64,000 bases of DNA from Thermodesulfobacteriota bacterium (GTDB lineage: Bacteria; Desulfobacterota; Binatia; Bin18): contig OZ219926.1 of NCBI GenBank assembly GCA_964291405.2, positions 4,672,001-4,736,000 of the forward strand, read 5' to 3'. This document shows, piece after piece, positions 1-64,000 of the stretch. The position numbers and the translations under genes were made by a program. The notes beneath the pieces were generated by a model. That model worked only from the letters and a program-made list of their open reading frames with translations, searched no databases and had not been told where the DNA came from. Positions within the stretch are counted from its first letter, which is position 1. Every line of letters starts with the position of its first letter.

Positions 1-1
1 T

Positions 2-337
2 GACGAAGCAGCCCAGGCGGCCGGGTATGCACGCCGGATTATCCCACCCTCGTTTGCCCCGTTTGTGGCGGTCCAAGCCTTGCTCCGGGCTTTTGACTGG
101 GAGCGAGATTTTTTGTTCAACTACCGGACCGGAACCGCCATGTTCGGCGAGCAGGAACTGGAATATCTACGGCCTCTCTACGTGGGTGAAACGCTGACCG
201 TTCGGTCCGAGGTTGCGGACGTGTACGAGAAGAAAGGGAAAAACACGTTTGACGTGATCCAGGTCCGTTTTACGGCGACGGATAACTCCGAAGCGGTGGC
301 CTTTCAGGGGGCGCAGTCGTATATCCTGTTCAAATAA
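2..337 (+). CDS. MaoC-like (hotdog) dehydratase, N-terminal-type subunit; 5' end outside the window
   Basis: Frame is open from base 2 (DEAAQAAGYARRIIPPSF...FGEQELEYLRPLYVGETL), typical of HadA/MaoC_dehydrat_N proteins; paired with the downstream MaoC gene. Confidence 0.75.
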   Translation, partial: DEAAQAAGYARRIIPPSFAPFVAVQALLRAFDWERDFLFNYRTGTAMFGEQELEYLRPLYVGETLTVRSEVADVYEKKGKNTFDVIQVRFTATDNSEAVAFQGAQSYILFK

Positions 338-340
338 CCC

Positions 341-781
341 ATGGACACCCGACCGAAAATCTTTTTTGAAGATGTGCATGAGGGTATGCCGCTCCCTCAG
401 GCGACCTATGGTCCGATGGATCGTCTGGCGTATATTCCCATAGCCATTATTCTGCGTGACACCAATCCGCTGCATCTTGACCGTGTCTACGCGCAGGAAC
501 GGGGGCTGTCCGATGTTGTCCAACAGGGCCCGCTCAACGAAACTTTTCTGTATCGTTTTCTGACCGATTGGCTGCACCGTCCCTGGGACCTGCGAAAAAC
601 CAAGCTGCGTTTTGCCGCCAACGTTTTTCCGGGTGATCGCTTGACCTGCGGTGGAGTGGTGACGCGGACATATCATGCCAGTGGCGAGCCCCTGGTCGAT
701 TGTGAGATCTGGCAGCAGAATCAAAAAGGGGAGAAGATCCTGACTGGCGAGGCGACCTTTACCTTGCCCCAACGTGGGTAG
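341..781 (+). CDS. MaoC family dehydratase
   Basis: DTNPLHLD...A..RGL...V.QG hydratase-like motif and RFAANVFPGD. Confidence 0.85.
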   Translation: MDTRPKIFFEDVHEGMPLPQATYGPMDRLAYIPIAIILRDTNPLHLDRVYAQERGLSDVVQQGPLNETFLYRFLTDWLHRPWDLRKTKLRFAANVFPGDRLTCGGVVTRTYHASGEPLVDCEIWQQNQKGEKILTGEATFTLPQRG

Positions 782-835
782 GGGAGTCTGTTGGGTCTAT
801 TGAGTCTGTTGGGTTGATTGGGTCGGGTGGCGTTT

Positions 836-1432
836 ATGCTGGCTGAAAAACGACGGCTCCGCACGCTGCTCCGTCAGCAGCGGCGGGCGCTTTCAGCCCA
901 GGATGTCAGGAAAAACAGTCAGCGGATTGCAGCTCGTTTGTGTGCGCAGGCGATGTTTCACCAGGCCCGGCAGATTCTGCTGTACAGTCCCGATGAAAAT
1001 GAGGTGGAAACCGAAGGGTTGTGGCAGGCAGCCTGCCGGCGAGGAATAGACGTCTACTATCCGAGAGTGACGGCAGATAAACAGGAGGTTGAGTTTGTCA
1101 GGCGTCACGATAACGAGCCTTTGATTCCAGGGGTTTTTGATATCCTGGTCCCACCCGGAGAAAACCTGCTCACGAGTGTCGCCCCAACTGATCTGGTGCT
1201 GGTCCCCGGCGTTGGTTTTGATCGGGCCGGACACCGGCTCGGGCGAGGCCGGGGCTATTATGATAGGGCCTTGAAAGGCATATTGGCCGGAGCGCTGCGC
1301 GTTAGTCTGGCCCATGAATGCCAGGTCGTCTCCCACATCCCTGTTGATGAGCATGACGAGCGCGTGGATTACATTGTCACGGAAGAGCGGCTGATCGAAT
1401 GTGCCGGGACCAGGCTGGGAAAAGATGCCTAG
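836..1432 (+). CDS. 5-formyltetrahydrofolate cyclo-ligase
   Basis: K..LR..LR..R N-terminus, VLVPGVGFD..GHRLGRGRGYYDR and HDERVDYIVTE motifs. Confidence 0.92.
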   Translation: MLAEKRRLRTLLRQQRRALSAQDVRKNSQRIAARLCAQAMFHQARQILLYSPDENEVETEGLWQAACRRGIDVYYPRVTADKQEVEFVRRHDNEPLIPGVFDILVPPGENLLTSVAPTDLVLVPGVGFDRAGHRLGRGRGYYDRALKGILAGALRVSLAHECQVVSHIPVDEHDERVDYIVTEERLIECAGTRLGKDA

Positions 1433-1536
1433 ACGACAGTCTGGAGAGCGGCAAGAACCGCTGCCGGCGGGGCGGGCGGTTGGATTTGCCCTCCTCGTAC
1501 CATTTCGGCTATAGTGTCTGGCGCTAGAGAACGCCA

Positions 1537-3156
1537 ATGCCAGAATACGATGTTCTTATTGTTGGTGGCGGGGTTGCCGGACTCCGGGCCGCCCTTGCGG
1601 CCAAGCAGGCTGGCGTACAGGTTGCCCTGCTCAGCAAGACCCATCCGCTACGCAGCCATTCTGCGACCTCGTCAGACGGGCTGAATGCGGCCTTTGGAAA
1701 AGACGATTCGTGGCAGCAGCACGCCCAGGATACGATACGGGCCGGGGCGGGCTTATGTGACCATGCGGCTGTTGAGGAGATGTGCCGCACGGCGTCAGAC
1801 GACATTATTCAGCTCGACCATATCGGGGTGCCGTTTAACCGGAATGCTGAGGGCAAACTCGACCGGTGGGCCCTCGGCGGGCATACCAGCCCGCGCACAG
1901 CATTTTCTGCCGATATGACCGGTCATGCAGTGCTCAACACGCTCTATGAGCAATGTATACGGGAAGAGATTCCCAGTCATGAAGAGTGGCTCGCGACCTC
2001 CCTCGTTGTTGAGGACGGCATCTGTCGCGGGGTGCTCGCCCTGGAACTTGGCACAGGTAAGCTCGATGCGTTCAGTGCGTCCGCTGTCGTGCTGGCCACG
2101 GGTGGCGCCGGGCGTGTCTATACCCCGAGCACGGCCTCGCAATCGTGCTGCGGAGACGGTATGAGCTTGGCCTATAGAGCCGGGCTCGGCCTCAGGGATA
2201 TGGAAATGGTGCAATACCATCCCCTGGGCTTTTGCGAACGGGCGGCCTTTGCCTCTGAAGGCGCCTTGGGCGAGGGCGCCGTGCTGTGCAACCCGGACGG
2301 ACAGCCCATCCTTCAGACAGATGACCTGCCGTTTCGGGACGCGCTGTGTCGCTCGCTCGCTTCCGCCGAGGATGGCGCGACACTCGATTTCCGCTCGATT
2401 GGCAAAGAGCGTATTGGCGCCCGATTCCTCTATTTGGAGCGAGCGGCCAATGATATGGCTGGTATCGGTCTGGACGCGGCGCCGCTGCCTGTCATGCCGC
2501 GCATGCATCGGGTCCTGGGTGGTGTCCAGACCGATACGAGTGGAGCAACGGCTCTCGCCGGTCTGTTTGCCGCTGGAGAGTGTGCCTCCCCTGGGGTGCA
2601 CGGAGCCAACGCCTTGACTGGAAATGCCCTGACCGCCAGCGTGGTCTTTGGTCGACGGGCCGGTAGCGCTGCGGCCGCCCATGCGTCGAACACCTCTCCA
2701 CAGGCGATTGCCGACTCGTCCACGCAGGACGCTCAACGAACACTGAAGGCGATTTTTTCCCGCCCGACGTCAGGGGATACGGTTGTCACGATTCAGCGTG
2801 CACTGGCGAACACAATGGCCGAGCACGTTGGGCTGGTACGGGACGAAGCCGGGCTGCGGGAGGCCGCCCGCTGTGTCACCGACTTACAGACTCGCTACAC
2901 TCAGGTCGGGCTCCGACATCACGGCAAGATGTATAACCATGAATTGCTCACTTTTTATGAGCTGGGAACGCTGCTCGACGTTGCCGGAGCCATCGTAACC
3001 GCGGCCCAGGAACGACAGGAAAGCCGTGGCGTCCACCACCGGAGTGACTTCCCGGCAACGAACGATGCAGAGTGGCAGCATCATTCGCTGGTGACGTGTG
3101 GACCCGATGGACCAAGCCTGGCCACCAGTCCGGTCAATGCCGGGCAGTCTACGTGA
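1537..3156 (+). CDS. Succinate dehydrogenase/fumarate reductase-like flavoprotein (divergent active site)
   Basis: GGGVAG FAD motif, RSHS covalent-FAD His, LATGG, QYHP, GLFAAGECA..GVHGAN, ESRGVHHRSDFP. Confidence 0.88.
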   Translation: MPEYDVLIVGGGVAGLRAALAAKQAGVQVALLSKTHPLRSHSATSSDGLNAAFGKDDSWQQHAQDTIRAGAGLCDHAAVEEMCRTASDDIIQLDHIGVPFNRNAEGKLDRWALGGHTSPRTAFSADMTGHAVLNTLYEQCIREEIPSHEEWLATSLVVEDGICRGVLALELGTGKLDAFSASAVVLATGGAGRVYTPSTASQSCCGDGMSLAYRAGLGLRDMEMVQYHPLGFCERAAFASEGALGEGAVLCNPDGQPILQTDDLPFRDALCRSLASAEDGATLDFRSIGKERIGARFLYLERAANDMAGIGLDAAPLPVMPRMHRVLGGVQTDTSGATALAGLFAAGECASPGVHGANALTGNALTASVVFGRRAGSAAAAHASNTSPQAIADSSTQDAQRTLKAIFSRPTSGDTVVTIQRALANTMAEHVGLVRDEAGLREAARCVTDLQTRYTQVGLRHHGKMYNHELLTFYELGTLLDVAGAIVTAAQERQESRGVHHRSDFPATNDAEWQHHSLVTCGPDGPSLATSPVNAGQST

Positions 3157-3210
3157 CGGGAGTCTCTTACTGAAGGTAGAGAATCTGAAGGCAGAGAATG
3201 GAGGGGACCT

Positions 3211-4179
3211 ATGGAAACAACATTTAAGGTCTACCGTTTCGACCCTGAAAACGGGAGCAAGCCGGATTTTGCGACCTACCAAGTAGACCTGCCGGATTCG
3301 GCGACCGTGATGGACGGGCTCAGGCAGATTCGGGATGAACAGGACCCCAGCCTGGCGTTTCGGGCCTCGTGTGAGCGGGGGTCGTGTGGCGACTGCGCGC
3401 TCCGCATAAACAAAAAGGGCCGGCTCGGCTGTAGCCTGAAAATCGCCAAAACGGTCAAGAATGGTGTTGTGACCGTCGAGCCTATTCGTAATATCCCGGT
3501 GCTGAAAGACCTCGTGTATGACCTTGAGGGCTTCCTCTGGAAGAAAATAAAGTCGGTCCAGCCCTGGATCACACCCCGCGAGCCGGAACCCGAGGGCGAA
3601 TACGTGGTCGCCGAGGAGCAACTGGCCGAAGTCCGCAAGGCAATGAGCTGTGTTATGTGCGGCCTGTGTGACGAGGGCTGCGCGGTGATTAAGATTGACA
3701 AGGACTTTGTCGGTCCGGCCGCCCTCACCAAGGCGTATCGAGCCGTCTTCGACCCGCGCGACGGGCAGCACGATGAGCGCTTAACACTCGTCAGCGAGCC
3801 TGGTGGTGTCTGGGACTGCACGCACTGTTTTGAGGCCAATGGGCATTGCCCCCTGGGACTGGAACCGACCGACCGACTCTTCGAGGTCCGTGACGAGGCG
3901 ATTCGACAGGGCATTCGCTCCGGCACCAGGAATCCCAAGGTGCAGCGGCATTACGATAGCTTCCTGAACTCGGTCAAGCGTAGCGGCTGGCTGGATGAAG
4001 GCCGGCTGGCGATCGAGAGTGAGGGCCTGACCAATATTGCCGGCTTGGCGAAACTCCTGCCCACGGTAATCAGAGCCATCCCCAAGGGCAAGGCCCCGCT
4101 GCCGTATTTCCATCACAAGCGGCCGGGCGCCGAGGCGATTCGACGCATCATAGACAAAGCCCAGAGGAGCGAAGTATGA
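3211..4179 (+). CDS. SdhB/FrdB-like iron-sulfur subunit
   Basis: FRASCERGSCGDC 2Fe-2S motif, CVMCGLCDEGC and CTHCFEANGHCP clusters, C-terminal extension typical of CCG-associated SdhB. Confidence 0.9.
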   Translation: METTFKVYRFDPENGSKPDFATYQVDLPDSATVMDGLRQIRDEQDPSLAFRASCERGSCGDCALRINKKGRLGCSLKIAKTVKNGVVTVEPIRNIPVLKDLVYDLEGFLWKKIKSVQPWITPREPEPEGEYVVAEEQLAEVRKAMSCVMCGLCDEGCAVIKIDKDFVGPAALTKAYRAVFDPRDGQHDERLTLVSEPGGVWDCTHCFEANGHCPLGLEPTDRLFEVRDEAIRQGIRSGTRNPKVQRHYDSFLNSVKRSGWLDEGRLAIESEGLTNIAGLAKLLPTVIRAIPKGKAPLPYFHHKRPGAEAIRRIIDKAQRSEV

Positions 4180-5063
4180 AGTACGCATTTTATCCAGGTT
4201 GTGTGTCGCGTGGGGCCTGTCCTGAACTCTATCCTGCTTCGGTCAAGGTGGCGGAAACACTCGGGATCGAAATCGAAGAAGTGACCGATGTCGGCTGTAC
4301 TGGTGCCGGGGTGTTGAGCCGTGATCTGTCCGACCCCATCAACGCACGCACCTTGGCCAAGGTGGAAGCCATGGGACTTTCCTCCCTCATGACGATCTGC
4401 AGTACCTGTCAGGGAGTCTTTACCCAGGCCAATCACCGCTTCCAAAACGAGCCCGAGTATCGCCAGAAGATTAATACCGAATATCTGGCCGAGGAGGGGC
4501 TGGAATACAAAGGCACGGTGGAGGTCAAGCACCTCTTATGGGTGCTGATGGAAGACTATGGGGTGGAGAACCTCAAGCCGTATATCAAGCGGAAACTGAC
4601 CGGGCTCAAGGTCGCGCCGTTCTATGGCTGCTATATCCGTCGTCCGACCTCCATTATTGCGCCCAAGGGCTTGTCGGGACGGAAAACCTATTTAGAGGAC
4701 TTGCTCGACATTCTTGGTGCCGAGTCCGTAGATTCGAGCGGCAAGTCAAAATGCTGCGGCTTTCCGATTCTGACGGTCAACGAAGAAAATTCAATGCGGA
4801 TGGTGAGCGACCATACCGGTGACGCCAAGACGAAGGGGGCCGACTGCATGGTGACGCCCTGTCCCCTGTGTCATCTCAATCTTGACGCCAACCAGCCGAC
4901 GGCAGAGAAACAGGCGGGGACACAGATCGGGATGCCGATTATCCACCTGCCTCAGCTCCTGGGTCTGGCCTTTGGCTTCGATGAGAAGGAAATGGAACTC
5001 CAGCGGCATATCGTTTCGACCGAAGCCGTTTCGCGTCAACTGGAGGTCAGTATCAGATCATAG
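4176..5063 (+). CDS. CCG-domain protein (HdrB/SdhE-like subunit)
   Basis: YAFYPGC, GCTGAG, CSTC, PFYGC, KCCG, PCPLC motifs; ATGA overlap with the SdhB gene. Confidence 0.88.
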   Translation: MKYAFYPGCVSRGACPELYPASVKVAETLGIEIEEVTDVGCTGAGVLSRDLSDPINARTLAKVEAMGLSSLMTICSTCQGVFTQANHRFQNEPEYRQKINTEYLAEEGLEYKGTVEVKHLLWVLMEDYGVENLKPYIKRKLTGLKVAPFYGCYIRRPTSIIAPKGLSGRKTYLEDLLDILGAESVDSSGKSKCCGFPILTVNEENSMRMVSDHTGDAKTKGADCMVTPCPLCHLNLDANQPTAEKQAGTQIGMPIIHLPQLLGLAFGFDEKEMELQRHIVSTEAVSRQLEVSIRS

Positions 5064-5076
5064 TGCGCGCCCCTCG

Positions 5077-6108
5077 ATGCAGACGAGAAAGACATTTCGC
5101 CAACCCGACGAAATCTTTGCGCTCCTGACCAAAGAGCCCCTCTCCCCACTCTACCTCTTTCATGGTGAGGAGGCATACTTCATTCATCGCGCCATCGCTC
5201 TAGTGCGGGCGCGTCTGGGTGAAAACCCGGCAGTGCATACGTTTTATGCGGGAGAAGATCCTCTTGAGCGGCTACTTGAGGCTTGGGGTAGTGCCTCACT
5301 TTTTGCCGAACGTCAATTAATCGTACTCAAGGGCGCAGGCCAACTGTCCGCCGCCGACCGGGAAAGTCTGGCGACTGAAGCCGAGCTCCGGGATGACAGT
5401 CAGCCCCTGGTGGTCTGTGTGCAGGGCAGGGCCAACCTCAGCCAGAAATTCTTTTCTGTGTGTGCAAAGCGTGGTTTTGTTGGCGAATTCCGTTCGCCTT
5501 TTATCAACCAAATCCCCGGCTGGGCGCAGCGTTTTGCTCGGGAACGGGGGGTCCGTCTCAACGCCGAGGCGGCCTCGTATTTGGCCGATCATGTTGGAAC
5601 GGATTTGCTCGCCCTGTCCACCGAGATCGACAAGCTGGTTGCCTTTGTTTTCCCGGCAACTGAAATAGATCAGGAGGTGGTCAGGCAATGTACGGGAGAT
5701 CTGCATCAGCACTCGGCCTTTGATCTGGCTGATGCTTTGGGACGGCGCAACAGCAAACAGGCCGTCCGCCTGGTACAGGATGTATTGAGTGATGAGAAGC
5801 GGGCGCTCCCCGCCTTGCACGCGCTGGTCAGTCATTTCCGGCGTGTGTGGCGGGTCAAGGATTTGTCCGACGTGAATGCCCCGAGCAGCCAGATTGAACG
5901 GGTGGTCGGGCTGCGAGGACAGCGGCTCCGCGCTTTGGTAGAGCAGAGCCGTGTCTTTTCGGGCGCAGACCTGCGCCGCATCCTGCAACATGCCTCGCAA
6001 TTAGACCTTGCCCTCAAATCGAGTCCGACCTCTCCCCGCCTCTTATTCGATGCCTTTATTCTGGACGCCTGTGAGGGCACGGCCGTTGAAGGTAGGCCCA
6101 AACTGTGA
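5077..6108 (+). CDS. holA: DNA polymerase III subunit delta
   Basis: PLYLFHGEEAYFI, SLFAERQLIVLK, L..EIDKL, FDLADAL, D..LKSS motifs. Confidence 0.88.
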   Translation: MQTRKTFRQPDEIFALLTKEPLSPLYLFHGEEAYFIHRAIALVRARLGENPAVHTFYAGEDPLERLLEAWGSASLFAERQLIVLKGAGQLSAADRESLATEAELRDDSQPLVVCVQGRANLSQKFFSVCAKRGFVGEFRSPFINQIPGWAQRFARERGVRLNAEAASYLADHVGTDLLALSTEIDKLVAFVFPATEIDQEVVRQCTGDLHQHSAFDLADALGRRNSKQAVRLVQDVLSDEKRALPALHALVSHFRRVWRVKDLSDVNAPSSQIERVVGLRGQRLRALVEQSRVFSGADLRRILQHASQLDLALKSSPTSPRLLFDAFILDACEGTAVEGRPKL

Positions 6109-6452
6109 CAGACAAAACGACCCACGCCCAAAACCCCGGCCAACTCGGCCTTGCTTTCGTTTCTGCTACAAGTGAGGCTGCACCCCCGCGTCAGGAAAGC
6201 GGCCACCACGCACAGGCCGGACTTGCTAGCCTGCTTCCCCACGTCCAGACTACATTCCTTGGGGCCCCTTTAGACGAGGTGGACCAGGAAATCCTGCCCT
6301 TACTTGAGCTGTGCGAATCGGTGTTAACGCGGGTGCTTGACGTTGCCAGGAAAAGAGGGGACCAGGGCTGGTCCGAGGCGGAATACCGTAGCCTGCGCGG
6401 AATCGGCCAGGCCCAATGGTTGCTGATTGAGGCCCAGGCCAAAAAGCGCTAA
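6105..6452 (+). CDS. Hypothetical protein
   Basis: GTG overlaps the holA stop (GTGA); helical C-terminal half; no recognisable motif. Confidence 0.45.
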   Translation: MTDKTTHAQNPGQLGLAFVSATSEAAPPRQESGHHAQAGLASLLPHVQTTFLGAPLDEVDQEILPLLELCESVLTRVLDVARKRGDQGWSEAEYRSLRGIGQAQWLLIEAQAKKR

Positions 6453-6523
6453 CGCTTGAGCCGGAATTCATGCCATCGGAAAGTTGAATTCCTATTGTAC
6501 GATCCGTTTCGTTGCCGGGCCTC

Positions 6524-6787
6524 AGAAAAAACCCCGACAGTGCTACGTCCGTAAGGACGTCCCGTGGGTGATGAACACGGGCTGCCGGGGCTACGGTGGT
6601 GCCTGGTCCTCCCAAGCGACCACCCGATTTGGGATAGGTCGGCCTAGGAGGCCACCACCTCACTGATCACCGTCGTTGATAACTGCACTAGACCACCTCC
6701 TTTCTCGGCGCACCCAGCGCGGGTCCAGAATCCGCTCAGCCAGGAACCGATCGCCGTTACCGGCCCGAGGCTCGATCCGCTCTGTCC
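6524..6787 (-). ncRNA. Candidate structured small RNA / sORF-bearing transcript
   Basis: Minus-strand TATAAT at 6794-6799, several GC-rich stems, and a multibranch stem ending in a U tract near 6525-6530. Confidence 0.5.
6644..6688 (-). CDS. Candidate 14-aa peptide MQLSTTVISEVVAS
   Basis: Extended SD AAAGGAGGTG 5 nt before GTG; TAG stop. Confidence 0.4.
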   Translation of the reverse strand: MQLSTTVISEVVAS

Positions 6788-6971
6788 TACCGCATTATAG
6801 GGACAGCAGCGACACGGGCTGTGTCAGCCCGACCGAAAAACTGTCCTTAGCCTACGCCCAAATGTCTCAAAGGTCCAGTGTTCACAAGAGAATACAAAGT
6901 CTGTCACTGTCCTTTTTCTGTACTGACGGCTCTTGCGGATACACGCCGTGCTCTATACAGTCCTGTGAGAC

Positions 6972-7853
6972 ATGCCCAATTTTCATGCCTTAGCCGTTTT
7001 TGAAGCCTGTGGATCGTCGACCCAAGAGATCCAAGCAGCTGTCTCATCCCTCTTCGAGTCCCTCTCTCATCAGCGTGTCCGTTACCATGAGCACGAACTG
7101 AGTGAAGGCCCGAGCGCTGCGCCGGCAGGGAAGAACTTCTACTGCATGGTGTTCGTCGACTGTGATGTCGATGCCTACACCGAAGAAAAAGCGCTGGATT
7201 TTGCAAACGATGCCTTTGAGCATATTTCGACGGAGACCTGCCAATATCTGTCCTTCGGGCTCGTTCCCGGTCGTCAGCGTGTGCAGCGCCGACGAGAACG
7301 AGAAGAAGCGAGCGCTGCCGACACAAACGAACGGGGCAGACGGCGGCGTGGAACGCAAGGCCGGGGTCGGAGGAGACGAGGCGACCAGGAAGACGGCAGA
7401 GGGGCGCGGCAGGAAACGGATCAGACCCAAGCGACACCAGGAGAAGCCGCGGTCATACCTGAGTCTGAACCGAGCGAACCGCCTCCCGCCCCAGAGCCGG
7501 AGATACAGGCGGTGGAAGTCGAGCCGGAGGAGGTTGAGGCGCCAACCGAACTTGAGGTGGACATTGAGGCCGGCGAGCCGCCCGCACCGCCACCCCGCAG
7601 TTCTGCGGCCATGCAGGTCACCGTCACCGTCAAGCTCCGGGCTTCCGAGCTCAAAGACTCGCTGAATGGCGAGGCCCCGCAGCAAGACCTCGTTCAGATG
7701 GCGATTGCCGAGGCGCGGAACCGACATCCGGAAGTCCCGGCCGATGTTGCGCCCGAATCGGAGTCCATTCCGCTCCCCGGTGGCGACACGCTGCTGTTGT
7801 TGACCTGGAAATACCCGGCTCCGGTTCCTTCCTCAAAAGAATCGGCATCGTAA
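6972..7853 (+). CDS. Hypothetical protein with globular ends and an Arg-rich then Glu/Pro-rich disordered linker
   Basis: Long ORF with plausible composition; RRRR tracts and EPE repeats. Confidence 0.6.
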   Translation: MPNFHALAVFEACGSSTQEIQAAVSSLFESLSHQRVRYHEHELSEGPSAAPAGKNFYCMVFVDCDVDAYTEEKALDFANDAFEHISTETCQYLSFGLVPGRQRVQRRREREEASAADTNERGRRRRGTQGRGRRRRGDQEDGRGARQETDQTQATPGEAAVIPESEPSEPPPAPEPEIQAVEVEPEEVEAPTELEVDIEAGEPPAPPPRSSAAMQVTVTVKLRASELKDSLNGEAPQQDLVQMAIAEARNRHPEVPADVAPESESIPLPGGDTLLLLTWKYPAPVPSSKESAS

Positions 7854-7992
7854 AGTCTCCGGCAGTTGCTCAGGCCTGCCAGTCCACCCGAACAGCACCG
7901 CTCTTCTTGTCAATACCTGAAAAAGCCTCGCTTTTTCAGGGGACCCATGTTACACAGCCGTCGTACCGGCACGGATAACGCGGAGGTGCAGC

Positions 7993-9219
7993 ATGCAACA
8001 CACCAATGACCAGCAGTATATGCTTTCCGGGGTGACAGTCCTGGATTTTACTCAATACTTGGCCGGACCGACCGTGACCCGTCTCATGGCAGAGATGGGG
8101 GCCAATATCATTAAGGTGGAACAGGCCCCCATGGGTGATCCTTCGCGTTTGCTGCCGTTTATTCAGGATGATCGCAGCGCGTATTTTGTCCAACAGAATC
8201 GCGGCAAAAAAAGTCTCTGCCTGGATTTCGACAAGCCGGAATCCCTTGAAATCCTGCGGGCCTTGATTCCGACCGTGGATGTTGTGGTTGAGAATTTCGG
8301 GCCAGGTGTGATGGAAAAACGGAATCTTGACTATTCCTCGCTCAAGACAATCAATCCCCAGATTATCATGGTTTCGATTTCCGCCTTTGGACGCAAAAGC
8401 CCACTGTCCCACAAGGTCGGCTACGATTTCATTGCCCAGGCCTTCTCCGGCATCATGCATATGACCGGTAGTCCGGACGGGCCGCCACAGTTTGTCGGGC
8501 TCGGTATTGCCGATGTCAGTAGTGGCGTCCACGCCTTTGCGGCCTTGGGTTATGCCTTATACCACCGGGAACGCACTGGTGTCGGCCAGTATATCGACCT
8601 GTCCATGATTGACGCCATGTTCCATATGCACGAGGTCAATGTGCAGGGCCATACCATGAGCAAGGGCGAGTTTGTGCCGCTCCGGATGGGGTCACATCAC
8701 CCCCTGGTGTGTCCGTGTGGGGTGTTCAAAGGACCCGAGGGCTGGATAGTCGTCCTCGTCCTGGACCGACAGTGGGCCAATATGTGTAAGGCTATGGGCA
8801 GGCCGGAGTTGATTGAAGACGCCCGCTTTGCGACCAATGCCGCGCGAGGAGAGAACCAGGGCGAACTCATTCCGATCATTGAAGCGTGGATGCAGGCGCA
8901 GCCGAGTGATGAGGCCGTCCTCCAAATCTTTGAAGAGCATCGGGTTCCGTCCGCTCCCGTTATGTCCATCACCGATATATTGAAGCACCCGTATTTCAAG
9001 GCGCGGGAGATGGTTCGGACGGTCCCCGACCCCATCCTGGGAGAAGTCACCATCCCCGGCTTCCCACTCAAGTACTCCGAGTTTCCCCGGCTCCCGGACA
9101 TTCAAGCCCCGCTTTTAGGCCAGAACAGTGCCGAGATACTGCGGGAGCAACTCAGCTATAGCAACGAAACCATCGCCGCACTCCAAGCGAAAGGGGTGCT
9201 GTATGCAGAGGACCGTTAG
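7993..9219 (+). CDS. CaiB/BaiF family III CoA-transferase
   Basis: VLDFTQYLAGP, GANIIKVE, NRGKKS, VVVENFGPG, GYDFIAQAFSG. Confidence 0.95.
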   Translation: MQHTNDQQYMLSGVTVLDFTQYLAGPTVTRLMAEMGANIIKVEQAPMGDPSRLLPFIQDDRSAYFVQQNRGKKSLCLDFDKPESLEILRALIPTVDVVVENFGPGVMEKRNLDYSSLKTINPQIIMVSISAFGRKSPLSHKVGYDFIAQAFSGIMHMTGSPDGPPQFVGLGIADVSSGVHAFAALGYALYHRERTGVGQYIDLSMIDAMFHMHEVNVQGHTMSKGEFVPLRMGSHHPLVCPCGVFKGPEGWIVVLVLDRQWANMCKAMGRPELIEDARFATNAARGENQGELIPIIEAWMQAQPSDEAVLQIFEEHRVPSAPVMSITDILKHPYFKAREMVRTVPDPILGEVTIPGFPLKYSEFPRLPDIQAPLLGQNSAEILREQLSYSNETIAALQAKGVLYAEDR

Positions 9220-9285
9220 CGTGTTCCGGACAGCCCCGATCACATTGATCGGCCTCTGGGTCAAGGTAAAAAATAGGGAGAAGGT

Positions 9286-10194
9286 ATGGCATCGATGATT
9301 CCCGTTGAGCAGGTGGAAATTTTTGGCTCTGGCGTGCTCAGAGCTGAAGGTGTGGTCATTGATAAAGAGGGCAACGCCTGGGGGGGCGGGCGCAATGGCA
9401 TTGTCTATAAAGTCAGTCCGGACGGCGTCGTCCACGAGGTCGCCCAGTTGCCGGACCGGGCCATCCCCAACGGCGTCACGCTGGACCGCCAGGGCAACTT
9501 CGTCTATTGCGACCTCAGACATAAAGCGGTGATGCGGCTATCACCCGACGGGAAAGTCTCCCTCGTCGCCGACCACGCAGGAGACTTTCCGATTTCGATC
9601 CCGAACTTCGCCAGCTATGACGCCGAGGGCAATCTCTACGTCTCGAACTCAAGTTCCCAGCCGGGCCGCGAGGTGTTCAAGGAGTTTGTGAATCCCCAGC
9701 CCAACGGCGCGGTGGTACGCATCCGCCCCGACGGACGGGGCGAGGTCGTCGCCACCGGAATTTATTTCGCCAATGGGACGGCCATCGACCCCAACGAAGA
9801 TGCGGTCTACGTCCTGGAGAGTTCGCGCAACGACTGCGTCCGTATCCAGATCAAGAAAGACGGCACCTTTGGTCCGCCCGAAATCTATGCCAAAGATTTT
9901 CCGGCTCTGCCGGACGGGATGGCCTTTGACGTGGACCGCAACCTGTATATCACGCTGCCCGGTGTCCCCGAGAACGGCAAGCTGGAGCCCCGAAACCGGG
10001 TCATCAAGGTCGATCCGAACGGCAACTGGGAGACCTTCGTCCACGACCCGGACGGCGCTGCATTGGCCTTTCCGACCAACTGCGCGTTTGGCGGCCCTGA
10101 CATGCAGGACCTCTTTATCGCCAATCTGGAGGGAGATCATATGAATAAGGTCCGCACCCCAGTCCGAGGCCACCTCCTGTATCACCAACGCTAA
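9286..10194 (+). CDS. SMP-30/gluconolactonase/LRE family beta-propeller protein
   Basis: AEG, PNG, ANG, PDGMAFD..NLY, PTNCAFGGPD. Confidence 0.9.
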   Translation: MASMIPVEQVEIFGSGVLRAEGVVIDKEGNAWGGGRNGIVYKVSPDGVVHEVAQLPDRAIPNGVTLDRQGNFVYCDLRHKAVMRLSPDGKVSLVADHAGDFPISIPNFASYDAEGNLYVSNSSSQPGREVFKEFVNPQPNGAVVRIRPDGRGEVVATGIYFANGTAIDPNEDAVYVLESSRNDCVRIQIKKDGTFGPPEIYAKDFPALPDGMAFDVDRNLYITLPGVPENGKLEPRNRVIKVDPNGNWETFVHDPDGAALAFPTNCAFGGPDMQDLFIANLEGDHMNKVRTPVRGHLLYHQR

Positions 10195-10229
10195 GAGTAT
10201 CATCAGCGCTAACCATACGGAGCCTTCTC

Positions 10230-11384
10230 ATGCAAAAGAGTGACGAACGGATTCTTACCACTCACGTCGGCAGCCTGCCGCGTAATCCTGAGCTGACCGA
10301 TCTGCTGATTAACCAGGAGCAGGGCAAGGTCATAGAGGCGGCGGCCCTGGAGCGCCAATCCGAAAGAGCCGTTCAACACGTGATTGATGAACAACTCAAA
10401 GCCGGCGTGGACATCATCAATGACGGCGAACAGCCGCGCATCGGTTTTCAGACCTATGTGCCGCAGCGCATGCGCGGCTTTGGCGGGGAGAGCAAACGAC
10501 CCACACCGCAAGACATGGCCGAATTTCCGGATTTTACGGCCATGATGCAGCGGCGCAATATGATGCGGGCCAAGGTCTTCAACGCTCCGCAGGCCATCGG
10601 CGAGCTTGCCTACGACGACCTGTCCGCCGTGGAGCAGGAATGTGCGTTGTTTCTGCGCTGTACGGAGCAGGCGGCGTTCACCGAACGCTTCATGACCGCG
10701 GCTTCGCCCGGCATTATTGCCACCACCATGCTGAACGCCCATTACGACTCGCACGAGGCGTATGTGCTGGCCGTGGCTGAGCAGATGAAGAAAGAGTACG
10801 AATACATCCACGCCCAGGGCCTGTTGCTGCAACTCGACGCCCCCGACCTGGCTATGGAGCGGACCTTCCTCTTTCAGGAGCAGACACTGGCCGAATTCCA
10901 GAAGACCATCGAAGTTCATATCGAAGCCGTCAACCGCGCGACCGAGAATATCCCGGCCGAGCGTATCCGACTGCATATCTGCTGGGGGAATTACGACGGT
11001 CCCCACAATCACGATGTGCCGCTGGCCGATATTCTGCCCATTCTCTATCAGGCCAAGGTTGGAGCCCTGTCCATCGAGCTGGCCAATCCCCGCCACCAGC
11101 ACGAATATAAAGCCTTCCGGCAACATCCCTTACCCGACTCGATGCTGCTCATCCCCGGTGTGATCGATTCCACAACCAACTATATCGAGCACCCGGAAAT
11201 CGTCGCCGACCGCCTCTGTCAGGTGGTTGAGGCTATCGACGACCGGAGTCGGGTCATTGCCGGTTCGGACTGCGGCTTTGGCACGTTTGCCGGCTGGGAG
11301 ATGGTGTCCGAGAGCGTGGTGTGGGCAAAAATGAAAGCGTGCAGTCAGGGGGCGCAGATTGCGACGCAGCGCTTGTGGGGATGA
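10230..11384 (+). CDS. Cobalamin-independent methionine synthase II-like (Zn thiol alkyltransferase family) protein
   Basis: TTHVGSLPR, DGEQ, QLDAPDL, HICWGNY, PGVID, DCGF. Confidence 0.9.
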   Translation: MQKSDERILTTHVGSLPRNPELTDLLINQEQGKVIEAAALERQSERAVQHVIDEQLKAGVDIINDGEQPRIGFQTYVPQRMRGFGGESKRPTPQDMAEFPDFTAMMQRRNMMRAKVFNAPQAIGELAYDDLSAVEQECALFLRCTEQAAFTERFMTAASPGIIATTMLNAHYDSHEAYVLAVAEQMKKEYEYIHAQGLLLQLDAPDLAMERTFLFQEQTLAEFQKTIEVHIEAVNRATENIPAERIRLHICWGNYDGPHNHDVPLADILPILYQAKVGALSIELANPRHQHEYKAFRQHPLPDSMLLIPGVIDSTTNYIEHPEIVADRLCQVVEAIDDRSRVIAGSDCGFGTFAGWEMVSESVVWAKMKACSQGAQIATQRLWG

Positions 11385-11534
11385 GAGGACTCGGCGCTAT
11401 ACTGATTTTCCGGAATCCTTTCAGCCGCCGCTATCACCGTAAGCACATCGTCATGGCTCGCGGCCCGTGTGGACCGCGCGTCAGCTCGATCAACCCATCA
11501 CAGGCGCCCTGCATGGACTCCGAAGGGAGCCCTC

Positions 11535-12674
11535 TCAATAAACGCCAGGAAAAATCCGGTACTTCACTCGTGCCTGATACGCTGCCCACTTCTCGGCGCC
11601 GTACTTCTCGGCACAGAGCCTGTCGTCTTCAAGTTGACGCCACACAAACAGCGAGACGATGAAGACAAAGTAGGTCCAAGCCCACGGATTAGTGAAGTAG
11701 CCGAAGACCAAGGCAATGGACAGGGCAAGGAACCCCTCGCCCAGGTAGTTGAAGTGGCGGGCCACACCCCATAGACCGCTGCACAGGATCTTGCGGTCAC
11801 CGGCCTCAATGTACTCAGGCTCGATGAGCCCGAGAAACTTACGCTCGGGCCATCGCTTAAATGTGTATTTCTGCAAGTTGGCGCCGCGCGAGATGCTCCA
11901 TCCGAAGAGGAACAGCGCAGCCGTTCCGATAAGCCAGACATACGTCCATGCCGGCGAGAATCCGGGGTCCGGGTAAGCGGCCATGCCCCACAACGGGAGG
12001 ATGAACATCCACCCGTAGACTACGAGGCCACCCCAGAACAACTTGAAGCCGAGATTCTCATGGATCAGATCGTAGGTATAGAGCTGGACGCGCTCAAAGA
12101 TGAAGTAGTCCAGCACGTAGAACGTGAAGAACGCCGCATACAGGAAAACGCCGGGATTGGAGTTTTCGCCAAAGAGTTCGTAGTGGTACACGGCCCCGGA
12201 CAGGGCGTTGAGCGAGAACATCGTCCCACCGACAGCATAGAAATACATCTTTACGTCGAAGCGGTCGTTGAAGAACGACAGCTCATGAGCCCGCCCAACC
12301 CACAGATCCACGATGGGATTCTTTATTTTCCCTTGCGGCTGGCTGTACACCGCTACGATGGTAAAGAGAGTAGTGAAGGCCGTTCCGCCAGCCACCGCAT
12401 AGATCGAGGACCGGTAGAACCAATCACGCGGCATCCCGGTGAGCTCAAAAGCCCACACGCCCAGCGCGATGGCAAACACCAGAATACCGTTGAGCCGATA
12501 GTTGCGGGGTTCACCGGTCTGCGGATTGATGACGTAGCCGGGAACCCGCCTTCCTGGCAACATGAGTTGCGCCAGGAAAAACACGGCGAAGATCACCAGC
12601 GGGGTGAAAAACCCCGCAATCGCTTCCGTCCGGGAAAGCTCGAAAAGGTGGCCAATACCAAGCCATTCAATCAT
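11535..12674 (-). CDS. ERG4/ERG24 family sterol reductase-like membrane protein
   Basis: YRLNG, D..HENLGFKLFWG, ANLQKY.FK, LCSGLWGVARHFNYLGE, DD..CAEKYG..W..Y..RVKYRIFPGVY. Confidence 0.88.
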   Translation of the reverse strand: MIEWLGIGHLFELSRTEAIAGFFTPLVIFAVFFLAQLMLPGRRVPGYVINPQTGEPRNYRLNGILVFAIALGVWAFELTGMPRDWFYRSSIYAVAGGTAFTTLFTIVAVYSQPQGKIKNPIVDLWVGRAHELSFFNDRFDVKMYFYAVGGTMFSLNALSGAVYHYELFGENSNPGVFLYAAFFTFYVLDYFIFERVQLYTYDLIHENLGFKLFWGGLVVYGWMFILPLWGMAAYPDPGFSPAWTYVWLIGTAALFLFGWSISRGANLQKYTFKRWPERKFLGLIEPEYIEAGDRKILCSGLWGVARHFNYLGEGFLALSIALVFGYFTNPWAWTYFVFIVSLFVWRQLEDDRLCAEKYGAEKWAAYQARVKYRIFPGVY

Positions 12675-12858
12675 GACCGAGTACCCCTTCTGCCAGTGAC
12701 CTGGTCATTAACCACCCTCGGACTGTCCCCTGTTGTAGCTATACAGTATTACCCTGCCGAAAGCCGCCTCTCAGTCATTTTTTATAGAAGTCTCCTCTGA
12801 AACGGACAGGCGGTGGTCTCTCAGTAAACGCGAGAGTATCGATCTCCGACCTTTCGTT

Positions 12859-13392
12859 TTAGGCTCCGGTGATATTTTCCGTCCAGCCTTTGTCTTTATC
12901 GACCGTTGTGGCTGTGATCTTCTTTGAAGCGTAAAAGCCGACCAGCCCCAGGGCATCTTTTATCTGCAGCCGCCCGATCGGTCCCGAGGTATAGGTCACA
13001 TTCAGGATATTGCGCGCGGGGTCGATGATAAACGCCGCCGGCTGGATGATATTGCGCTTCTCCTCGTACCAGCAGGTCAGGGTCGCAGCCGTGTCCGGGC
13101 CGTCCACGCCGTAGATGACGGGAAACGTCAGCCCCGACTTATCGACCGTCTGCCGGGCTTTGTCGAGCGGGTCGGTTGAGATGGCGTAGACCGAAATCCC
13201 GGTTGCCTGGGCCTGCTCAAGATTAGCCTGATAATCAGCCAACTGCTGATCGCAGAACGGTCACCAGTGAGCCCGGTAAGTCAGGACGATAGCGTACGGG
13301 GTCGAGATGTCGGCCGGCAGATTGACCGTCCCTCCGCCGACGCTCGGACCGCTGATGGCGGGAAAAGGCTCTCCGGGGTGGAGGCGTTCCAT
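12859..13392 (-). CDS. Selenocysteine-containing AhpC/TSA (peroxiredoxin-like) protein, 177 aa, UxxC motif
   Basis: SD AAAGGAG then ATG at 13392; in-frame TGA (13261-13263) in YRAHW-U-PFC continues into the 12859..13242 ORF; hairpin follows the TGA. Confidence 0.85.
13233..13251 (-). promoter_or_regulatory. Putative bacterial SECIS hairpin
   Basis: GATCAGC-AGTTG-GCTGATT stem-loop with a G-containing loop starting 17 nt after the UGA. Confidence 0.6.
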
Positions 13393-13621
13393 AGCTGTAC
13401 TCCTTTCCGGGATGCGCGCCGGGTCAGGGCGGACAAGACGCGGTGGGCCACCTATAGCCATGACCCGGCGGCGAGTCAAGGCAAGAGCGCGCCGCGCCGG
13501 TCTTCTGCAACAGGCCGGCCCTGTGCTACACTCTGGCCCATGACTCGCCCGTCGCCGCCGTCTCCCGAGCCTCCTGACCTCGTTGCAGAATCTGCTGTGC
13601 TCAGCCTGTGATATTGCCCGC

Positions 13622-14209
13622 ATGGCCAGAGACTCTCGATCCACTGCGTCTAAGCAGGAAGCCAAGAAAACTCCAGCCCAGACCCTGCTGGGTGCTATTG
13701 GTGCCGGACTGCGGAAACTACCGACCACCTTTGTCCTGGTGCTGATCGGACTTTTTATTGTTTTTCGCTCGGCGGACGAGGAGCAGCCACCAGAGCAACA
13801 ACCCGAAGACTCGATATCACAGGAAGAGCCGCAGCCACCGGCTGACCTTCCTGCCAATATCAGTCCGGCCTTTTGGACCTGTGTCTACCGCACCGACACC
13901 CAGCTCTCCGAAAGCCTCTGGGCGGATGTGTACTACGGCATGGAAGCCAGCGACGCCGGACGCTCGGTATCCGTTTCCGTCTCTCCGAAATGGACCGACC
14001 TGACACTCGACCAGCGCTCTATCGTAGTCGAACTGGTGGCGACGACCTGGCAAAAGAACAGCCAGGACCTGGCAGTCTTTGAGCCGGGAGCCGGACTGGA
14101 AAGCGTGATGCTCAAAAGAGCGGAAGACGACACGGTAGTGGCAGTCTGGACGCCGCACGACGGAGTCCAACTCATCGACGGGGGTTCCGGATCTCAAAGC
14201 CACGGATAG
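13622..14209 (+). CDS. Hypothetical single-pass membrane protein
   Basis: One hydrophobic helix (TFVLVLIGLFIVF), Pro/Glu linker and a globular C-terminal domain. Confidence 0.6.
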   Translation: MARDSRSTASKQEAKKTPAQTLLGAIGAGLRKLPTTFVLVLIGLFIVFRSADEEQPPEQQPEDSISQEEPQPPADLPANISPAFWTCVYRTDTQLSESLWADVYYGMEASDAGRSVSVSVSPKWTDLTLDQRSIVVELVATTWQKNSQDLAVFEPGAGLESVMLKRAEDDTVVAVWTPHDGVQLIDGGSGSQSHG

Positions 14210-14258
14210 CCAGACGAGACCTCGTGGGGAATAACCGGATACGAAACAAAAGGAAGGC

Positions 14259-15305
14259 ATGAAGCCAGACTCGTTTTTTACCATAGACTGGCGGGACGGT
14301 GCGGTGGTGATGATTGACCAACGCGCCTTACCCACCCGGGAAGTCTATCGCACCTACACGGATTACCGCAGCGTCGCACGCGCTATTACCGATATGGTCA
14401 TTCGCGGGGCTCCTGCGATTGGTGTTGCCGCTGCCATGGGGATCGCGCTTGGCGTGCGACAGCTCAAACGGAGTGCTCAGCCCGACGTGTTTACGCGCAT
14501 CTGTCAGGTCTTTGCCGCCACCCGACCGACCGCGGTCAACCTCTTCTGGGCCATTGACCGTATGCGGCGTCGGTATGAGAAAGTGCGGGCCAAAGGCCGT
14601 GACGCGCTCATTGAAGCTCTGGAGCAGGAAGCCCTGAAAATTTGTCAGGAAGACATAACCGCCAATCAGCGTATCGGTCGCCACGGCGCAAAATTGGTTC
14701 CCAAAGGGGCCACGGTTTTAACCCATTGTAACGCCGGGGCGCTGGCAACGGCCGGGTATGGAACCGCCCTGGGCGTAATCCGGGCCGCCTGGGAGCAGGG
14801 CAAAAATATATCCGTCTTTGTGCCGGAAACCCGGCCGTATTTACAGGGCGCGCGTTTAACCGCCTGGGAACTCGTGCGCGAGGGGATTCCCGCAACCCTG
14901 ATCACCGACAATATGATCGGCCATTTCATGCAACAGGGCGCGATTGATTGTGTGATTGTCGGCACCGACCGCACCGCGGCCAATGGAGACGTGGCCAATA
15001 AGATCGGGACGTATACGTCCGCCGTGCTGGCCGGACGGCACAAGGTGCCGTTCTATGTGGCCGCCCCAACCACGTCGATTGATCTGGATTGCCCCTCGGG
15101 CAAGAAGATTCCGATCGAAGAGCGATCCGCCCAGGAAGTCACCCATGTGCTGCGCCAACAGATCGCCCCCAGCGAGGTCGCGGTTGCTCATCCGGCTTTT
15201 GATGTCACCCCCCATCGCCTGGTCAGCGCGATCATCACGGAAAGGGGGATCGCCCGCGGTCCCTATGCGCAGTCGTTGCCGAAATTTGTCAAAAGAAAAC
15301 GGTGA
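14259..15305 (+). CDS. mtnA: S-methyl-5-thioribose-1-phosphate isomerase
   Basis: [60 protein letters not shown]. Confidence 0.96.
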
Positions 15306-15308
15306 GAC

Positions 15309-15445
15309 CTAGAGCGGCTTACGATCAATTGTCGCCTTCGTCATGCCGGACTTGATCCGGCATCCAGCGGACGGGGGGCGGGAGACCTGGATTCCTGTTT
15401 TCACAGGAATGACGAGTGGCTACACAGTATCGGAATTTGCTCTAG
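15309..15445. mobile_element. MITE-like element with CTAGAGC...GCTCTAG ends enclosing a palindromic repeat
   Basis: Imperfect terminal inverted repeats ctagagcggcttacgat / atcggaatttgctctag; internal gtcatgccggacttgatccggcatcca...tggattcctgttttcacaggaatgac. Confidence 0.5.
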
Positions 15446-15872
15446 CATCCGAATACGGCAGATATGGACGCATTCAGCGGGAGGTGTTTTTCAGATCGGA
15501 AGGATAGATGCCATCAATTAACGGTAATAAAGACTTGATAACGAACTGAATTAACGAAAATTTGGTTATTCCCATACGACCAACAGGAGAGAGACCTGAT
15601 CGAAGAGTGGGGCGGGCGTCTGCACACAGCCGAAATAAAATGGTCCCCCCGAGCCGCGACCCGCACGCCCCGCGGTTGGCGCCAAGTCTACCCCGGCAGT
15701 TCGTTCCAGGTTGTTCATCAGGGGAATTATCTGGATTTCATCGCCACGCCGAACTGTCAGGCTGCCGGCGTCTGAGCGTCGAAAGCCCGATCTGATTTGA
15801 GACAGCCACCAAGCGTCGTCCGAACGGTCCGGCGACGAGGCAACCTTTCCGTTCAGGAGACAGCGTTTCCGC

Positions 15873-16949
15873 TCAATCACGGGTTTGCCGAGCGATCGTA
15901 TCGACCAGCCGGGCGTGTTCCGGCGCTCCGATTGCGGGCAGCGGGAGAGCCGGCCGGGCGGCAGTGCGTTGCTTCAGCCACTCGACACGGCGCTGGGCTT
16001 CGGCCACCCGCTCCCCGGCCAAAACGCCTTGTTGCACCGCCTGCCGGCACGCATCCCGAGCGCTGAGGGCGTACTCCAGGCTCTGGCAGACCAATAGGAG
16101 ATCAGCCCCGGCGCTGAGCGCCTGAACCGCGGCGGCCGCGACCGACGAATGCCGGACAATAGCGCCCATCTCCAGGTCGTCCGAGACAATGACGCCCTGG
16201 AATCCTAATCGTTTCCGCAGCAGATCGTTCATAATGACGGAGGAGAGCGAGGCGGGCTGCTGCGGGTCAAGGGCGGGATAGACAACGTGGGCGGTCATCA
16301 AGAGCTCGATCTTCTGGGCAATAGCGGCCTGAAAAGGGAGGAGGTCAACTGCCTCCAGGGTCGCGCTGTCTCGCTCATCGTAGGGAAGATCGTCATGCGA
16401 ATCGATGACGGTCGCCCCATGCCCAGGGAAATGCTTGCCGCACGGGAGCACGCCGGCCGCACGCAGCCCGTCGGCAAGCGCACAGCCAAACTCCGCCACC
16501 CGCTGCGGGTCAGAGCCAAACGCGCGGTCGCCAATAACCGTGTTGTCAGGATTGCTGTACACGTCCAGTACGGGCGCAAAGTCAATATCTATCCCCACGC
16601 TGCGCAACTCCCGCCCAAGGGCGACCCCTACCTCATGGGCGAGTTGCGGAGAGCCCGTCTGGCCGACCTGCAAAGCGGGCGGAAAATGGGTGAAGGGCGG
16701 TGAGAGACGATGGACACGCCCACCTTCGGCGTCAAGCGCAATCAAGGGTGGGTGCTCGGGAGTCAGGGCATGGATGTCCGCACACAGGACCCGAAGCGTG
16801 TCCGGATCCGTATAATTCCGCTGAAAGAGAATGAGGCCACCGGGCTGCAAGTCGGCAAGTATCCGGCGCGTCTCAGCATCAAGCGTTGGATGGGGAATAC
16901 CAACCATCAGGCACTGGCCGGGAGTGTCTTGAGGAAGTCGACTGCTCAT
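15873..16949 (-). CDS. nagZ: Beta-N-acetylhexosaminidase (GH3)
   Basis: DAEGGRVHRL, FAPVLDV, KHFPGHG....DSH, VSDDLEMGA. Confidence 0.93.
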   Translation of the reverse strand: MSSRLPQDTPGQCLMVGIPHPTLDAETRRILADLQPGGLILFQRNYTDPDTLRVLCADIHALTPEHPPLIALDAEGGRVHRLSPPFTHFPPALQVGQTGSPQLAHEVGVALGRELRSVGIDIDFAPVLDVYSNPDNTVIGDRAFGSDPQRVAEFGCALADGLRAAGVLPCGKHFPGHGATVIDSHDDLPYDERDSATLEAVDLLPFQAAIAQKIELLMTAHVVYPALDPQQPASLSSVIMNDLLRKRLGFQGVIVSDDLEMGAIVRHSSVAAAAVQALSAGADLLLVCQSLEYALSARDACRQAVQQGVLAGERVAEAQRRVEWLKQRTAARPALPLPAIGAPEHARLVDTIARQTRD

Positions 16950-17132
16950 AACAGTACTCTAGCAAGAAGGCCAATACGAGAAAAGAAAATCTCACAGTAC
17001 CTAGACAATCCTCGGACAAATATGCTAACAGCACGCCCATACTATTGCTTTGCCTTGGACGGGAGAGCCGCCGGGCGACAAACCGGTCGACCCAAACAGG
17101 CTCTGTCAGGGCAAAAAGATAGTGAAGGCAGA

Positions 17133-17164
17133 CCGCTTGGATCCAATTGTACGGACCGAGACGG
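17133..17164 (+). promoter_or_regulatory. pan RNA motif-like leader hairpin
   Basis: ccgcttggAtcc-aattgtac-ggaccgagAcgg stem with one bulged A on each side, upstream of panB. Confidence 0.6.
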
Positions 17165-17301
17165 ATGGCAGAAAAGCTATACGACAGGGAAGAGCGACAG
17201 CGTGCGGTTCCGGCAGCAGCCCGCGTAGCCTCCACACCATTTCCCCTGTCTCGACGCCCTCCGACTGTGGTCCATGGAGAAACCGTGGAAGGAGGGACGA
17301 C

Positions 17302-18120
17302 ATGCAATCCACAAAGATTTCGGTTCCTGAACTGCAACGGCTGAAAGCGTCCGGGCAGAAGATTACTGCCCTCACCGCCTACGACTACCCATTCGCCCGC
17401 ATCCTGGACGAATGTGGCATCGATTTTCTCCTGGTCGGCGATTCTCTGGGCACGACCGTGCAGGGAGCGGCTACGACCCTGCCGGTCACGATGGACGATA
17501 TGGTCTACCACCTCAGGCTGGTCAATCGAGCCCGCCCACGCGCCCTCATTGTGGGTGATATGCCGTTTCTCTCCTACCAAGCCGGCATTTGTGACGCCAT
17601 TGCCAATGCCGGACGCTTACTCAAGGAAGGCGGGGCCGAGGCCGTCAAACTGGAAGGTGGGGTCAACATCGCCCGGGTTATCAAGGCCATCGTGAATGTA
17701 GATATCCCCGTGATGGGCCATATCGGCCTGACGCCGCAATCGGTGCATCGCATGGGCGGCTATAAGGTCCAGGGCAAGAAATCGGGCCGCCAACCCGGTG
17801 CACGGGAACGGCTCATCGAAGACGCCGAAGCCGTCACCAACGCCGGCGCTTTTGCCGTGGTCTTGGAGGGCGTCCCCATGGACTTGGCTGCTGAGATAAC
17901 GGATATGCTGACCATTCCAACCATTGGGATTGGGGCCGGTCCGCACTGTGACGGTCAGATTCTGGTGATGCATGACCTGCTGGGCATGTCCGGTGATTTC
18001 ACGCCCAAATTCGTCAAGCGCTACGCCAATCTGGAACAGGTGGTGGCCGACGCGGTGAACGCTTATATCAGCGAGGTGCGGGAGCATGCCTTCCCCCAGG
18101 ATGAGCATTCGTTCCATTAG
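17302..18120 (+). CDS. panB: 3-methyl-2-oxobutanoate hydroxymethyltransferase
   Basis: [49 protein letters not shown]; SD GGAGG before ATG 17302. Confidence 0.97.
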
Positions 18121-18150
18121 GGCGTACCCTGAAGAATCGGAAACAGAGCT

Positions 18151-18993
18151 GTGCAGATTATTCAAACCGTTCGAGAGATGCAGCGTTGGTCGGAAGATCA
18201 GCGCCTGGAGCGCAAGACTGTGGCCTTTGTCCCCACCATGGGATTTCTGCACGAGGGCCATCTCAGCCTGGTGCGCGAGGCGAAGAATCGAGGCGACGTG
18301 GTTGTGGTCTCCATTTTCGTCAATCCCATGCAATTCAATCAGGCGTCTGATTTTGATAAATACCCGCGTAACGAGGACCAGGACGAACGTGCCCTGGAAG
18401 CATTGGGCACCGACGTGTTGTTCATGCCGCCGCCGGCTGAAATCTATCCCGATGGCTACCAGAGCGCGGTTGAGGTCGAGAAAGTCAGCCAGCCCTTATG
18501 CGGGGCCTTTCGTCCCGGCCATTTTCGGGGGGTGGCAACGGTGGTGGCCAAGCTGTTCAATATGGTCAAACCGCATTGTGCCCTGTTTGGCGAGAAAGAT
18601 TTCCAGCAGTGCGTTGTCATCAAGCGCATGGTCCAAGACCTGAACTTTGACATCGATATTGTCACCCTGCCAACAGTGCGCGAAGACGACGGCCTGGCCA
18701 TGAGTTCCCGGAATGCCCGGCTGAGTACGGCTGAAAGGGAGACGAGCCTGTGTGTGTCGAGCGCGCTCACGGCTGCCCAGGAACTGGTCTCCGGCGGTCA
18801 GTCCTCCGCGGCTGTTATTCTCCAGGCCGTGCAGCAGATATTAACCCAAAACGCCGAGGTGCGGGTTGAGTATGCCTCCCTGTGCCAGCCTGAAACGCTC
18901 GAAGAGGTGGAGCAGATATCCGGCCCCACCTTGTTGGCTATTGCGGTCTGGGTTGGCGAGGTCCGGCTGATTGATAACTGCGTGCTCCATTAG
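18151..18993 (+). CDS. panC: Pantoate--beta-alanine ligase
   Basis: FVPTMGFLHEGH, SIFVNPMQF, RPGHFRGVATVV.KLF, FGEKDFQQ, GLAMSSRN, RLIDN. Confidence 0.97.
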   Translation: MQIIQTVREMQRWSEDQRLERKTVAFVPTMGFLHEGHLSLVREAKNRGDVVVVSIFVNPMQFNQASDFDKYPRNEDQDERALEALGTDVLFMPPPAEIYPDGYQSAVEVEKVSQPLCGAFRPGHFRGVATVVAKLFNMVKPHCALFGEKDFQQCVVIKRMVQDLNFDIDIVTLPTVREDDGLAMSSRNARLSTAERETSLCVSSALTAAQELVSGGQSSAAVILQAVQQILTQNAEVRVEYASLCQPETLEEVEQISGPTLLAIAVWVGEVRLIDNCVLH

Positions 18994-19008
18994 GCTCAGA
19001 GTTCGCGT

Positions 19009-19479
19009 ATGGCCAAACCGAAATCCGCCGAGAGAGCGATCTGCGTCAATCGCAAAGCACGGCACGATTATATCATCAACGAAACCATCGAGGCCGGGAT
19101 TGTGCTGAACGGCGGAGAGGTCAAATCGCTCCGGGACGGTCGGGCCAATCTCAAGGACAGCTATGGCCGGATCGACAAGGGCGAGGCGTTTTTATTGAAC
19201 GCGCATATCAGCGACTACAAACCGGCCCATTATTTCAACAGCGATCCCAACCGCAGGCGTAAGCTCCTCTTGCACAAAAAAGAAATCATGCGTCTGATGG
19301 GAAAAACAAAGGAGCAGGGATTGACCCTGGTTCCTCTGCGGCTGTACTTTAAGGAAGGTCGAGTCAAGGTTGAGTTGGCTTTGGCCAAGGGTAAACGGAC
19401 GTATGACAAGCGCGCTGCCATTCGCGAACGCGAGATGAAGCGCGATGTTCAGCGTGCCATGCATAGACGAACAGGCTAG
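19009..19479 (+). CDS. smpB: SsrA-binding protein
   Basis: NRKARHDY, EAGIVL.G.EVKSLR, RKLLLHKKEI, KGKRTYDKR. Confidence 0.97.
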   Translation: MAKPKSAERAICVNRKARHDYIINETIEAGIVLNGGEVKSLRDGRANLKDSYGRIDKGEAFLLNAHISDYKPAHYFNSDPNRRRKLLLHKKEIMRLMGKTKEQGLTLVPLRLYFKEGRVKVELALAKGKRTYDKRAAIREREMKRDVQRAMHRRTG

Positions 19480-19522
19480 GGGAGGTATGCTTTTCTCTGT
19501 GTGAGAGACACAACTGCGATAA

Positions 19523-19874
19523 GGGGGCGATCTGGTTTCGACGGGGGCTAGAAAGCCAAGGCTGCATGCCGGGGTTCTGTCCCGCCCGTAAAACGGACAG
19601 GCTGCAATTTAACTGCAGACGATTTTGATTACGCTCTTGCTGCCTAGAGCAGCTTGCGTCTTACCGATCCGCGCCCGTAGGGTCGGCTAAGGCGACATAA
19701 ATCGGGATAGGGCTCGCATCGTGCCGAAGGGTGTGCGCCCGAAACTCTACTTTGGCTGGTCTGAAGGCATCCTGCTCGTAGGAGGCCCGAGGATGAGATT
19801 AAAATACGAGCTACGCATTGTAGATGCCTTGAGTGGACTACTTTCGGACGCGGGTTCGATTCCCGCCGCCTCCA
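19523..19874 (+). ncRNA. ssrA: tmRNA, tag peptide ADDFDYALAA (19615-19647)
   Basis: 5' GGGGGCGATCTGGTTTCGAC, 3' GACGCGGGTTCGATTCCCGCCGCCTCCA, tag ending YALAA; directly after smpB. Confidence 0.96.
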
Positions 19875-19949
19875 TTCCGTCCTAATCCTTTCCCTTCCCG
19901 CCTGTTCTCCGATAATCCATTAACGATTTGTATTTGCAGGATTTTTTCT

Positions 19950-20090
19950 TATTCAAAGGCTTGCATGTTCCGTGCCCGCAGCGGGACCAAGAGTTGGATG
20001 CCGCGCGTCACGATCGACGGCAAACGCCACGATATCGGCCTGGGGGCCTATCCCGTGGTCAGTCTTGCGAAGGCGCGGAGCCCCGGCTTT
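19950..20090 (+). pseudogene. P4-like tyrosine integrase N-terminal (arm-binding) fragment
   Basis: SGTKSWMPRVTIDGKRHDIGLGAYPVVSLAKAR immediately after the tmRNA 3' end; truncated. Confidence 0.8.
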
Positions 20091-20110
20091 CTAGAGTGTC
20101 GAAGCCAATC

Positions 20111-21718
20111 CTAGTTACGCCCTTTCCGTGCATTTTTGCGCCGCATCTTCTTCGCCTTTTCGTCGAGCACGCGGTACACTATTGTGTACCGGTCGGAATA
20201 CACTTTTTCCATAAGCGGATCTCGGTCGGCAAGGGCAATGAACTTCCGATGTTTGTTGTCGGTAAAGGCGTATTCACATCCGAACCGCTGCAAAATCACC
20301 CTCGCCGGCAGACGCACCTTCCCCCTGGTGATGTCTTTCCAGCGTTTATAGCCCTCGGGGTCTTTGAGCCGCATGAAGTCGGGATCAAGCCCAACGATGT
20401 AGGTATTATGCGTATTAAAGAAAAACAGGCGGGGAAAGTCGTCCCAGTCGGTGTGAAACACGCGCGCCCCTTTGGGCGTGTTATGGGCTAACCACTCTGC
20501 TCCGCCCTTATACGCCGCAGACGGTGGGAGGCGGTGAATGTCCCGCCAGGCGGCTTGCACGGTGGCTTGCATGGCGGCAACAAGCAGGAGGCTTGCCAGC
20601 ATGAGCCCGCCAATTTTTCTCTCTGTCCAGGCAATAGAACCGACGTCCAGGGTCTTCACCCACTCCCGCGTTCCAACTGCTAAGAGCAGCACGGCAGCCG
20701 GCGGATAATATTCGACAAAACGGCGCGATTTGAACAACAGAAGGGCGTATAACGTGGCGGCTAAAAATAAGAAAAGCCGCGGGGCATCTTGGCGCCATTC
20801 CTCTCTGTTGGTCAAGAATATGGCGCTGCCATAGGCGAGGTGCGCTCCAAGCGACAGGCTCAGAAGATCCCATGAATTATAGGGACGCCACTCTCCCCCG
20901 ACCGATGTCGCATACTCCACCACGAACAGCTTAGGGACAATGTGGTCCCAGAGGAGGAGGACATTTTGCGGAAAGTAGGGATTGACGATCAGGCCGCAGG
21001 CGATCCCAATACCTGCTCCGAAGAGGAGAGGGTATTCGAAAGTGCCGTCGACGAGGTAGTGCGTCAGGAGACCGATCAGCACTAGGAGCAGGAGCAACGG
21101 GAAGGCATTATACGCCCACACAAACAGCATTGCCACGATCCCGAGAGCAACCGGCCGACGTTTCAGAATCAGATACATCGCTAGCAGTTGAAACGCCAAC
21201 CCCAGGCTCTGCCCCCGAGCCATACTCATCCGATACAGAAACGGGTGTGAGGACGCAAAGAGGACGAGCAGCCAGACAAATGGATAGCGCACCTGGTAGG
21301 CAACGAGGAAAAAATAGAACACACAGCAGGCAAAAACGGCGAGGGTCACCGCGGCCCATTTCGACGCCAAACCTAAATCGGTAAAGGCGGTGAAAGGGGC
21401 TTGCAGCACATGCAGCAGCATATGGCGGTCGCTGTAGCCGTGCTCATCCAGAATGGTAAGGGGCAACCAGGGGAACGGAAGCGGGAGCCCCTGCTGGAGC
21501 GTCAATTCTGCCATCTTGATATGATGGTATCCGTCGTTCCCCACGATATGCGGGCTGGCGAATTGGATGTAGGCGAGGAGGACCCCGGAGATCGCGATGG
21601 CGCTCACAACGTGGATGAGGGAGTGCCACTTCACCGCATGAAGAGCGCGGCTGACCAGAGCGGTCATCGACCGTGTACGCTTGGGGTGATGGGACGGAGG
21701 AGTTTCTGCCGCTGACAT
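20111..21718 (-). CDS. Polytopic membrane protein, possibly a GT-C-type glycosyltransferase
   Basis: About 11-12 hydrophobic segments, first loop DGYHH, soluble C-terminal domain (VFHTDWDDFP). Confidence 0.6.
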   Translation of the reverse strand: MSAAETPPSHHPKRTRSMTALVSRALHAVKWHSLIHVVSAIAISGVLLAYIQFASPHIVGNDGYHHIKMAELTLQQGLPLPFPWLPLTILDEHGYSDRHMLLHVLQAPFTAFTDLGLASKWAAVTLAVFACCVFYFFLVAYQVRYPFVWLLVLFASSHPFLYRMSMARGQSLGLAFQLLAMYLILKRRPVALGIVAMLFVWAYNAFPLLLLLVLIGLLTHYLVDGTFEYPLLFGAGIGIACGLIVNPYFPQNVLLLWDHIVPKLFVVEYATSVGGEWRPYNSWDLLSLSLGAHLAYGSAIFLTNREEWRQDAPRLFLFLAATLYALLLFKSRRFVEYYPPAAVLLLAVGTREWVKTLDVGSIAWTERKIGGLMLASLLLVAAMQATVQAAWRDIHRLPPSAAYKGGAEWLAHNTPKGARVFHTDWDDFPRLFFFNTHNTYIVGLDPDFMRLKDPEGYKRWKDITRGKVRLPARVILQRFGCEYAFTDNKHRKFIALADRDPLMEKVYSDRYTIVYRVLDEKAKKMRRKNARKGRN

Positions 21719-21786
21719 AAAAAATTCATTGAGCCCCGTACGCTACACTCCTATTCGGTCCCCCGCACGGCAATGACGGCACTCTC

Positions 21787-22752
21787 TTAGTCATCGTCAT
21801 CGTTTTCGTTGCCATTGTCGTTGTTGTTCTCATTCTCATTGTCGTTTTCGTTGCCATTGTCGTTGTTGTTCTCATTCTCATTGTCGTTTTCGTTGCCATT
21901 GTCGTTGCTGTTCTCATTCTCGTTCGTGTTCTTGTTGGTGTTGGCGTTCGTGTTCTCGTTCTGGTTCGTGTTCCCGTTCGTATTCTCGTTGGTGTCGGTA
22001 TTGGTGTTCGTATTTTCAAGACTGTCGCTCAGGCCATTCCGGTCAAGGTCGTCGTCGGGAAAGCCGTCCCGGTCGGCATCATTGTCGGCAAAACCGTCAG
22101 AATCCGTATCATCGTCCCGCACACCATCGTTGTCTTGGTCGGCCACAAAAGAAATCGCCGCGAGCTTATTGGAAGGCGGGTCATATTTGAGGACGGTCGT
22201 CAGTGATCGTCCACCGATTTCTATTCCCTCTACCAATACTTCCGTCTTGCCCACGATATCGAGCGTGGCTCCGCTCAGATCAATTTCAACGTTTCGTGGA
22301 TTTTCATCGCCCGGCGCATTGGACACCAGAAAGCGGACGCTGCGGCTCGCGGCGTCCCCGTTCATATCCACCGCTCTGACCGTCAGCCGGTGGACACCGT
22401 TTGTCAGCGGCCGTGCATTCCACCCGAGCGCGTATCCAGAGAATTTGGCGTCGGGGATATCGGGAAATGCATGGCCAACATCTATCCGTTCTCCACCATA
22501 GCCGGCGGGAGTGGGGCTTTGCCCGTCAAACGACACCTCCACGTAGTCAATCGGGGCGGTGATGCCGACCGCCCAGCCCAGGATATTGACCAGCCCGGAG
22601 ACGTGTTGCCCTTCTGTCGGATTATCAATGGCCAAGCGTGGTGGATCGGCCACCGCGCTTGAGAACCAGAGGAGGCTGCTCACCAGCCCGATTGCGACAT
22701 GCGTCTGCCAACACATGCGTACTCTCTTGCCGTCCTTTTTGCGCTTTGCCAT
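21787..22752 (-). CDS. Secreted Ig-like domain protein with DxDxDG repeats and an Asn/Glu/Asp-rich tail
   Basis: Signal peptide; IDNP....VSG...I.GWA...NGVHRLTVRAVD; DQDNDG/DTDSDG/DADRDG; low-complexity C-terminus. Confidence 0.7.
   Translation of the reverse strand: MAKRKKDGKRVRMCWQTHVAIGLVSSLLWFSSAVADPPRLAIDNPTEGQHVSGLVNILGWAVGITAPIDYVEVSFDGQSPTPAGYGGERIDVGHAFPDIPDAKFSGYALGWNARPLTNGVHRLTVRAVDMNGDAASRSVRFLVSNAPGDENPRNVEIDLSGATLDIVGKTEVLVEGIEIGGRSLTTVLKYDPPSNKLAAISFVADQDNDGVRDDDTDSDGFADNDADRDGFPDDDLDRNGLSDSLENTNTNTDTNENTNGNTNQNENTNANTNKNTNENENSNDNGNENDNENENNNDNGNENDNENENNNDNGNENDDDD
21801..21922. repeat. 42-bp coding tandem repeat, about 3 copies (NENDNENENNNDNG)
   Basis: Unit cgttttcgttgcc... 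starts at 21801, 21843 and 21885. Confidence 0.9.
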
Positions 22753-23130
22753 ACACCCTCCACGTCTTGGGTATGAGGAAAGTTTTCAATGGATTTTCCT
22801 GAGCCATATCTCATCCCTTCTCAGCACAGTGTCCCTGGAGTCGCAACCTGCTCTACATTTTTTCCTCAAAATTCAGAGGAGTATAACATAGGGGCTCCCC
22901 GCTCCCCTCCACTTTTGGTAATCAACCCGCGCGCAGACCGGGTGGGCTGTCCCTTTGGGGGGCTAGTGCGCCCCTCATAAACGCTGTTATGCGTAGCAGG
23001 TGGAAGGGAGGCTTAGATGTCAGCATAGGCAGTCGCGCGACGGTTGGCGAGCGAGCTGGGCTGGGCTCGCAAATCCCGCCATCGGGAGGAGTACGACCCC
23101 GAGTGCCCTTGAGGGGCTAGATTTGCCGCC

Positions 23131-23260
23131 TTACCCCCATCGCACAAGCGGCACGACCTTGTCGTCTCCCTGACTCAGATACACTGTCCATTGCTCCATA
23201 AGCCCACGCCGGCGCTCAAACAAGTCTGAGCGAGCATACGCCGCCCCCACCGTTTTTCAA
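23131..23260 (-). pseudogene. P4-like integrase C-terminal fragment
   Basis: Minus strand reads AAYARSDLFERRRGLMEQWTVYL...stop, the characteristic catalytic-Tyr C-terminus. Confidence 0.8.
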
Positions 23261-23367
23261 GACAGTACACGTCTCTTCGAGGAGACGTGTGTCCTATAGC
23301 CTCTTTTCATTATGGGCGCTCGGAGCGCCGCCTGGCACTGACTCTGGGAATGCCTCAAATATAGAGC

Positions 23368-24438
23368 CTAATCGGCCCTGCGGGACTCCAGTCTTGGCAG
23401 GATGTGTTCGCCGAATGTATCGATGTCGTGCTCAAAGTCGGGAAAGGCGAACATACAGGCCGCCACTTTGGCTTCGGCGTAAATCCTGTCCAGGTAAGAG
23501 GCCACTTTCCGGTAAGAGCCCACCAAGGTCGGCAAGCCCATGAACATGGATTTACGTTTCAGGCTCTCGGACATGCCTTCGGACTTGTCCAATTCTGCCT
23601 GGCCGACAAGGTTGGCGATGGCCACCTCATCGGCGCCGGCGACGATATGCTCGAAACGTTTTTCCGCTTCCGCGTCCGTCTCCGCGGCGAAGACATTGAA
23701 CAGGGCAATGGTGCCCACGTCACGGCCGAGCTTTCTGGCGTGGTCCTGAAGCTTTGACGTGATGGCGCTGAACGTCTTGATATCCGCTTCGATGTCGTGC
23801 GTGTTGCCGCCGGCGATGACGAAGTTCCGGTCAGCCATTTCGGCGGTGTAGCGAATGCCACGATCCGACTGACCGGCACACACCAGGGGAATGCGCTTTG
23901 ACGGCACCGGCTTGATCTCGGCGTCGTTCATTGTGAAGTATGTGCCCTTGAAATTGCTCCTGCCGGTGTCCCAGAGGTCCGTCAGGATCGTGACATACTC
24001 GGTCGCATAGTCGTAGCGGGTTTCGTAATGTTCGTCGCCCGGCCACAAGCCCATTTGATTGAACTCATCCTTATACCAGCCGGAAACGATATTGAGCCCG
24101 AAACGCCCTGGGCAGACGGCTTCGATGGTCGCAGCCATGCGGGCCGCCACCGCTGGATGCATGGACAGGCTGGTGACCGAAGGGAACAGATGGATGGTCT
24201 TGGTCACCGGAGCCAATGACGCGGTTAAGGTAAAGGAGTCAAGGGCATAGTCCCAATATTTCGTTTCTCCACCAAAGCCTCGGAATTTCACCATGGATAG
24301 GGCAAACTCGAATCCCAGCGCTTCGCATTTCAAAGTGACGGCCCGGTTCAGTTCCCACGTGGGCCACGTGGGCGGTATATTGCGTGAAATGATAAAACCG
24401 CCCTTGGCGATGGGCAGGAAAATACCAATTTCCATCAT
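23368..24438 (-). CDS. LLM-class flavin-dependent monooxygenase, RutA-like
   Basis: EIGIFLPI..GG.IIS, FALSMVKFRGFGG...WD, GRFGLNIVSGW, CAGQS.RG. Confidence 0.88.
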   Translation of the reverse strand: MMEIGIFLPIAKGGFIISRNIPPTWPTWELNRAVTLKCEALGFEFALSMVKFRGFGGETKYWDYALDSFTLTASLAPVTKTIHLFPSVTSLSMHPAVAARMAATIEAVCPGRFGLNIVSGWYKDEFNQMGLWPGDEHYETRYDYATEYVTILTDLWDTGRSNFKGTYFTMNDAEIKPVPSKRIPLVCAGQSDRGIRYTAEMADRNFVIAGGNTHDIEADIKTFSAITSKLQDHARKLGRDVGTIALFNVFAAETDAEAEKRFEHIVAGADEVAIANLVGQAELDKSEGMSESLKRKSMFMGLPTLVGSYRKVASYLDRIYAEAKVAACMFAFPDFEHDIDTFGEHILPRLESRRAD

Positions 24439-24699
24439 GGGAACGGTCTCCCTTCCATCATCTATCCTAGCAACGCCATTTTGCATTGGATAGTCCCGGA
24501 AAACTGTTTGTGACAGGAGGGGCATAGCGTGGCGCTGATGCAGGTACGGCGGGCTACCGGAGCTCTATACACAACTGCCGGACGGCTGTCCCTAGTAAAA
24601 GCACGAGAGCGGGCGCTCCTCTATGCGAAAAATCGACACCAGAAGAGGTAGACGAGGTAAAGTCAACGTTTTAATGTACGAAGGCTATGAGGGAGGACC

Positions 24700-26241
24700 A
24701 TGATGAGTTCCGATAAAACCGGCGGCCCCGTAGGCGCGCCGACAGACAGCGAGCTGCGCGCGGCCGCGCAGGCTTTATTTCTCGATCTGGATCGGGGCGA
24801 CTTGGATTTCTTCGCAAGCGCGATGGACAGGTTCGTCGACGACTACAATGCCATCGACGCCATGGACGCGCCGACCCTGCCGACGAAATACCCGCGCGGT
24901 GAGGGGTATCGCCCGACCGGCGATGAGAACCGTTACGGTGCCTGGCAGTGGAAGTGTTCGATTAAAGGCGCAGCGTCCGGCAAGCTCGTCGGCAAACGCG
25001 TCGCCATCAAGGACAACATCAGCGTTGCGGGCATGCCTATGCTGAACGGCTCGGCGCTGTATGAAGGCTTTATCGCCGACGAAGACGCGACCGTCGTGAC
25101 CCGCGTGCTCGATGCCGGCGGCGAAGTGGTCGGCAAGGCCGTGTGCGAAAACTTCTGCTATTCCGGCGGCAGCCATACGTCGGCGTCGGGTCCGGTGAGG
25201 AACCCGCGCAACCCCGACTTCATGACCGGCGGCTCGTCGAGCGGCTGTGCCGCATTGATTCTGACGGGTGAATGCGACATGGCGATCGGCAGCGACCAGG
25301 GCGGCTCCGTACGCATGCCGAGCTCGTGGTCTGGCTGCGTCGGGATCAAGCCGACTCACGGCCTCGTGCCCTATACCGGCGCCGGACCCATCGAGCACAC
25401 GATCGATCACCTCGGGCCGATGGCTGCCTCGAGCGTCGATTGCGCCCTGTTGCTCGAAGTCATCGCGGGCTATGACGAGGGCCGCGACCCGCGTCAGGTG
25501 GCGGCGTTGCAGGCAAAACCCTATAGCGAACTCGTCGGCCAGGGGATCGAGGGGCTGCGGATCGGTATCGTGCGCGAAGGCTTCGGCGCGCCGGGCTCGG
25601 AAGCGGACGTGGATGAATCCGTGATGGCCGCGGCCCGGCGGCTGCAGGAAGCCGGTGCCGTGGTCGAAGAAATCTCCATCCCCATGCACACCAAGGCCCT
25701 CAAGATCATGTTCGCAGGTTCCGTCGACGGGACGCTGTCAACGTGGAGTGATCAGGGTCCGGCGGGCGGAAACGCCGATGGCCACCACCCACTCGGAGCG
25801 ATCCGCTTCTTTCAGGAGGCACGCAAAACCCGGGCGGCAGAGCTGCCGGACATGGCCAAGACCGTGCTGTTGTTCGCGCAGGTCATGCGCGCACGTTACG
25901 GCAACTATTATTCCGCCAAGGCACAAAACCTCGTCCGCACGCTACGCGCCGCCTACGATCGCGCGTTCGATACATGCGACCTGCTGGTGATGCCGACGAC
26001 CGTGATGAAAGCCCACCGGATCCCGCCACCGGACGCATCGCGTGAAGTCGTCATGGGGCTCACGCTCGACATGATCGGCAACACCGCGCCCTTCGATGCG
26101 ACGAGCCACCCGTCGATGAGCGTGCCGACCGGTCTGTCGAACGGCCTGCCCGTCGGCATGATGATCACGGGACGCTACGGTGAGGACGACGTCGTGCTGC
26201 GCGCCGGGCATGCGTTCGAGACGTTGCGTGGACCGTTCTGA
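24700..26241 (+). CDS. Amidase signature family enzyme
   Basis: AIKDN (catalytic Lys), GGSSSG, GSDQGGSVRMPS, GLVPYTG, HPSMSVP.G...GLPVG. Confidence 0.93.
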   Translation: MMSSDKTGGPVGAPTDSELRAAAQALFLDLDRGDLDFFASAMDRFVDDYNAIDAMDAPTLPTKYPRGEGYRPTGDENRYGAWQWKCSIKGAASGKLVGKRVAIKDNISVAGMPMLNGSALYEGFIADEDATVVTRVLDAGGEVVGKAVCENFCYSGGSHTSASGPVRNPRNPDFMTGGSSSGCAALILTGECDMAIGSDQGGSVRMPSSWSGCVGIKPTHGLVPYTGAGPIEHTIDHLGPMAASSVDCALLLEVIAGYDEGRDPRQVAALQAKPYSELVGQGIEGLRIGIVREGFGAPGSEADVDESVMAAARRLQEAGAVVEEISIPMHTKALKIMFAGSVDGTLSTWSDQGPAGGNADGHHPLGAIRFFQEARKTRAAELPDMAKTVLLFAQVMRARYGNYYSAKAQNLVRTLRAAYDRAFDTCDLLVMPTTVMKAHRIPPPDASREVVMGLTLDMIGNTAPFDATSHPSMSVPTGLSNGLPVGMMITGRYGEDDVVLRAGHAFETLRGPF

Positions 26242-26366
26242 GCGCTTGTGGAACGCCGCCGACGGATCAGCCTCGGCGCCGGGCGGCCGCCAGGAAGAGA
26301 CCCGTTAATGACGGGTTCGCAGCACTCCGGTATTCATGACCGCAGGTCTAATCAGGGGAGGGGGCG

Positions 26367-28070
26367 ATGAGTTCACAGAGCGAAATTCACTACGAAGTCG
26401 TCTGGCCGAAATCGCCGCTCGCGGTACAGACACGGCCGCTCGCCGAGCGGCTCGACACGCTCGAGGGCAAACGCGTCGGGTTCCTGTGGGATTTCCTGTT
26501 TCGCGGTCACGAGCTTTTTCCGGTCATCGAAAAAGAGCTGCGGAACCGCTTCACCGGGATCGAAATCGTCGGGTACGACGATTTCGGCAACACGCACGGG
26601 GGCGATGAAGCCGAGGTGATTGCCGCGCTTCCCGACCGGTTGCGCGACCGCCGTATCGACGCGGTTGTCTCCGGGGTGGGATGTTGAGGGAGTTGTACGC
26701 CCGCCGTGATGCGGGCGTCGGTTGTCGCGGAAGCCGCCGGGGTGCCGTCGGTGTCGCTGGTCTGCGAAGGTTTCGAACGCCAGGCGGCGGCCACCGGTCG
26801 CGGCACGGGATTCGACGGGCTTCCCCTCGGCGTGCTGCGCGGGCACGTGGACGCGCAGAGCTACGACGAGATGATCGGTTCCCTGCGTGACGCGACGCTC
26901 GACCAGATCATAGCCGGCCTCACCAGCGCACCGGTCGTCGGTGAGGGCGCTGCCGCCGAGCCCGTACCACTGGATGTCGTTGCCACGGGAACGATTGACG
27001 AGATCAACGAACGTTTCACCGTTGAGGGGTGGAGCGATGGGCTGCCGGTCATTCCGCCGACCCAGGACCGGGTCGCGGCGTTCCTCGCCACCCTGAACGA
27101 TGATCCCTGGAGAGTAATCGGCACCGCCCGGCCCTCGGGCCGCGAGATCACGGTCTGGTCGGTTGCCGTCAATGCCGTCATGACCGGTTGTCAGCCCCGG
27201 CACCTGCCCGTGCTCGTGGCGCTCGCCGAAATCATCGCCGATCCCGGTTACGGCGTCGAGCACTCGGGCAACACCACCGGGGCCGACGCCCTCGTCATCG
27301 TGAATGGGCCGTCGATGGCCGCACTCGGCTTCAACACAAGGCAGGGTGTCCTTCGGGAGGGCGCCCACGCGAATACCAGCGTCGCCCGATGGCTCCGGCT
27401 GTACCTGCGCAATGTCTGTGGATTCACCGCCGACGAACATGACAAGGCCACGTTTGGTAACAGCACCCGGGTGGTATTGGCCGAAGATGAGCAGACGCTG
27501 ACCGATATCGGCTGGCAACCACTGAGTGCGGAGTTCGGGTTCGGGCGGGGCGACGACGTGGTCACCATGGCCCGCATGAACAGCGGTCTTATCCTCGGCA
27601 GCGTCTTCGGATCGACGGGCGATGCGATCGTGCCGTATCTGGCCGACGGCCTCGTTCGAGTCAGTGGCTGGGACCTCGCGCACATCTACGGGCTCGGACA
27701 GGGCCATTATCGACCGCTGCTGATACTTTCCCCGATACTGGCGCGCACCTTCGCCCGATCCGGCTGGGGCAAGGATGACGTCAAGCAGGCGCTGTTCATA
27801 AAGGCACGGCTGCCGGCGGCCAGGTTCGAGCAGCTCATCGGCGAGTGGAGCAACATCGATGCGGGGCGCCGCACCCTGTTCGAACTGGCGACCGAGGGGC
27901 TGGTCCCGCCGGTCTTCGGCGAGTCCAACGACCCGCAACGCCTCGTGCCGATCGTGACCGAGGCCTCGAAGTTTCTGATCGCCGTTGCAGGCGACCCGAA
28001 CCGGAACAATGCTTACGTCATGAGTAACGATGGCCCGCACGGTGACTGGACGGCCAAAGCCGTACCATGA
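26367..28070 (+). CDS. UGSC family selenoprotein, 567 aa via UGA readthrough
   Basis: VSGVGC-TGA-GSCTPAV; the 26367 and 26706 ORFs are in frame; downstream WSDGLPVIPPT and AVNAVMTGC.P motifs. Confidence 0.85.
26697..26718 (+). promoter_or_regulatory. Putative bacterial SECIS hairpin
   Basis: Perfect 8-bp stem ACGCCCGC/GCGGGCGT with CGTGAT loop starting 18 nt after the UGA. Confidence 0.7.
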
Positions 28071-29713
28071 ACCCCTACGCCCTCGGCATCATCACGAGCA
28101 TCGTGATCTATCTGCTGATCGGAAACTACGCCGGCCGGCGGGTCAAAGATGTCGATGATTATTTCGTTGCGGGGCGTGACAGCTCGACCTTGCTGATAGC
28201 CGGCACCCTGGTCGCCAGCTACCTGAGCACCGCCGCGTTCCTGGGTGAAACCGGGTTTACGTATCAAGGGCACGGCGCGATTCTCCTGATCCTGGTCGGG
28301 GTCAATATCGCCGGCTACGTCCTGGGCGCAGCGTTCTTCGGCCGCTATGTCAGACGCAGCCAGGCGATAACCGTCGCCGAGTTCTTCGGCAAGCGCTTCA
28401 ACAGTCGGCGCGTTCAGGCCGCCGCGGGCGTGACGGTTATCGGGGGTGTCACCGCCTATTTGCTGGCGGTGACCCAGGGGGCATCACTGGCGATATCGGA
28501 AGTGATGCATATTCCCTATGACGTGACTTTGCTGATCGTCTGGATCGGTTACACCTCGTTCACGATCTATTCCGGCTCGCGAGGCGTGGTGTTGACGGAT
28601 ACCGTGATGTACCTGCTGTTCACCTTCGTCGGTTTCCTCTCTCTCTACTATATCCTGGGTGAGACCGGTGGATGGTTCGCCACCATCGAGTCCCTGGCTG
28701 TATACGAAGCCAAGCCGGCAATCATCTCCTGGCACGGTGTCGTCGGATCCGATTCGCGCTGGCAAACGCCGTTCGATTCAGTTGGCTGGGGTCTCGTGCT
28801 CGGGATCGCGTGGGCATTCACGATTGCCGTGAGCCCGTGGCAATCGAGCCGGTATCTCATGGCGAAAAACGAGCACACCGTGATGCGATCGGCCTGCTTC
28901 GCGAGCGCGTCGGTCGTGGTGCTGTATTGGGCGTTGGTGGTGTCCGCTGCCGCCGTCAATCTCCTCAACCCGGATATCGAGCCCAACGAAAGGGCAATGA
29001 TCTGGGCGGCTTTCAACGCCATGCCGACCTATGCGGGCGTGTTGTTCATGACCGGTGTGGTGGCTGCCGCCCTGTCCTCGGCGTCGACGTTTCTCTCCTT
29101 GATCGGATTCAGCGCGACGAACGATCTGGTCGAGATGCGTGAGGGCGATGAACGTCGCAAGCTCCGATTGAGCCGCTCCACTATGCTGGCGGTCGGGATC
29201 GTCATCTTGCTCATCGCGTCTTTCCAACCGCCCGCGATCATGATGATCAGCTATTTTGCGGCGACGCTGTTTTCATCGTCGTGGGGACCGGTGGCCTTCA
29301 TGAGCGTGTGGAGTACACGCATCACGGCAGACGGAGCTTTTTGGGGGATCGTCGTCGGCTTCGTCGGCAACCTGATCCCGAAGATCCTGTCGGTATTCGA
29401 GGTGATATACCTGCCGGTTTATCTCGATCCATTCGTGATTGGCATCGTATTGAGCCTCATCACGATCCTACTCGTATCGCGCAATGGCCGGGTCACCCAG
29501 GAGGAATATCTTTATCACATGCAGATACATCAAACGCCCTCCACTGAATACGACCCTTCACTGACCGCCAGAACCTTGTGGTTCGCGAGGGGTTTGATGG
29601 TCTGTGGCGCAGCTGTGACGATACTCATGATCGTGTTTTACGTGTTGCCGTACGAACGTGCGGTCGGGCACGAGGCCGACTCCCTGAGTCTGGCCCGGTG
29701 GTTCTTGTCATGA
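28067..29713 (+). CDS. Sodium:solute symporter family transporter
   Basis: DYFVAGR, ASYLST..FLGETG, T..EFFG.RF, AAALSSAST; about 13 TM; ATGA overlap with the UGSC gene. Confidence 0.92.
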   Translation: MNPYALGIITSIVIYLLIGNYAGRRVKDVDDYFVAGRDSSTLLIAGTLVASYLSTAAFLGETGFTYQGHGAILLILVGVNIAGYVLGAAFFGRYVRRSQAITVAEFFGKRFNSRRVQAAAGVTVIGGVTAYLLAVTQGASLAISEVMHIPYDVTLLIVWIGYTSFTIYSGSRGVVLTDTVMYLLFTFVGFLSLYYILGETGGWFATIESLAVYEAKPAIISWHGVVGSDSRWQTPFDSVGWGLVLGIAWAFTIAVSPWQSSRYLMAKNEHTVMRSACFASASVVVLYWALVVSAAAVNLLNPDIEPNERAMIWAAFNAMPTYAGVLFMTGVVAAALSSASTFLSLIGFSATNDLVEMREGDERRKLRLSRSTMLAVGIVILLIASFQPPAIMMISYFAATLFSSSWGPVAFMSVWSTRITADGAFWGIVVGFVGNLIPKILSVFEVIYLPVYLDPFVIGIVLSLITILLVSRNGRVTQEEYLYHMQIHQTPSTEYDPSLTARTLWFARGLMVCGAAVTILMIVFYVLPYERAVGHEADSLSLARWFLS

Positions 29714-29835
29714 GCGGCGAGCTGATTCTCTCGATAGGGTACGGCGGTATCCTCTTCCTGTGTGGCGCGTTCGCCTACTGGTGGACCAAGCGCGCCTACG
29801 GCGAACGTCACGAGGGGCCGGATCAACACTCGTAG
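29710..29835 (+). CDS. Small single-TM ORF or frameshifted C-terminal helix of the symporter
   Basis: MSGELILSIGYGGILFLCGAFAYWWTKR...; ATG overlaps the symporter TGA. Confidence 0.4.
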   Translation: MSGELILSIGYGGILFLCGAFAYWWTKRAYGERHEGPDQHS

Positions 29836-29865
29836 CCCGCGAAAAACCCCGGCCAGATACACGCT

Positions 29866-30135
29866 ATGAAAAAGCTGACCGCCTCAGAGGTGAAGAAAAA
29901 TTGGTTCCGAGTGCTTGACGAAGTCGCTGCCGGGGAAGTTATTGTCCTGGAGCGGAAGGGGCAGCGGCTCATTTTACGCAGGGAAGACAAAACAGTTACG
30001 AAATCGAAACAACAGTTTCCCGACTATACAGGTCTCCTGCGGATTCCTGACGCCGATCAAGCTGACCGGTGGAGTTGGGACTGGCGGGGGAAAAGACAAG
30101 ACCTCGTGTCGGTCTCTCGAAAAAAAAGGCAATAG
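29866..30135 (+). CDS. Phd/YefM-like antitoxin (orphan)
   Basis: MKKLTASEVKKNWFRVLDEVAAGEVIVLERKG is a Phd-type N-terminus; no intact cognate toxin follows. Confidence 0.7.
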   Translation: MKKLTASEVKKNWFRVLDEVAAGEVIVLERKGQRLILRREDKTVTKSKQQFPDYTGLLRIPDADQADRWSWDWRGKRQDLVSVSRKKRQ

Positions 30136-30143
30136 CTTCATGC

Positions 30144-30507
30144 TCACTCAAAAGGATTCAAAATCTCCAAATCGCTGATCCAAAGAAAATCTTTGGTATT
30201 TCTCGTCACGAGTGTACGCTGATGGATAAGAGCTGTCCCTGCTACTAGGGCATCGCCCAAGGTCATCCTCCGGACTCTTGGCGAAGCTGCACGGCCCGCT
30301 CTATGATCCCTTGTGATATCGGGAGAATGGCCGACGAGGCAAAGAATTCCTCGAAAAGACCTTGGTCTGCCTTCGTGAGATTATGGTAGCCGAGCACTTC
30401 AACATAGCTCACGGCTGAGATCGCGGGCGTATGCTCTGCAATAAACTGTCGTAGATTCTCATGCTCCGGCTGAGCAGCATAGATAATGATATTGCTGTCG
30501 ATGGCAC
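30144..30507 (-). pseudogene. VapC/PIN toxin with two frameshifts
   Basis: IDSNIIIY...SAVSYVEVLGY, then in another frame MTLGDALVAGTAL.....LVTRNTKDF; the GTG start is out of frame with IDSN. Confidence 0.8.
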
Positions 30508-30782
30508 TACGCCTCTCGGTCTGGAAGAGGTCTATCCTGGCGCTGTTCTCTTTCCCAATCTAGAGGATCAATGTCCTGTGGAAACGTGCTCAATCGTGCG
30601 ATCTTCTCCAGTGCGTTTACCATGCGTTGGCCGCTATCACTGTCGGATGCTGGAGCTAGCAATTTCTCCTGCAAAATCGTCACTTGAACAGGAATAGGCC
30701 GCTCTTCGGGAAGAGTCCGCGGCCTTCCGTCGCTCCATTCCAATTGGTTGCCGCGAAGGGTTGCTTTATACGTTGTCGGCAT
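30507..30782 (-). CDS. Putative antitoxin of the VapC pseudogene
   Basis: Small ORF ending DPLDWEREQRQDRPLP; its stop overlaps the PIN gene start. Confidence 0.65.
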   Translation of the reverse strand: MPTTYKATLRGNQLEWSDGRPRTLPEERPIPVQVTILQEKLLAPASDSDSGQRMVNALEKIARLSTFPQDIDPLDWEREQRQDRPLPDREA

Positions 30783-30903
30783 GACTCTACACTACCCCGT
30801 TCAAGAGAGAAAATCGAGTCTTACACAAAAAGAAACCGGGGTTCCTGTCTTGTCACATCTCTCTATCCTTCGATGATTTCAGGCCGAACGCAAAAGTACA
30901 AAC

Positions 30904-30931
30904 AAAAAGGGGCGCACCGCGGTGCGCCCCT
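30904..30931 (-). terminator. Intrinsic terminator after the CoA-transferase pair
   Basis: GGGGCGCACC-GC-GGTGCGCCCC inverted repeat followed by a T tract on the minus strand. Confidence 0.75.
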
Positions 30932-30959
30932 CCAAGTTCCGCTGAATGCAGAGTATCTG

Positions 30960-32201
30960 CTACTCCAAGACCTCGGCAATTACTAACTCGGTGATCTTCT
31001 CCTCGTTATAGCCCAGGATGTTCTCCAACACGTTCTGGTTCTCACGTCCCAGCGTCGGGGCCGCCGGGTTGATCTGGGCCGGAGTGCGAGAGAATTTGAA
31101 GCGAGTGCCTTCGACCGTGGTCTTGCCGAAGTCGGGATGATCCAGGTCGACGAAGTGCTCGCGATGCTGAAGCTGTTTGTCCTCGTACAGCTCGTTGATG
31201 GTTTCCACCGCACTGGCCGGAACGTTTTTGGCCTGAAGCTGCTCTTCGGCCTCGTACGGGCCGAGCTGGCTGCTCCAGGCGTTGACGGCCTTGTCGATTT
31301 CGTCCTGATTGTCCAACCGGCCTTTGGCGGTGGCAAGACGCTCGTCACTACCGAGGTCCGGACGATTCATGGTCTCGCACAGCGAACGCCACTGGTCGTC
31401 GGTTTCCACGCCGATCGCAACCCAGCGGTCCTCTCCTTCGGACTCATACACCCCGTGCGGAGCGAAGTTCATATCACGGTTGCCCATACGGGTCTGGGTC
31501 CGTCCGTTGACGGTCTGGTCTAAAAGAAACGGCGCCAGAAAATGGAGCGAGGCTTCGGCTTGCGCCAGGTCGATATGCTGGCCCTTGCCGGTCTGGTGCT
31601 TGTGTTCGAGTGCCGCCAGCACGGCCGCGGCGTTATACCACGGTGCAATATAGTCGGTGTAAGCCCCGAACGGCCCGGCGGGTGCGCGGTCGGGCCAGCC
31701 GGTGGGGTCGAAAAAGCCTGAGACGGCCGCCGCCAGATTGCCAAACCCGGCAAAGTGAGAATGCGGGCCGGTCTGACCCATCAGGCAGGTGCTGAGCATG
31801 ATGATGTCAGGCTTGATTTTTGTGAGCGACTCGTAGTCAAAGCCCCACTCCCGCATGGCTTTGGGAGAAAAAGACTCAGTTACCACGTCTGCCCAGCGCA
31901 CCAAGTCAAAAATAATCTCGCGCGACTCCGGTTTGGACAGGTTCAGGGTCATCGGCAGTTTGCCGGTATTCATATTATTGTACAAACCGGAATTATTCGG
32001 GCCGGGTTGCTTGTTTTGAAAGGGACCGACCATGCGCACCGCGTCAAAGCGGGTGGTGGATTCAACCCGCACAACGGTCGCTCCGTAGTCGGCCAAAATA
32101 CGCGTCGAACCAGGGCCGGCCATAGCCCACATGAAATCGAGCACTTTGACTCCAGCCAAGGCTTGATTGTTTTCACTGCCGGTCTGTTGTCCCTCTGCCA
32201 T
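30960..32201 (-). CDS. CaiB/BaiF family III CoA-transferase
   Basis: VLDFMWAMAGP, GATVVRVES, NTGK, VVTESFSP, APTLG. Confidence 0.93.
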   Translation of the reverse strand: MAEGQQTGSENNQALAGVKVLDFMWAMAGPGSTRILADYGATVVRVESTTRFDAVRMVGPFQNKQPGPNNSGLYNNMNTGKLPMTLNLSKPESREIIFDLVRWADVVTESFSPKAMREWGFDYESLTKIKPDIIMLSTCLMGQTGPHSHFAGFGNLAAAVSGFFDPTGWPDRAPAGPFGAYTDYIAPWYNAAAVLAALEHKHQTGKGQHIDLAQAEASLHFLAPFLLDQTVNGRTQTRMGNRDMNFAPHGVYESEGEDRWVAIGVETDDQWRSLCETMNRPDLGSDERLATAKGRLDNQDEIDKAVNAWSSQLGPYEAEEQLQAKNVPASAVETINELYEDKQLQHREHFVDLDHPDFGKTTVEGTRFKFSRTPAQINPAAPTLGRENQNVLENILGYNEEKITELVIAEVLE

Positions 32202-32228
32202 GGTGATCCCCTCCTGATTGAGTCTCAG

Positions 32229-33470
32229 CTAGATTATTCCCTTGTTCTGTAGCTCAGCTAACACTTGTGCATCAAGGCCGAGTTCGCCATAGACCTCGGC
32301 GTTATGCTCACCAATCTTCGGTGGACGGCGCTTATAGGAAATCGGCTGCTCGCTGAACTTGGCAAACGGACCGGGATAGGCAAACGCTTTGCCAATCTCC
32401 TCATGGTCGACCGTAGTCCAGTATTGACGCGACTCCAACTGCTTGCTCTCGACGACCTCGTCAATCGTGGTGACCGGAGCGACGAGCAGGCCACGGTCCA
32501 GGGCGTTCTGAAACAGCTCTTCCTTGGTTTTAGTTTTGGTGAAGTCTTCAACGATCAGTTTGAGGCGTTCATAATCTTCAATCGTTTTCGGATCGCCACC
32601 AAAGAGGCCACCGCCCATATCAACCCAGTCCAGCTGTTGGACTTCTTTATCACAAAACCCCTCCTCATAGATCCAGTCCATCAGACGCTTGGTGAAATGG
32701 GCAAACGCCGAGCCAAACAGATAGGCAATCGAAACATGGCCGTCTTTCGCCGGCCAGAGCAGGCGGATTTCCAGCGGTCCCATTTTTGCCCCGCCGGCCA
32801 TGCGGCGGGTTTCCGCGTCATTGAGCGGAGCCGAGAGAATGGTCGATTGGGTTGCATGGGCCGCGGCCTGCTGGGCGGAAATATCGACATGCTGGCCGCG
32901 GTTCGATTGATGGGATTCGTACAGGGCAATCAGCGCGGCCGGCGCGGCGGCGGCGCTGGCGTGCAGATAGCCTTGGGGAACGCTCAGGCGGACAGGCGGG
33001 CGGTCTTCGTCCCCGGTAATGACGAGCGGTCCGCTGCTGGCCAGAATAATCAGGTCACTGTCCGCATAGCTGGCCTTTGGCCCGTCTTGGCCAAACGGGG
33101 TAATCGAGACATAAATCAGCCCCGGATTGTCTGCCGCCAACTCGTCATAGCTCAGGCCGTACTGGGCCAGGGTACCGGGATTGTCCGATTCGATCAGGAA
33201 TTTTGTGCCCTGGGCCAGGCGCCGAAGCATATCCTGGCCTTCGGACCGCGTAATATCGAGGGTGATCCCTCGTTTGTTACGGTTATAGGCCCACCAGTAG
33301 AGCGAGTTTTCCGCATCCTCCTGATCCTGATAAAAGGGTCCCAGCTTGCGGGCCGAGGAGCCTCCGGGAGGCTCGATTTTAATGACATCGGCACCCAGAT
33401 CGGCCAGGATTTGGCCACACAGCAATCCGCGTTCTGTTGTCAGGTCAAGGACTCGATAAGGGTTGAGCAT
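32229..33470 (-). CDS. CaiB/BaiF family III CoA-transferase (BbsE-like partner subunit)
   Basis: VLDLT, LADLGADVIKIEPPGG, NRNKRGITLD, SITPFGQDGP, GQHVDIS. Confidence 0.93.
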   Translation of the reverse strand: MLNPYRVLDLTTERGLLCGQILADLGADVIKIEPPGGSSARKLGPFYQDQEDAENSLYWWAYNRNKRGITLDITRSEGQDMLRRLAQGTKFLIESDNPGTLAQYGLSYDELAADNPGLIYVSITPFGQDGPKASYADSDLIILASSGPLVITGDEDRPPVRLSVPQGYLHASAAAAPAALIALYESHQSNRGQHVDISAQQAAAHATQSTILSAPLNDAETRRMAGGAKMGPLEIRLLWPAKDGHVSIAYLFGSAFAHFTKRLMDWIYEEGFCDKEVQQLDWVDMGGGLFGGDPKTIEDYERLKLIVEDFTKTKTKEELFQNALDRGLLVAPVTTIDEVVESKQLESRQYWTTVDHEEIGKAFAYPGPFAKFSEQPISYKRRPPKIGEHNAEVYGELGLDAQVLAELQNKGII

Positions 33471-33627
33471 TCGGCGACTCCCACGCTAGCAATGGCAGTG
33501 ATTTTTTATCATCCGCGTAAGGTCTCCCCATAGCTCCCTTGACGAGAACAGGCAAGCCCCGATTCGATGCCCGGCGGATAATTCGGGTGGGCGCTGCTCT
33601 GGCAATATGGTATTGACGGAGTGCATC

Positions 33628-33780
33628 ATGATCTGTCCGCGCTGCCGAACAAAAATGAAAGTAGAGGCGCACCGGCCCCACAAGCAGGAGAAATGGCGCT
33701 GTCCTCAGTGTGGCAAAGTCCGTATGAAACCCGCGTCATACCGTCGGCATACCCGACGGGGGCGGGCCGGGAATCCTTAA
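33628..33780 (+). CDS. Small basic zinc-ribbon protein, 50 aa (below the ORF-track cutoff)
   Basis: MICPRCRTKMKVEAHRPHKQEKWRCPQCGKVRMK...; two CPxC knuckles; GGAG upstream. Confidence 0.6.
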   Translation: MICPRCRTKMKVEAHRPHKQEKWRCPQCGKVRMKPASYRRHTRRGRAGNP

Positions 33781-33879
33781 CGTGTGAGATGACATTAGCT
33801 CCCCGGCCGTGGGTCTGCGACGGGATCCAGCCCGCAAGCCCATCCTCAGGGAGCGGGAGGCTCACGACACAATATCACG

Positions 33880-34365
33880 TTAAGGAGCAGGGGGCTCCTC
33901 GCCCGTATCCCTACGGCTGTCAACATAGGCTTTCATGAGTCCTGGCAGGTCAATAGGTGACTCTGTTTCTCTGAGCAGCCCGCCGGGTGGGATAAGCTTA
34001 TCCGACCCGCCAAGCGAGATCAGGAGATAGGGGCCGCCGAGCAAGCCTTTGGTGTGAATGGACGCGATTGCGTCTTCCTGAATCTCAATATCAGTGTCTA
34101 TGGTTAAGCGGACTCTCGCCCGCGTACCCGTAAGCTGGACGGTATCAACCCGGCCGACGCGGACACCGGCGATCTCGACCGGCGTGCCAGGTCCCAGGCC
34201 GGTGGCACTTTCAAAGTCAGCATAGATGGTATACCCCCAGGCGTTATAGAGCACCGTTTCACCGAGGGAAGAGAACAGGTAGAAGGCGCTTGCGGTTCCA
34301 AGAATCAGGAAAACCACGACGCTGAGACCGAGCCGGTGCATGGCCTGGTAGCCTAGCAGACCCAT
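33880..34365 (-). CDS. MlaD/MCE domain protein
   Basis: N-terminal TM, Y.I.ADF..A.GL..G.PV.IAGV.VGRV, ASI.T.GLLG. Confidence 0.9.
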   Translation of the reverse strand: MGLLGYQAMHRLGLSVVVFLILGTASAFYLFSSLGETVLYNAWGYTIYADFESATGLGPGTPVEIAGVRVGRVDTVQLTGTRARVRLTIDTDIEIQEDAIASIHTKGLLGGPYLLISLGGSDKLIPPGGLLRETESPIDLPGLMKAYVDSRRDTGEEPPAP

Positions 34366-34425
34366 CCGTATCTCCCAAGACCTCCACCCATGCTCATGAC
34401 AGATCGCACCGCTCTACAAGGGGGT

Positions 34426-35331
34426 ATGAAAAACGCAGGCGAGAAGAACGCTTTGCGACTTTTTTGTCTTTTTGTTCTCTGTAGTCTTTTATTCGGCCAT
34501 CTCCAAAACGTGTGGGCCGATGATGCAGCCCTGGTCGCCCAGGGGCAGTATGTGTTTGCCTTAGCCGGGGGGTGTGGCTGTCATACGGCGGATAAGGGAC
34601 CTACCAACGCGGGTGGGCGGCCGATTGAGACGCCCTATGGGCGATTTTACGGAACGAATATCACACCCGACCCGGTCCATGGGATTGGAACCTGGACGGA
34701 TCAAGAAATCATTGACGCGATCCGGCTGGGAGTGAAACCCGACGGGACGGTTATGAGTCCGGTCATGCCGTATCCGGCCTTGAGCGGTATGACGGATGAG
34801 GATGTCACGGCGCTGGTGGCTTTCCTGCGCAGCCTGGAGCCCGTCGCGCAAGCAAATATTCCCAATGAGGTGGGCATTCCGTTTTCCGGGCTGGCCATGC
34901 GCGTCTGGCGCTGGCTGTTTTTTGAACCGGTTGAAACGCGTGTGACAGCCTGGGCAGACCCCATTGCCCGAGGCCGCTACATCAGCGAACACCTCGCCCA
35001 TTGCCAGGAATGCCATACACCGCGCACAGTGTTTGGCAGCCTTGACCGGACGCGCGACCTGGCCGGGAATCCGGCTGGCATTGACGGCGAGGTCGCGCCC
35101 AATATTACCCCGGATGACGAGACGGGTATTGGGCGGTGGAGTGAAGGGGAGATCGTTTCCCTGCTGCGCACCGGCTTTCTCCCGAATTTTGATAACGTCC
35201 AAGGGCTGATGGCGGTGGTGATTGATGGAGTCCCTGGGGGCGGGTACAAAGACATGAGCGACGAAGACGCCGACGCTGTTGCCACGTATCTGAAATCGGT
35301 TCCTCCGAGGAGTCAGGTAGAACAGGAATAG
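34426..35331 (+). CDS. Periplasmic diheme-type cytochrome c
   Basis: Signal peptide; GCGCHT and HCQECHTPR; two NITPD...GIG.W repeats. Confidence 0.88.
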   Translation: MKNAGEKNALRLFCLFVLCSLLFGHLQNVWADDAALVAQGQYVFALAGGCGCHTADKGPTNAGGRPIETPYGRFYGTNITPDPVHGIGTWTDQEIIDAIRLGVKPDGTVMSPVMPYPALSGMTDEDVTALVAFLRSLEPVAQANIPNEVGIPFSGLAMRVWRWLFFEPVETRVTAWADPIARGRYISEHLAHCQECHTPRTVFGSLDRTRDLAGNPAGIDGEVAPNITPDDETGIGRWSEGEIVSLLRTGFLPNFDNVQGLMAVVIDGVPGGGYKDMSDEDADAVATYLKSVPPRSQVEQE

Positions 35332-35361
35332 CGTAGGTCTTTCGCGAGAGGAGGGAGTGCA

Positions 35362-35859
35362 ATGAGAGAGATGGTCAGCCGTATCGTTCGTGGAGTGTTA
35401 ATCAGTGTGGGTGTGATAGCAGGTGGTCTGCATAGTCTGGGTGGGTTGAGTTTCGGGCATGAAAACCATCCGACTCAGATGCCGGACCCGCAGCAGACGG
35501 TGGCGTTTCGTACCTATCTGATGGAGAATATCGGAGCCAACGCCAAGGAGATGAAAGGCAAGATCGACGCCGGCCAGCTCGCGGAGGCAAAAATGAATGC
35601 CGCGGCCATAGCCCTTCATTCCACCCGCATCGCAGCGCTATTTCCCGAGGGTAGTAGCGAGGATTCCTCCCGGGCCAAGGCAGAAATCTGGCAGAACTGG
35701 GACGCTTTTCTCGCCTCCGCCACAGAGCTTGGTACGGCAGCGAACGCGCTGACCGTGGCTGCGGGAGAAAACAATGCCGCCTCGGTCAAAGAACATATGC
35801 AAAAGATGTTCGGAACGTGTAAGGGCTGTCACGACCAGTTTCGTAAGCCGGAGGAATAA
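35362..35859 (+). CDS. Cytochrome c' / c556 (class II)
   Basis: Signal peptide, LFPEGS, AKAEIWQNW..F, C-terminal CKGCHDQFR. Confidence 0.9.
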   Translation: MREMVSRIVRGVLISVGVIAGGLHSLGGLSFGHENHPTQMPDPQQTVAFRTYLMENIGANAKEMKGKIDAGQLAEAKMNAAAIALHSTRIAALFPEGSSEDSSRAKAEIWQNWDAFLASATELGTAANALTVAAGENNAASVKEHMQKMFGTCKGCHDQFRKPEE

Positions 35860-35942
35860 TCTCGCGTGGAAGTTATATTGCTCCCCGGTAAAAAACGTGA
35901 GATAAAAAAATTCAATAAACTCCCCGGCAAAAGGAGGCTTTC

Positions 35943-37232
35943 GTGTCCGGTGCTGTTGGGTTCCAAGCGCTGACGAGCCGCAATGCCGTCCTGAGCAGTG
36001 CGGAAAATTTTATCCTGTACCTGCTCATGGAGACCAAGCCGCAGGGCGGGGGCGTGCGCCTGCCGCTCAATCTTGGCATTGTTCTTGACCGCAGCGGTTC
36101 GATGTACGACGAACAGCGGCTTGATTATGTCATTGATGCCATCAAATATCTGATCGATAATCTTGGTCCGGATGACAAGGCCGCGGTAGTCGCGTTTGCC
36201 GACCGAGCCGAAGTGGCGGCAACGGCAGACCGCGTCACGGCGGATGCCGCCGGGGTGAAGCGGGCCATCGACGATCTCGACCTCCTGGAGATTGGTGGTG
36301 GAACACAAATGGCCCTGGGCATGGAAGCCGCGCTTGCCGAGGTGGAGAAGTATTATTCGCCGAACCGCCTGAACCGGTTGTTGCTTCTGACCGACGGTCA
36401 GACGTACGAGGAGCGCAAATGTCTCGATCTCGCCCGTCAACACCGCGACCGTATTTCGTGCAGCACGCTCGGGGTGGGGATCGAGTTCAATGAAAAATTG
36501 CTGATGGAGATGGCCGAGGAGAGTAGCGCCAATTATCATTTTATTGATGCCCCGGCCTCCATCCCGAATATTTTCTCCAATGAACTCCAGGGGCTGCGGA
36601 ATGTCGCCCTGACCAACGCGCGGATTGAGATGCAACTCAGCGCTGGGGTGCAGGTGAAAGAAGCCTTTCGCGCCAGTCCTCAGATTTACCCGATAAAAGA
36701 GACTACGCCCGACGCCAACCGGATGGTTTCCCTGCCGTTGGGAGATATTGAAGCGGGAACGCCAAGTTCGGCCTTGGCCGTGTTGGTCTTACCGCCCCGC
36801 CGACCCGGCCGGGTTCGGCTGGCACAAGCTGAGCTGTATTACGATACGCCCGAGGCCAAGAACCAGCACGAAAGCGTGGACGTGGTGGTGAATTACACGC
36901 TTGAGCGCTCGGCCATTGGCCGGGCCAACGGTTATGTGATGAATCTGGTCGATCAAGTCAGCGTCGCCAAGATTCAGCTACAGGCCGAGGCGGCCATGGC
37001 TGCCGGCAATACGGATAAGGCCACACGCCTGTTGGGGAATGCCATAGCCGGTACGCAACGGCTGGGGAATGCGAAAGCAACCCAAGCGCTTGAGGGGCTT
37101 CAGAGTGAGTTGAAGAAAACCCAGAGTCTGGCGACCGGGGCGGCCAAGACCCAGTTGCTGAATGCCCAGGCAAGCCTCCGCAAGACGCAGCAACTCGACC
37201 CTGAGAGTGTCAAAGACGCGCTGCAAGATTAG
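35943..37232 (+). CDS. vWA domain protein (cytoplasmic) with Ig-like and helical C-terminus
   Basis: PLNLGIVLDRSGSM MIDAS, GGGT, LLLTDG, TLGVG..FNE. Confidence 0.9.
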   Translation: MSGAVGFQALTSRNAVLSSAENFILYLLMETKPQGGGVRLPLNLGIVLDRSGSMYDEQRLDYVIDAIKYLIDNLGPDDKAAVVAFADRAEVAATADRVTADAAGVKRAIDDLDLLEIGGGTQMALGMEAALAEVEKYYSPNRLNRLLLLTDGQTYEERKCLDLARQHRDRISCSTLGVGIEFNEKLLMEMAEESSANYHFIDAPASIPNIFSNELQGLRNVALTNARIEMQLSAGVQVKEAFRASPQIYPIKETTPDANRMVSLPLGDIEAGTPSSALAVLVLPPRRPGRVRLAQAELYYDTPEAKNQHESVDVVVNYTLERSAIGRANGYVMNLVDQVSVAKIQLQAEAAMAAGNTDKATRLLGNAIAGTQRLGNAKATQALEGLQSELKKTQSLATGAAKTQLLNAQASLRKTQQLDPESVKDALQD

Positions 37233-37264
37233 GCTGCACCACAAATGCAGCCCATGAAGGAGAG

Positions 37265-37969
37265 GTGAAAATGATTCGCTGTGCGGAATGCAATGAAGAA
37301 CAAATGGATGGCCTGGAGTACTGCGATATCTGCGGAGCGAAACTCGAAGCCGGAGCGATCGTTCTGGGTAAAGTCCAGACCACAGAGGAAGCTCCCGCAG
37401 AAGTTGAGGCCAGTACGGAGGCCGCAGCAGAAGAAGCTGCGGCTGAGACGGCTGAAGCTGAGGAAGACGGGAGTGCCGAGGCGGCTGGAGATGAGTCCGC
37501 AGAGACTCCGGAAGCTGAAGCAGCCCCTGAAGCCGTAGCCCTCAGCGATGATCAAGCCGCTGGAGATGAGTCCGCAGAGACTCCGGAAGCTGAAGCAGCC
37601 CCTGAAGCCGTAGCCCTCAGCGATGACCAGGCAGCGGTCGGCAGCGCTTCGCTCACCATCACCCGGGGTGGCACTGTGGGAAAAGTCTTTGAACTCCAGG
37701 CCGGAGACAATCTGGTTGGTCGGTGGGACCCGGATTCCGGTTCTTTTCCTGAGGTTGATATGGAAAACGATGACCCGGAGGCGCGCATCTCCCGTAAGCA
37801 CGCGCTGATAAAATTCGGGTCCGAGCTGACGATTGAAGATATCGGGAGCCTGAACGGGACGTTTGTCAATCGGGGACAACGCCTTGAGCCCGGCTCGCCC
37901 GTCCCGCTCAAAGACGGAGACGAGATCATCGTCGGTAAAACCTTTTTCAAGGTGTCGCGCGCGCAATGA
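37265..37969 (+). CDS. Zinc-ribbon + acidic linker + FHA domain protein
   Basis: CAEC...YCDICG; VGR.D...ISRKHA, EDIGSLNGTFVN, LKDGDEI. Confidence 0.9.
   Translation: MKMIRCAECNEEQMDGLEYCDICGAKLEAGAIVLGKVQTTEEAPAEVEASTEAAAEEAAAETAEAEEDGSAEAAGDESAETPEAEAAPEAVALSDDQAAGDESAETPEAEAAPEAVALSDDQAAVGSASLTITRGGTVGKVFELQAGDNLVGRWDPDSGSFPEVDMENDDPEARISRKHALIKFGSELTIEDIGSLNGTFVNRGQRLEPGSPVPLKDGDEIIVGKTFFKVSRAQ
37484..37633. repeat. 75-bp coding tandem duplication (25 aa)
   Basis: gctggagatgagtccgcagagactccgg... at 37484 and 37559, near identical. Confidence 0.95.
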
Positions 37970-38028
37970 GGCTGGCTTGTCCGTTCTGGAACTGGCGAAA
38001 CTGGGAACCTTCAGTGGACTGGTGATGC

Positions 38029-39735
38029 ATGGGTTCCGCGCCGCTGACGACCGAGCCGATAGATCGTGAGGAGAGCTGTGTTTGTGGTGAGTGCGGACAG
38101 GCCAATATCATCGGCGAAACATTTTGCACCGCCTGCGGCGTCGCGCTTGAAGAAGAAAGTGAGGGGGAGTCGGTTACCCCCCTTGAACCGCTGCCTATCG
38201 GCACCGTTCTGGCTGACACCTATCGTCTGACCGCACTCCTCTCGACCGGACAGGAAAATCGTTACCGGGCCGTTCGTCAGACGGACGACGGCCAGACTTA
38301 CCTCATAGCGGAACGGTCAAGCGACCAGGCTGATACCCATTTGGGTGGCGCGTTTCGGTTGGCCGAACAGCTTGCCGAGATTCACCATCCGGCCCTGATT
38401 CTCCCCCAGGAACGTTGTGAACGTGACGGCCGGGTCTCCCTCATCACCCCGAGTCAGTCCGGTCTCCCGCTGAGTCAGCGCATTGGCCGGACATCGGAAC
38501 GCGAGGCGGCCGGCTGGGGTGTCCAGTTATGCCAGGCCGTGGAGGTTTTGCACCGGCACGGTCTCCTGTGTGTTGATCTGCCTCCGGAGAATATCCTGCT
38601 CGACAAGACGGGTCGGCTGCACCTCGCCCAATTCGACGCGATCCGTCTCAAAGACGCGATTGAGGAGAGCCCCGTGTTGACGGACGGCTATGCTGCGCCC
38701 GAGGCCTACAAGACCCAGGTATTAAACGAAGCCGCGGACGTGTTTGCGCTTGGCGCCTGCTTGTATGCCGTGCTGGTAGGGCGGCGCCTGCCCGTTGAGG
38801 GCTGGGCGGTCCAGCCTGAGCCTCCAGTCTTCTATCCGGAGAAGGTCCTGACCCCCGAGTTCGAGCGTGTTTTAAGCAGAGCTCTCGCCCTTGAGCCTAC
38901 GGAGCGCTATGCGGATGTGCACGCACTGAAACACGACTTGCTCGCGTTGAGTCAGTCCGGGCACATCCGTTCGGCCTGGCGGACCGATGTCGGACAGGTG
39001 CGTGACCATAACGAAGATGCGGTGCTGGTCAAAGAGGTGGGGCAAGACAGCATAGCCGGTAATGATTTCCGAGGGCTGTATATTGTGTCAGACGGGATGG
39101 GTGGCGCCGAAGCCGGGGAGGTCGCGAGTCAGATTGCCATCCAGACCGTAGCGCGCCATGTCGAAGCAGCCTGGACTGATGCTGAGGCGGAAGAGGAAGT
39201 CGAGGCCGCCACTTGGGAGCGCTGTTTGCGTGAGGCGGTCGAGACGGCCAATACCCGGATTGTCCAATACGGAAAAGATCATCCCGAGTCGGCTGGTCTG
39301 GGGGCCACGATCGTTACCGTGTTGATGCAGGCGGGACAACTGGTGCTGGCCTGGATCGGGGATAGTCGGGTCTATCTGCTGGAAAACGGGACATTACACC
39401 AGCTCTCGCACGATCATTCTCTGGTCGCCCGTTTGGTCGAAATCGGCCAACTGACCGAGGAAGAGGCGTTGACCCACGAGCACCGCAACGTCCTGATTCG
39501 GTCTTTGGGCAGCAAGGAAAACGTCAAGGTTGATACGCTCTCGCGACCGCTGAAGCGAGGAGTCCGTCTCCTCCTGTGCAGCGATGGGCTGACCAGCCAT
39601 GTCCTTGACCCGGCGATTGCCGACATTATGAGTCGCCACCGGACTCCGCACGAGGCCGCCTTGGAATTGACGGTTGCGGCCAATACTGCGGGTGGTAGCG
39701 ATAATATCTCAGTGGTCGTGGTCTTTTACGAGTAG
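38029..39735 (+). CDS. Zinc-ribbon + degenerate Ser/Thr kinase + PP2C phosphatase fusion
   Basis: CGECG...FCTACG; kinase-fold remnants (DLPPENILL, GYAAPE, ADVFALG); PP2C DVGQVRDHNED, SDGMGG, IGDSRVY, CSDGL, GSDNIS. Confidence 0.88.
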   Translation: MGSAPLTTEPIDREESCVCGECGQANIIGETFCTACGVALEEESEGESVTPLEPLPIGTVLADTYRLTALLSTGQENRYRAVRQTDDGQTYLIAERSSDQADTHLGGAFRLAEQLAEIHHPALILPQERCERDGRVSLITPSQSGLPLSQRIGRTSEREAAGWGVQLCQAVEVLHRHGLLCVDLPPENILLDKTGRLHLAQFDAIRLKDAIEESPVLTDGYAAPEAYKTQVLNEAADVFALGACLYAVLVGRRLPVEGWAVQPEPPVFYPEKVLTPEFERVLSRALALEPTERYADVHALKHDLLALSQSGHIRSAWRTDVGQVRDHNEDAVLVKEVGQDSIAGNDFRGLYIVSDGMGGAEAGEVASQIAIQTVARHVEAAWTDAEAEEEVEAATWERCLREAVETANTRIVQYGKDHPESAGLGATIVTVLMQAGQLVLAWIGDSRVYLLENGTLHQLSHDHSLVARLVEIGQLTEEEALTHEHRNVLIRSLGSKENVKVDTLSRPLKRGVRLLLCSDGLTSHVLDPAIADIMSRHRTPHEAALELTVAANTAGGSDNISVVVVFYE

Positions 39736-39748
39736 CGAGGCATTGTCG

Positions 39749-42124
39749 ATGTCGCGAAATGAAAGCGGTCAACTCGAACCTGGAACGGTCCTGGCGGGCC
39801 GGTATCAGATTGAGCGTTTTCTGGCGGGCGGCGGGATGGGTGTCGTTTATGTCGCTCAGGATCAGCGGCTGGCTGAGCGACAGGTCGCTATCAAGGAAAT
39901 TTTTGATCGATTTACAAATCCCGAAGAGCGCGCTCAGGCCATTGAATATTTTCATCGAGAGGCCGATACGCTGGCCCAGCTCACCCATCCGGCCATTCCC
40001 GCTATTTTCGATCGCTTTGGTGAGGGCAATTGCCACTATTTGGTGATGGACTTTATCGAAGGGATCAACCTGGAACAGGAAATCGCCGGACTGGGCGGCC
40101 AACTCCCCGAGAGCCGGGTCACCGAGATTGGCCGGGAGCTGTGCGACGTGTTGACCTATCTGCATAGCTTTTCTCCGCCCGTCATCTATCGGGACATGAA
40201 ACCGGGCAATGTGATCCTGCGACCGGACGGGCGCATCACGCTGATTGACTTTGGCATTGCCAGAATTTTCTCCCCCCAGGGCAAAGCCACTTTGATTGGC
40301 ACGCCTGGATTTGCCCCGCCCGAGCAATACTCCGGGCAGGTTGATGAACGGTCCGATATTTATGGCTTGGCGGCAACCCTGCACTATATCCTGACCGGTC
40401 GGGACCCGGAGAAACACCCGCCGTTCTCGTGCCCGCCGGTACTCTCGGAGAAACCCGACGCCTCTCCTTTCCTCGCTCAGGCGATTGATCAGGCCCTGGC
40501 GTATAAAGCCGAAGAGCGGCCCGAGAGCGCGGAAGCGTTTAAGGACATGTTTCTGTATGGGCGTGGCCTGAGCGCGGCTGGTCCTCCCAGTTCGTCCCAA
40601 GCCGCGACCCAAATCCTGGAACCGCTGTCGGAGCCGGTTGCAGAGCCCCTTCCCGCCGAGCCGCCGCAAAAGAAGCGACGCTGGGGGCGGATGGTTGCGA
40701 CCCTGGTTTTTTTGTTACTGCTGAGTGGCGGGGCGTATGGACTGTTTACCTCTCCTGAGCTGCTGCAAGGCAACCCGGTCGCACGCGTGGGAGAAAGGAT
40801 TCCGTGGCAGCAGATTGAAACCTGGCTGCCGGAATCCCAGCGGCCAAGGTTTCGAGCCTTTGTTGCGGATTTACCCTGGGAGCGGGAGAAACGCCTGCGC
40901 GCGCTGCGGGCCGACCCGCTCGAACTGGTTTCCCTCAACTTGGTGAATACTTCGCGGGATGGCACGCCACTGTCGGAGGTCAAGGACAGCTATACGCTGA
41001 GTGAGGTGCAATACCTGACCTGGGAAGCGGCGCTGAAAAACCGGCTGTTCGGGGTTGAAGGGGGGAATCATCGGTTGGAAGGCCGATTTTTCGATCCCGA
41101 AGGCGGTCTGGCCGGGAAAAGCGAAGCCGGTCGGTTTGTCCGGCCCGAAGAGGAGGAGCTTGAATTGCGGGGCGTGACCCTGCTTGAGGGGCTCAAGGAG
41201 CGGGCGACCGGTGAGTATCAGCTTGAGCTCTATCTCGGGGATGCCAAGCTGGCCAGCCAAACAGTCCGGATTGAACCGGACCCGGTCCAGGTCGTCGCAG
41301 CCGAGGTGACAGAAGAAAAGGAGAGCGGTGTCGCTGGTGGGTCAGATGTCCCGGTCGCGAGCGGACCGACCCCGGAGGAAGAGATCGTACGGCGCGCCGC
41401 CGAGGAAAAACGGCTGGCCCTTATCCAGGAACGGAGCAAAGAGCCGCTTTCTCTGCTCTCCGTGCGCTTTTTCAACACGGCGCAAGATGGCAGAAAACTG
41501 TCTCAATCCGCGAGTTCATTCGGCACGTCACAACTCCGATACCTGGCCTGGGAGGCGGATTTTCAAAACCAACTGCATGCGCTGTTACCTTCTCACCACC
41601 GGGTCACCGCAACCTATTTTGCCCCCAATGGCCAGATTCTTGGGACGGTTGAAGACGGGAAAGAAGTCTCGGATAAAACAGAGAAGGTGACGTTTACGGC
41701 CAGAATCGGCAATGCCAGCGGCGGCGCCTTTCTTCCCGGCGAGTATCGGGTTGACTTTTATGTCAACGGCTATCCGCTCTCGTCCGGAAAATTCAACGTC
41801 ATGGACGATCGGGACTTGGCCTATATCCTCAACTCGCACCAGGGAAGTATTCTCGGGCTCGGTCCTGAGCGTGAGGCCCTGCTTGAAGTGCATTTTCAAC
41901 CGCATAGTAACGGGGCCTTGCGTGGCCGCCTGGTGATTCACGCGCGCGGCTTTGGTGCGGCCTCTCTGGAAGGAACAACGCAGGGTAACCAGATTGAGTT
42001 TAGCAGTTCGGTTGGTAATCGTGATTATCATTTCAAGGGCTGGCGTGAAGAAAATCGGCTCAGCGGAACTTATCGTGTCGGGTCGTCCGAAAATGTGAGC
42101 GGACACTGGTCACTGCAACTCTAG
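39749..42124 (+). CDS. Membrane-anchored Hanks-type Ser/Thr kinase with a duplicated extracytoplasmic domain
   Basis: GGGMGVVY, VAIKE, YRDMKPGN, IDFG, GTPGFAPPE; one TM; two similar PL.L.S....NT..DG..LS...YL.WEA...GEY domains. Confidence 0.92.
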   Translation: MSRNESGQLEPGTVLAGRYQIERFLAGGGMGVVYVAQDQRLAERQVAIKEIFDRFTNPEERAQAIEYFHREADTLAQLTHPAIPAIFDRFGEGNCHYLVMDFIEGINLEQEIAGLGGQLPESRVTEIGRELCDVLTYLHSFSPPVIYRDMKPGNVILRPDGRITLIDFGIARIFSPQGKATLIGTPGFAPPEQYSGQVDERSDIYGLAATLHYILTGRDPEKHPPFSCPPVLSEKPDASPFLAQAIDQALAYKAEERPESAEAFKDMFLYGRGLSAAGPPSSSQAATQILEPLSEPVAEPLPAEPPQKKRRWGRMVATLVFLLLLSGGAYGLFTSPELLQGNPVARVGERIPWQQIETWLPESQRPRFRAFVADLPWEREKRLRALRADPLELVSLNLVNTSRDGTPLSEVKDSYTLSEVQYLTWEAALKNRLFGVEGGNHRLEGRFFDPEGGLAGKSEAGRFVRPEEEELELRGVTLLEGLKERATGEYQLELYLGDAKLASQTVRIEPDPVQVVAAEVTEEKESGVAGGSDVPVASGPTPEEEIVRRAAEEKRLALIQERSKEPLSLLSVRFFNTAQDGRKLSQSASSFGTSQLRYLAWEADFQNQLHALLPSHHRVTATYFAPNGQILGTVEDGKEVSDKTEKVTFTARIGNASGGAFLPGEYRVDFYVNGYPLSSGKFNVMDDRDLAYILNSHQGSILGLGPEREALLEVHFQPHSNGALRGRLVIHARGFGAASLEGTTQGNQIEFSSSVGNRDYHFKGWREENRLSGTYRVGSSENVSGHWSLQL

Positions 42125-42189
42125 GTCGGGCCATGATGACGGCTGTTGGCATGCACGTGGGGCGTTGAGCAGACTGTGAGCGGAGGAGT

Positions 42190-43047
42190 ATGGAACTTTC
42201 ACGCGAACGCCTTGTCCTGTATAGCGGTGCCGGTCTCTTGGGCGGTCTTGCCGGCTGGGCCGCGGCTGACCCGTTGGCCGCGGTGGGGAATGTTTATCTC
42301 CGGGCCATGGCCCTGGGGGGGATAACCGGTATTTGTGTTGGCGCGTTCATGGGGGCCATTGAAGGGCTCAGCGCGGGGCATAAGAACAAGACGTGGCAGG
42401 GGGTGAAGCTGGGTGGGCTGGCCGGTCTGGTGGGCGGGGCGATTGGCCTCCTCATGGGAGAGCTGGTGTTTGGCCTGTTTGGCGGTCTTGGCGGGCGCGT
42501 TATCGGCTGGGGGATTTTTGGGCTTGCCGTCGGGCTGGGAGCTGGCTGGGTCGGCCAATCGTTAGTCCGTTTACGCAATGGCGCGATTGGTGGCTGCATT
42601 GGCGGGGCCATCGGGGGTGCGCTCTTTCAGGTGGTCACCTCCCTCCTGCCGCAGACGGCTGGTCGCGGGGTTGCCTTGGCCATCTTGGGGGCCATGATCG
42701 GTCTCTGGGTCGGTCTGGTCAGCGAGATATTGAAGCGCGGCTGGTTTATGGTGATTCGCTCGCAAAGCCGCAATGCCCGTGAAGGCCGTGAATACCATCT
42801 GACCAAGCCCAAAACCACAATCGGGAGAGCCGAAGAAAGCGATGTGGGCCTGTTTGGCGACCGCTCTATTGCCAACCTGCACGCTGTGGTTGAAAAACGT
42901 CAGCATACTTTTGTGCTTGCCAAAAATGAGGGGCAGGTCAGCGTCAACCGAACTCCGGTTACCCAGCCGATCCAACTGAAAAATGGCGACCGGGTGGAGG
43001 TCGGTGGAACCTTACTCCTCTTTCGAGAGCGGGCAGGTAAGGAGTAG
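42190..43047 (+). CDS. Gly-rich multi-TM protein with a C-terminal FHA domain
   Basis: About 6 Gly-rich helices; TIGRAEE.D....D.SIANLHA, LKNGDRVEVG. Confidence 0.85.
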   Translation: MELSRERLVLYSGAGLLGGLAGWAAADPLAAVGNVYLRAMALGGITGICVGAFMGAIEGLSAGHKNKTWQGVKLGGLAGLVGGAIGLLMGELVFGLFGGLGGRVIGWGIFGLAVGLGAGWVGQSLVRLRNGAIGGCIGGAIGGALFQVVTSLLPQTAGRGVALAILGAMIGLWVGLVSEILKRGWFMVIRSQSRNAREGREYHLTKPKTTIGRAEESDVGLFGDRSIANLHAVVEKRQHTFVLAKNEGQVSVNRTPVTQPIQLKNGDRVEVGGTLLLFRERAGKE

Positions 43048-43096
43048 GCAGGCCGGAGAGCCCTACACAGGTAGAAAATACCAGGTGGAGAGTAGC

Positions 43097-44650
43097 ATGA
43101 GATTGAAAGCCCGGTCCTCTCGGCAGAGCCATACCCAAGCGCTGTATGTGTTCCTCTATTGCCTTGCCTTGTGCTCGGTGCTGACGTCGCACGTCTCTGC
43201 GGCCGATTCAGTGGTTGTCTCTGTCACCAACCCCCAACTGGAGAATTTTACCAATGGCGGTGCCGTTGGCCTATATTTTAATGCAACCGATTTGCGTGGG
43301 CAGCCGATCGGACAACTCACGCCGGAGCATGTGACCGTGCAGGAGGATGGACAGGACGCCCAGATCATTGATTTTCGAGGCGAAGAACAGGGCCGGCCGG
43401 TCGATATCGTGGTGGTCTTCGATGTCACGGAAAGCATGGGGCCGTTTATTGACGGGATGAAAGAAGCGGCCATTGATTTTGCCGACCGCCTGGCCAAGGC
43501 CAACCGGGATTACCGCTTGGGTCTGGTGACTTTTGAGGATTACGTGATTCGGGACGAGCGGGTGTTTACCCGGAGCGCCCGGGAGTTCAAAGGCTGGGTT
43601 GGCGCGCTGCGCCCGGCAGGCGGAGGGGATATCCCGGAGAACTCGCTCGATGCGATGCTGCTGGCCAGCCGCTTTCCGTTTCGACCCGATGCCCAGGCGG
43701 TCCTTATCTTGATTACCGACGCCCCCAATCATACGCGCGGAGACGGATCGGAAAAAAATAACCCCTACGGTCGAGAGGTCACGCAACTGTCCGGTGCGGA
43801 AGTCCTGGCGGAAATCAAAAAGGCGAATCTGAATGTCTATGCCATCTCTCCACCGCCCTTTATGGCTCCCGACCTGCATGGGATCGCAAAGGAGAGCGCC
43901 GGGCGCCATTACAATATTGTCAGTGAGGGAGAACGCTTTCCCGAGCTGATCAGCGAGATCGGCCGCTCGCTCGCCTCACAATATTTCCTGACGTATACCA
44001 GCCCCCGCCCGGTCGAGGACGGGGCGGAACGCGAAGTCGTGCTGACCCTTCAACATCCGAACGGGGAAGGGGAGGCGCATGCGTCTTACCAAGTGCGTGG
44101 GATCGGCGGTGCGATAGTCGTTCCAAGCAGCTCGGGAGCGGGCACAACACAGGCACAAACCGTTATTGCCTATGGGATATGGAATATGCTGGTTCCGCTC
44201 CTGGCCGCCGGAGGACTGATACTGCTGGCGCGCGTCCGCCTCAATGAGATTCCGGCTGAAGTGCTGGGTCTGGTGAAGACGGCAACCAGCAGCCCCGCTT
44301 CCACCGGCCAAAACGCAGTCCCTGATCCTGTTGTGCCGAAGACCTCTGCGCCGTACGCCCGACTGGTGCGCCAAAGCCCATTTGAAGAAGCGCCGCGCGA
44401 AATTGCTCTTTCCCGCGATGAAATGACGATTGGCCGTGGAGAGGAGTGCGAGGCGATTATTCTCCACTCCTCTATATCGCGCGAACACGCGCGCATAAAA
44501 AAAGTCAAACAGGGCTATGTGCTGCTCGATTTGCAGAGCAGAAACGGCATCTACATCAACGGGAGAAAGGTTACCGAAAATCTTCTCAGAGACGGGATGC
44601 AGGTTCGTATCGGAGACGTGGAGTTTATCTTCTACGCCGCGAATGCGTAA
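43097..44650 (+). CDS. Exported vWA domain + TM + cytoplasmic FHA domain protein
   Basis: Signal peptide; VDIVVVFDVTESM, GGGD.PE, ILITDAP; TM; TIGRG....ISREHA, DLQSRNGIYING. Confidence 0.88.
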   Translation: MRLKARSSRQSHTQALYVFLYCLALCSVLTSHVSAADSVVVSVTNPQLENFTNGGAVGLYFNATDLRGQPIGQLTPEHVTVQEDGQDAQIIDFRGEEQGRPVDIVVVFDVTESMGPFIDGMKEAAIDFADRLAKANRDYRLGLVTFEDYVIRDERVFTRSAREFKGWVGALRPAGGGDIPENSLDAMLLASRFPFRPDAQAVLILITDAPNHTRGDGSEKNNPYGREVTQLSGAEVLAEIKKANLNVYAISPPPFMAPDLHGIAKESAGRHYNIVSEGERFPELISEIGRSLASQYFLTYTSPRPVEDGAEREVVLTLQHPNGEGEAHASYQVRGIGGAIVVPSSSGAGTTQAQTVIAYGIWNMLVPLLAAGGLILLARVRLNEIPAEVLGLVKTATSSPASTGQNAVPDPVVPKTSAPYARLVRQSPFEEAPREIALSRDEMTIGRGEECEAIILHSSISREHARIKKVKQGYVLLDLQSRNGIYINGRKVTENLLRDGMQVRIGDVEFIFYAANA

Positions 44651-44685
44651 AATCGAAACGCGCCGAATGCTGCGACTCTCCTCCT

Positions 44686-44731
44686 GGGAGAGCCGCCATC
44701 CTGGCCGCCATGCGGGCTGGAAGCCCGCTCT
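44686..44731. repeat. REP-like palindromic element
   Basis: gggagagccgccatcctggccgc...gcgggctggaagcccgctctcc; related to gggagcgcgggcatcttgcccgc at about 61241. Confidence 0.5.
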
Positions 44732-44905
44732 CCTAAAGAGGGAGAGAGACGCGCTACACCGCAACGTTCTTTGCTCCGCAACGTGGTACGTGGTGAGAGG
44801 CAAGGGGGACTTTGCAAGCATATTCGCTAGATCTCCGGGAGCTACCGGGTGGCGGGGCCCGTCGTGAGTCCGGGAGCGACGGGGAAGGTGGCCCCCAAGC
44901 GATGA

Positions 44906-45218
44906 CTAGGGGTTTTAGGGGTACATGCTGCCCGCGAATACGTACGAAACCAAGCCCACACGAACGGTATTGAGTCGTTCTGTAAAGACCTTCTCTCCCG
45001 CGGAATGTGCCAACTATATCCGCCACGCTGGCTATCGCCTCGCTACACCAACTGCTCTAGGGTCAGGAGCTATGACTAGAGGGTGTTAGGAACTTCTGAC
45101 AAATTGTCTCAGTGATTTCTCTGAGGAAAACGAGTCGGAGCAAAAAAGTGCTAGGGGTTTTAGGGGTACATGCTGCCCGCGAATACGTACGAAACCAAGC
45201 CCACACGAACGGTATTGA
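44906..45218. repeat. 68-bp direct repeat (44906-44973 and 45151-45218) of an IS1595 transposase segment
   Basis: Identical ctaggggttttaggggtacatgctg...acgaacggtattga, encoding EYVRNQAHTNGI. Confidence 0.9.
44982..45060 (+). pseudogene. IS630-family transposase C-terminal remnant with right end
   Basis: KTFSPAECANYIRHAGY followed by GCTCTAG. Confidence 0.6.
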
Positions 45219-45400
45219 TGCTCAAGCGGGGCTACATTGGGACCTATCACCAGATGAGCGTCAAATACCTGGATCGGTATATTGAGGAGTTTGCGGGCCG
45301 ACATAACCAGCGACCCCTCGACACCCTGGAGCAAATGGAGCGGATCGCGCAGGGGTTCGTCGGAAAGCACTTGCCGTACGGTGATCTGATCGCGGCCTAA
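45169..45400 (+). pseudogene. IS1595-family transposase C-terminal fragment
   Basis: HTNGI (frameshift) LKRGYIGTYHQMSVKYLDRYIEEFAGRHN...GKHLPYGDLI. Confidence 0.85.
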
Positions 45401-45412
45401 AGGAGACCCGTC

Positions 45413-45589
45413 ATGGAGAAGAAAAAGCCGACCCCCGCGAAGGTGAAGCCGTCCACCTACCAGCCGACTGCGGCGGAACTAGCCGAAGACCTCAGTGTTG
45501 ACGCCACGCCGGAAGAGGTGGCCGAGGCGGTTATGGAATCCGTCGCGGTGTACGAGAACGACGATGAGAAATCTCAGGACGAAACATAA
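45413..45589 (+). CDS. Small acidic hypothetical protein (58 aa) directly after the IS1595 fragment
   Basis: SD AAAGGAG; MEKKKPTPAKVKPSTYQPTAAELAEDLSVDATPEEVA... Confidence 0.55.
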   Translation: MEKKKPTPAKVKPSTYQPTAAELAEDLSVDATPEEVAEAVMESVAVYENDDEKSQDET

Positions 45590-45599
45590 AGAACCGTCC

Positions 45600-45806
45600 T
45601 TACCCCGCCAACCACTCAGCTAAGTACACACTCAGGCCGAACAGGATGCACGCACCGCTCCATTTGGAGAAGGTATCGAACCAACAGCGAAGAAATTCCC
45701 CTTCGTTTACTTGACCCTCTCGCCACATATACCACGTGCCTACGCCGGAGAGGCCAAGCATAACCGCCCAGACCATCATAAAGCGGTCAACATCTATGGC
45801 GTACAT
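45600..45806 (-). CDS. Small two-TM hypothetical protein
   Basis: Two hydrophobic segments; follows the 45813 gene in the same orientation. Confidence 0.45.
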   Translation of the reverse strand: MYAIDVDRFMMVWAVMLGLSGVGTWYMWREGQVNEGEFLRCWFDTFSKWSGACILFGLSVYLAEWLAG

Positions 45807-45812
45807 GGCGAC

Positions 45813-46391
45813 TTACCGCCCATAGTGCAGCCGGTCATTGGGGTTGTTGGCTTTCCACGTCTCCTGACAGTCCCGCCGCGCCTGTGGGCTGGTGATATGC
45901 CCGCACCCATAGGGGACATGGCCCGGCTCAATGTGGCCGTCCGTGTAATCTCTCGGGTCAGGATACTCGCGCGGTTGGGGCTCCTCGTACTCGTAGCGAC
46001 CCGTGTTCCGCCCGCGTACCAGATCGTCCCACGCGCCCCTTTCTGAGGAGCGCAGCCGCTCCTGGTTCAAGCGATCCATTTCCCGCTCATACTCCCGCTC
46101 CCACTGGCTCCTTCGCCGCGGGGCAGGGGGCGGTGTAATAGGGGGATCAGCAGGCCGTGGAGCCCGATATTCCGGTCTCCACTGATACAGGTGACTACGC
46201 TCCTCTGCTGGCCGCCCTTTGAGGAGACTGGAGAGGGCCTCAATGTCCCGTAGACTCTCCCCGAGACTCTTTGACGGGGCCTGCCGGGGCGGATTCGGGT
46301 TTGGGGAAGGCGGGGGTGGGGTAAACTGCACCTGCGCCCCTGCTAACGAGACGCTGAACGTCAGGACCAAACCCGCCAGTAGCGTCTTCAT
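45813..46391 (-). CDS. Secreted Pro/Arg-rich hypothetical protein
   Basis: SD GAGGTG; signal peptide MKTLLAGLVLTFSVSLAGA; poly-Pro. Confidence 0.6.
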   Translation of the reverse strand: MKTLLAGLVLTFSVSLAGAQVQFTPPPPSPNPNPPRQAPSKSLGESLRDIEALSSLLKGRPAEERSHLYQWRPEYRAPRPADPPITPPPAPRRRSQWEREYEREMDRLNQERLRSSERGAWDDLVRGRNTGRYEYEEPQPREYPDPRDYTDGHIEPGHVPYGCGHITSPQARRDCQETWKANNPNDRLHYGR

Positions 46392-46764
46392 GCTGCACCT
46401 CCTCTGTCGTAGTTCTGCCCGGCCAGTCCAAGTTGCCGGGCCGTGCTAACTCCACAACAGAGAATTGAGTGTGAGGTCCTGCCTATTTGCCACGGCGCAG
46501 GTAGCTACTCCCACGCTTTGGTGTGGCTGTTGTATTCCGCAGGCGACCCGACTCAGGGGTCTCCATTGGGACACCTAAGCACGAGAAATGCTAAATCTAC
46601 TTCACAGAATTGTCAAGAAATGAATGTCGTTGACAGGTAGGAGGTGGGCAGGCACAACGAAGAAAGGCCCCACAAGGGGGCCAATCTATAACCTGTCTCC
46701 TGACACCCACGGTGGTCTCGCTACAAGACCACCGACCTCAGAGGACAGATGGAATGAGGTACGC

Positions 46765-47688
46765 TCATGGCCGACTATAGGCCCACGGCCCGCCCGGCGG
46801 CCACTGCTCCTCAAACGGCATGCCTCTGGCGATTGCCACGGTAGGAGGCATCACAAACGTCTGGATCTGTGTCAAGACGATAGGAAGCGGATCGGGCGTT
46901 CTCGACATCGCCGTCCGCCGCAGAAAACCGCTCCACTGGGTCTGCTTTGTCGGATCGGCGGCGAACTCGGGGGTGAGCGCAGCCGGTGTGTCCTGCGGGA
47001 TTGGCGTCTGACGGCGCGTGAATGTAGCGCGAATCGCCTCCGCCAGTACCCGGCCCTCAAAGTTGAACAGGGTTGCCAACGCCCACAGGTCATACATGTC
47101 CTTCATCCGGCTGGTCAGAGCTGCAAACCGGACCAGGGTTTGGAACTTCTCGGCGACCACGGTTTCCCGAGGATAGGCACGCAGCTGCGGTGCCGGAAAT
47201 TCCAGGAGCGTCGGATAGGCGATACGCGGCGCTGGCGGCACTATCACGTCGCCAAAACCGATATCGACCTGGACGAACAGCCGTGCTCCTGCAATCCGGG
47301 CTTCCAGCATAACGCGGACGCCCTGGTAGGCGTCGTGCTCACGCACTTGGTCTGCCCGAACACTGTCGGCCAGGAACGAGACGCCATCAGGCGGAACGGT
47401 TGTCTCACAGACCGCTCTGAAGATCTCGACAAGTCGGGCGGCCGTACTGTCGCCGACACCCAACAGATCGAGGTCACCGGTCGCACGATAGGGCACGGTT
47501 GCCCACACACTGAAGAGTATTGCCCCTTTGAGAATGAAACGGTCGGCGTAGGCGGACTGGGAGAGCCGATAGAGCAGGCGTTCGATGGCGTAGCGCAGCA
47601 GCACGAATTGGACCGTCTCCCCCTGTGCCTTCGCGTGGTTAGTGAGGCGAGCCCGGACGGACGCGGCAAGATGACGCGGGCGGGTCAT
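46765..47688 (-). CDS. AbiEii nucleotidyltransferase toxin (type IV TA)
   Basis: ASVRARL, ERLLYRLS, FILKGA, R.T.DLDL, DIGFGD, ETVVAEKF, SRMKD.YDL. Confidence 0.93.
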   Translation of the reverse strand: MTRPRHLAASVRARLTNHAKAQGETVQFVLLRYAIERLLYRLSQSAYADRFILKGAILFSVWATVPYRATGDLDLLGVGDSTAARLVEIFRAVCETTVPPDGVSFLADSVRADQVREHDAYQGVRVMLEARIAGARLFVQVDIGFGDVIVPPAPRIAYPTLLEFPAPQLRAYPRETVVAEKFQTLVRFAALTSRMKDMYDLWALATLFNFEGRVLAEAIRATFTRRQTPIPQDTPAALTPEFAADPTKQTQWSGFLRRTAMSRTPDPLPIVLTQIQTFVMPPTVAIARGMPFEEQWPPGGPWAYSRP

Positions 47689-48290
47689 AGCAGGGCCTCA
47701 AGGTACGGTCGCATCACGTTCCGGACACGGCATACCTGCGCGTAGTGCCAGAGGTCATCGACCGGGCATATCTGCTGACGTAGGCAGTCCCGCAACGCCT
47801 CGACCGCAACGTCAATGCCCAGCTTGTTGCGGTGCTTGAAGCAATCCGCCACGGTCTTGGCCGCTCCATAGATCGGCACGGCAACTCCCTCAATCGTGTG
47901 GTGCTTGACCCCGGCGGTCAGCATGGCGTTGTGCGCCCGAATGACGCGGAGGCTAATTGGCGGCTGCTTAGGCACCCATTTTTTGGTTCCGACCGTCATC
48001 CAGACCTGGTGCGGAGCCTGGGTGGTGAGGCCGTGAAATTGCAGAGCGGACAGGAGACAGACGATCCCGTGCGGCAGGGCCCGGCTTGCTTCAACGAGGC
48101 TGTGGTGCGCCGTGATGTCGGCATCGGCGGCTTGGTAGAGTCCACGGGCGATGCGCACTAGGCGGCCCTCCTGGCATAGACGCTGGAGATAGGTCCGAGC
48201 GATGCCGGCGGCCGTGATGTCGCGGGCGCGTACGATGCCCTGGGCTTGGGCTAGGGCCAGGACGCGCTCTCGCGGGCGAACTTCATTCAT
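47685..48290 (-). CDS. AbiEi antitoxin (type IV TA)
   Basis: L.RIARGLY, CLLSAL.FHGLTTQ.P, AKTVADCFK.RNK.G.DVAVEAL; overlaps the toxin start. Confidence 0.93.
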   Translation of the reverse strand: MNEVRPRERVLALAQAQGIVRARDITAAGIARTYLQRLCQEGRLVRIARGLYQAADADITAHHSLVEASRALPHGIVCLLSALQFHGLTTQAPHQVWMTVGTKKWVPKQPPISLRVIRAHNAMLTAGVKHHTIEGVAVPIYGAAKTVADCFKHRNKLGIDVAVEALRDCLRQQICPVDDLWHYAQVCRVRNVMRPYLEALL

Positions 48291-48492
48291 GACGGCTAAT
48301 GTTACAATATCTCAGTCAGAAGAGACAAGATCCTCGGTCTTGTAACGTTTTCTGGAACACCGCACCAGAAAAGTCGACCCGATCTCTTCGCGTCGAAGAG
48401 GAGTGGGCGGAAAAACTCAAGGATGGCGATGGACTAGCAGGGACAATGTTTTTGAAAACTCCGCTGGGTGCACTGGATAACGGGGGCAGCTG

Positions 48493-48886
48493 GGGTGCTG
48501 GAACTGACGTACATGGTATGAAGTGTTGCTCGACCCGGTGACAGAAGCGTTTGACGGACGCGAGGATATCGTCGGCAGACTTCGTCCAGGTGAAAGGCTT
48601 CGGGTCAGTGTTGTGGGTATCGATAAATGCGCGGATGTCCGCCTCCAGTTGCCGCGTCGACCTTATTCGGCACGCCCTCAGCGCAGCGCAGGATTATGCG
48701 GCAGCGCTCCGCCATCGAGCGCGCGATCCGGTGCCGGCGCACCTGGCGCTCCAGATACGCCCGTTCTTCTGCGCTGAGGACCAAGGCCGCCACCGGGCGG
48801 CCACCACCACGACCCATCCGCAAGTCCTCCTTCTCTCACATGCTCAGGGCCATTCTACAATGATAGGGACTTCAGTTCCAGCACCC
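48493..48886 (-). mobile_element. Internally deleted IS630 element (non-autonomous)
   Basis: 15-bp TIR GGGTGCTGGAACTGA at both ends; transposase N-terminus (GRPVAALVLSAEER...RIILRCAEG) fused to C-terminus (NTDPKPFTWTKSADDILASVKRFC); right end abuts TA within the neighbouring stop codon. Confidence 0.85.
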
Positions 48887-50931
48887 TACCGGTACAACTC
48901 CTCGTGTTTGAACGTATGATCCGGCAACCGAATACGCGGGTAGAGTGAGGGGAGGCCGTCGCGGCCGAGGAGGAGAAAATCAACCGGCACGAGTGGCATG
49001 GGCACGTCAAGGCCGACATAGCTGCTGAAATGGTCTCTGCCAAATGCCAGTCGGGTCCCGAGGATGTCTCTGGGCAGCGTCCCCCGGACGTCAAACCCTT
49101 CTCCCAGGCTCCCGGTGAGATAGGGCAGAACGCGCCAGCCGTCTTCGTCATTTTTTTCAAACTGGCTCTTGAGAGTGATATCCGCGGGCTCCGCCCCTCG
49201 GACCAATTTGGCAATGGCCCGGTCCCCACGGTAGAAGGCGTCTTCATAGCCCTTTTCCCGGAACTTGCGCCAAAACTGCTGCCACGACGCGGTGGGCACC
49301 CCGTACACTTTGGTGCGAGGGCCGGTGTCGCTCTCTAAGCGCAGGGTAATGTCGCCGTGCGGGGAGAGGACGATGCCGTCGTCCGTGAGTTCAACATTCC
49401 GCCAGTCGCCATCATACAGCTCCCGTTTGAGGCCGAGACCCTGAGTGCCGAACAGGTCCGGGTTGTCGCGCAGGAACCTTTTAGTGAGCCGTAAGCCTTG
49501 GTTTTCAGGCCGACTGACCTGCTGGAATTCTTCCGCCGCCTCCTTTGCCGCCTCAGTCTTGGGATAACTCTCCAGCAGCCGGCGCAGATAGGCCTGCTTC
49601 TCTGTTTGGTGCGGACTGGCTTTGGCTTGTTCGAGCAGGGCTGTTGCCGCGTTTTCCCGGAGCTTGGGAATCTCTTCTTCCATGCCGGCCAGCGTGTAAT
49701 ACTCAATCGCTTTCTCGACCTTGCCTTCCTTGGCATAGGCTTTGGCCAGGAGAGGGTAGATATCCGGGGAGCGTTCCTCCGGGGGGGTCTGCTGTAAGTA
49801 TTTTTCGCCCTCGGTAATGATCCCTTGTTGGGAGACGGCTCGTCCGGTCATAACCTTCCAGAGTTTCCCCAAGGTCTGGATCGTGGTCAGCCCGCCAAAG
49901 GTCGCCGCGCCGACCAGCCCCTCCGTGCCGAGCTGGAGGCCCGCCACAACAATATTGTCTTTGACAAAACCTCCCCCCGGCAGCATATAGGTCAAGGTTT
50001 CTTTGCTGTGCTCCCACTCCGCCTGTTTCACACCGGCGAGTGGGTCTTGGGGGACCTCCGGGTCGTACTGGTTGAGCGCGTCATAATGTTGCAGGCGAGA
50101 CTCGACCTGCCGGACCCCGGCCTTGGCCTTTTCAGTGTTTTCGTCAACCAGCAGGGCGAGTTGATAATGAAAATTGGCCTGCCAATAGTCCTCTTCAGCG
50201 AATGCCTGCTCAGCCCGGGCTAACTCCGCCTTGACAAGGGCTTCTTTTCGTTTCGTATCCAGGGCTTCCATTTTGGCCTGGACTTCCGGGACCCGCGGGT
50301 CATTCGGGGCTTCTTCGAGGAAACGCCGATACAGGGCCAGGGCCTTACGCTCGCGTGGACTGGGTCCTGAGTGCCGGCCAACCGAAGAGACCACGCCTTG
50401 CGCGGCGTAGGGGCTTGGGCTGGCGGGCGCACCAAGAAACAGCCGGGCCACGTCAAAGGTCGAGAGCACCCAATTGAACAGCCGGCCAACACGGTGCCGC
50501 TTTTCCGAGGCGTAGAGTCGATCTGCCTGGGAGAGCAGTTCATCCGGCGTCGCGTTCAGTTCCATAAGCGGGAGTTCTTCCTGCTCGTCCTGCTCTACGG
50601 ACCGGTACAGCAGAGCATAAACCAGGGGAGTGACGCCCGTGGCCTCCTCTTCCTGCGCTTCGAGTTGAGTGTCGTGCTGCGCCAGTTGCACGATCCGGCC
50701 GCGTAATGCCGACGAATCGTCCAAGAAACCATCAATAATCGCGTCGGCAACCTGTCTGCCGACCTCATCCGGAAAGTACCGTTCCGGGGGCAACGGCGGC
50801 ACAAAAGGATTATAGGCCGGCAAAAATTCCGTTACCCGCCGGGCCAGGGGATCTGCGAAATCTCGCGCGTGTAGAAGCGTCGCGGACACGAACTGGCAAC
50901 ACAGGAGCAGAGTGATGACCCGATACCACAT
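48886..50931 (-). CDS. Exported TPR-like helical repeat protein
   Basis: Signal peptide; repeated A...Y..A helices; beta-rich C-terminus. Confidence 0.7.
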   Translation of the reverse strand: MWYRVITLLLCCQFVSATLLHARDFADPLARRVTEFLPAYNPFVPPLPPERYFPDEVGRQVADAIIDGFLDDSSALRGRIVQLAQHDTQLEAQEEEATGVTPLVYALLYRSVEQDEQEELPLMELNATPDELLSQADRLYASEKRHRVGRLFNWVLSTFDVARLFLGAPASPSPYAAQGVVSSVGRHSGPSPRERKALALYRRFLEEAPNDPRVPEVQAKMEALDTKRKEALVKAELARAEQAFAEEDYWQANFHYQLALLVDENTEKAKAGVRQVESRLQHYDALNQYDPEVPQDPLAGVKQAEWEHSKETLTYMLPGGGFVKDNIVVAGLQLGTEGLVGAATFGGLTTIQTLGKLWKVMTGRAVSQQGIITEGEKYLQQTPPEERSPDIYPLLAKAYAKEGKVEKAIEYYTLAGMEEEIPKLRENAATALLEQAKASPHQTEKQAYLRRLLESYPKTEAAKEAAEEFQQVSRPENQGLRLTKRFLRDNPDLFGTQGLGLKRELYDGDWRNVELTDDGIVLSPHGDITLRLESDTGPRTKVYGVPTASWQQFWRKFREKGYEDAFYRGDRAIAKLVRGAEPADITLKSQFEKNDEDGWRVLPYLTGSLGEGFDVRGTLPRDILGTRLAFGRDHFSSYVGLDVPMPLVPVDFLLLGRDGLPSLYPRIRLPDHTFKHEELYR

Positions 50932-50952
50932 GTCGTTTTCTTCGCGGGCGGC

Positions 50953-52206
50953 TTAGCGGCCTAAACGTCCGACCTTGGCCATATAGGCTTCAAGCGCTTC
51001 GAGTTTGCCCTTGGCTTCAAGTTTTTCCATGATGCCGTCCTGTTGTGCAACCGTGGCGTAATGCTGAAGGGCCGCTCGTCCCAGGGCTTCAAAGATGTTC
51101 GTATCAAAACGGAGACTTTCAGGATCATTCTGAGCCGTATATTCGTGGGCGAGGGTGACGTAGAAATCCCCCAACTCCAGCCGATACCGATACCGATTTT
51201 TGCTCTCCCGGTGTTTATCAAGTAACTGCTGATAGGCCAAGATCACGCTCTCGTTGCCGTCCTCAATCCGGTAGCGGTTGAGGATAAAGAAGGCGACTTT
51301 CGCCCGGTCAAGCCGCTCTTCTTCTTCCCGTGCCAGGGTCCCGTACGACGTATTGTCATACTGCTGGGCCAGGTCTCGCCACTGGTGCGCCTGTTCGTCA
51401 AGCGCCTGCACATACTCAACCGCGGTTGTCGCTGTCGGTGCCTGCTGAGCGAGCGCCTGAAAGGCGGTGAGCGCTTCGACGGCTTGCAGTGCCTCCTGTT
51501 TGAGGCGGCTTTTGCCCTGGGCGACGCGTTGATACTCGGCCAGGGCCTGTTCATAGGCGTGCAGCCCCTCATACGCCCGTCCTCGCGTGAAGGCGATAAT
51601 GGCGGGATAGGCACCGGGATGCTTGGTTTCATAGTCGTTAATACGAGTGAGAGTAGCCTTATGGACATTAGCCCCGGTCACATCTTTGGGGAGCGGAAAG
51701 CGGTAAGTGTCTTTTGTCGCCACACGCTGAAACTCGGCGACCGCTTTGAGAAGGTCCTGCTCGGTCCGATACTGCGTATTGCCGTTTGGACCTGCCTCGT
51801 CGGGAGACAACCCCGGCATCCACGTGAGCCAGCCCGAGGACTCTCCTGCTTGGGGAGGGCCGAGCGCCGGCAGGGGCGGCAGGGGTTCATCCGGCTGAGC
51901 GGGCGGCAGTTCGGGTGGAACGGACTCGGTCGGCGGAGGATGCGGAGAGATGATACCCATCTCGTCGACACGGGCTAAAAAGTCCCAGGCCAGTTCTGCC
52001 TCCGGATCGTCTACTTCTTCCGCTTTTTTCTGCGGCGCGGGCGATGGGTCTGACCGAACGACAGATCGTACGGGCTCCTGGTTAATGAACGGGGGGGGGC
52101 GCCTCGCCTGACAACCGGCAAGGGACAGGCTGGCCCCGACCACGCAGAGCCAGAAAATCAGGCTCACAGAGAATTCTCCGGTCGTGTCGGGATAGAGACG
52201 TAACAT
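50953..52206 (-). CDS. Lipoprotein with TPR-like helical repeats
   Basis: Lipobox LSLAGC, Pro-rich linker, GRAYEGL..YEQALAEY, LELGDFY. Confidence 0.7.
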   Translation of the reverse strand: MLRLYPDTTGEFSVSLIFWLCVVGASLSLAGCQARRPPPFINQEPVRSVVRSDPSPAPQKKAEEVDDPEAELAWDFLARVDEMGIISPHPPPTESVPPELPPAQPDEPLPPLPALGPPQAGESSGWLTWMPGLSPDEAGPNGNTQYRTEQDLLKAVAEFQRVATKDTYRFPLPKDVTGANVHKATLTRINDYETKHPGAYPAIIAFTRGRAYEGLHAYEQALAEYQRVAQGKSRLKQEALQAVEALTAFQALAQQAPTATTAVEYVQALDEQAHQWRDLAQQYDNTSYGTLAREEEERLDRAKVAFFILNRYRIEDGNESVILAYQQLLDKHRESKNRYRYRLELGDFYVTLAHEYTAQNDPESLRFDTNIFEALGRAALQHYATVAQQDGIMEKLEAKGKLEALEAYMAKVGRLGR

Positions 52207-52480
52207 GGTCCTATGAAGTATAGCCTGCCGCAGCCGTTCCAGCTGTTCGGATGTCGGCCGCCCGCCCGCAGGCTCATCCCCAGCTTAAAGTGGGAAGCGG
52301 AGCGAGTCAAAGAGAGAAACTTCAGTTCGCCCCCGTGTCTTAGGGGGAGGATGTTTTTCCGGTGCCGCATGTTCTCGTCTTCCCTTGTCATTTTTATGGC
52401 TATTTCTATCAATTTTGATAGTGCAAGGCGCGGCAGGGTAGTGTAGTATGCCGGGCTTAATCGAAACCTGAAGTGGTCAA

Positions 52481-55400
52481 GTGCGCGTGAACCCCAATAG
52501 CTTCACACCGAGCCCCGCCAGTTTTCCGTCTCCCCTGTTGGCGGCCGCGCTTCTGGTCCTGCTGGCCGTCTGCCGGGTCTCGGCCGTATGGGCGCAGGCG
52601 ACGTTCACGGACACGCTCCGTTCGGGCGGCGAGGGGCCGGAGATGGTGGTCATCCCGGCGGGCTCGTTCCGCATGGGCTGCCTGAACGATGATGGCGACT
52701 GTGATCCAGACGAATTTCCGGTGCACCGTGTGACCGTCCCGTCATTTGCGCTGGGGAAGTACGAGGTAACGTTTGCCGAGTGGGACGCGTGTGTCGCTGC
52801 TGGTGGCTGTAACGGCCGTTGGCCGGACGACATCGGCTGGGGTCGCGGCGACCGGCCGGTGATAACAGTGGACTGGCACGACGCGCAGTCCTACGTGGCG
52901 TGGTTGTCGGCGCAGACCGGCGAGGACTATCGCCTGCCGAGCGAGGCGGAGTGGGAGTACGCGGCACGGGCGGGGACGGAGACGAAATATCACTGGGGTG
53001 ACGAAATCGGGACGAACCGGGCGAACTGCCGCTCCTGTGGCAGCCAGTGGGATTATTCGCAGACGGCGCCGGTGGGCAGTTTCGCCCCGAACGCGTGGGA
53101 TCTGTACGACATGCACGGCAATGTTCGGGAGTGGACGGAGGACTGCTGGAACAGCAGTTATGCGGGCGCGCCGAATGATGGGAGCGCGTGGGAGAGTGGA
53201 GATTGTAGTCATCGGAGCCTGCGCGGCAGCTCCTGGCACAGCAGACCGAGGCTCCTCCGCTCGGCCTACCGCCTCAGGCGCACTGCTGACCTTCGGCTCG
53301 ACAGCAGCGGATTCCGCATTGCCCGGTCGATGAGTTCTACGACGACACCCCCCTCATCGGACGGGGTCTTAGAGAACCCCTCTCCCGATTCCTCTCAGAG
53401 TGGGGTGGGGGTGATCTCGGGCTGGGCGTGCGACGCTGATACGATTGAGATTCAGTTCAACCACGAGCCGCCCCAAGCAGCGGCCTACGGCACGAGCCGG
53501 CCCGATACCCAGGGCGTGTGTGGCGACAGCGACAACGGCTTCGGGCTGCTGTTCAACTGGAACCTGTTAGGGGAGGGACGCCACACTGTGCGGGCGTTGC
53601 TGGATGGCGCGGAGTTTGCGCGGACCCAAGTGACCGTCACCACCTTTGACGAGGAGTTTTTGCGCGGGGTGCAGGGTAGCGTACGCGTGCCTAACTTTCC
53701 CCGTCGGGGAGAGAGTCGGACCCTGGTGTGGCAACAGTCCCAGCAGAACTTTGTCATCACCGCCGGTCAGTCCCGCCAAGGCGGAGGCACGAGCGGGAGT
53801 CCCCCGCGGGTGTTGGAGAACCCCGGCCCGAACTCGTATCAGAGTGGGGTGGGGGTGATTTCGGGCTGGGTGTGTGACGCCGAGCAGGTCGAGCTCATTA
53901 TTGGGGACTTATCCCCCCAACGAGCCGGCTACGGGACCGAGCGGCTGGACACGGCCGGGGTATGTGGGGATACGAACAACGGCTTTGGATTACTGTTCAA
54001 CTGGAATCGGTTAGACGATGGGGTGCACACCGTGCGGGCACTGGCCGATGGGCGAGAGTTTGCCCAGGTGACCGTGCAGGTGACCACCTTGGGAGAAGAG
54101 TTTGCGCGGGGGCTGAGCCGAGAGGTAACCGTAGCCGACTTCCCGGAGGTGGGGCGCGACACCACTCTGGTGTGGCAACAGGCCAAACAGAACTTCGTCA
54201 TCACCGGGGTGACTACCGGTGACGCGGACTACGACGGCGACGGTATCCCGGACCAGTTCGACCCCGATGACGACAACGACGGCGTCGCAGACACCGAGGA
54301 CGCGTTTCCCTTTGATCCCACGGAGTGGGCCGATAGTGATGGCGACGGCATCGGGAACAATGCCGATCCGGACGACGGGCCGATCACCGACAGCCTCATG
54401 TTCGATGGGCGCGTGACACTGGTCGGCGCCCTGGCAGAGGCCAGCATTGTCGTCTCCACGCTCAACGGCATCCCGGTGGCGCAAGGCGAAACAACGGCAA
54501 CGGGCGAGTTCGAGTTGTCGCTAAGTGCCGCGTCGCTTCCTGAGATCGTGCTCATCACTGCGTACGGCGGCGAGGAGCGAGGCGTAGCCGACGACGCAGA
54601 CCCCGTCGTCAACAAGGGCCGGCTCCATACGCTCGTCACCAAGGCCCAACTCCGGGCGGCAACCGGAGGGATGCTCAACCTCAACCCACTGACCGAGATC
54701 GTTTATCACGAGGCACGGCGGCGCTATCCGGAGGCCGGCCCAACGCCCTCAGCAGCCGCGCTTGCGGCGTATCTGGACGCCGTCGCCCAGAAATATATCG
54801 CCCCCGGCGACTACGCGGCGGTCTTAGCCTTCGACGCCGACATCGACCGCGCCGCGTCCACGTTGGACTGGGACCTTGTCACAATGGGCCTGGTGGCCGC
54901 CGTCAGAGCCGGGGCGGGTGACGGCGAGATCGCCAACCGGGTCTCGGCGTTGGCCACACAGTTCGAGGCCGAAGGCACGCAGGAGGAGACCTTCGAGCTC
55001 CGCCGCGTGGCCGGCACTGGGGCCACCCGCGTCGTGACCGTGGCCCGAGAGGACGATGAGGGGGAGGTACGGAGCGTGCGGCAGACCTTCATCGATGACA
55101 ACGGTGCCTTCGTTGACGCCCGTCTGATCAAGATCACCGAGGACAAGAGCCGGGTGTCCATCACCATCAGCTATGCGGGCCGAACCTTCTCGATCACCGG
55201 CTCCAGCACGATTCTCGAAGGTGTAACGTTCACGCCCGCAGGGCTCGAGGCATTCGTGTCGCGCCTCGTGACGGTGTCGGTGCAGGGGGACGCGGTGGTT
55301 ATGGACATCGACAAAGACCTGTCCCATGCCATTTCGGACGGGGAGCTGATTTTCCGGGTCGATGGGCGCACCCCGCACAGAGAGGAAGTCACCGTGCTCC

Positions 55401-56203
55401 AGGACGACCCAAAAATAGAGTGGGATTTGGGGTTCGACCTGGCGTCCTTTTCCAAGCCTGCGGAGCTGGAGCTAATAGCGGACGTGGAGGTGGACGGTGA
55501 GCAGATTCTGGCCTGGGCGAACGAGGACATCCTGCTGATCCGGGTGCCTGACGACAAGTACGCCGAGTTGGCGGGCATCGACAAGGACGCGCTGATCGGC
55601 GCTGCCCGGAATCTCGGGATCGATATCTTTCTGGCCGTGGCGGCGGCGGTGAAGCCGACCTTCTGGGTATTCTCGTTGGGAAAGGTCATTTCGGCTATGA
55701 GTGACGTGATCTTCCTTTTGACTCGCGGCGATGACCTCTTGGAGTTGGGGGTGGCGAGCTCGCGGGCCGCCCTCAGGGAGTTCACGGACGAGAGCAGGCC
55801 AAGCGGAGCGGTCAGCGAGGCGATTGCGCCGGGCCGCCGATACGCCCTAGACCTGTTCTTCAAGATGTACACGTGCGGCAAGTACGCAACGGTCGAGTAC
55901 GGCAGCGCGCCTGGTCGTTCCGAATGTCCGGACATCTCCTTGGGCATCAACGTCATAGACACGTTCGTGTACGAACACGACCAACTCGGAACTGGCTCAC
56001 ATGGCTCGACCATAACATGCCCGAAAGGCTACCGTGTTCTCTCCGCCTCGAAAAGGTGCCAGAGGCGCGCCGGGTCGGGGTACTCGATTCCGGTGATCAC
56101 GTTCAAGCAGCCGGAGGTTCCGTCCCCGAGTCAATCGCTGACCCCATGTCACCATCTAGATTGCAGAGTCCAACAGGTTCACTTCTGGCTCATTCCCAGG
56201 TAG
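52481..56203 (+). CDS. Large exported protein: FGE-sulfatase/CLec domain, two VLENP modules, DxDxDG (TSP3-like) repeats and an unknown region; ends at an in-frame TAG
   Basis: Signal peptide; PEMVVIPAGSFRMG, YRLPSEAEWEYAARAG, LYDMHGNVREW, RGSSW, GFRIAR; DYDGDG..D.DDDNDG. Confidence 0.85.
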   Translation: MRVNPNSFTPSPASFPSPLLAAALLVLLAVCRVSAVWAQATFTDTLRSGGEGPEMVVIPAGSFRMGCLNDDGDCDPDEFPVHRVTVPSFALGKYEVTFAEWDACVAAGGCNGRWPDDIGWGRGDRPVITVDWHDAQSYVAWLSAQTGEDYRLPSEAEWEYAARAGTETKYHWGDEIGTNRANCRSCGSQWDYSQTAPVGSFAPNAWDLYDMHGNVREWTEDCWNSSYAGAPNDGSAWESGDCSHRSLRGSSWHSRPRLLRSAYRLRRTADLRLDSSGFRIARSMSSTTTPPSSDGVLENPSPDSSQSGVGVISGWACDADTIEIQFNHEPPQAAAYGTSRPDTQGVCGDSDNGFGLLFNWNLLGEGRHTVRALLDGAEFARTQVTVTTFDEEFLRGVQGSVRVPNFPRRGESRTLVWQQSQQNFVITAGQSRQGGGTSGSPPRVLENPGPNSYQSGVGVISGWVCDAEQVELIIGDLSPQRAGYGTERLDTAGVCGDTNNGFGLLFNWNRLDDGVHTVRALADGREFAQVTVQVTTLGEEFARGLSREVTVADFPEVGRDTTLVWQQAKQNFVITGVTTGDADYDGDGIPDQFDPDDDNDGVADTEDAFPFDPTEWADSDGDGIGNNADPDDGPITDSLMFDGRVTLVGALAEASIVVSTLNGIPVAQGETTATGEFELSLSAASLPEIVLITAYGGEERGVADDADPVVNKGRLHTLVTKAQLRAATGGMLNLNPLTEIVYHEARRRYPEAGPTPSAAALAAYLDAVAQKYIAPGDYAAVLAFDADIDRAASTLDWDLVTMGLVAAVRAGAGDGEIANRVSALATQFEAEGTQEETFELRRVAGTGATRVVTVAREDDEGEVRSVRQTFIDDNGAFVDARLIKITEDKSRVSITISYAGRTFSITGSSTILEGVTFTPAGLEAFVSRLVTVSVQGDAVVMDIDKDLSHAISDGELIFRVDGRTPHREEVTVLQDDPKIEWDLGFDLASFSKPAELELIADVEVDGEQILAWANEDILLIRVPDDKYAELAGIDKDALIGAARNLGIDIFLAVAAAVKPTFWVFSLGKVISAMSDVIFLLTRGDDLLELGVASSRAALREFTDESRPSGAVSEAIAPGRRYALDLFFKMYTCGKYATVEYGSAPGRSECPDISLGINVIDTFVYEHDQLGTGSHGSTITCPKGYRVLSASKRCQRRAGSGYSIPVITFKQPEVPSPSQSLTPCHHLDCRVQQVHFWLIPR

Positions 56204-57448
56204 GACGTCGAGTTCGAACTGGTCGATTGGGAGCCCGAACCCGACGAAGGCTTGGCGTACGCGTACAAGTCGTTGGAGCTGAGCGACAACGTCGGGCTGT
56301 ACTCGCGCAATTTGGAGTACAAGCTCGACCTGAGCGAGCTGGACCTGTTACCGGATTTCCATGCCCGGATAGACGAACGCACAGCCGAATTGGTCCTGGA
56401 CGCGCGGCCGACGATCATTGGCCTCCCCGCCGAGGCGGCGAGCTACCGTTGGAGCTACCGTAATCATGAGAACAGCGCAGGGGGCCCCCTCGGTGTCAAT
56501 GAGGTGGGTCCGTCGGATGAGGTGGTTCATCGCGTGCCGCTCTCCGCGTTCAACACGGCGGGCACCGCGGGGATCGTGGACATCAAGCTGGACCTGCAGG
56601 TCACCGGGGTCCATAGTCGCGGTCGGGGCGAGACGACGTTCTCGAAGACGATTGTCCGGTCGGTGCAAGTCGCCGATCCAGACGAAGCCGAGCCGCCGGA
56701 CGTCGGGACGACGTTCAGGGACACGCTGTCTTCGGGCGGCGTGGGGCCGGAGATGGTGGTGATTCCCGCGGGTTCATTCCGCATGGGCTGCCTGAACGAT
56801 GATGGGGACTGTTATTCGGACGAGTTTCCAGTGCATACCGTGAATGTGCCACGGTTCGCGCTATCGCAGTACGAGGTGACATTTGCTGAATGGGACGCCT
56901 GCGTAGCCGCTGGCGGATGCAACGGCTACCAGCCAGGCGACCGGGGCTGGGGTCGGGGTGACCGGCCAGTGATTCCCGTGAGCTGGAACGACGCGCAATC
57001 CTACGTGGCCTGGTTGTCGGCGCAGACCGGCGAGGAGTATCGCCTACCGAGCGAAGCGGAGTGGGAGTATGCGGCGCGGGCGGGGACGGAGACCAGGTAT
57101 CACTGGGGCGACGCAATCGGGGTGAACCGGGCGAACTGCGACGGGTGCGGCAGCCAGTGGGACAACCGCGAGACGGCGCCGGTGGGCAGTTTCGCCCCGA
57201 ACGCGTGGAGCCTGTACGATATGCACGGCAATGCTATGGAGTGGACGGAGGACTGCTGGAACAACAGTTATACGGGCGCGCCGAATGATGGGAGCGCGTG
57301 GGAGAGTGGCAACTGCTCCCGCCGGGTTCTGCGCGGCGGTTCCTGGGACTTCTACCCGAGGTTCCTCCGTTCGGCCGACCGCGACTGGCTCACCGCTGGC
57401 CTTCGGGACCATGACAACGGATTCCGTATTGCCCGGTCGCTCCCTTAA
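56204..57448 (+). CDS. In-frame continuation of the 52481 protein, ending in a second FGE/CLec domain
   Basis: Same reading frame as 52481 and open immediately after the TAG; second PEMVVIPAGSFRMG...RGGSW...GFRIARSLP. Confidence 0.75.
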   Translation, partial: DVEFELVDWEPEPDEGLAYAYKSLELSDNVGLYSRNLEYKLDLSELDLLPDFHARIDERTAELVLDARPTIIGLPAEAASYRWSYRNHENSAGGPLGVNEVGPSDEVVHRVPLSAFNTAGTAGIVDIKLDLQVTGVHSRGRGETTFSKTIVRSVQVADPDEAEPPDVGTTFRDTLSSGGVGPEMVVIPAGSFRMGCLNDDGDCYSDEFPVHTVNVPRFALSQYEVTFAEWDACVAAGGCNGYQPGDRGWGRGDRPVIPVSWNDAQSYVAWLSAQTGEEYRLPSEAEWEYAARAGTETRYHWGDAIGVNRANCDGCGSQWDNRETAPVGSFAPNAWSLYDMHGNAMEWTEDCWNNSYTGAPNDGSAWESGNCSRRVLRGGSWDFYPRFLRSADRDWLTAGLRDHDNGFRIARSLP

Positions 57449-57457
57449 ATCCTGGTT

Positions 57458-57502
57458 CTTTACCTCTTTACCTCCGGGGGTCCAGGGGGCGGTGCCCCCT
57501 GG
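57458..57502 (+). other. DGR-like target-end signature: CTTTACCT repeat plus GC hairpin
   Basis: ctttacctctttacct, then CCAGGGGGC-GGT-GCCCCCTGG, just after the FGE gene stop. Confidence 0.55.
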
Positions 57503-57582
57503 CCAAATTTTCCGAAGCTCCTGCCCCTTGCTGTTCGCGGCACGACTTCAGCGCAACGCGAACAGCGCCGCCTCGGGGGCCT

Positions 57583-57684
57583 GCTTCGACTTCGCTCCGC
57601 TACGCTCAGCATGAACGGAGTCGAAGGGCGTAGCCCGCAAGGGCGGAGTCGAAGCATGGATGCCGGATCACGTCCGGCATGACG
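57583..57684. repeat. Composite palindromic intergenic repeat
   Basis: gcttcgacttcgc...gagtcgaagc arms plus tggatgccggatcacgtccggcatgacg, which recurs near 58488-58515 and is related to 15340-15414. Confidence 0.6.
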
Positions 57685-57711
57685 CAAGCGTACCGGCGCG
57701 ACTGCAACTGT

Positions 57712-58122
57712 CTATGGCACGACTTCGAAGGGAGAGGTGCCGTGAATTCGATACGCCTGAAAATGGCTGTCCAGAGTGAAAATCCGCCGGAGGTTCTGCT
57801 GTTCGGCGACCACCACCAGTGAAGCATCTGCGAGATCCATTGGCGCGTCATGGTACTGCCGCATGAGAACCTGCATCCGTTCCCACTCTTTTGCCTCGGG
57901 TGTGTGCAGAATAACCAAGCCGTCAGCCAGATAGCTCCACAGCTCCTCCTGAGCAGGCAGGCCACCCACGCGCCAGAGAAGGTACATCGCCTCAACCAGA
58001 CACGGCCAGGTCGTGAGTAATGGGACGGCTGGAAGGGTGCGCAACGCGGCTACACTCTGGGGATGATATGGATCATTGCGGTCGATCAACGCAACCAGCG
58101 GGCCAGTATCACACAGGATCAC
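57712..58122 (-). CDS. VapC/PIN domain toxin
   Basis: VILCDTGPLVALID..D..H, L.EAMYLL, MDLADASLV..AE, IFTLD..F. Confidence 0.9.
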   Translation of the reverse strand: MILCDTGPLVALIDRNDPYHPQSVAALRTLPAVPLLTTWPCLVEAMYLLWRVGGLPAQEELWSYLADGLVILHTPEAKEWERMQVLMRQYHDAPMDLADASLVVVAEQQNLRRIFTLDSHFQAYRIHGTSPFEVVP

Positions 58123-58409
58123 AGATGTCCTGCTTTCCGCTTCTCCTCCAGATAGTCCGTGAAGGCTGATCCGCATTCCTCAGGCAGCCGTTCCTTGCCG
58201 CCACTCTGAATGCGGCCGACCCGGCCGACAAAAAGGTCCGCGAGCGTCTGAGGACTCTGCGCTTGCTCTGCATCCTCACTCGGTGTTGTCTGCGGAGAAT
58301 GGGAGGAGAGGTGGGCGGCGATCCAGCCGAGCGGGCTGAGGCCACGTGCATCCGCAGCCTCCTTGAGAGCGGTGTACAGCGCATCCGGCATTTCAAGCAG
58401 ATGACTCAT
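58119..58409 (-). CDS. Putative antitoxin (ribbon-helix-helix-like N-terminus)
   Basis: LEMPDALYTALKEAA..RG.SP; GTGA overlap with the PIN gene. Confidence 0.75.
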   Translation of the reverse strand: MSHLLEMPDALYTALKEAADARGLSPLGWIAAHLSSHSPQTTPSEDAEQAQSPQTLADLFVGRVGRIQSGGKERLPEECGSAFTDYLEEKRKAGHL

Positions 58410-58640
58410 ACAGTTCCTCCAGGGGCATTCTAGCGCGAAAGGGAAAGACGGGCTAGCAGCGCTTCAAACTGATGCTCACACCTATACTGGATGCTGGATC
58501 ACGTCCGGCATGACGAGAGCCAAACAGCACGGCTACAGCCCATGGTGAAACGCTCTGGTAAAAGGCAGGTTGGAGAAATTGCGGTTGCCCGGAGCGAATG
58601 ATACAGACATGCGGTGATACACTAACTGAGGAGGAAGAAC

Positions 58641-59720
58641 ATGCAATTCAGTATTACTGCCCATACCAAAATCGATAACTGGGATCTCTTTCCCTATGTT
58701 GAGAATTTAGGCTTTGACGCGGCCTGGGTGCCGGACTCCCAGATGATCTGGTCGGACTGTTACGCCACCCTGGCGCTGGCCGCTCAGCACACCTCGCGCC
58801 TGCGTATTGGTACCGGGGTCGCTATTCCGGGGACGCGGATTGCCCCGGTGACCGCGCACTCCATTGCCTCGATTAACCGCCTCGCCCCTGGCCGGACCTT
58901 CCTTGGTGTGGGGACCGGTCATACGGCCATGCGGGTTATGGGCATGCAGCCGATGAAGGTCAGAGATTTCCGTGAATACCTGCGCGTGGTCCGCACGCTG
59001 CTGCGCGGGGGAGAGGTCGAGTATAGCCTGAATGGAACGACGCGGACGATCAAATTTCTGCATCAGGACCTGAAATTCATTGATCTGGAACAGCCGATTC
59101 CCATCTATGTTGCGGCCAATGGACCGCTGGCCCTCCGCACCGCGGGAGAATTTGGCGACGGACTGGTGTCCCTGTTTAACGAACAGAGTGAGGTCTTGCA
59201 GGCGAACGTCAGCCGGGTACAGGCCGGGGCCGAGCGAGCCGGGCGCACCTTACCCGAGAATTTTCATACGACAGCCCTGACCACGGCTGTCGTATTGAAA
59301 CCGGGAGAAGACTTAACCTCGGACCGGGTGATCGAAGCGTGTGGCTCCTGGGTCACCTGCGCCCTGCATTTTGTGTATGAAATTTACGAACAAACCGGGG
59401 ATGAGAGTACGGTGCCCGAAGCGTTCCAGGATGTCTGGGAAGAGTATCGTGATCAGGTCGAGAACATGGAAACGCCCCAGGCCAAACGTTACCTTCAGAT
59501 TCATGATGGACACTGCACCTACCATGTCCCCGAGGAGCGCAAATTCATCACGCCGAAAACGATCAAGGGATCGTGCATGGTCGGTGAACCCGCTGAACTG
59601 ATCGGGGCCATCCGCCAGGCCGAGCAGGCCGGGCTCGGAGAGATTTCTCTTTTGCCGCCGCTCAAAACAAGCCGTGAAGTCTACAAGGATTTTGCCGAAC
59701 AGGTGATCGCGAAATATTAG
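58641..59720 (+). CDS. LLM-class flavin/F420-dependent oxidoreductase
   Basis: E.LGFD.AW.PDS, TSRLRIGTGV, APGRTFLGVGTG, PIYVAANGP..L..AGE..DG. Confidence 0.9.
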   Translation: MQFSITAHTKIDNWDLFPYVENLGFDAAWVPDSQMIWSDCYATLALAAQHTSRLRIGTGVAIPGTRIAPVTAHSIASINRLAPGRTFLGVGTGHTAMRVMGMQPMKVRDFREYLRVVRTLLRGGEVEYSLNGTTRTIKFLHQDLKFIDLEQPIPIYVAANGPLALRTAGEFGDGLVSLFNEQSEVLQANVSRVQAGAERAGRTLPENFHTTALTTAVVLKPGEDLTSDRVIEACGSWVTCALHFVYEIYEQTGDESTVPEAFQDVWEEYRDQVENMETPQAKRYLQIHDGHCTYHVPEERKFITPKTIKGSCMVGEPAELIGAIRQAEQAGLGEISLLPPLKTSREVYKDFAEQVIAKY

Positions 59721-59762
59721 GCCGGCTGTGCTATCAAAGAGAGAAAAAGTGAAGGAGCGAAC

Positions 59763-60041
59763 ATGAGTGCGGAATTGATCGGCATCCTGAGTGTGGGTGT
59801 AGCGCTGGCAGCGCTCCTGCTGACAAGTATGAAAAGCGTGCGCGAAGAGTTGCGGAGCGTAGAACAACGCTTGACGGACCGCATACAGCGTATTGAGGGA
59901 CGGATGGACACTTTGGAGAGACGTTTAGAAACCTTTGAACAACGACTGGACACGCTGGAGCAGCGCATGGCGCGCCTGGAAGGAGTCCTGGATGGTCTGC
60001 GTGAAGCCCTGTTCGGACGGACGCGTGAGGCGACTGGGTGA
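59763..60041 (+). CDS. Small TM + coiled-coil protein with heptad repeats
   Basis: SD AAGGAG; N-terminal TM; RMDTLER/RLETFEQ/RLDTLEQ/RMARLEG heptads. Confidence 0.75.
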   Translation: MSAELIGILSVGVALAALLLTSMKSVREELRSVEQRLTDRIQRIEGRMDTLERRLETFEQRLDTLEQRMARLEGVLDGLREALFGRTREATG

Positions 60042-61027
60042 GTGTATTCTCTCCTGTCGTGCTGTTCCTCCTGTCTGTCTTTTCCTCCCAACTGGTGTGG
60101 GCACAAGCCAAGGGTGTGCTGGAGAATCCGGGGCCAGGATCGTATCAGAGCGGTGTCGGGGTGATTTCCGGTTGGGTCTGCGAAGCCGGGAAGATTGAGA
60201 TTATATTCGACGGTAATGCGGCGGATAGATGGCGAGTGGGATATGGCACCCGGCGGACGGATACGCAAAAAGAATGTGGCGATAGCAACAATGGTTTTGG
60301 ACTCTTGTTCAACTGGAATCTGCTCGGTGAGGGAGAGCATACGGTTGTGGCTGAGGTAGATGGTGTAGAGTTTGGTCGGGCTACCGTGACCGTCACCACT
60401 GTGGGGGAAGGGGAGGAGGAAGAGTTTTTACGCGATGTCAGCGGAACGTTTACTCTGCCCGGCTTCCCCGAAGCAGAGACCGCGGTGAAGGTGCAGTGGC
60501 AAGAGGCTCAACAGAATTTCGTCATTGTTGCCCGTGAACTGCGGGATGATGAGGACAGAACCATACCCCTTATCTGCGAGGAAGAGATCGTTATCGAAGA
60601 GGCAAGGATCATCGATGCCGACACGCTCACACTCTGCGAGGAGCGCATACGATTGGTTGGTATCGACGCGCCAGAAACCTGGCCAGAGCAGCAACTCTGC
60701 CTCAACGCGGATGGCATGTGCTACCCGTGTGGCCAAGATGCAACGGATGCGCTCAAGGAGAAGATTGGGGCCGACAACAGGGTCTCCTGCTACCTCGAAC
60801 CCGAATTGGACAGGTACGGTCGGGCACTCGGTGTCTGCTTTAGCAGCGACGGCACGGACCTGAACGGCTGGCTGGTCGCAAACGGACATGCTGTAGCCTA
60901 TTTCTCCAACTCCTATATGCCTCACGAAGAGGTAGCGAGTGTAGAACAGAAGGGTGTCCACGCTGGAGAATTTATTGATCCGAGCGAGTGGCGACGTGGG
61001 GCAAGGCTTGAGGAGTGTGAAGGATAA
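60038..61027 (+). CDS. Exported protein: VLENP module fused to a thermonuclease (SNase) domain
   Basis: Signal peptide; VLENPGPGSYQSGVGVISGWVC...QQNFVI; IDADTL, IRLVGIDAPE, DRYGRALG, LV..G.A.AY, P.EWRRG. Confidence 0.85.
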   Translation: MSVFSPVVLFLLSVFSSQLVWAQAKGVLENPGPGSYQSGVGVISGWVCEAGKIEIIFDGNAADRWRVGYGTRRTDTQKECGDSNNGFGLLFNWNLLGEGEHTVVAEVDGVEFGRATVTVTTVGEGEEEEFLRDVSGTFTLPGFPEAETAVKVQWQEAQQNFVIVARELRDDEDRTIPLICEEEIVIEEARIIDADTLTLCEERIRLVGIDAPETWPEQQLCLNADGMCYPCGQDATDALKEKIGADNRVSCYLEPELDRYGRALGVCFSSDGTDLNGWLVANGHAVAYFSNSYMPHEEVASVEQKGVHAGEFIDPSEWRRGARLEECEG

Positions 61028-61091
61028 AACGCTTCACTCTGCCGCGTGACTTGCATTCAGTCGGTGAGCGAAGCGCAAGCTGTTTCTGCCA

Positions 61092-61176
61092 TGCCGGAGG
61101 CGGGGCTCGAACCCGCACGGGGCAAAGCCCCATGGGATTTTAAGTCCCATGTGTCTACCAGTTCCACCACTCCGGC
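61092..61176 (-). tRNA. tRNA-Leu (TAA)
   Basis: GCCGGAGTGGTGGAACTGGTAGAC...TGGGACTTAAAATCCCA, long variable arm, GGTTCGAGCCC; CCA not encoded. Confidence 0.96.
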
Positions 61177-61280
61177 ATGCGGGCAGATTGTAGGCGAAGG
61201 GCTACCATCCCGCAACACTGTGGAGACGGAACCTCCCCCTGGGAGCGCGGGCATCTTGCCCGCAGCCTTCCTCCGCCGGT

Positions 61281-61308
61281 GTAGGGGCAATTCATGAATT
61301 GCCCCTAC
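61281..61308. repeat. Perfect REP-like palindrome GTAGGGGCAATTCATGAATTGCCCCTAC
   Basis: 28-bp inverted repeat with GTAG/CTAC ends downstream of fusA. Confidence 0.7.
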
Positions 61309-61327
61309 GGAGCACGTGCCGCATAAC

Positions 61328-63400
61328 TTACCCGACTTCCAGCTCCTTGGTTCGACCCAGCGCCTCATCTATGACGCTGGCAGGAACTTTATCGTAGTGA
61401 TCGAACTCCATGGTGTAGGTCGCCCGTCCCTGGGTGAGTGATCGAATGGCTGTGGCATAGCCGAACATTGTCGCCAGCGGGACGTGGGCGGTCACCGTGC
61501 GCTGGCCTCCGGCACGCTCGCCAAGCTCGGTCACCTTGCCGCGGCGTGACTGGAGGTCTCCCATGGCCGTTCCCATATAGTCTTCGGGCACGACCACTTC
61601 GACTTCCATCATGGGTTCCAATAAGACGGGCCTGGCTTTATTCACCGCGGCTTTGAATCCCATGGAGCCCGCCATGTGGAAGGCCAGCTCTGACGAGTCT
61701 ACTTCGTGATAGTTGCCGTCATACAAGGTGACGGTCGTGTTGAGGAGAGGGTAGCCGTAGATGACGCCGTTCTCTGCGGCTTCACGAATGCCTTTTTCGA
61801 CTGAGTTGATATACTCGCGGGGAATGGCGCCGCCTTTAATGGCGTTGACAAAGACCAGGCCTTCGTTGTCATTGGGTTCGATCTTGAGGAAGACATGCCC
61901 AAACTGACCCCGGCCGCCCGTCTGGCGCACATAGCGTCCTTCGGCTTCTGCGCCTCGGGTAATGGTTTCGCGATAGGAGACCTGCGGTGCGCCCGTGTTG
62001 ACTTCGACCTTAAATTCGCGCACCAGCCGGTCCAAAATCACTTCGAGGTGCAGCTCGCCCATGCCGGACAGAATAGTCTGGCCGGTCTCGGCGTTGGTTT
62101 GAATGACCAGGGTGGGGTCCTCCGAGGATAAACGCTGGAGGGCGAGCCCCAGCTTTTCGGAATCGATCTTGGTTTTGGGCTCAATCGCGACCGAGATAAC
62201 CGGCTCCTTGAAGGAAATCGATTCGAGCAAAACGGGATGCTGCTTGACCGCGATGGTGTCGCCGGTCGTGAAGTTCTTTAAGCCCACGACCGCGATGATG
62301 TCTCCAGCCGCGGCACTCTCCAGGTCTTCTTTCTTATTGGCGTGCATGCGGACCAGACGGCCAATGCGCTCGCTCCGTTCGGTGCGTGGGTTAAAAATCG
62401 AAGTCCCGGTCTTTACGTTGCCACTGTACAGCCGGACAAAAGTCAGTTGTCCGGAGTAGGGATCGTGCATGGTTTTGAAAGCCAAGCCGGCCAGGATGTC
62501 ATCCGTGACCTGCCAGGTGCGTTCTTTCCCGGCGAGGGTTTGGCCCGCCACAGGTCGTACCGGCGGCGGGAGATAGTTGACCACGGCATCCAAGAGCGGC
62601 TGGATACCCTTGTTGCGCAGCGCGGTGCCGCACAGGACTGGAAAGACGTCGAGCGACTGCGTCTTGAGGCGGACCGCGGCGGTGACTTCTTCCGGCGTGA
62701 GGGTTTCACCGCCCAGATATTTCTCCAATAAGGTGTCGTCGGCATCGGCCACGCTTTCAACCAGCAATTCGGAGAATTTCGCCGCCTCCGCTTGGAGCTC
62801 TGGCGGAATTTCCTCTTCGTGAAACCGCGCTCCAAGCGTATCTTCCTCCCAGACGAGGGCCTTGTGCTGAATCAGATCGACCACGCCCGTCATGGCATCT
62901 TCTGCGCCGATCGGCAGTTGGAGAATCAGCGGGCGCGCGCCCAACCGATTCTTGATCTGATCGACCACACCATGAAAGTCCGCACCGACGCGGTCCAGTT
63001 TGTTGATAAAGACAATGCGAGGCACGCCGTATTTGTCCGCTTGCCGCCACACGGTCTCCGACTGTGGTTCGACTCCGCCAACCCCGCAGAAGACGACAAT
63101 GGCACCGTCCAACACGCGTAGGCTGCGCTCCACCTCGGTGGTAAAATCCACATGGCCGGGCGTATCAATGATATTGATCTGATGATCACCCCAGTCACAG
63201 GTAATGGCCGCCGCCGTAATCGTGATACCCCGCTCTCGTTCCTGGGGCATCCAGTCGGTGACCGCCGTCCCTTCGTGCACTTCACCGATTTTGTGCGAGA
63301 GACCTGTATAGTACAGGACGCGTTCGCTCACGGTGGTCTTGCCGCTATCAACGTGGGCAACGATGCCGATGTTTCGAGTTTTTTCCAATGTGGTGGACAT
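61328..63400 (-). CDS. fusA: Elongation factor G
   Basis: [62 protein letters not shown]. Confidence 0.96.
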
Positions 63401-63655
63401 ATGCTTCTCCCGACTCGGTGCACTGCCCCGAGAAGTCCGCGCGATTCAACACAAAAATGTAACGTTCGGTTAGAGGGAAGGACTGGCGTGTGAGCACGAC
63501 CTGTGTTGGTGAAAAACCATAACGAACACTACGAATAACTGAGTGTTTTCATTACCATACACAAAACACTGGGGCATGCCAAGCCAAAAGACCGGCCTGG
63601 AGTGGCACCTAGGTGACAAAATAGCGAGAAACAAAGACGGCTCTACGCGGTGACT

Positions 63656-64000
63656 CTAGGCTCGATATTTTTTCAGGAGGTTACGGGCGATCACCAGTTT
63701 CTGAATTTCGCTCGTGCCTTCTCCAATAATCATGAGGGGTGCGTCCCGGTAAAAACGTTCGACCGGAAACTCCTGGGTGTAGCCATACCCGCCCAGCACA
63801 CGCATCGCTTCCAGGGCGACTTCTTCACACGCTTCGGACGCAAACAGCTTGGCCATCCCGGCTTCCAGGTCGCATCGCTCCCCGTTGTCTTTCTTCTCGG
63901 CCGCCTGCCGAACCAGTAGGCGGGAGGCCTCGATCTTGGTGGCCATATCGGCCAGTTTGAGCTGAATGGCCTGGTGTTCACAGATGGGCTTGCCGAAGGT
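63656..64000 (-). CDS. Acyl-CoA dehydrogenase, C-terminal part (5' end outside the window)
   Basis: FGKPICEHQAIQLKLADMA, AGMAKLFASE, LGGYGY..EFPVERFYRD....IGEGTSEIQ. Confidence 0.93.
   Translation of the reverse strand, partial: TFGKPICEHQAIQLKLADMATKIEASRLLVRQAAEKKDNGERCDLEAGMAKLFASEACEEVALEAMRVLGGYGYTQEFPVERFYRDAPLMIIGEGTSEIQKLVIARNLLKKYRA

Follow-up and report, generated by a model that had tools for sequence, protein, structure and literature searches.

A probably free-standing, structured RNA of Candidatus Binatia with predicted pairing to the whole 16S rRNA tail and a conserved micro-ORF

The window, meaning the whole 64,000-nucleotide stretch of DNA that was analysed, carries on its minus strand a real RNA gene, which is structured, present as a single copy in its genome and probably free-standing. 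From 5′ to 3′ the RNA comprises a structured domain, an extended Shine-Dalgarno (SD) sequence, a GTG-initiated micro-ORF, a long hairpin that encloses the end of this ORF and a three-way junction followed by a U run. An earlier note, made from the letters of the sequence, had listed TATAAT (6799–6794), AAAGGAGGTG, GTG (6688–6686), the ORF, the hairpin, the junction and the T run, and all of these motifs are found at those places on the minus strand, to which all RNA features below belong. The fold of the full RNA, at −149.5 kcal/mol (z −3.8), is matched in stability by none of 100 shuffles.

The predicted transcript extends from ~6842 to 6524 (~319 nt), its 5′ end being placed by a promoter motif. 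The −10 hexamer TAGGCT (6854–6849) represents a TAnnnT element which stays at a constant spacing to the RNA amid diverging flanks, and relatives show T(A/G)GAC(C/A) 17 nt upstream of it, corresponding to the −35-like hexamer TGGACC (6877–6872) of this putative promoter. The combined pattern TNGACN-16..18-TANNNT was found in 91 of 117 distinct loci as opposed to 0 of 117 reverse-complement controls. Since the conserved motif lies ~50 nt farther upstream than TATAAT, transcription probably starts near 6842, ~7 nt 3′ of the −10, and the length of ~260 nt originally given for the RNA is too short. TATAAT had itself been put forward as the −10 hexamer, a role which is not upheld, as covariation links its second base to a partner inside a hairpin (P1b, see below). 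Scans of positions 6000–7400 returned no consensus promoter site and a sole terminator-like site (6374–6359), which is not part of the RNA. Short contigs of relatives lie on the RNA in four of four RNA libraries (four studies), the furthest reaching 6827; these contigs are assembled, do not show strand or ends and may include DNA carry-over. The flanks of the RNA are mostly without a contig in the four libraries, one of which has a contig from 6994; no conclusion is based on this pattern or on the positions of the contig ends.

Of 61 related genomes, counting the element's own, 47 have a match (E ≤ 0.001), and a motif pattern gave one exact match each in 10 of 10 other carrier genomes tested. 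Loci of the same RNA subtype carry Candidatus Binatia as host, and the overall design occurs in Binatia, Methylomirabilota, Actinomycetota and Acidobacteriota. Patterns that impose parts of the motif were used to collect two of the locus sets below, which makes the counts from these sets partly circular; in addition, relatives L001–L020 are 90–100% identical and many are close kin, so counts overstate independence.

In the window, no same-strand gene follows the RNA, and the next gene downstream is convergent (6105–6452, plus strand). For 19 loci, 108 flanking ORFs were listed (crude ORF calls, high GC), and no conserved neighbours are found among the 55 that were scanned; only seryl-tRNA synthetase recurs, lying upstream in two related loci. 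In leader-peptide attenuators and dual-function sRNAs, ribosome occupancy of a short frame selects between alternative RNA helices. The short ORF, alternative hairpins and terminator of the present RNA resemble those of leader-peptide attenuators, and the element could accordingly be a cis-acting leader in which a uORF and a terminator control a downstream gene. This is barely plausible given the convergent downstream gene and the differing flanking genes between lineages in the same ORF scan, and the RNA further departs from attenuators and dual-function sRNAs in having no downstream gene in cis, no known target in trans and no run of amino-acid-specific codons in its frame. Furthermore, a Streptomyces homologue of the Rfam family Ms_IGR-5, to which the element is compared below, is described as an independent sRNA transcription unit (PMC8780764).

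The region upstream of the SD sequence had been noted as GC-rich and is a structured domain in its own right. The closing stem P1 (6836–6831/6777–6772) delimits a domain (6772..6836) with two enclosed hairpins, P1a and P1b. P1 is paired in 82.6% of cells, and two of its pairs are changed on both sides (U-A to C-G in seven sequences, C-G to U-A in four). A long-range UCGGUC/GGCCGA pairing after the stop codon, proposed by RNAalifold, was set aside for P1 with GAUCGA because P1 has compensatory changes. P1a (6830–6826/6820–6816, loop GACAC) shows compensation in 3/5 pairs, and P1b (6806–6797/6790–6782), which holds TATAAT, shows both-side changes in 8/9. Downstream of P1 follow hairpin P2 (6771–6769/6741–6739 and 6766–6759/6751–6744; 95.9% of cells paired, both-side changes in 6/8 pairs) and hairpin P3 (6719..6735, GCGG/CCGC; 77.7% of cells paired, 2/4 pairs compensatory). 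The apical loop of P2, CGGCG (6756–6752), can form a pseudoknot with CGCCG (6710–6706), which lies immediately 5′ of the stretch complementary to 16S rRNA. All 130 of 130 cells of this pseudoknot are paired, and just two variants occur in 26 sequences, both of them compensatory, a result matched by 2 of 500 shuffles. Across 117 distinct loci, CGGCG/CGCCG is found in 102, UGGCG/CGCCA in seven, CGACG/CGUCG in one, G-U variants in four and a mismatch in three. These comparisons point to a 5′ domain with an SD-abutting pseudoknot that is specific to Binatia and Methylomirabilota and is newly described here. The single-sequence minimum free energy fold would pair the SD sequence with the 3′ strand of P2.

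The extended SD sequence AGAAAGGAGGUGGUCUAG (6705–6688) is complementary to the 3′-terminal 18 nt of 16S rRNA from the same genome, with 18 consecutive predicted pairs consisting of 16 Watson-Crick and two G-U pairs. The final base of this complementarity, G6688, also opens the start codon GTG. The leader can thus, as far as predicted pairing goes, engage the whole single-stranded 16S 3′ tail up to the first base of GTG. In a set of 96 loci which were not chosen on the SD sequence, 18 consecutive pairs are predicted in 72 and at least 16 in 90. Among the commonest variants listed, internal changes are A-to-G or C-to-T with G-U pairing retained, and disruptive changes are confined to the two end positions. 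Two copies of the 13-mer AAGGAGGTGRTCY are found in the 4.95-Mb genome, one at the RNA locus and one antisense to the end of the 16S gene; an origin of the element as an antisense fragment of an rRNA operon was rejected, as the likeness stops after the tail complement. Masking of the SD sequence by the ORF end (GGUGGCCUCCU) would be pairable in 95.8% of cells, yet 0/11 pairs are compensatory. A small GAUC/GAUC hairpin at the start codon was rejected, its partner varying without compensation by eye.

The micro-ORF of 14 codons (MQLSTTVISEVVAS) runs from GTG (6688–6686) to TAG (6646–6644). An open in-frame start is present 3–14 nt past AGGAGGTG in 160 of 161 loci, compared to 16 and 4 for the other two frames, and the stop lies exactly five codons past GAG in 158 of 161 (TAG 139, TGA 11, TAA 8), so that start, frame and stop position are kept across several phyla. 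Several actinobacterial loci collected by a covariance model have no canonical in-frame start (CTG, or none seen). Within the ORF, an internal SD-like sequence GAGGUGGU (6661–6654) has eight possible pairs with AUCACCUC of the 16S tail and is located 8 nt before the last sense codon, while the initiating GGAGG is located 7 nt before the start codon. Its GAGGUGG, five codons ahead of the stop, is unchanged in 26 of 26 relatives collected by BLAST, and all 28 actinobacterial loci collected by the covariance model have GAGGTG. Based on this spacing, the anti-SD may pair with the internal SD at termination. The fixed geometry between internal SD and stop codon is a new feature of the element.

Conservation of the ORF is at the level of nucleotides rather than of the peptide. 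Mean entropy by codon position is 0.23/0.35/0.34, with no excess of variation at the third position, and the wobble bases of the GUG, GAG and GUG codons are invariant in the 26 and 28 sequences, which were not selected on them. It is quite unlikely that the locus is a tiny protein gene, in which a functional 14-residue peptide (…TVISEVVAS) would be the product and RNA structure would tune its expression. An ORF kept across phyla with a recurrent C-terminus, …(C/R/S)EV(A/V)x(S/R), would fit such a gene, as would the RreB and RreR peptides of the alphaproteobacterial rre small mRNAs, which are described as conserved within their clades (PMC5711450). Conversely, third positions are not relaxed, GAG and GUG are never replaced synonymously, and the residues between the conserved nucleotide blocks are chemically unlike (I/S/T/N/M and C/S/R). 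Moreover, N-terminal residues vary, ORF length ranges from 11 to 19 codons among relatives, codons at the end of the ORF covary with a hairpin's 3′ arm, and synthetic RreB and RreR peptides are reported to be unstructured (PMC5711450). The codon-level check proposed for the EVVA peptide thus gave no third-position signature, and the micropeptide is therefore the weakest of the three readings offered in the earlier note (stand-alone sRNA, micropeptide mRNA, ribosome-binding RNA). Taken as a neighbourhood, these readings were well placed, considering the putative promoter and terminator, the lack of conserved neighbours among the flanking ORFs scanned, the conserved translatable micro-ORF and the SD pairing with the whole 16S tail. 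In sum, the comparison shows selection on the start, frame and stop position of the 14-codon frame and not on the peptide sequence. A type I toxin was dismissed since the peptide lacks the length and the hydrophobicity of one, and a RiPP precursor was dismissed for want of conserved neighbours among the flanking ORFs scanned; literature searches with the peptide strings gave chance matches only.

The end of the ORF is enclosed in the long hairpin, whose 5′ arm (6659–6637) comprises the last ORF codons, the stop and the nucleotides beyond, and whose 3′ arm (6621–6595) contains GGUCG..GGGAGG..CACCACC. Across 26 sequences, pairing is seen in 99.5% of cells for the outer helix GGUGGUG/CACCACC (two compensatory pairs), in 87.8% for CCUCC/GGAGG (three) and in 75.6% for the third helix (two). 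For the 10-mer at the ORF end, a 10/10 complement is found downstream in 65 of 119 loci of a mostly actinobacterial set compared to 2 of 119 shuffled ones, and the two segments covary. The three-way junction has a stem (6590–6582/6540–6532) and two hairpins (6581–6576/6566–6561 and 6559–6555/6550–6546), and a U run follows (6531–6526). All three helices carry changes on both sides, with 92.2%, 84.4% and 79.8% of cells paired and 6/9, 5/6 and 3/4 pairs compensatory, respectively, and transcription is expected to terminate at the junction and U run. Compensatory changes, counted pair by pair in the aligned relatives, are thus seen in the 5′ domain, pseudoknot, long hairpin and terminator helices. 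The 3′ arm can alternatively fold back locally into its own hairpin, which has two compensatory pairs and suggests two states; the arm is also anti-SD-like. Both properties would suit a translation-gated sRNA, in which a passing ribosome melts the long hairpin and frees the C-rich 3′ arm (…CCAGGCACCACC) to pair with the G-rich ribosome-binding sites of target mRNAs. Such gating is very unlikely, as the arm sequence covaries with the ORF end where a seed would stay fixed, and no trans target is evidenced in the literature searched.

Rfam at gathering thresholds gives no match in the region, in agreement with the impression that the element belongs to no recognised family. This impression is upheld in part: there is no match above cut-off, but the element aligns over the full length of Ms_IGR-5 (RF02471) below threshold, graded intermediates exist and the rre design has been published. 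The sub-threshold match scores 27.7 bits (cut-off 45; E 2.7e-4 on 801 nt), leaving the element below the Rfam cut-off, and is the only match in a whole-genome search (E 3.9e-4). It covers model positions 1–184, from the SD sequence through the …EV… ORF, its stop codon, the hairpin and the CACC element to the terminator. Among 20 loci compared to the model, 13 match and seven are without a match at E ≤ 0.01. Scores are 83.5–185 bits for actinobacteria, 52.3 for a Blastocatellia locus and 32–39.1 for Binatia-class, Terriglobia and ‘Thermodesulfobacteriota’ loci. Both RNAs share the full-tail SD, GAGGUG five codons before the stop with a fixed distance from GAG to stop, pairing of the ORF end with the CACC-containing 3′ arm, and the terminator. 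In contrast, an actinobacterial host is part of the Rfam name and scope whereas the present element belongs to another phylum, and the Rfam model begins a few bases before the SD sequence, where here a structured 5′ domain precedes.

The original description of IGR-5 is by Li et al. (2013), as cited in bioRxiv 10.1101/2021.12.14.472595. Ms_IGR-5 is reported to be expressed and ribosome-protected in actinobacteria, including ribosome footprints on an actinobacterial homologue (PMC4974804), and NAD-capped in M. smegmatis, and is still called uncharacterised (PMC8079986; PMC8780764; PMC4974804; bioRxiv 10.1101/2021.12.14.472595). A literature search retrieved no description of a micro-ORF or of 16S-tail complementarity for Ms_IGR-5, for which supplements may list an sORF, and the main text of Shell et al. 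(PMC4633059) makes no mention of the IGR-5 flanking genes MSMEG_5794 and MSMEG_5795.

A second precedent are the rre small mRNAs, comprising rreB of Bradyrhizobiaceae and rreR of Rhodobacterales (Hahn et al., RNA Biol 2016/17, PMC5711450). In these RNAs, 16–17 nt are complementary to the whole 16S 3′ tail (18 nt here), and the complementarity ends on the G of the GTG start, as in the present RNA; in rreB, the complementarity of 17 nt takes in the G of GTG, and the sORF has 14 codons (PMC5711450). The sORF is 14–18 codons long (14 here), and the rre RNAs are small free-standing transcripts with their own promoter and terminator, both of which are predicted here from sequence, and without conserved neighbours outside close kin. 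Unlike the published members, which pair by Watson-Crick pairs throughout, the present element has two G-U pairs among its 18. It is also larger by a ~135-nt 5′ domain that contains the pseudoknot, has an invariant internal SD five codons ahead of its stop, and carries the end of its ORF inside a long hairpin. Full-tail-pairing small mRNAs have so far been published from alphaproteobacteria only, and Candidatus Binatia, along with Methylomirabilota, is a new host lineage for the design. Homology to alphaproteobacterial rre-type loci was not detected via CC2171 (RF01867), the Rfam model which recognises loci of this kind (11.2 bits in the window, cut-off 75), and the best match to RF01867 in the genome (18.7 bits) lies at a different place. 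The likeness to rre would thus be one of design and not of detectable sequence homology. Overall, the element is a distant, enlarged relative of small RNAs from actinobacteria and alphaproteobacteria.

A narrower likeness exists to the extended SD described in Staphylococcus aureus, where pairing also extends beyond the canonical SD in the 3′ direction, on the side of the start codon, and cryo-EM revealed two extra pairs stiffening start-codon placement. That extension is limited to two pairs, occurs on ordinary mRNAs and aids initiation, whereas here complementarity reaches out to either side of the core to span the whole tail and belongs to a dedicated small RNA. Literature searches on extended SDs and small ORFs retrieved no paper on an RNA class of the Binatia type.

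We propose, with a probability of roughly one half, that the element is a free-standing, ribosome-gripping small mRNA of Candidatus Binatia in which ribosome occupancy, and not the peptide, is the selected product. A 30S subunit would be captured via the full-tail duplex, by analogy to rreB, for which such binding has been demonstrated experimentally; rreB co-sediments with 30S subunits, is weakly translated and decays in a manner that depends on the start codon (PMC5711450), all of which are findings on rreB only. The 5′ pseudoknot domain probably sets the accessibility of the SD sequence. Occasional initiation at the weak GTG would send a ribosome across the micro-ORF and melt the ORF-end hairpin. 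Once the stop codon occupies the A site, re-pairing of the anti-SD with the internal GAGGUGG would be possible at an initiation-like spacing, as judged from geometry only, and would hold the ribosome at the stop. Capture, transit of the ORF and holding at the stop would together make ribosome occupancy, along with the resulting RNA conformation and turnover, the selected product rather than the peptide.

The RNA could alternatively be purely a trans-acting clamp which occupies or protects the anti-SD of idle 30S subunits, for instance from 3′-to-5′ decay, or sequesters them, the micro-ORF being incidental or a release device. A complementarity of 16–18 nt that covers the 3′-terminal bases is far more than initiation requires, and the full-tail complement is unique in the genome apart from the 16S antisense. 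In keeping with a clamp, rreB is found mostly in the ribosome fraction and is weakly translated (PMC5711450); moreover, RNase R is reported to begin 30S degradation at the anti-SD (PMC10901742). Against this stands the conservation of start and frame (160/161) and of the stop (158/161, with switching stop identity), for which a clamp has no need. In addition, ribosomes are argued to far outnumber rreB, whose overproduction had no growth effect (PMC5711450). A pure clamp is unlikely. If ribosome capture, as in the preferred reading of a ribosome-gripping small mRNA, is the function, the element would represent a widespread RNA which acts on the ribosome itself and has largely been missed by genome annotation. 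Directly testable additions are the selection on start, frame and stop, the internal SD, the covarying ORF end and the 5′ pseudoknot beside the SD sequence.

On a broader scale, Ms_IGR-5, the Binatia/Methylomirabilota RNA, the acidobacterial forms and rre/CC2171 might constitute one ancient housekeeping class that clamps the 16S tail of idle 30S subunits, with the micro-ORF and internal SD serving as a release or turnover timer and the Binatia pseudoknot as a ligand or factor sensor gating the clamp. This is a long shot; if true, the class would do as RNA what hibernation or tail-protection factors do as proteins. Ms_IGR-5 and CC2171, both uncharacterised Rfam families, are now tied to the full-tail design. 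The CC2171 model (RF01867; Caulobacter, also Methylorubrum) has a consensus which opens with GAAAGGAGGUGAUCCAGUG, a full-tail SD with GTG, and an SD of this type followed by an sORF was found in at least 120 alphaproteobacterial loci. Its function is called unknown (bioRxiv 10.1101/2022.01.24.477521). CC2171 differs from the present element in its longer sORF, mostly of 21–25 codons (MSHC…), and in an SD-like pentamer near the stop that occurs in part of the set (~36/117 at −15 or −12). One relative of the present RNA, L037, gives a weak match to the CC2171 model (30.4 bits). Among well-known control genomes, RF01867 has matches in six and RF02471 in two, which may be antisense of 16S ends.

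The Shine-Dalgarno (SD) sequence of the minus-strand RNA is, on sequence grounds, the complement of the whole 16S rRNA tail. Every motif listed in the earlier note is found on the minus strand of 6524–6880, including AAAGGAGGTG, followed after 5 nt by the GTG that opens the frame MQLSTTVISEVVAS (stop TAG at 6646–6644), an imperfect long hairpin, a three-way junction and a T run. The single 16S gene detected in the genome ends in …CUGGAUCACCUCCUUUCU, with which AGAAAGGAGGUGGUCUAG (6705–6688, minus strand) forms 18 consecutive pairs, 16 Watson-Crick and two G-U; the last base of this stretch is also the first of the GTG start codon. Within the 4.95-Mb genome the 13-mer AAGGAGGTGRTCY has two occurrences, one in the RNA and one on the strand opposite the 16S gene end. 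Collection with a pattern fixing the ORF end alone, which leaves the SD unconstrained, yields 109 loci (99 distinct, 96 with GGAGG upstream); in these 96, the consecutive pairs with the 16S tail of the window genome number 18 in 72 loci, 17 in 14, 16 in four and 11–14 in six. In the most frequent SD variants listed, internal substitutions replace A with G or C with T, so that wobble is kept, and disruptive changes fall on the two end positions.

The micro-ORF behind this SD is, as far as sequence comparison tells, conserved as a frame and not as a peptide. At least 120 loci, plus the relatives, were gathered by means of a pattern SD…GTGAGGTGG that already imposes (C/R/S/G)-E-V; their peptides comprise 11–19 residues with free N-termini. 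An open start codon lies 3–14 nt after AGGAGGTG in the GAG frame in 160 of the 161 distinct loci listed, as opposed to 16 and 4 for the other two frames, and the stop falls exactly five codons past GAG in 158 (TAG 139, TGA 11, TAA 8). The SD-unconstrained set has an in-frame start in 96/96 loci (GTG 76, ATG 17, TTG 3). Codon-level conservation of an EVVA peptide, suggested earlier as a check, is not observed: mean entropy over the last nine sense codons is 0.23, 0.35 and 0.34 at codon positions 1, 2 and 3, and no base of the blocks GGUGA and GUGAGGUGG varies, wobble bases included, while the bases in between vary freely. A functional micropeptide is therefore an unlikely reading. Constraint on the frame acts at the RNA level. 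Codons at the end of the ORF and the hairpin's 3′ arm covary (GCUGCU/AGCAGU, GCUGUC/GACAGC and GCUGCG/CGCAGU are among the matched variants), and in 65 of 119 mostly actinobacterial loci a perfect complement to the 10-mer behind GAG lies downstream, as opposed to two with the 10-mer shuffled. All 28 actinobacterial loci retrieved through the Rfam model (30 less two from unpublished genomes) have GAGGTG. Several of these Actinomycetota loci, divergent relatives of Ms_IGR-5 (RF02471), have CTG instead of ATG, GTG or TTG where the frame would open behind the full-tail SD (L434, L435, L437–L439 and L442–L444), and L433 and L447 have no obvious in-frame start.

The structure, written by hand from the window sequence, was evaluated on 26 class sequences (alignment A2). 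In this alignment 86.1% of cells pair, compared to 34–50% with partners slid, and 40 of 78 pairs show changes on both sides. None of 500 shuffles reaches any of five structure measures, a comparison in which kin sequences can outdo shuffles without structure and the tested structure came from one of the sequences; the weight therefore rests on the compensatory counts per helix. In the 5′ domain, P1 has two compensatory pairs, P1a 3/5, P2 6/8 (95.9% of cells paired) and P3 2/4, and P1b is changed on both sides in 8/9 pairs. The P2 loop CGGCG (6756–6752) forms a pseudoknot with CGCCG (6710–6706, both minus strand), adjoining the SD; 130/130 cells pair in the 26 sequences and the sole two variants are both compensatory. 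Across 117 distinct Binatia-/Methylomirabilota-type loci, 102 have CGGCG/CGCCG, seven UGGCG/CGCCA and one CGACG/CGUCG, the remainder being four G-U variants and three with a mismatch. The long hairpin recognized previously, which encloses the ORF end, is upheld by the alignment (helices with 99.5%, 87.8% and 75.6% of cells paired; 2, 3 and 2 compensatory pairs), as is the three-way-junction terminator (6/9, 5/6 and 3/4 pairs compensatory). RNAalifold on 14 sequences gives 82 pairs, 19 of them compensatory; an SD/ORF-end helix that it proposes is 95.8% pairable with no compensatory pair.

The same covariation bears on the promoter. TATAAT (6799–6794, minus strand), previously taken as the −10 of a ~260-nt RNA, is not a −10: it lies inside P1b, with its two-sided changes, and its second base changes together with its partner (A-U to G-C in the alignment of relatives). 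About 50 nt further upstream, T(A/G)GAC(C/A), 17 nt and TAnnnT are kept in relatives while the surroundings diverge, and this motif is present in the expected zone of 91/117 distinct loci versus 0/117 in the reverse-complemented zone. Its counterparts in the window are a −35-like TGGACC (6877–6872) and a −10-like TAGGCT (6854–6849), both on the minus strand, which would place transcription start near 6842 and extend the RNA to ~319 nt. A simple consensus promoter scan finds no promoter for the RNA. The folding energy of the full RNA is −149.5 kcal/mol (z = −3.8; 0/100 shuffles as good), and the shorter span of the earlier note has z = −2.46. The earlier observation thus stands in large part, its promoter and length excepted.

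The element is a real, conserved, single-copy and apparently free-standing gene. By BLAST with 6500–6820, 47 of 61 same-class genomes, its own included, have a match (33/44 for high-quality genomes alone), and its own genome has one; the motif pattern has exactly one match per genome in 10/10 carriers tested, where the reversed-pattern control has none. Short assembled contigs (180–417 nt, 3–19 differing letters) fall on 6494–6827 in 4/4 metatranscriptome runs from four studies; they come from relatives and attest presence in RNA libraries, not ends, strand or level. The locus is intergenic, with plus-strand genes convergent on it at 6105–6452 and divergent at 6972–7853, neither of them assigned to a Pfam family; further out are DNA polymerase III delta (5119–6108) and a family III CoA-transferase (7993–9219). 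Genes flanking 19 loci of several phyla share no family in a scan covering 55 of 108 crude ORF calls, the exception being two related loci that have seryl-tRNA synthetase on the upstream side. That the RNA is a cis-acting leader is very improbable.

At curated thresholds Rfam yields no match for the RNA, but at E-value thresholds Ms_IGR-5 aligns over its full length with 27.7 bits (cut-off 45), its sole match in the genome; the family scan proposed in the earlier note thus returns a sub-cut-off relative. The Ms_IGR-5 model matches 13 of 20 loci, among them six actinobacterial ones (83.5–185 bits), one from Blastocatellia (52.3) and others from the Binatia class, Terriglobia and ‘Thermodesulfobacteriota’ (32–39 bits); seven have no match at E ≤ 0.01. 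Of 151 Actinomycetota genomes sampled, 45 carry it at E ≤ 0.001 and 23 above cut-off, tallies that include four unpublished genomes (G071, G088, G118 and G190). Expression of Ms_IGR-5 is reported for Streptomyces (PMC8079986; PMC8780764) and ribosome protection for M. abscessus and M. smegmatis (PMC4974804). In M. smegmatis the RNA carries an NAD cap and is called “validated but yet uncharacterized” (bioRxiv 10.1101/2021.12.14.472595); it was redetected in 2023 (PMC10454040). A second, weak match is CC2171 (RF01867), described as of unknown function (bioRxiv 10.1101/2022.01.24.477521), whose consensus opens with the same GAAAGGAGGUGAUCCAGUG as the window RNA; at least 120 alphaproteobacterial loci have GAAAGGAGGUGAUCCAGUG ahead of an sORF, mostly of 21–25 codons. 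In the CC2171-type loci L300–L419, an identical leader GAAAGGAGGTGATCCA-GTG precedes an sORF MSHC(L/H)… that uses all three stop codons; many of the listed peptides end in …EVxxx, and in ~36/117 listed, SD-like pentamers cluster 15 or 12 nt upstream of the stop.

The closest described design is that of the alphaproteobacterial rre genes. rreB, a 165-nt free-standing mRNA, has a 14-codon sORF and is complementary to the 16S end over 17 nt that take in the G of GTG, compared to 18 pairs and 14 codons in the window RNA; it co-sediments with 30S subunits, is weakly translated and is stabilised when a stop replaces the start codon (PMC5711450). Similar genes occur in four alphaproteobacterial orders, and their function “remains elusive” according to the same source (PMC5711450). 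Judged by these likenesses, the window RNA follows the rre-type design and is distantly homologous to Ms_IGR-5, and CC2171, the rre genes and Ms_IGR-5 may be linked as one design. The literature searched contains no paper taking the rre class beyond alphaproteobacteria or tying it to Ms_IGR-5. New are the host lineage, which has no earlier description of the design, the added pseudoknotted 5′ domain and the fixed internal-SD-to-stop geometry; the latter two make rre function testable.

This geometry involves GAGGUGGU (6661–6654), for which eight pairs are possible with AUCACCUC of the 16S tail. The end of the GAGG core of this internal SD is separated by 8 nt from the last sense codon, and the initiating GGAGG by 7 nt from the start codon; with such initiation-like spacing, the anti-SD could therefore re-pair with the internal SD, as at initiation, with the stop in the A site. 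By analogy to rreB and from this geometry, a ribosome-capture model is proposed with a probability of about 0.5. The RNA would capture a 30S subunit via the tail duplex, initiation at the weak GTG would be infrequent, the translating ribosome would melt the hairpin and the internal SD could hold it at the stop; selection would then act on ribosome occupancy and on the state and decay of the RNA that follow from it. RNase R is reported to begin 30S decay at the anti-SD (PMC10901742), which favors a pure tail clamp or protector, a reading of rather low probability. A translation-gated base-pairing sRNA is quite unlikely.

The titles of several MAG records with the Binatia-type RNA name Enterobacteriaceae, Klebsiella pneumoniae or Alphaproteobacteria, apparently in error, as the loci otherwise match Binatia. 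In a single acidobacterial case (L188 6192–6521, Bryobacterales), and none elsewhere, the RNA is followed immediately, on its own strand, by ribosomal protein L31. The 293-residue product of 6972–7853 (+) has a high content of Glu, Arg and Pro and apparently low complexity. The window also holds a full-length one-piece tmRNA (19523–19877, plus strand; RF00023, 180.8 bits) and an 85-nt tRNA match (61092–61176, minus strand; RF00005, 59.2 bits), whose length would suit a class II tRNA.
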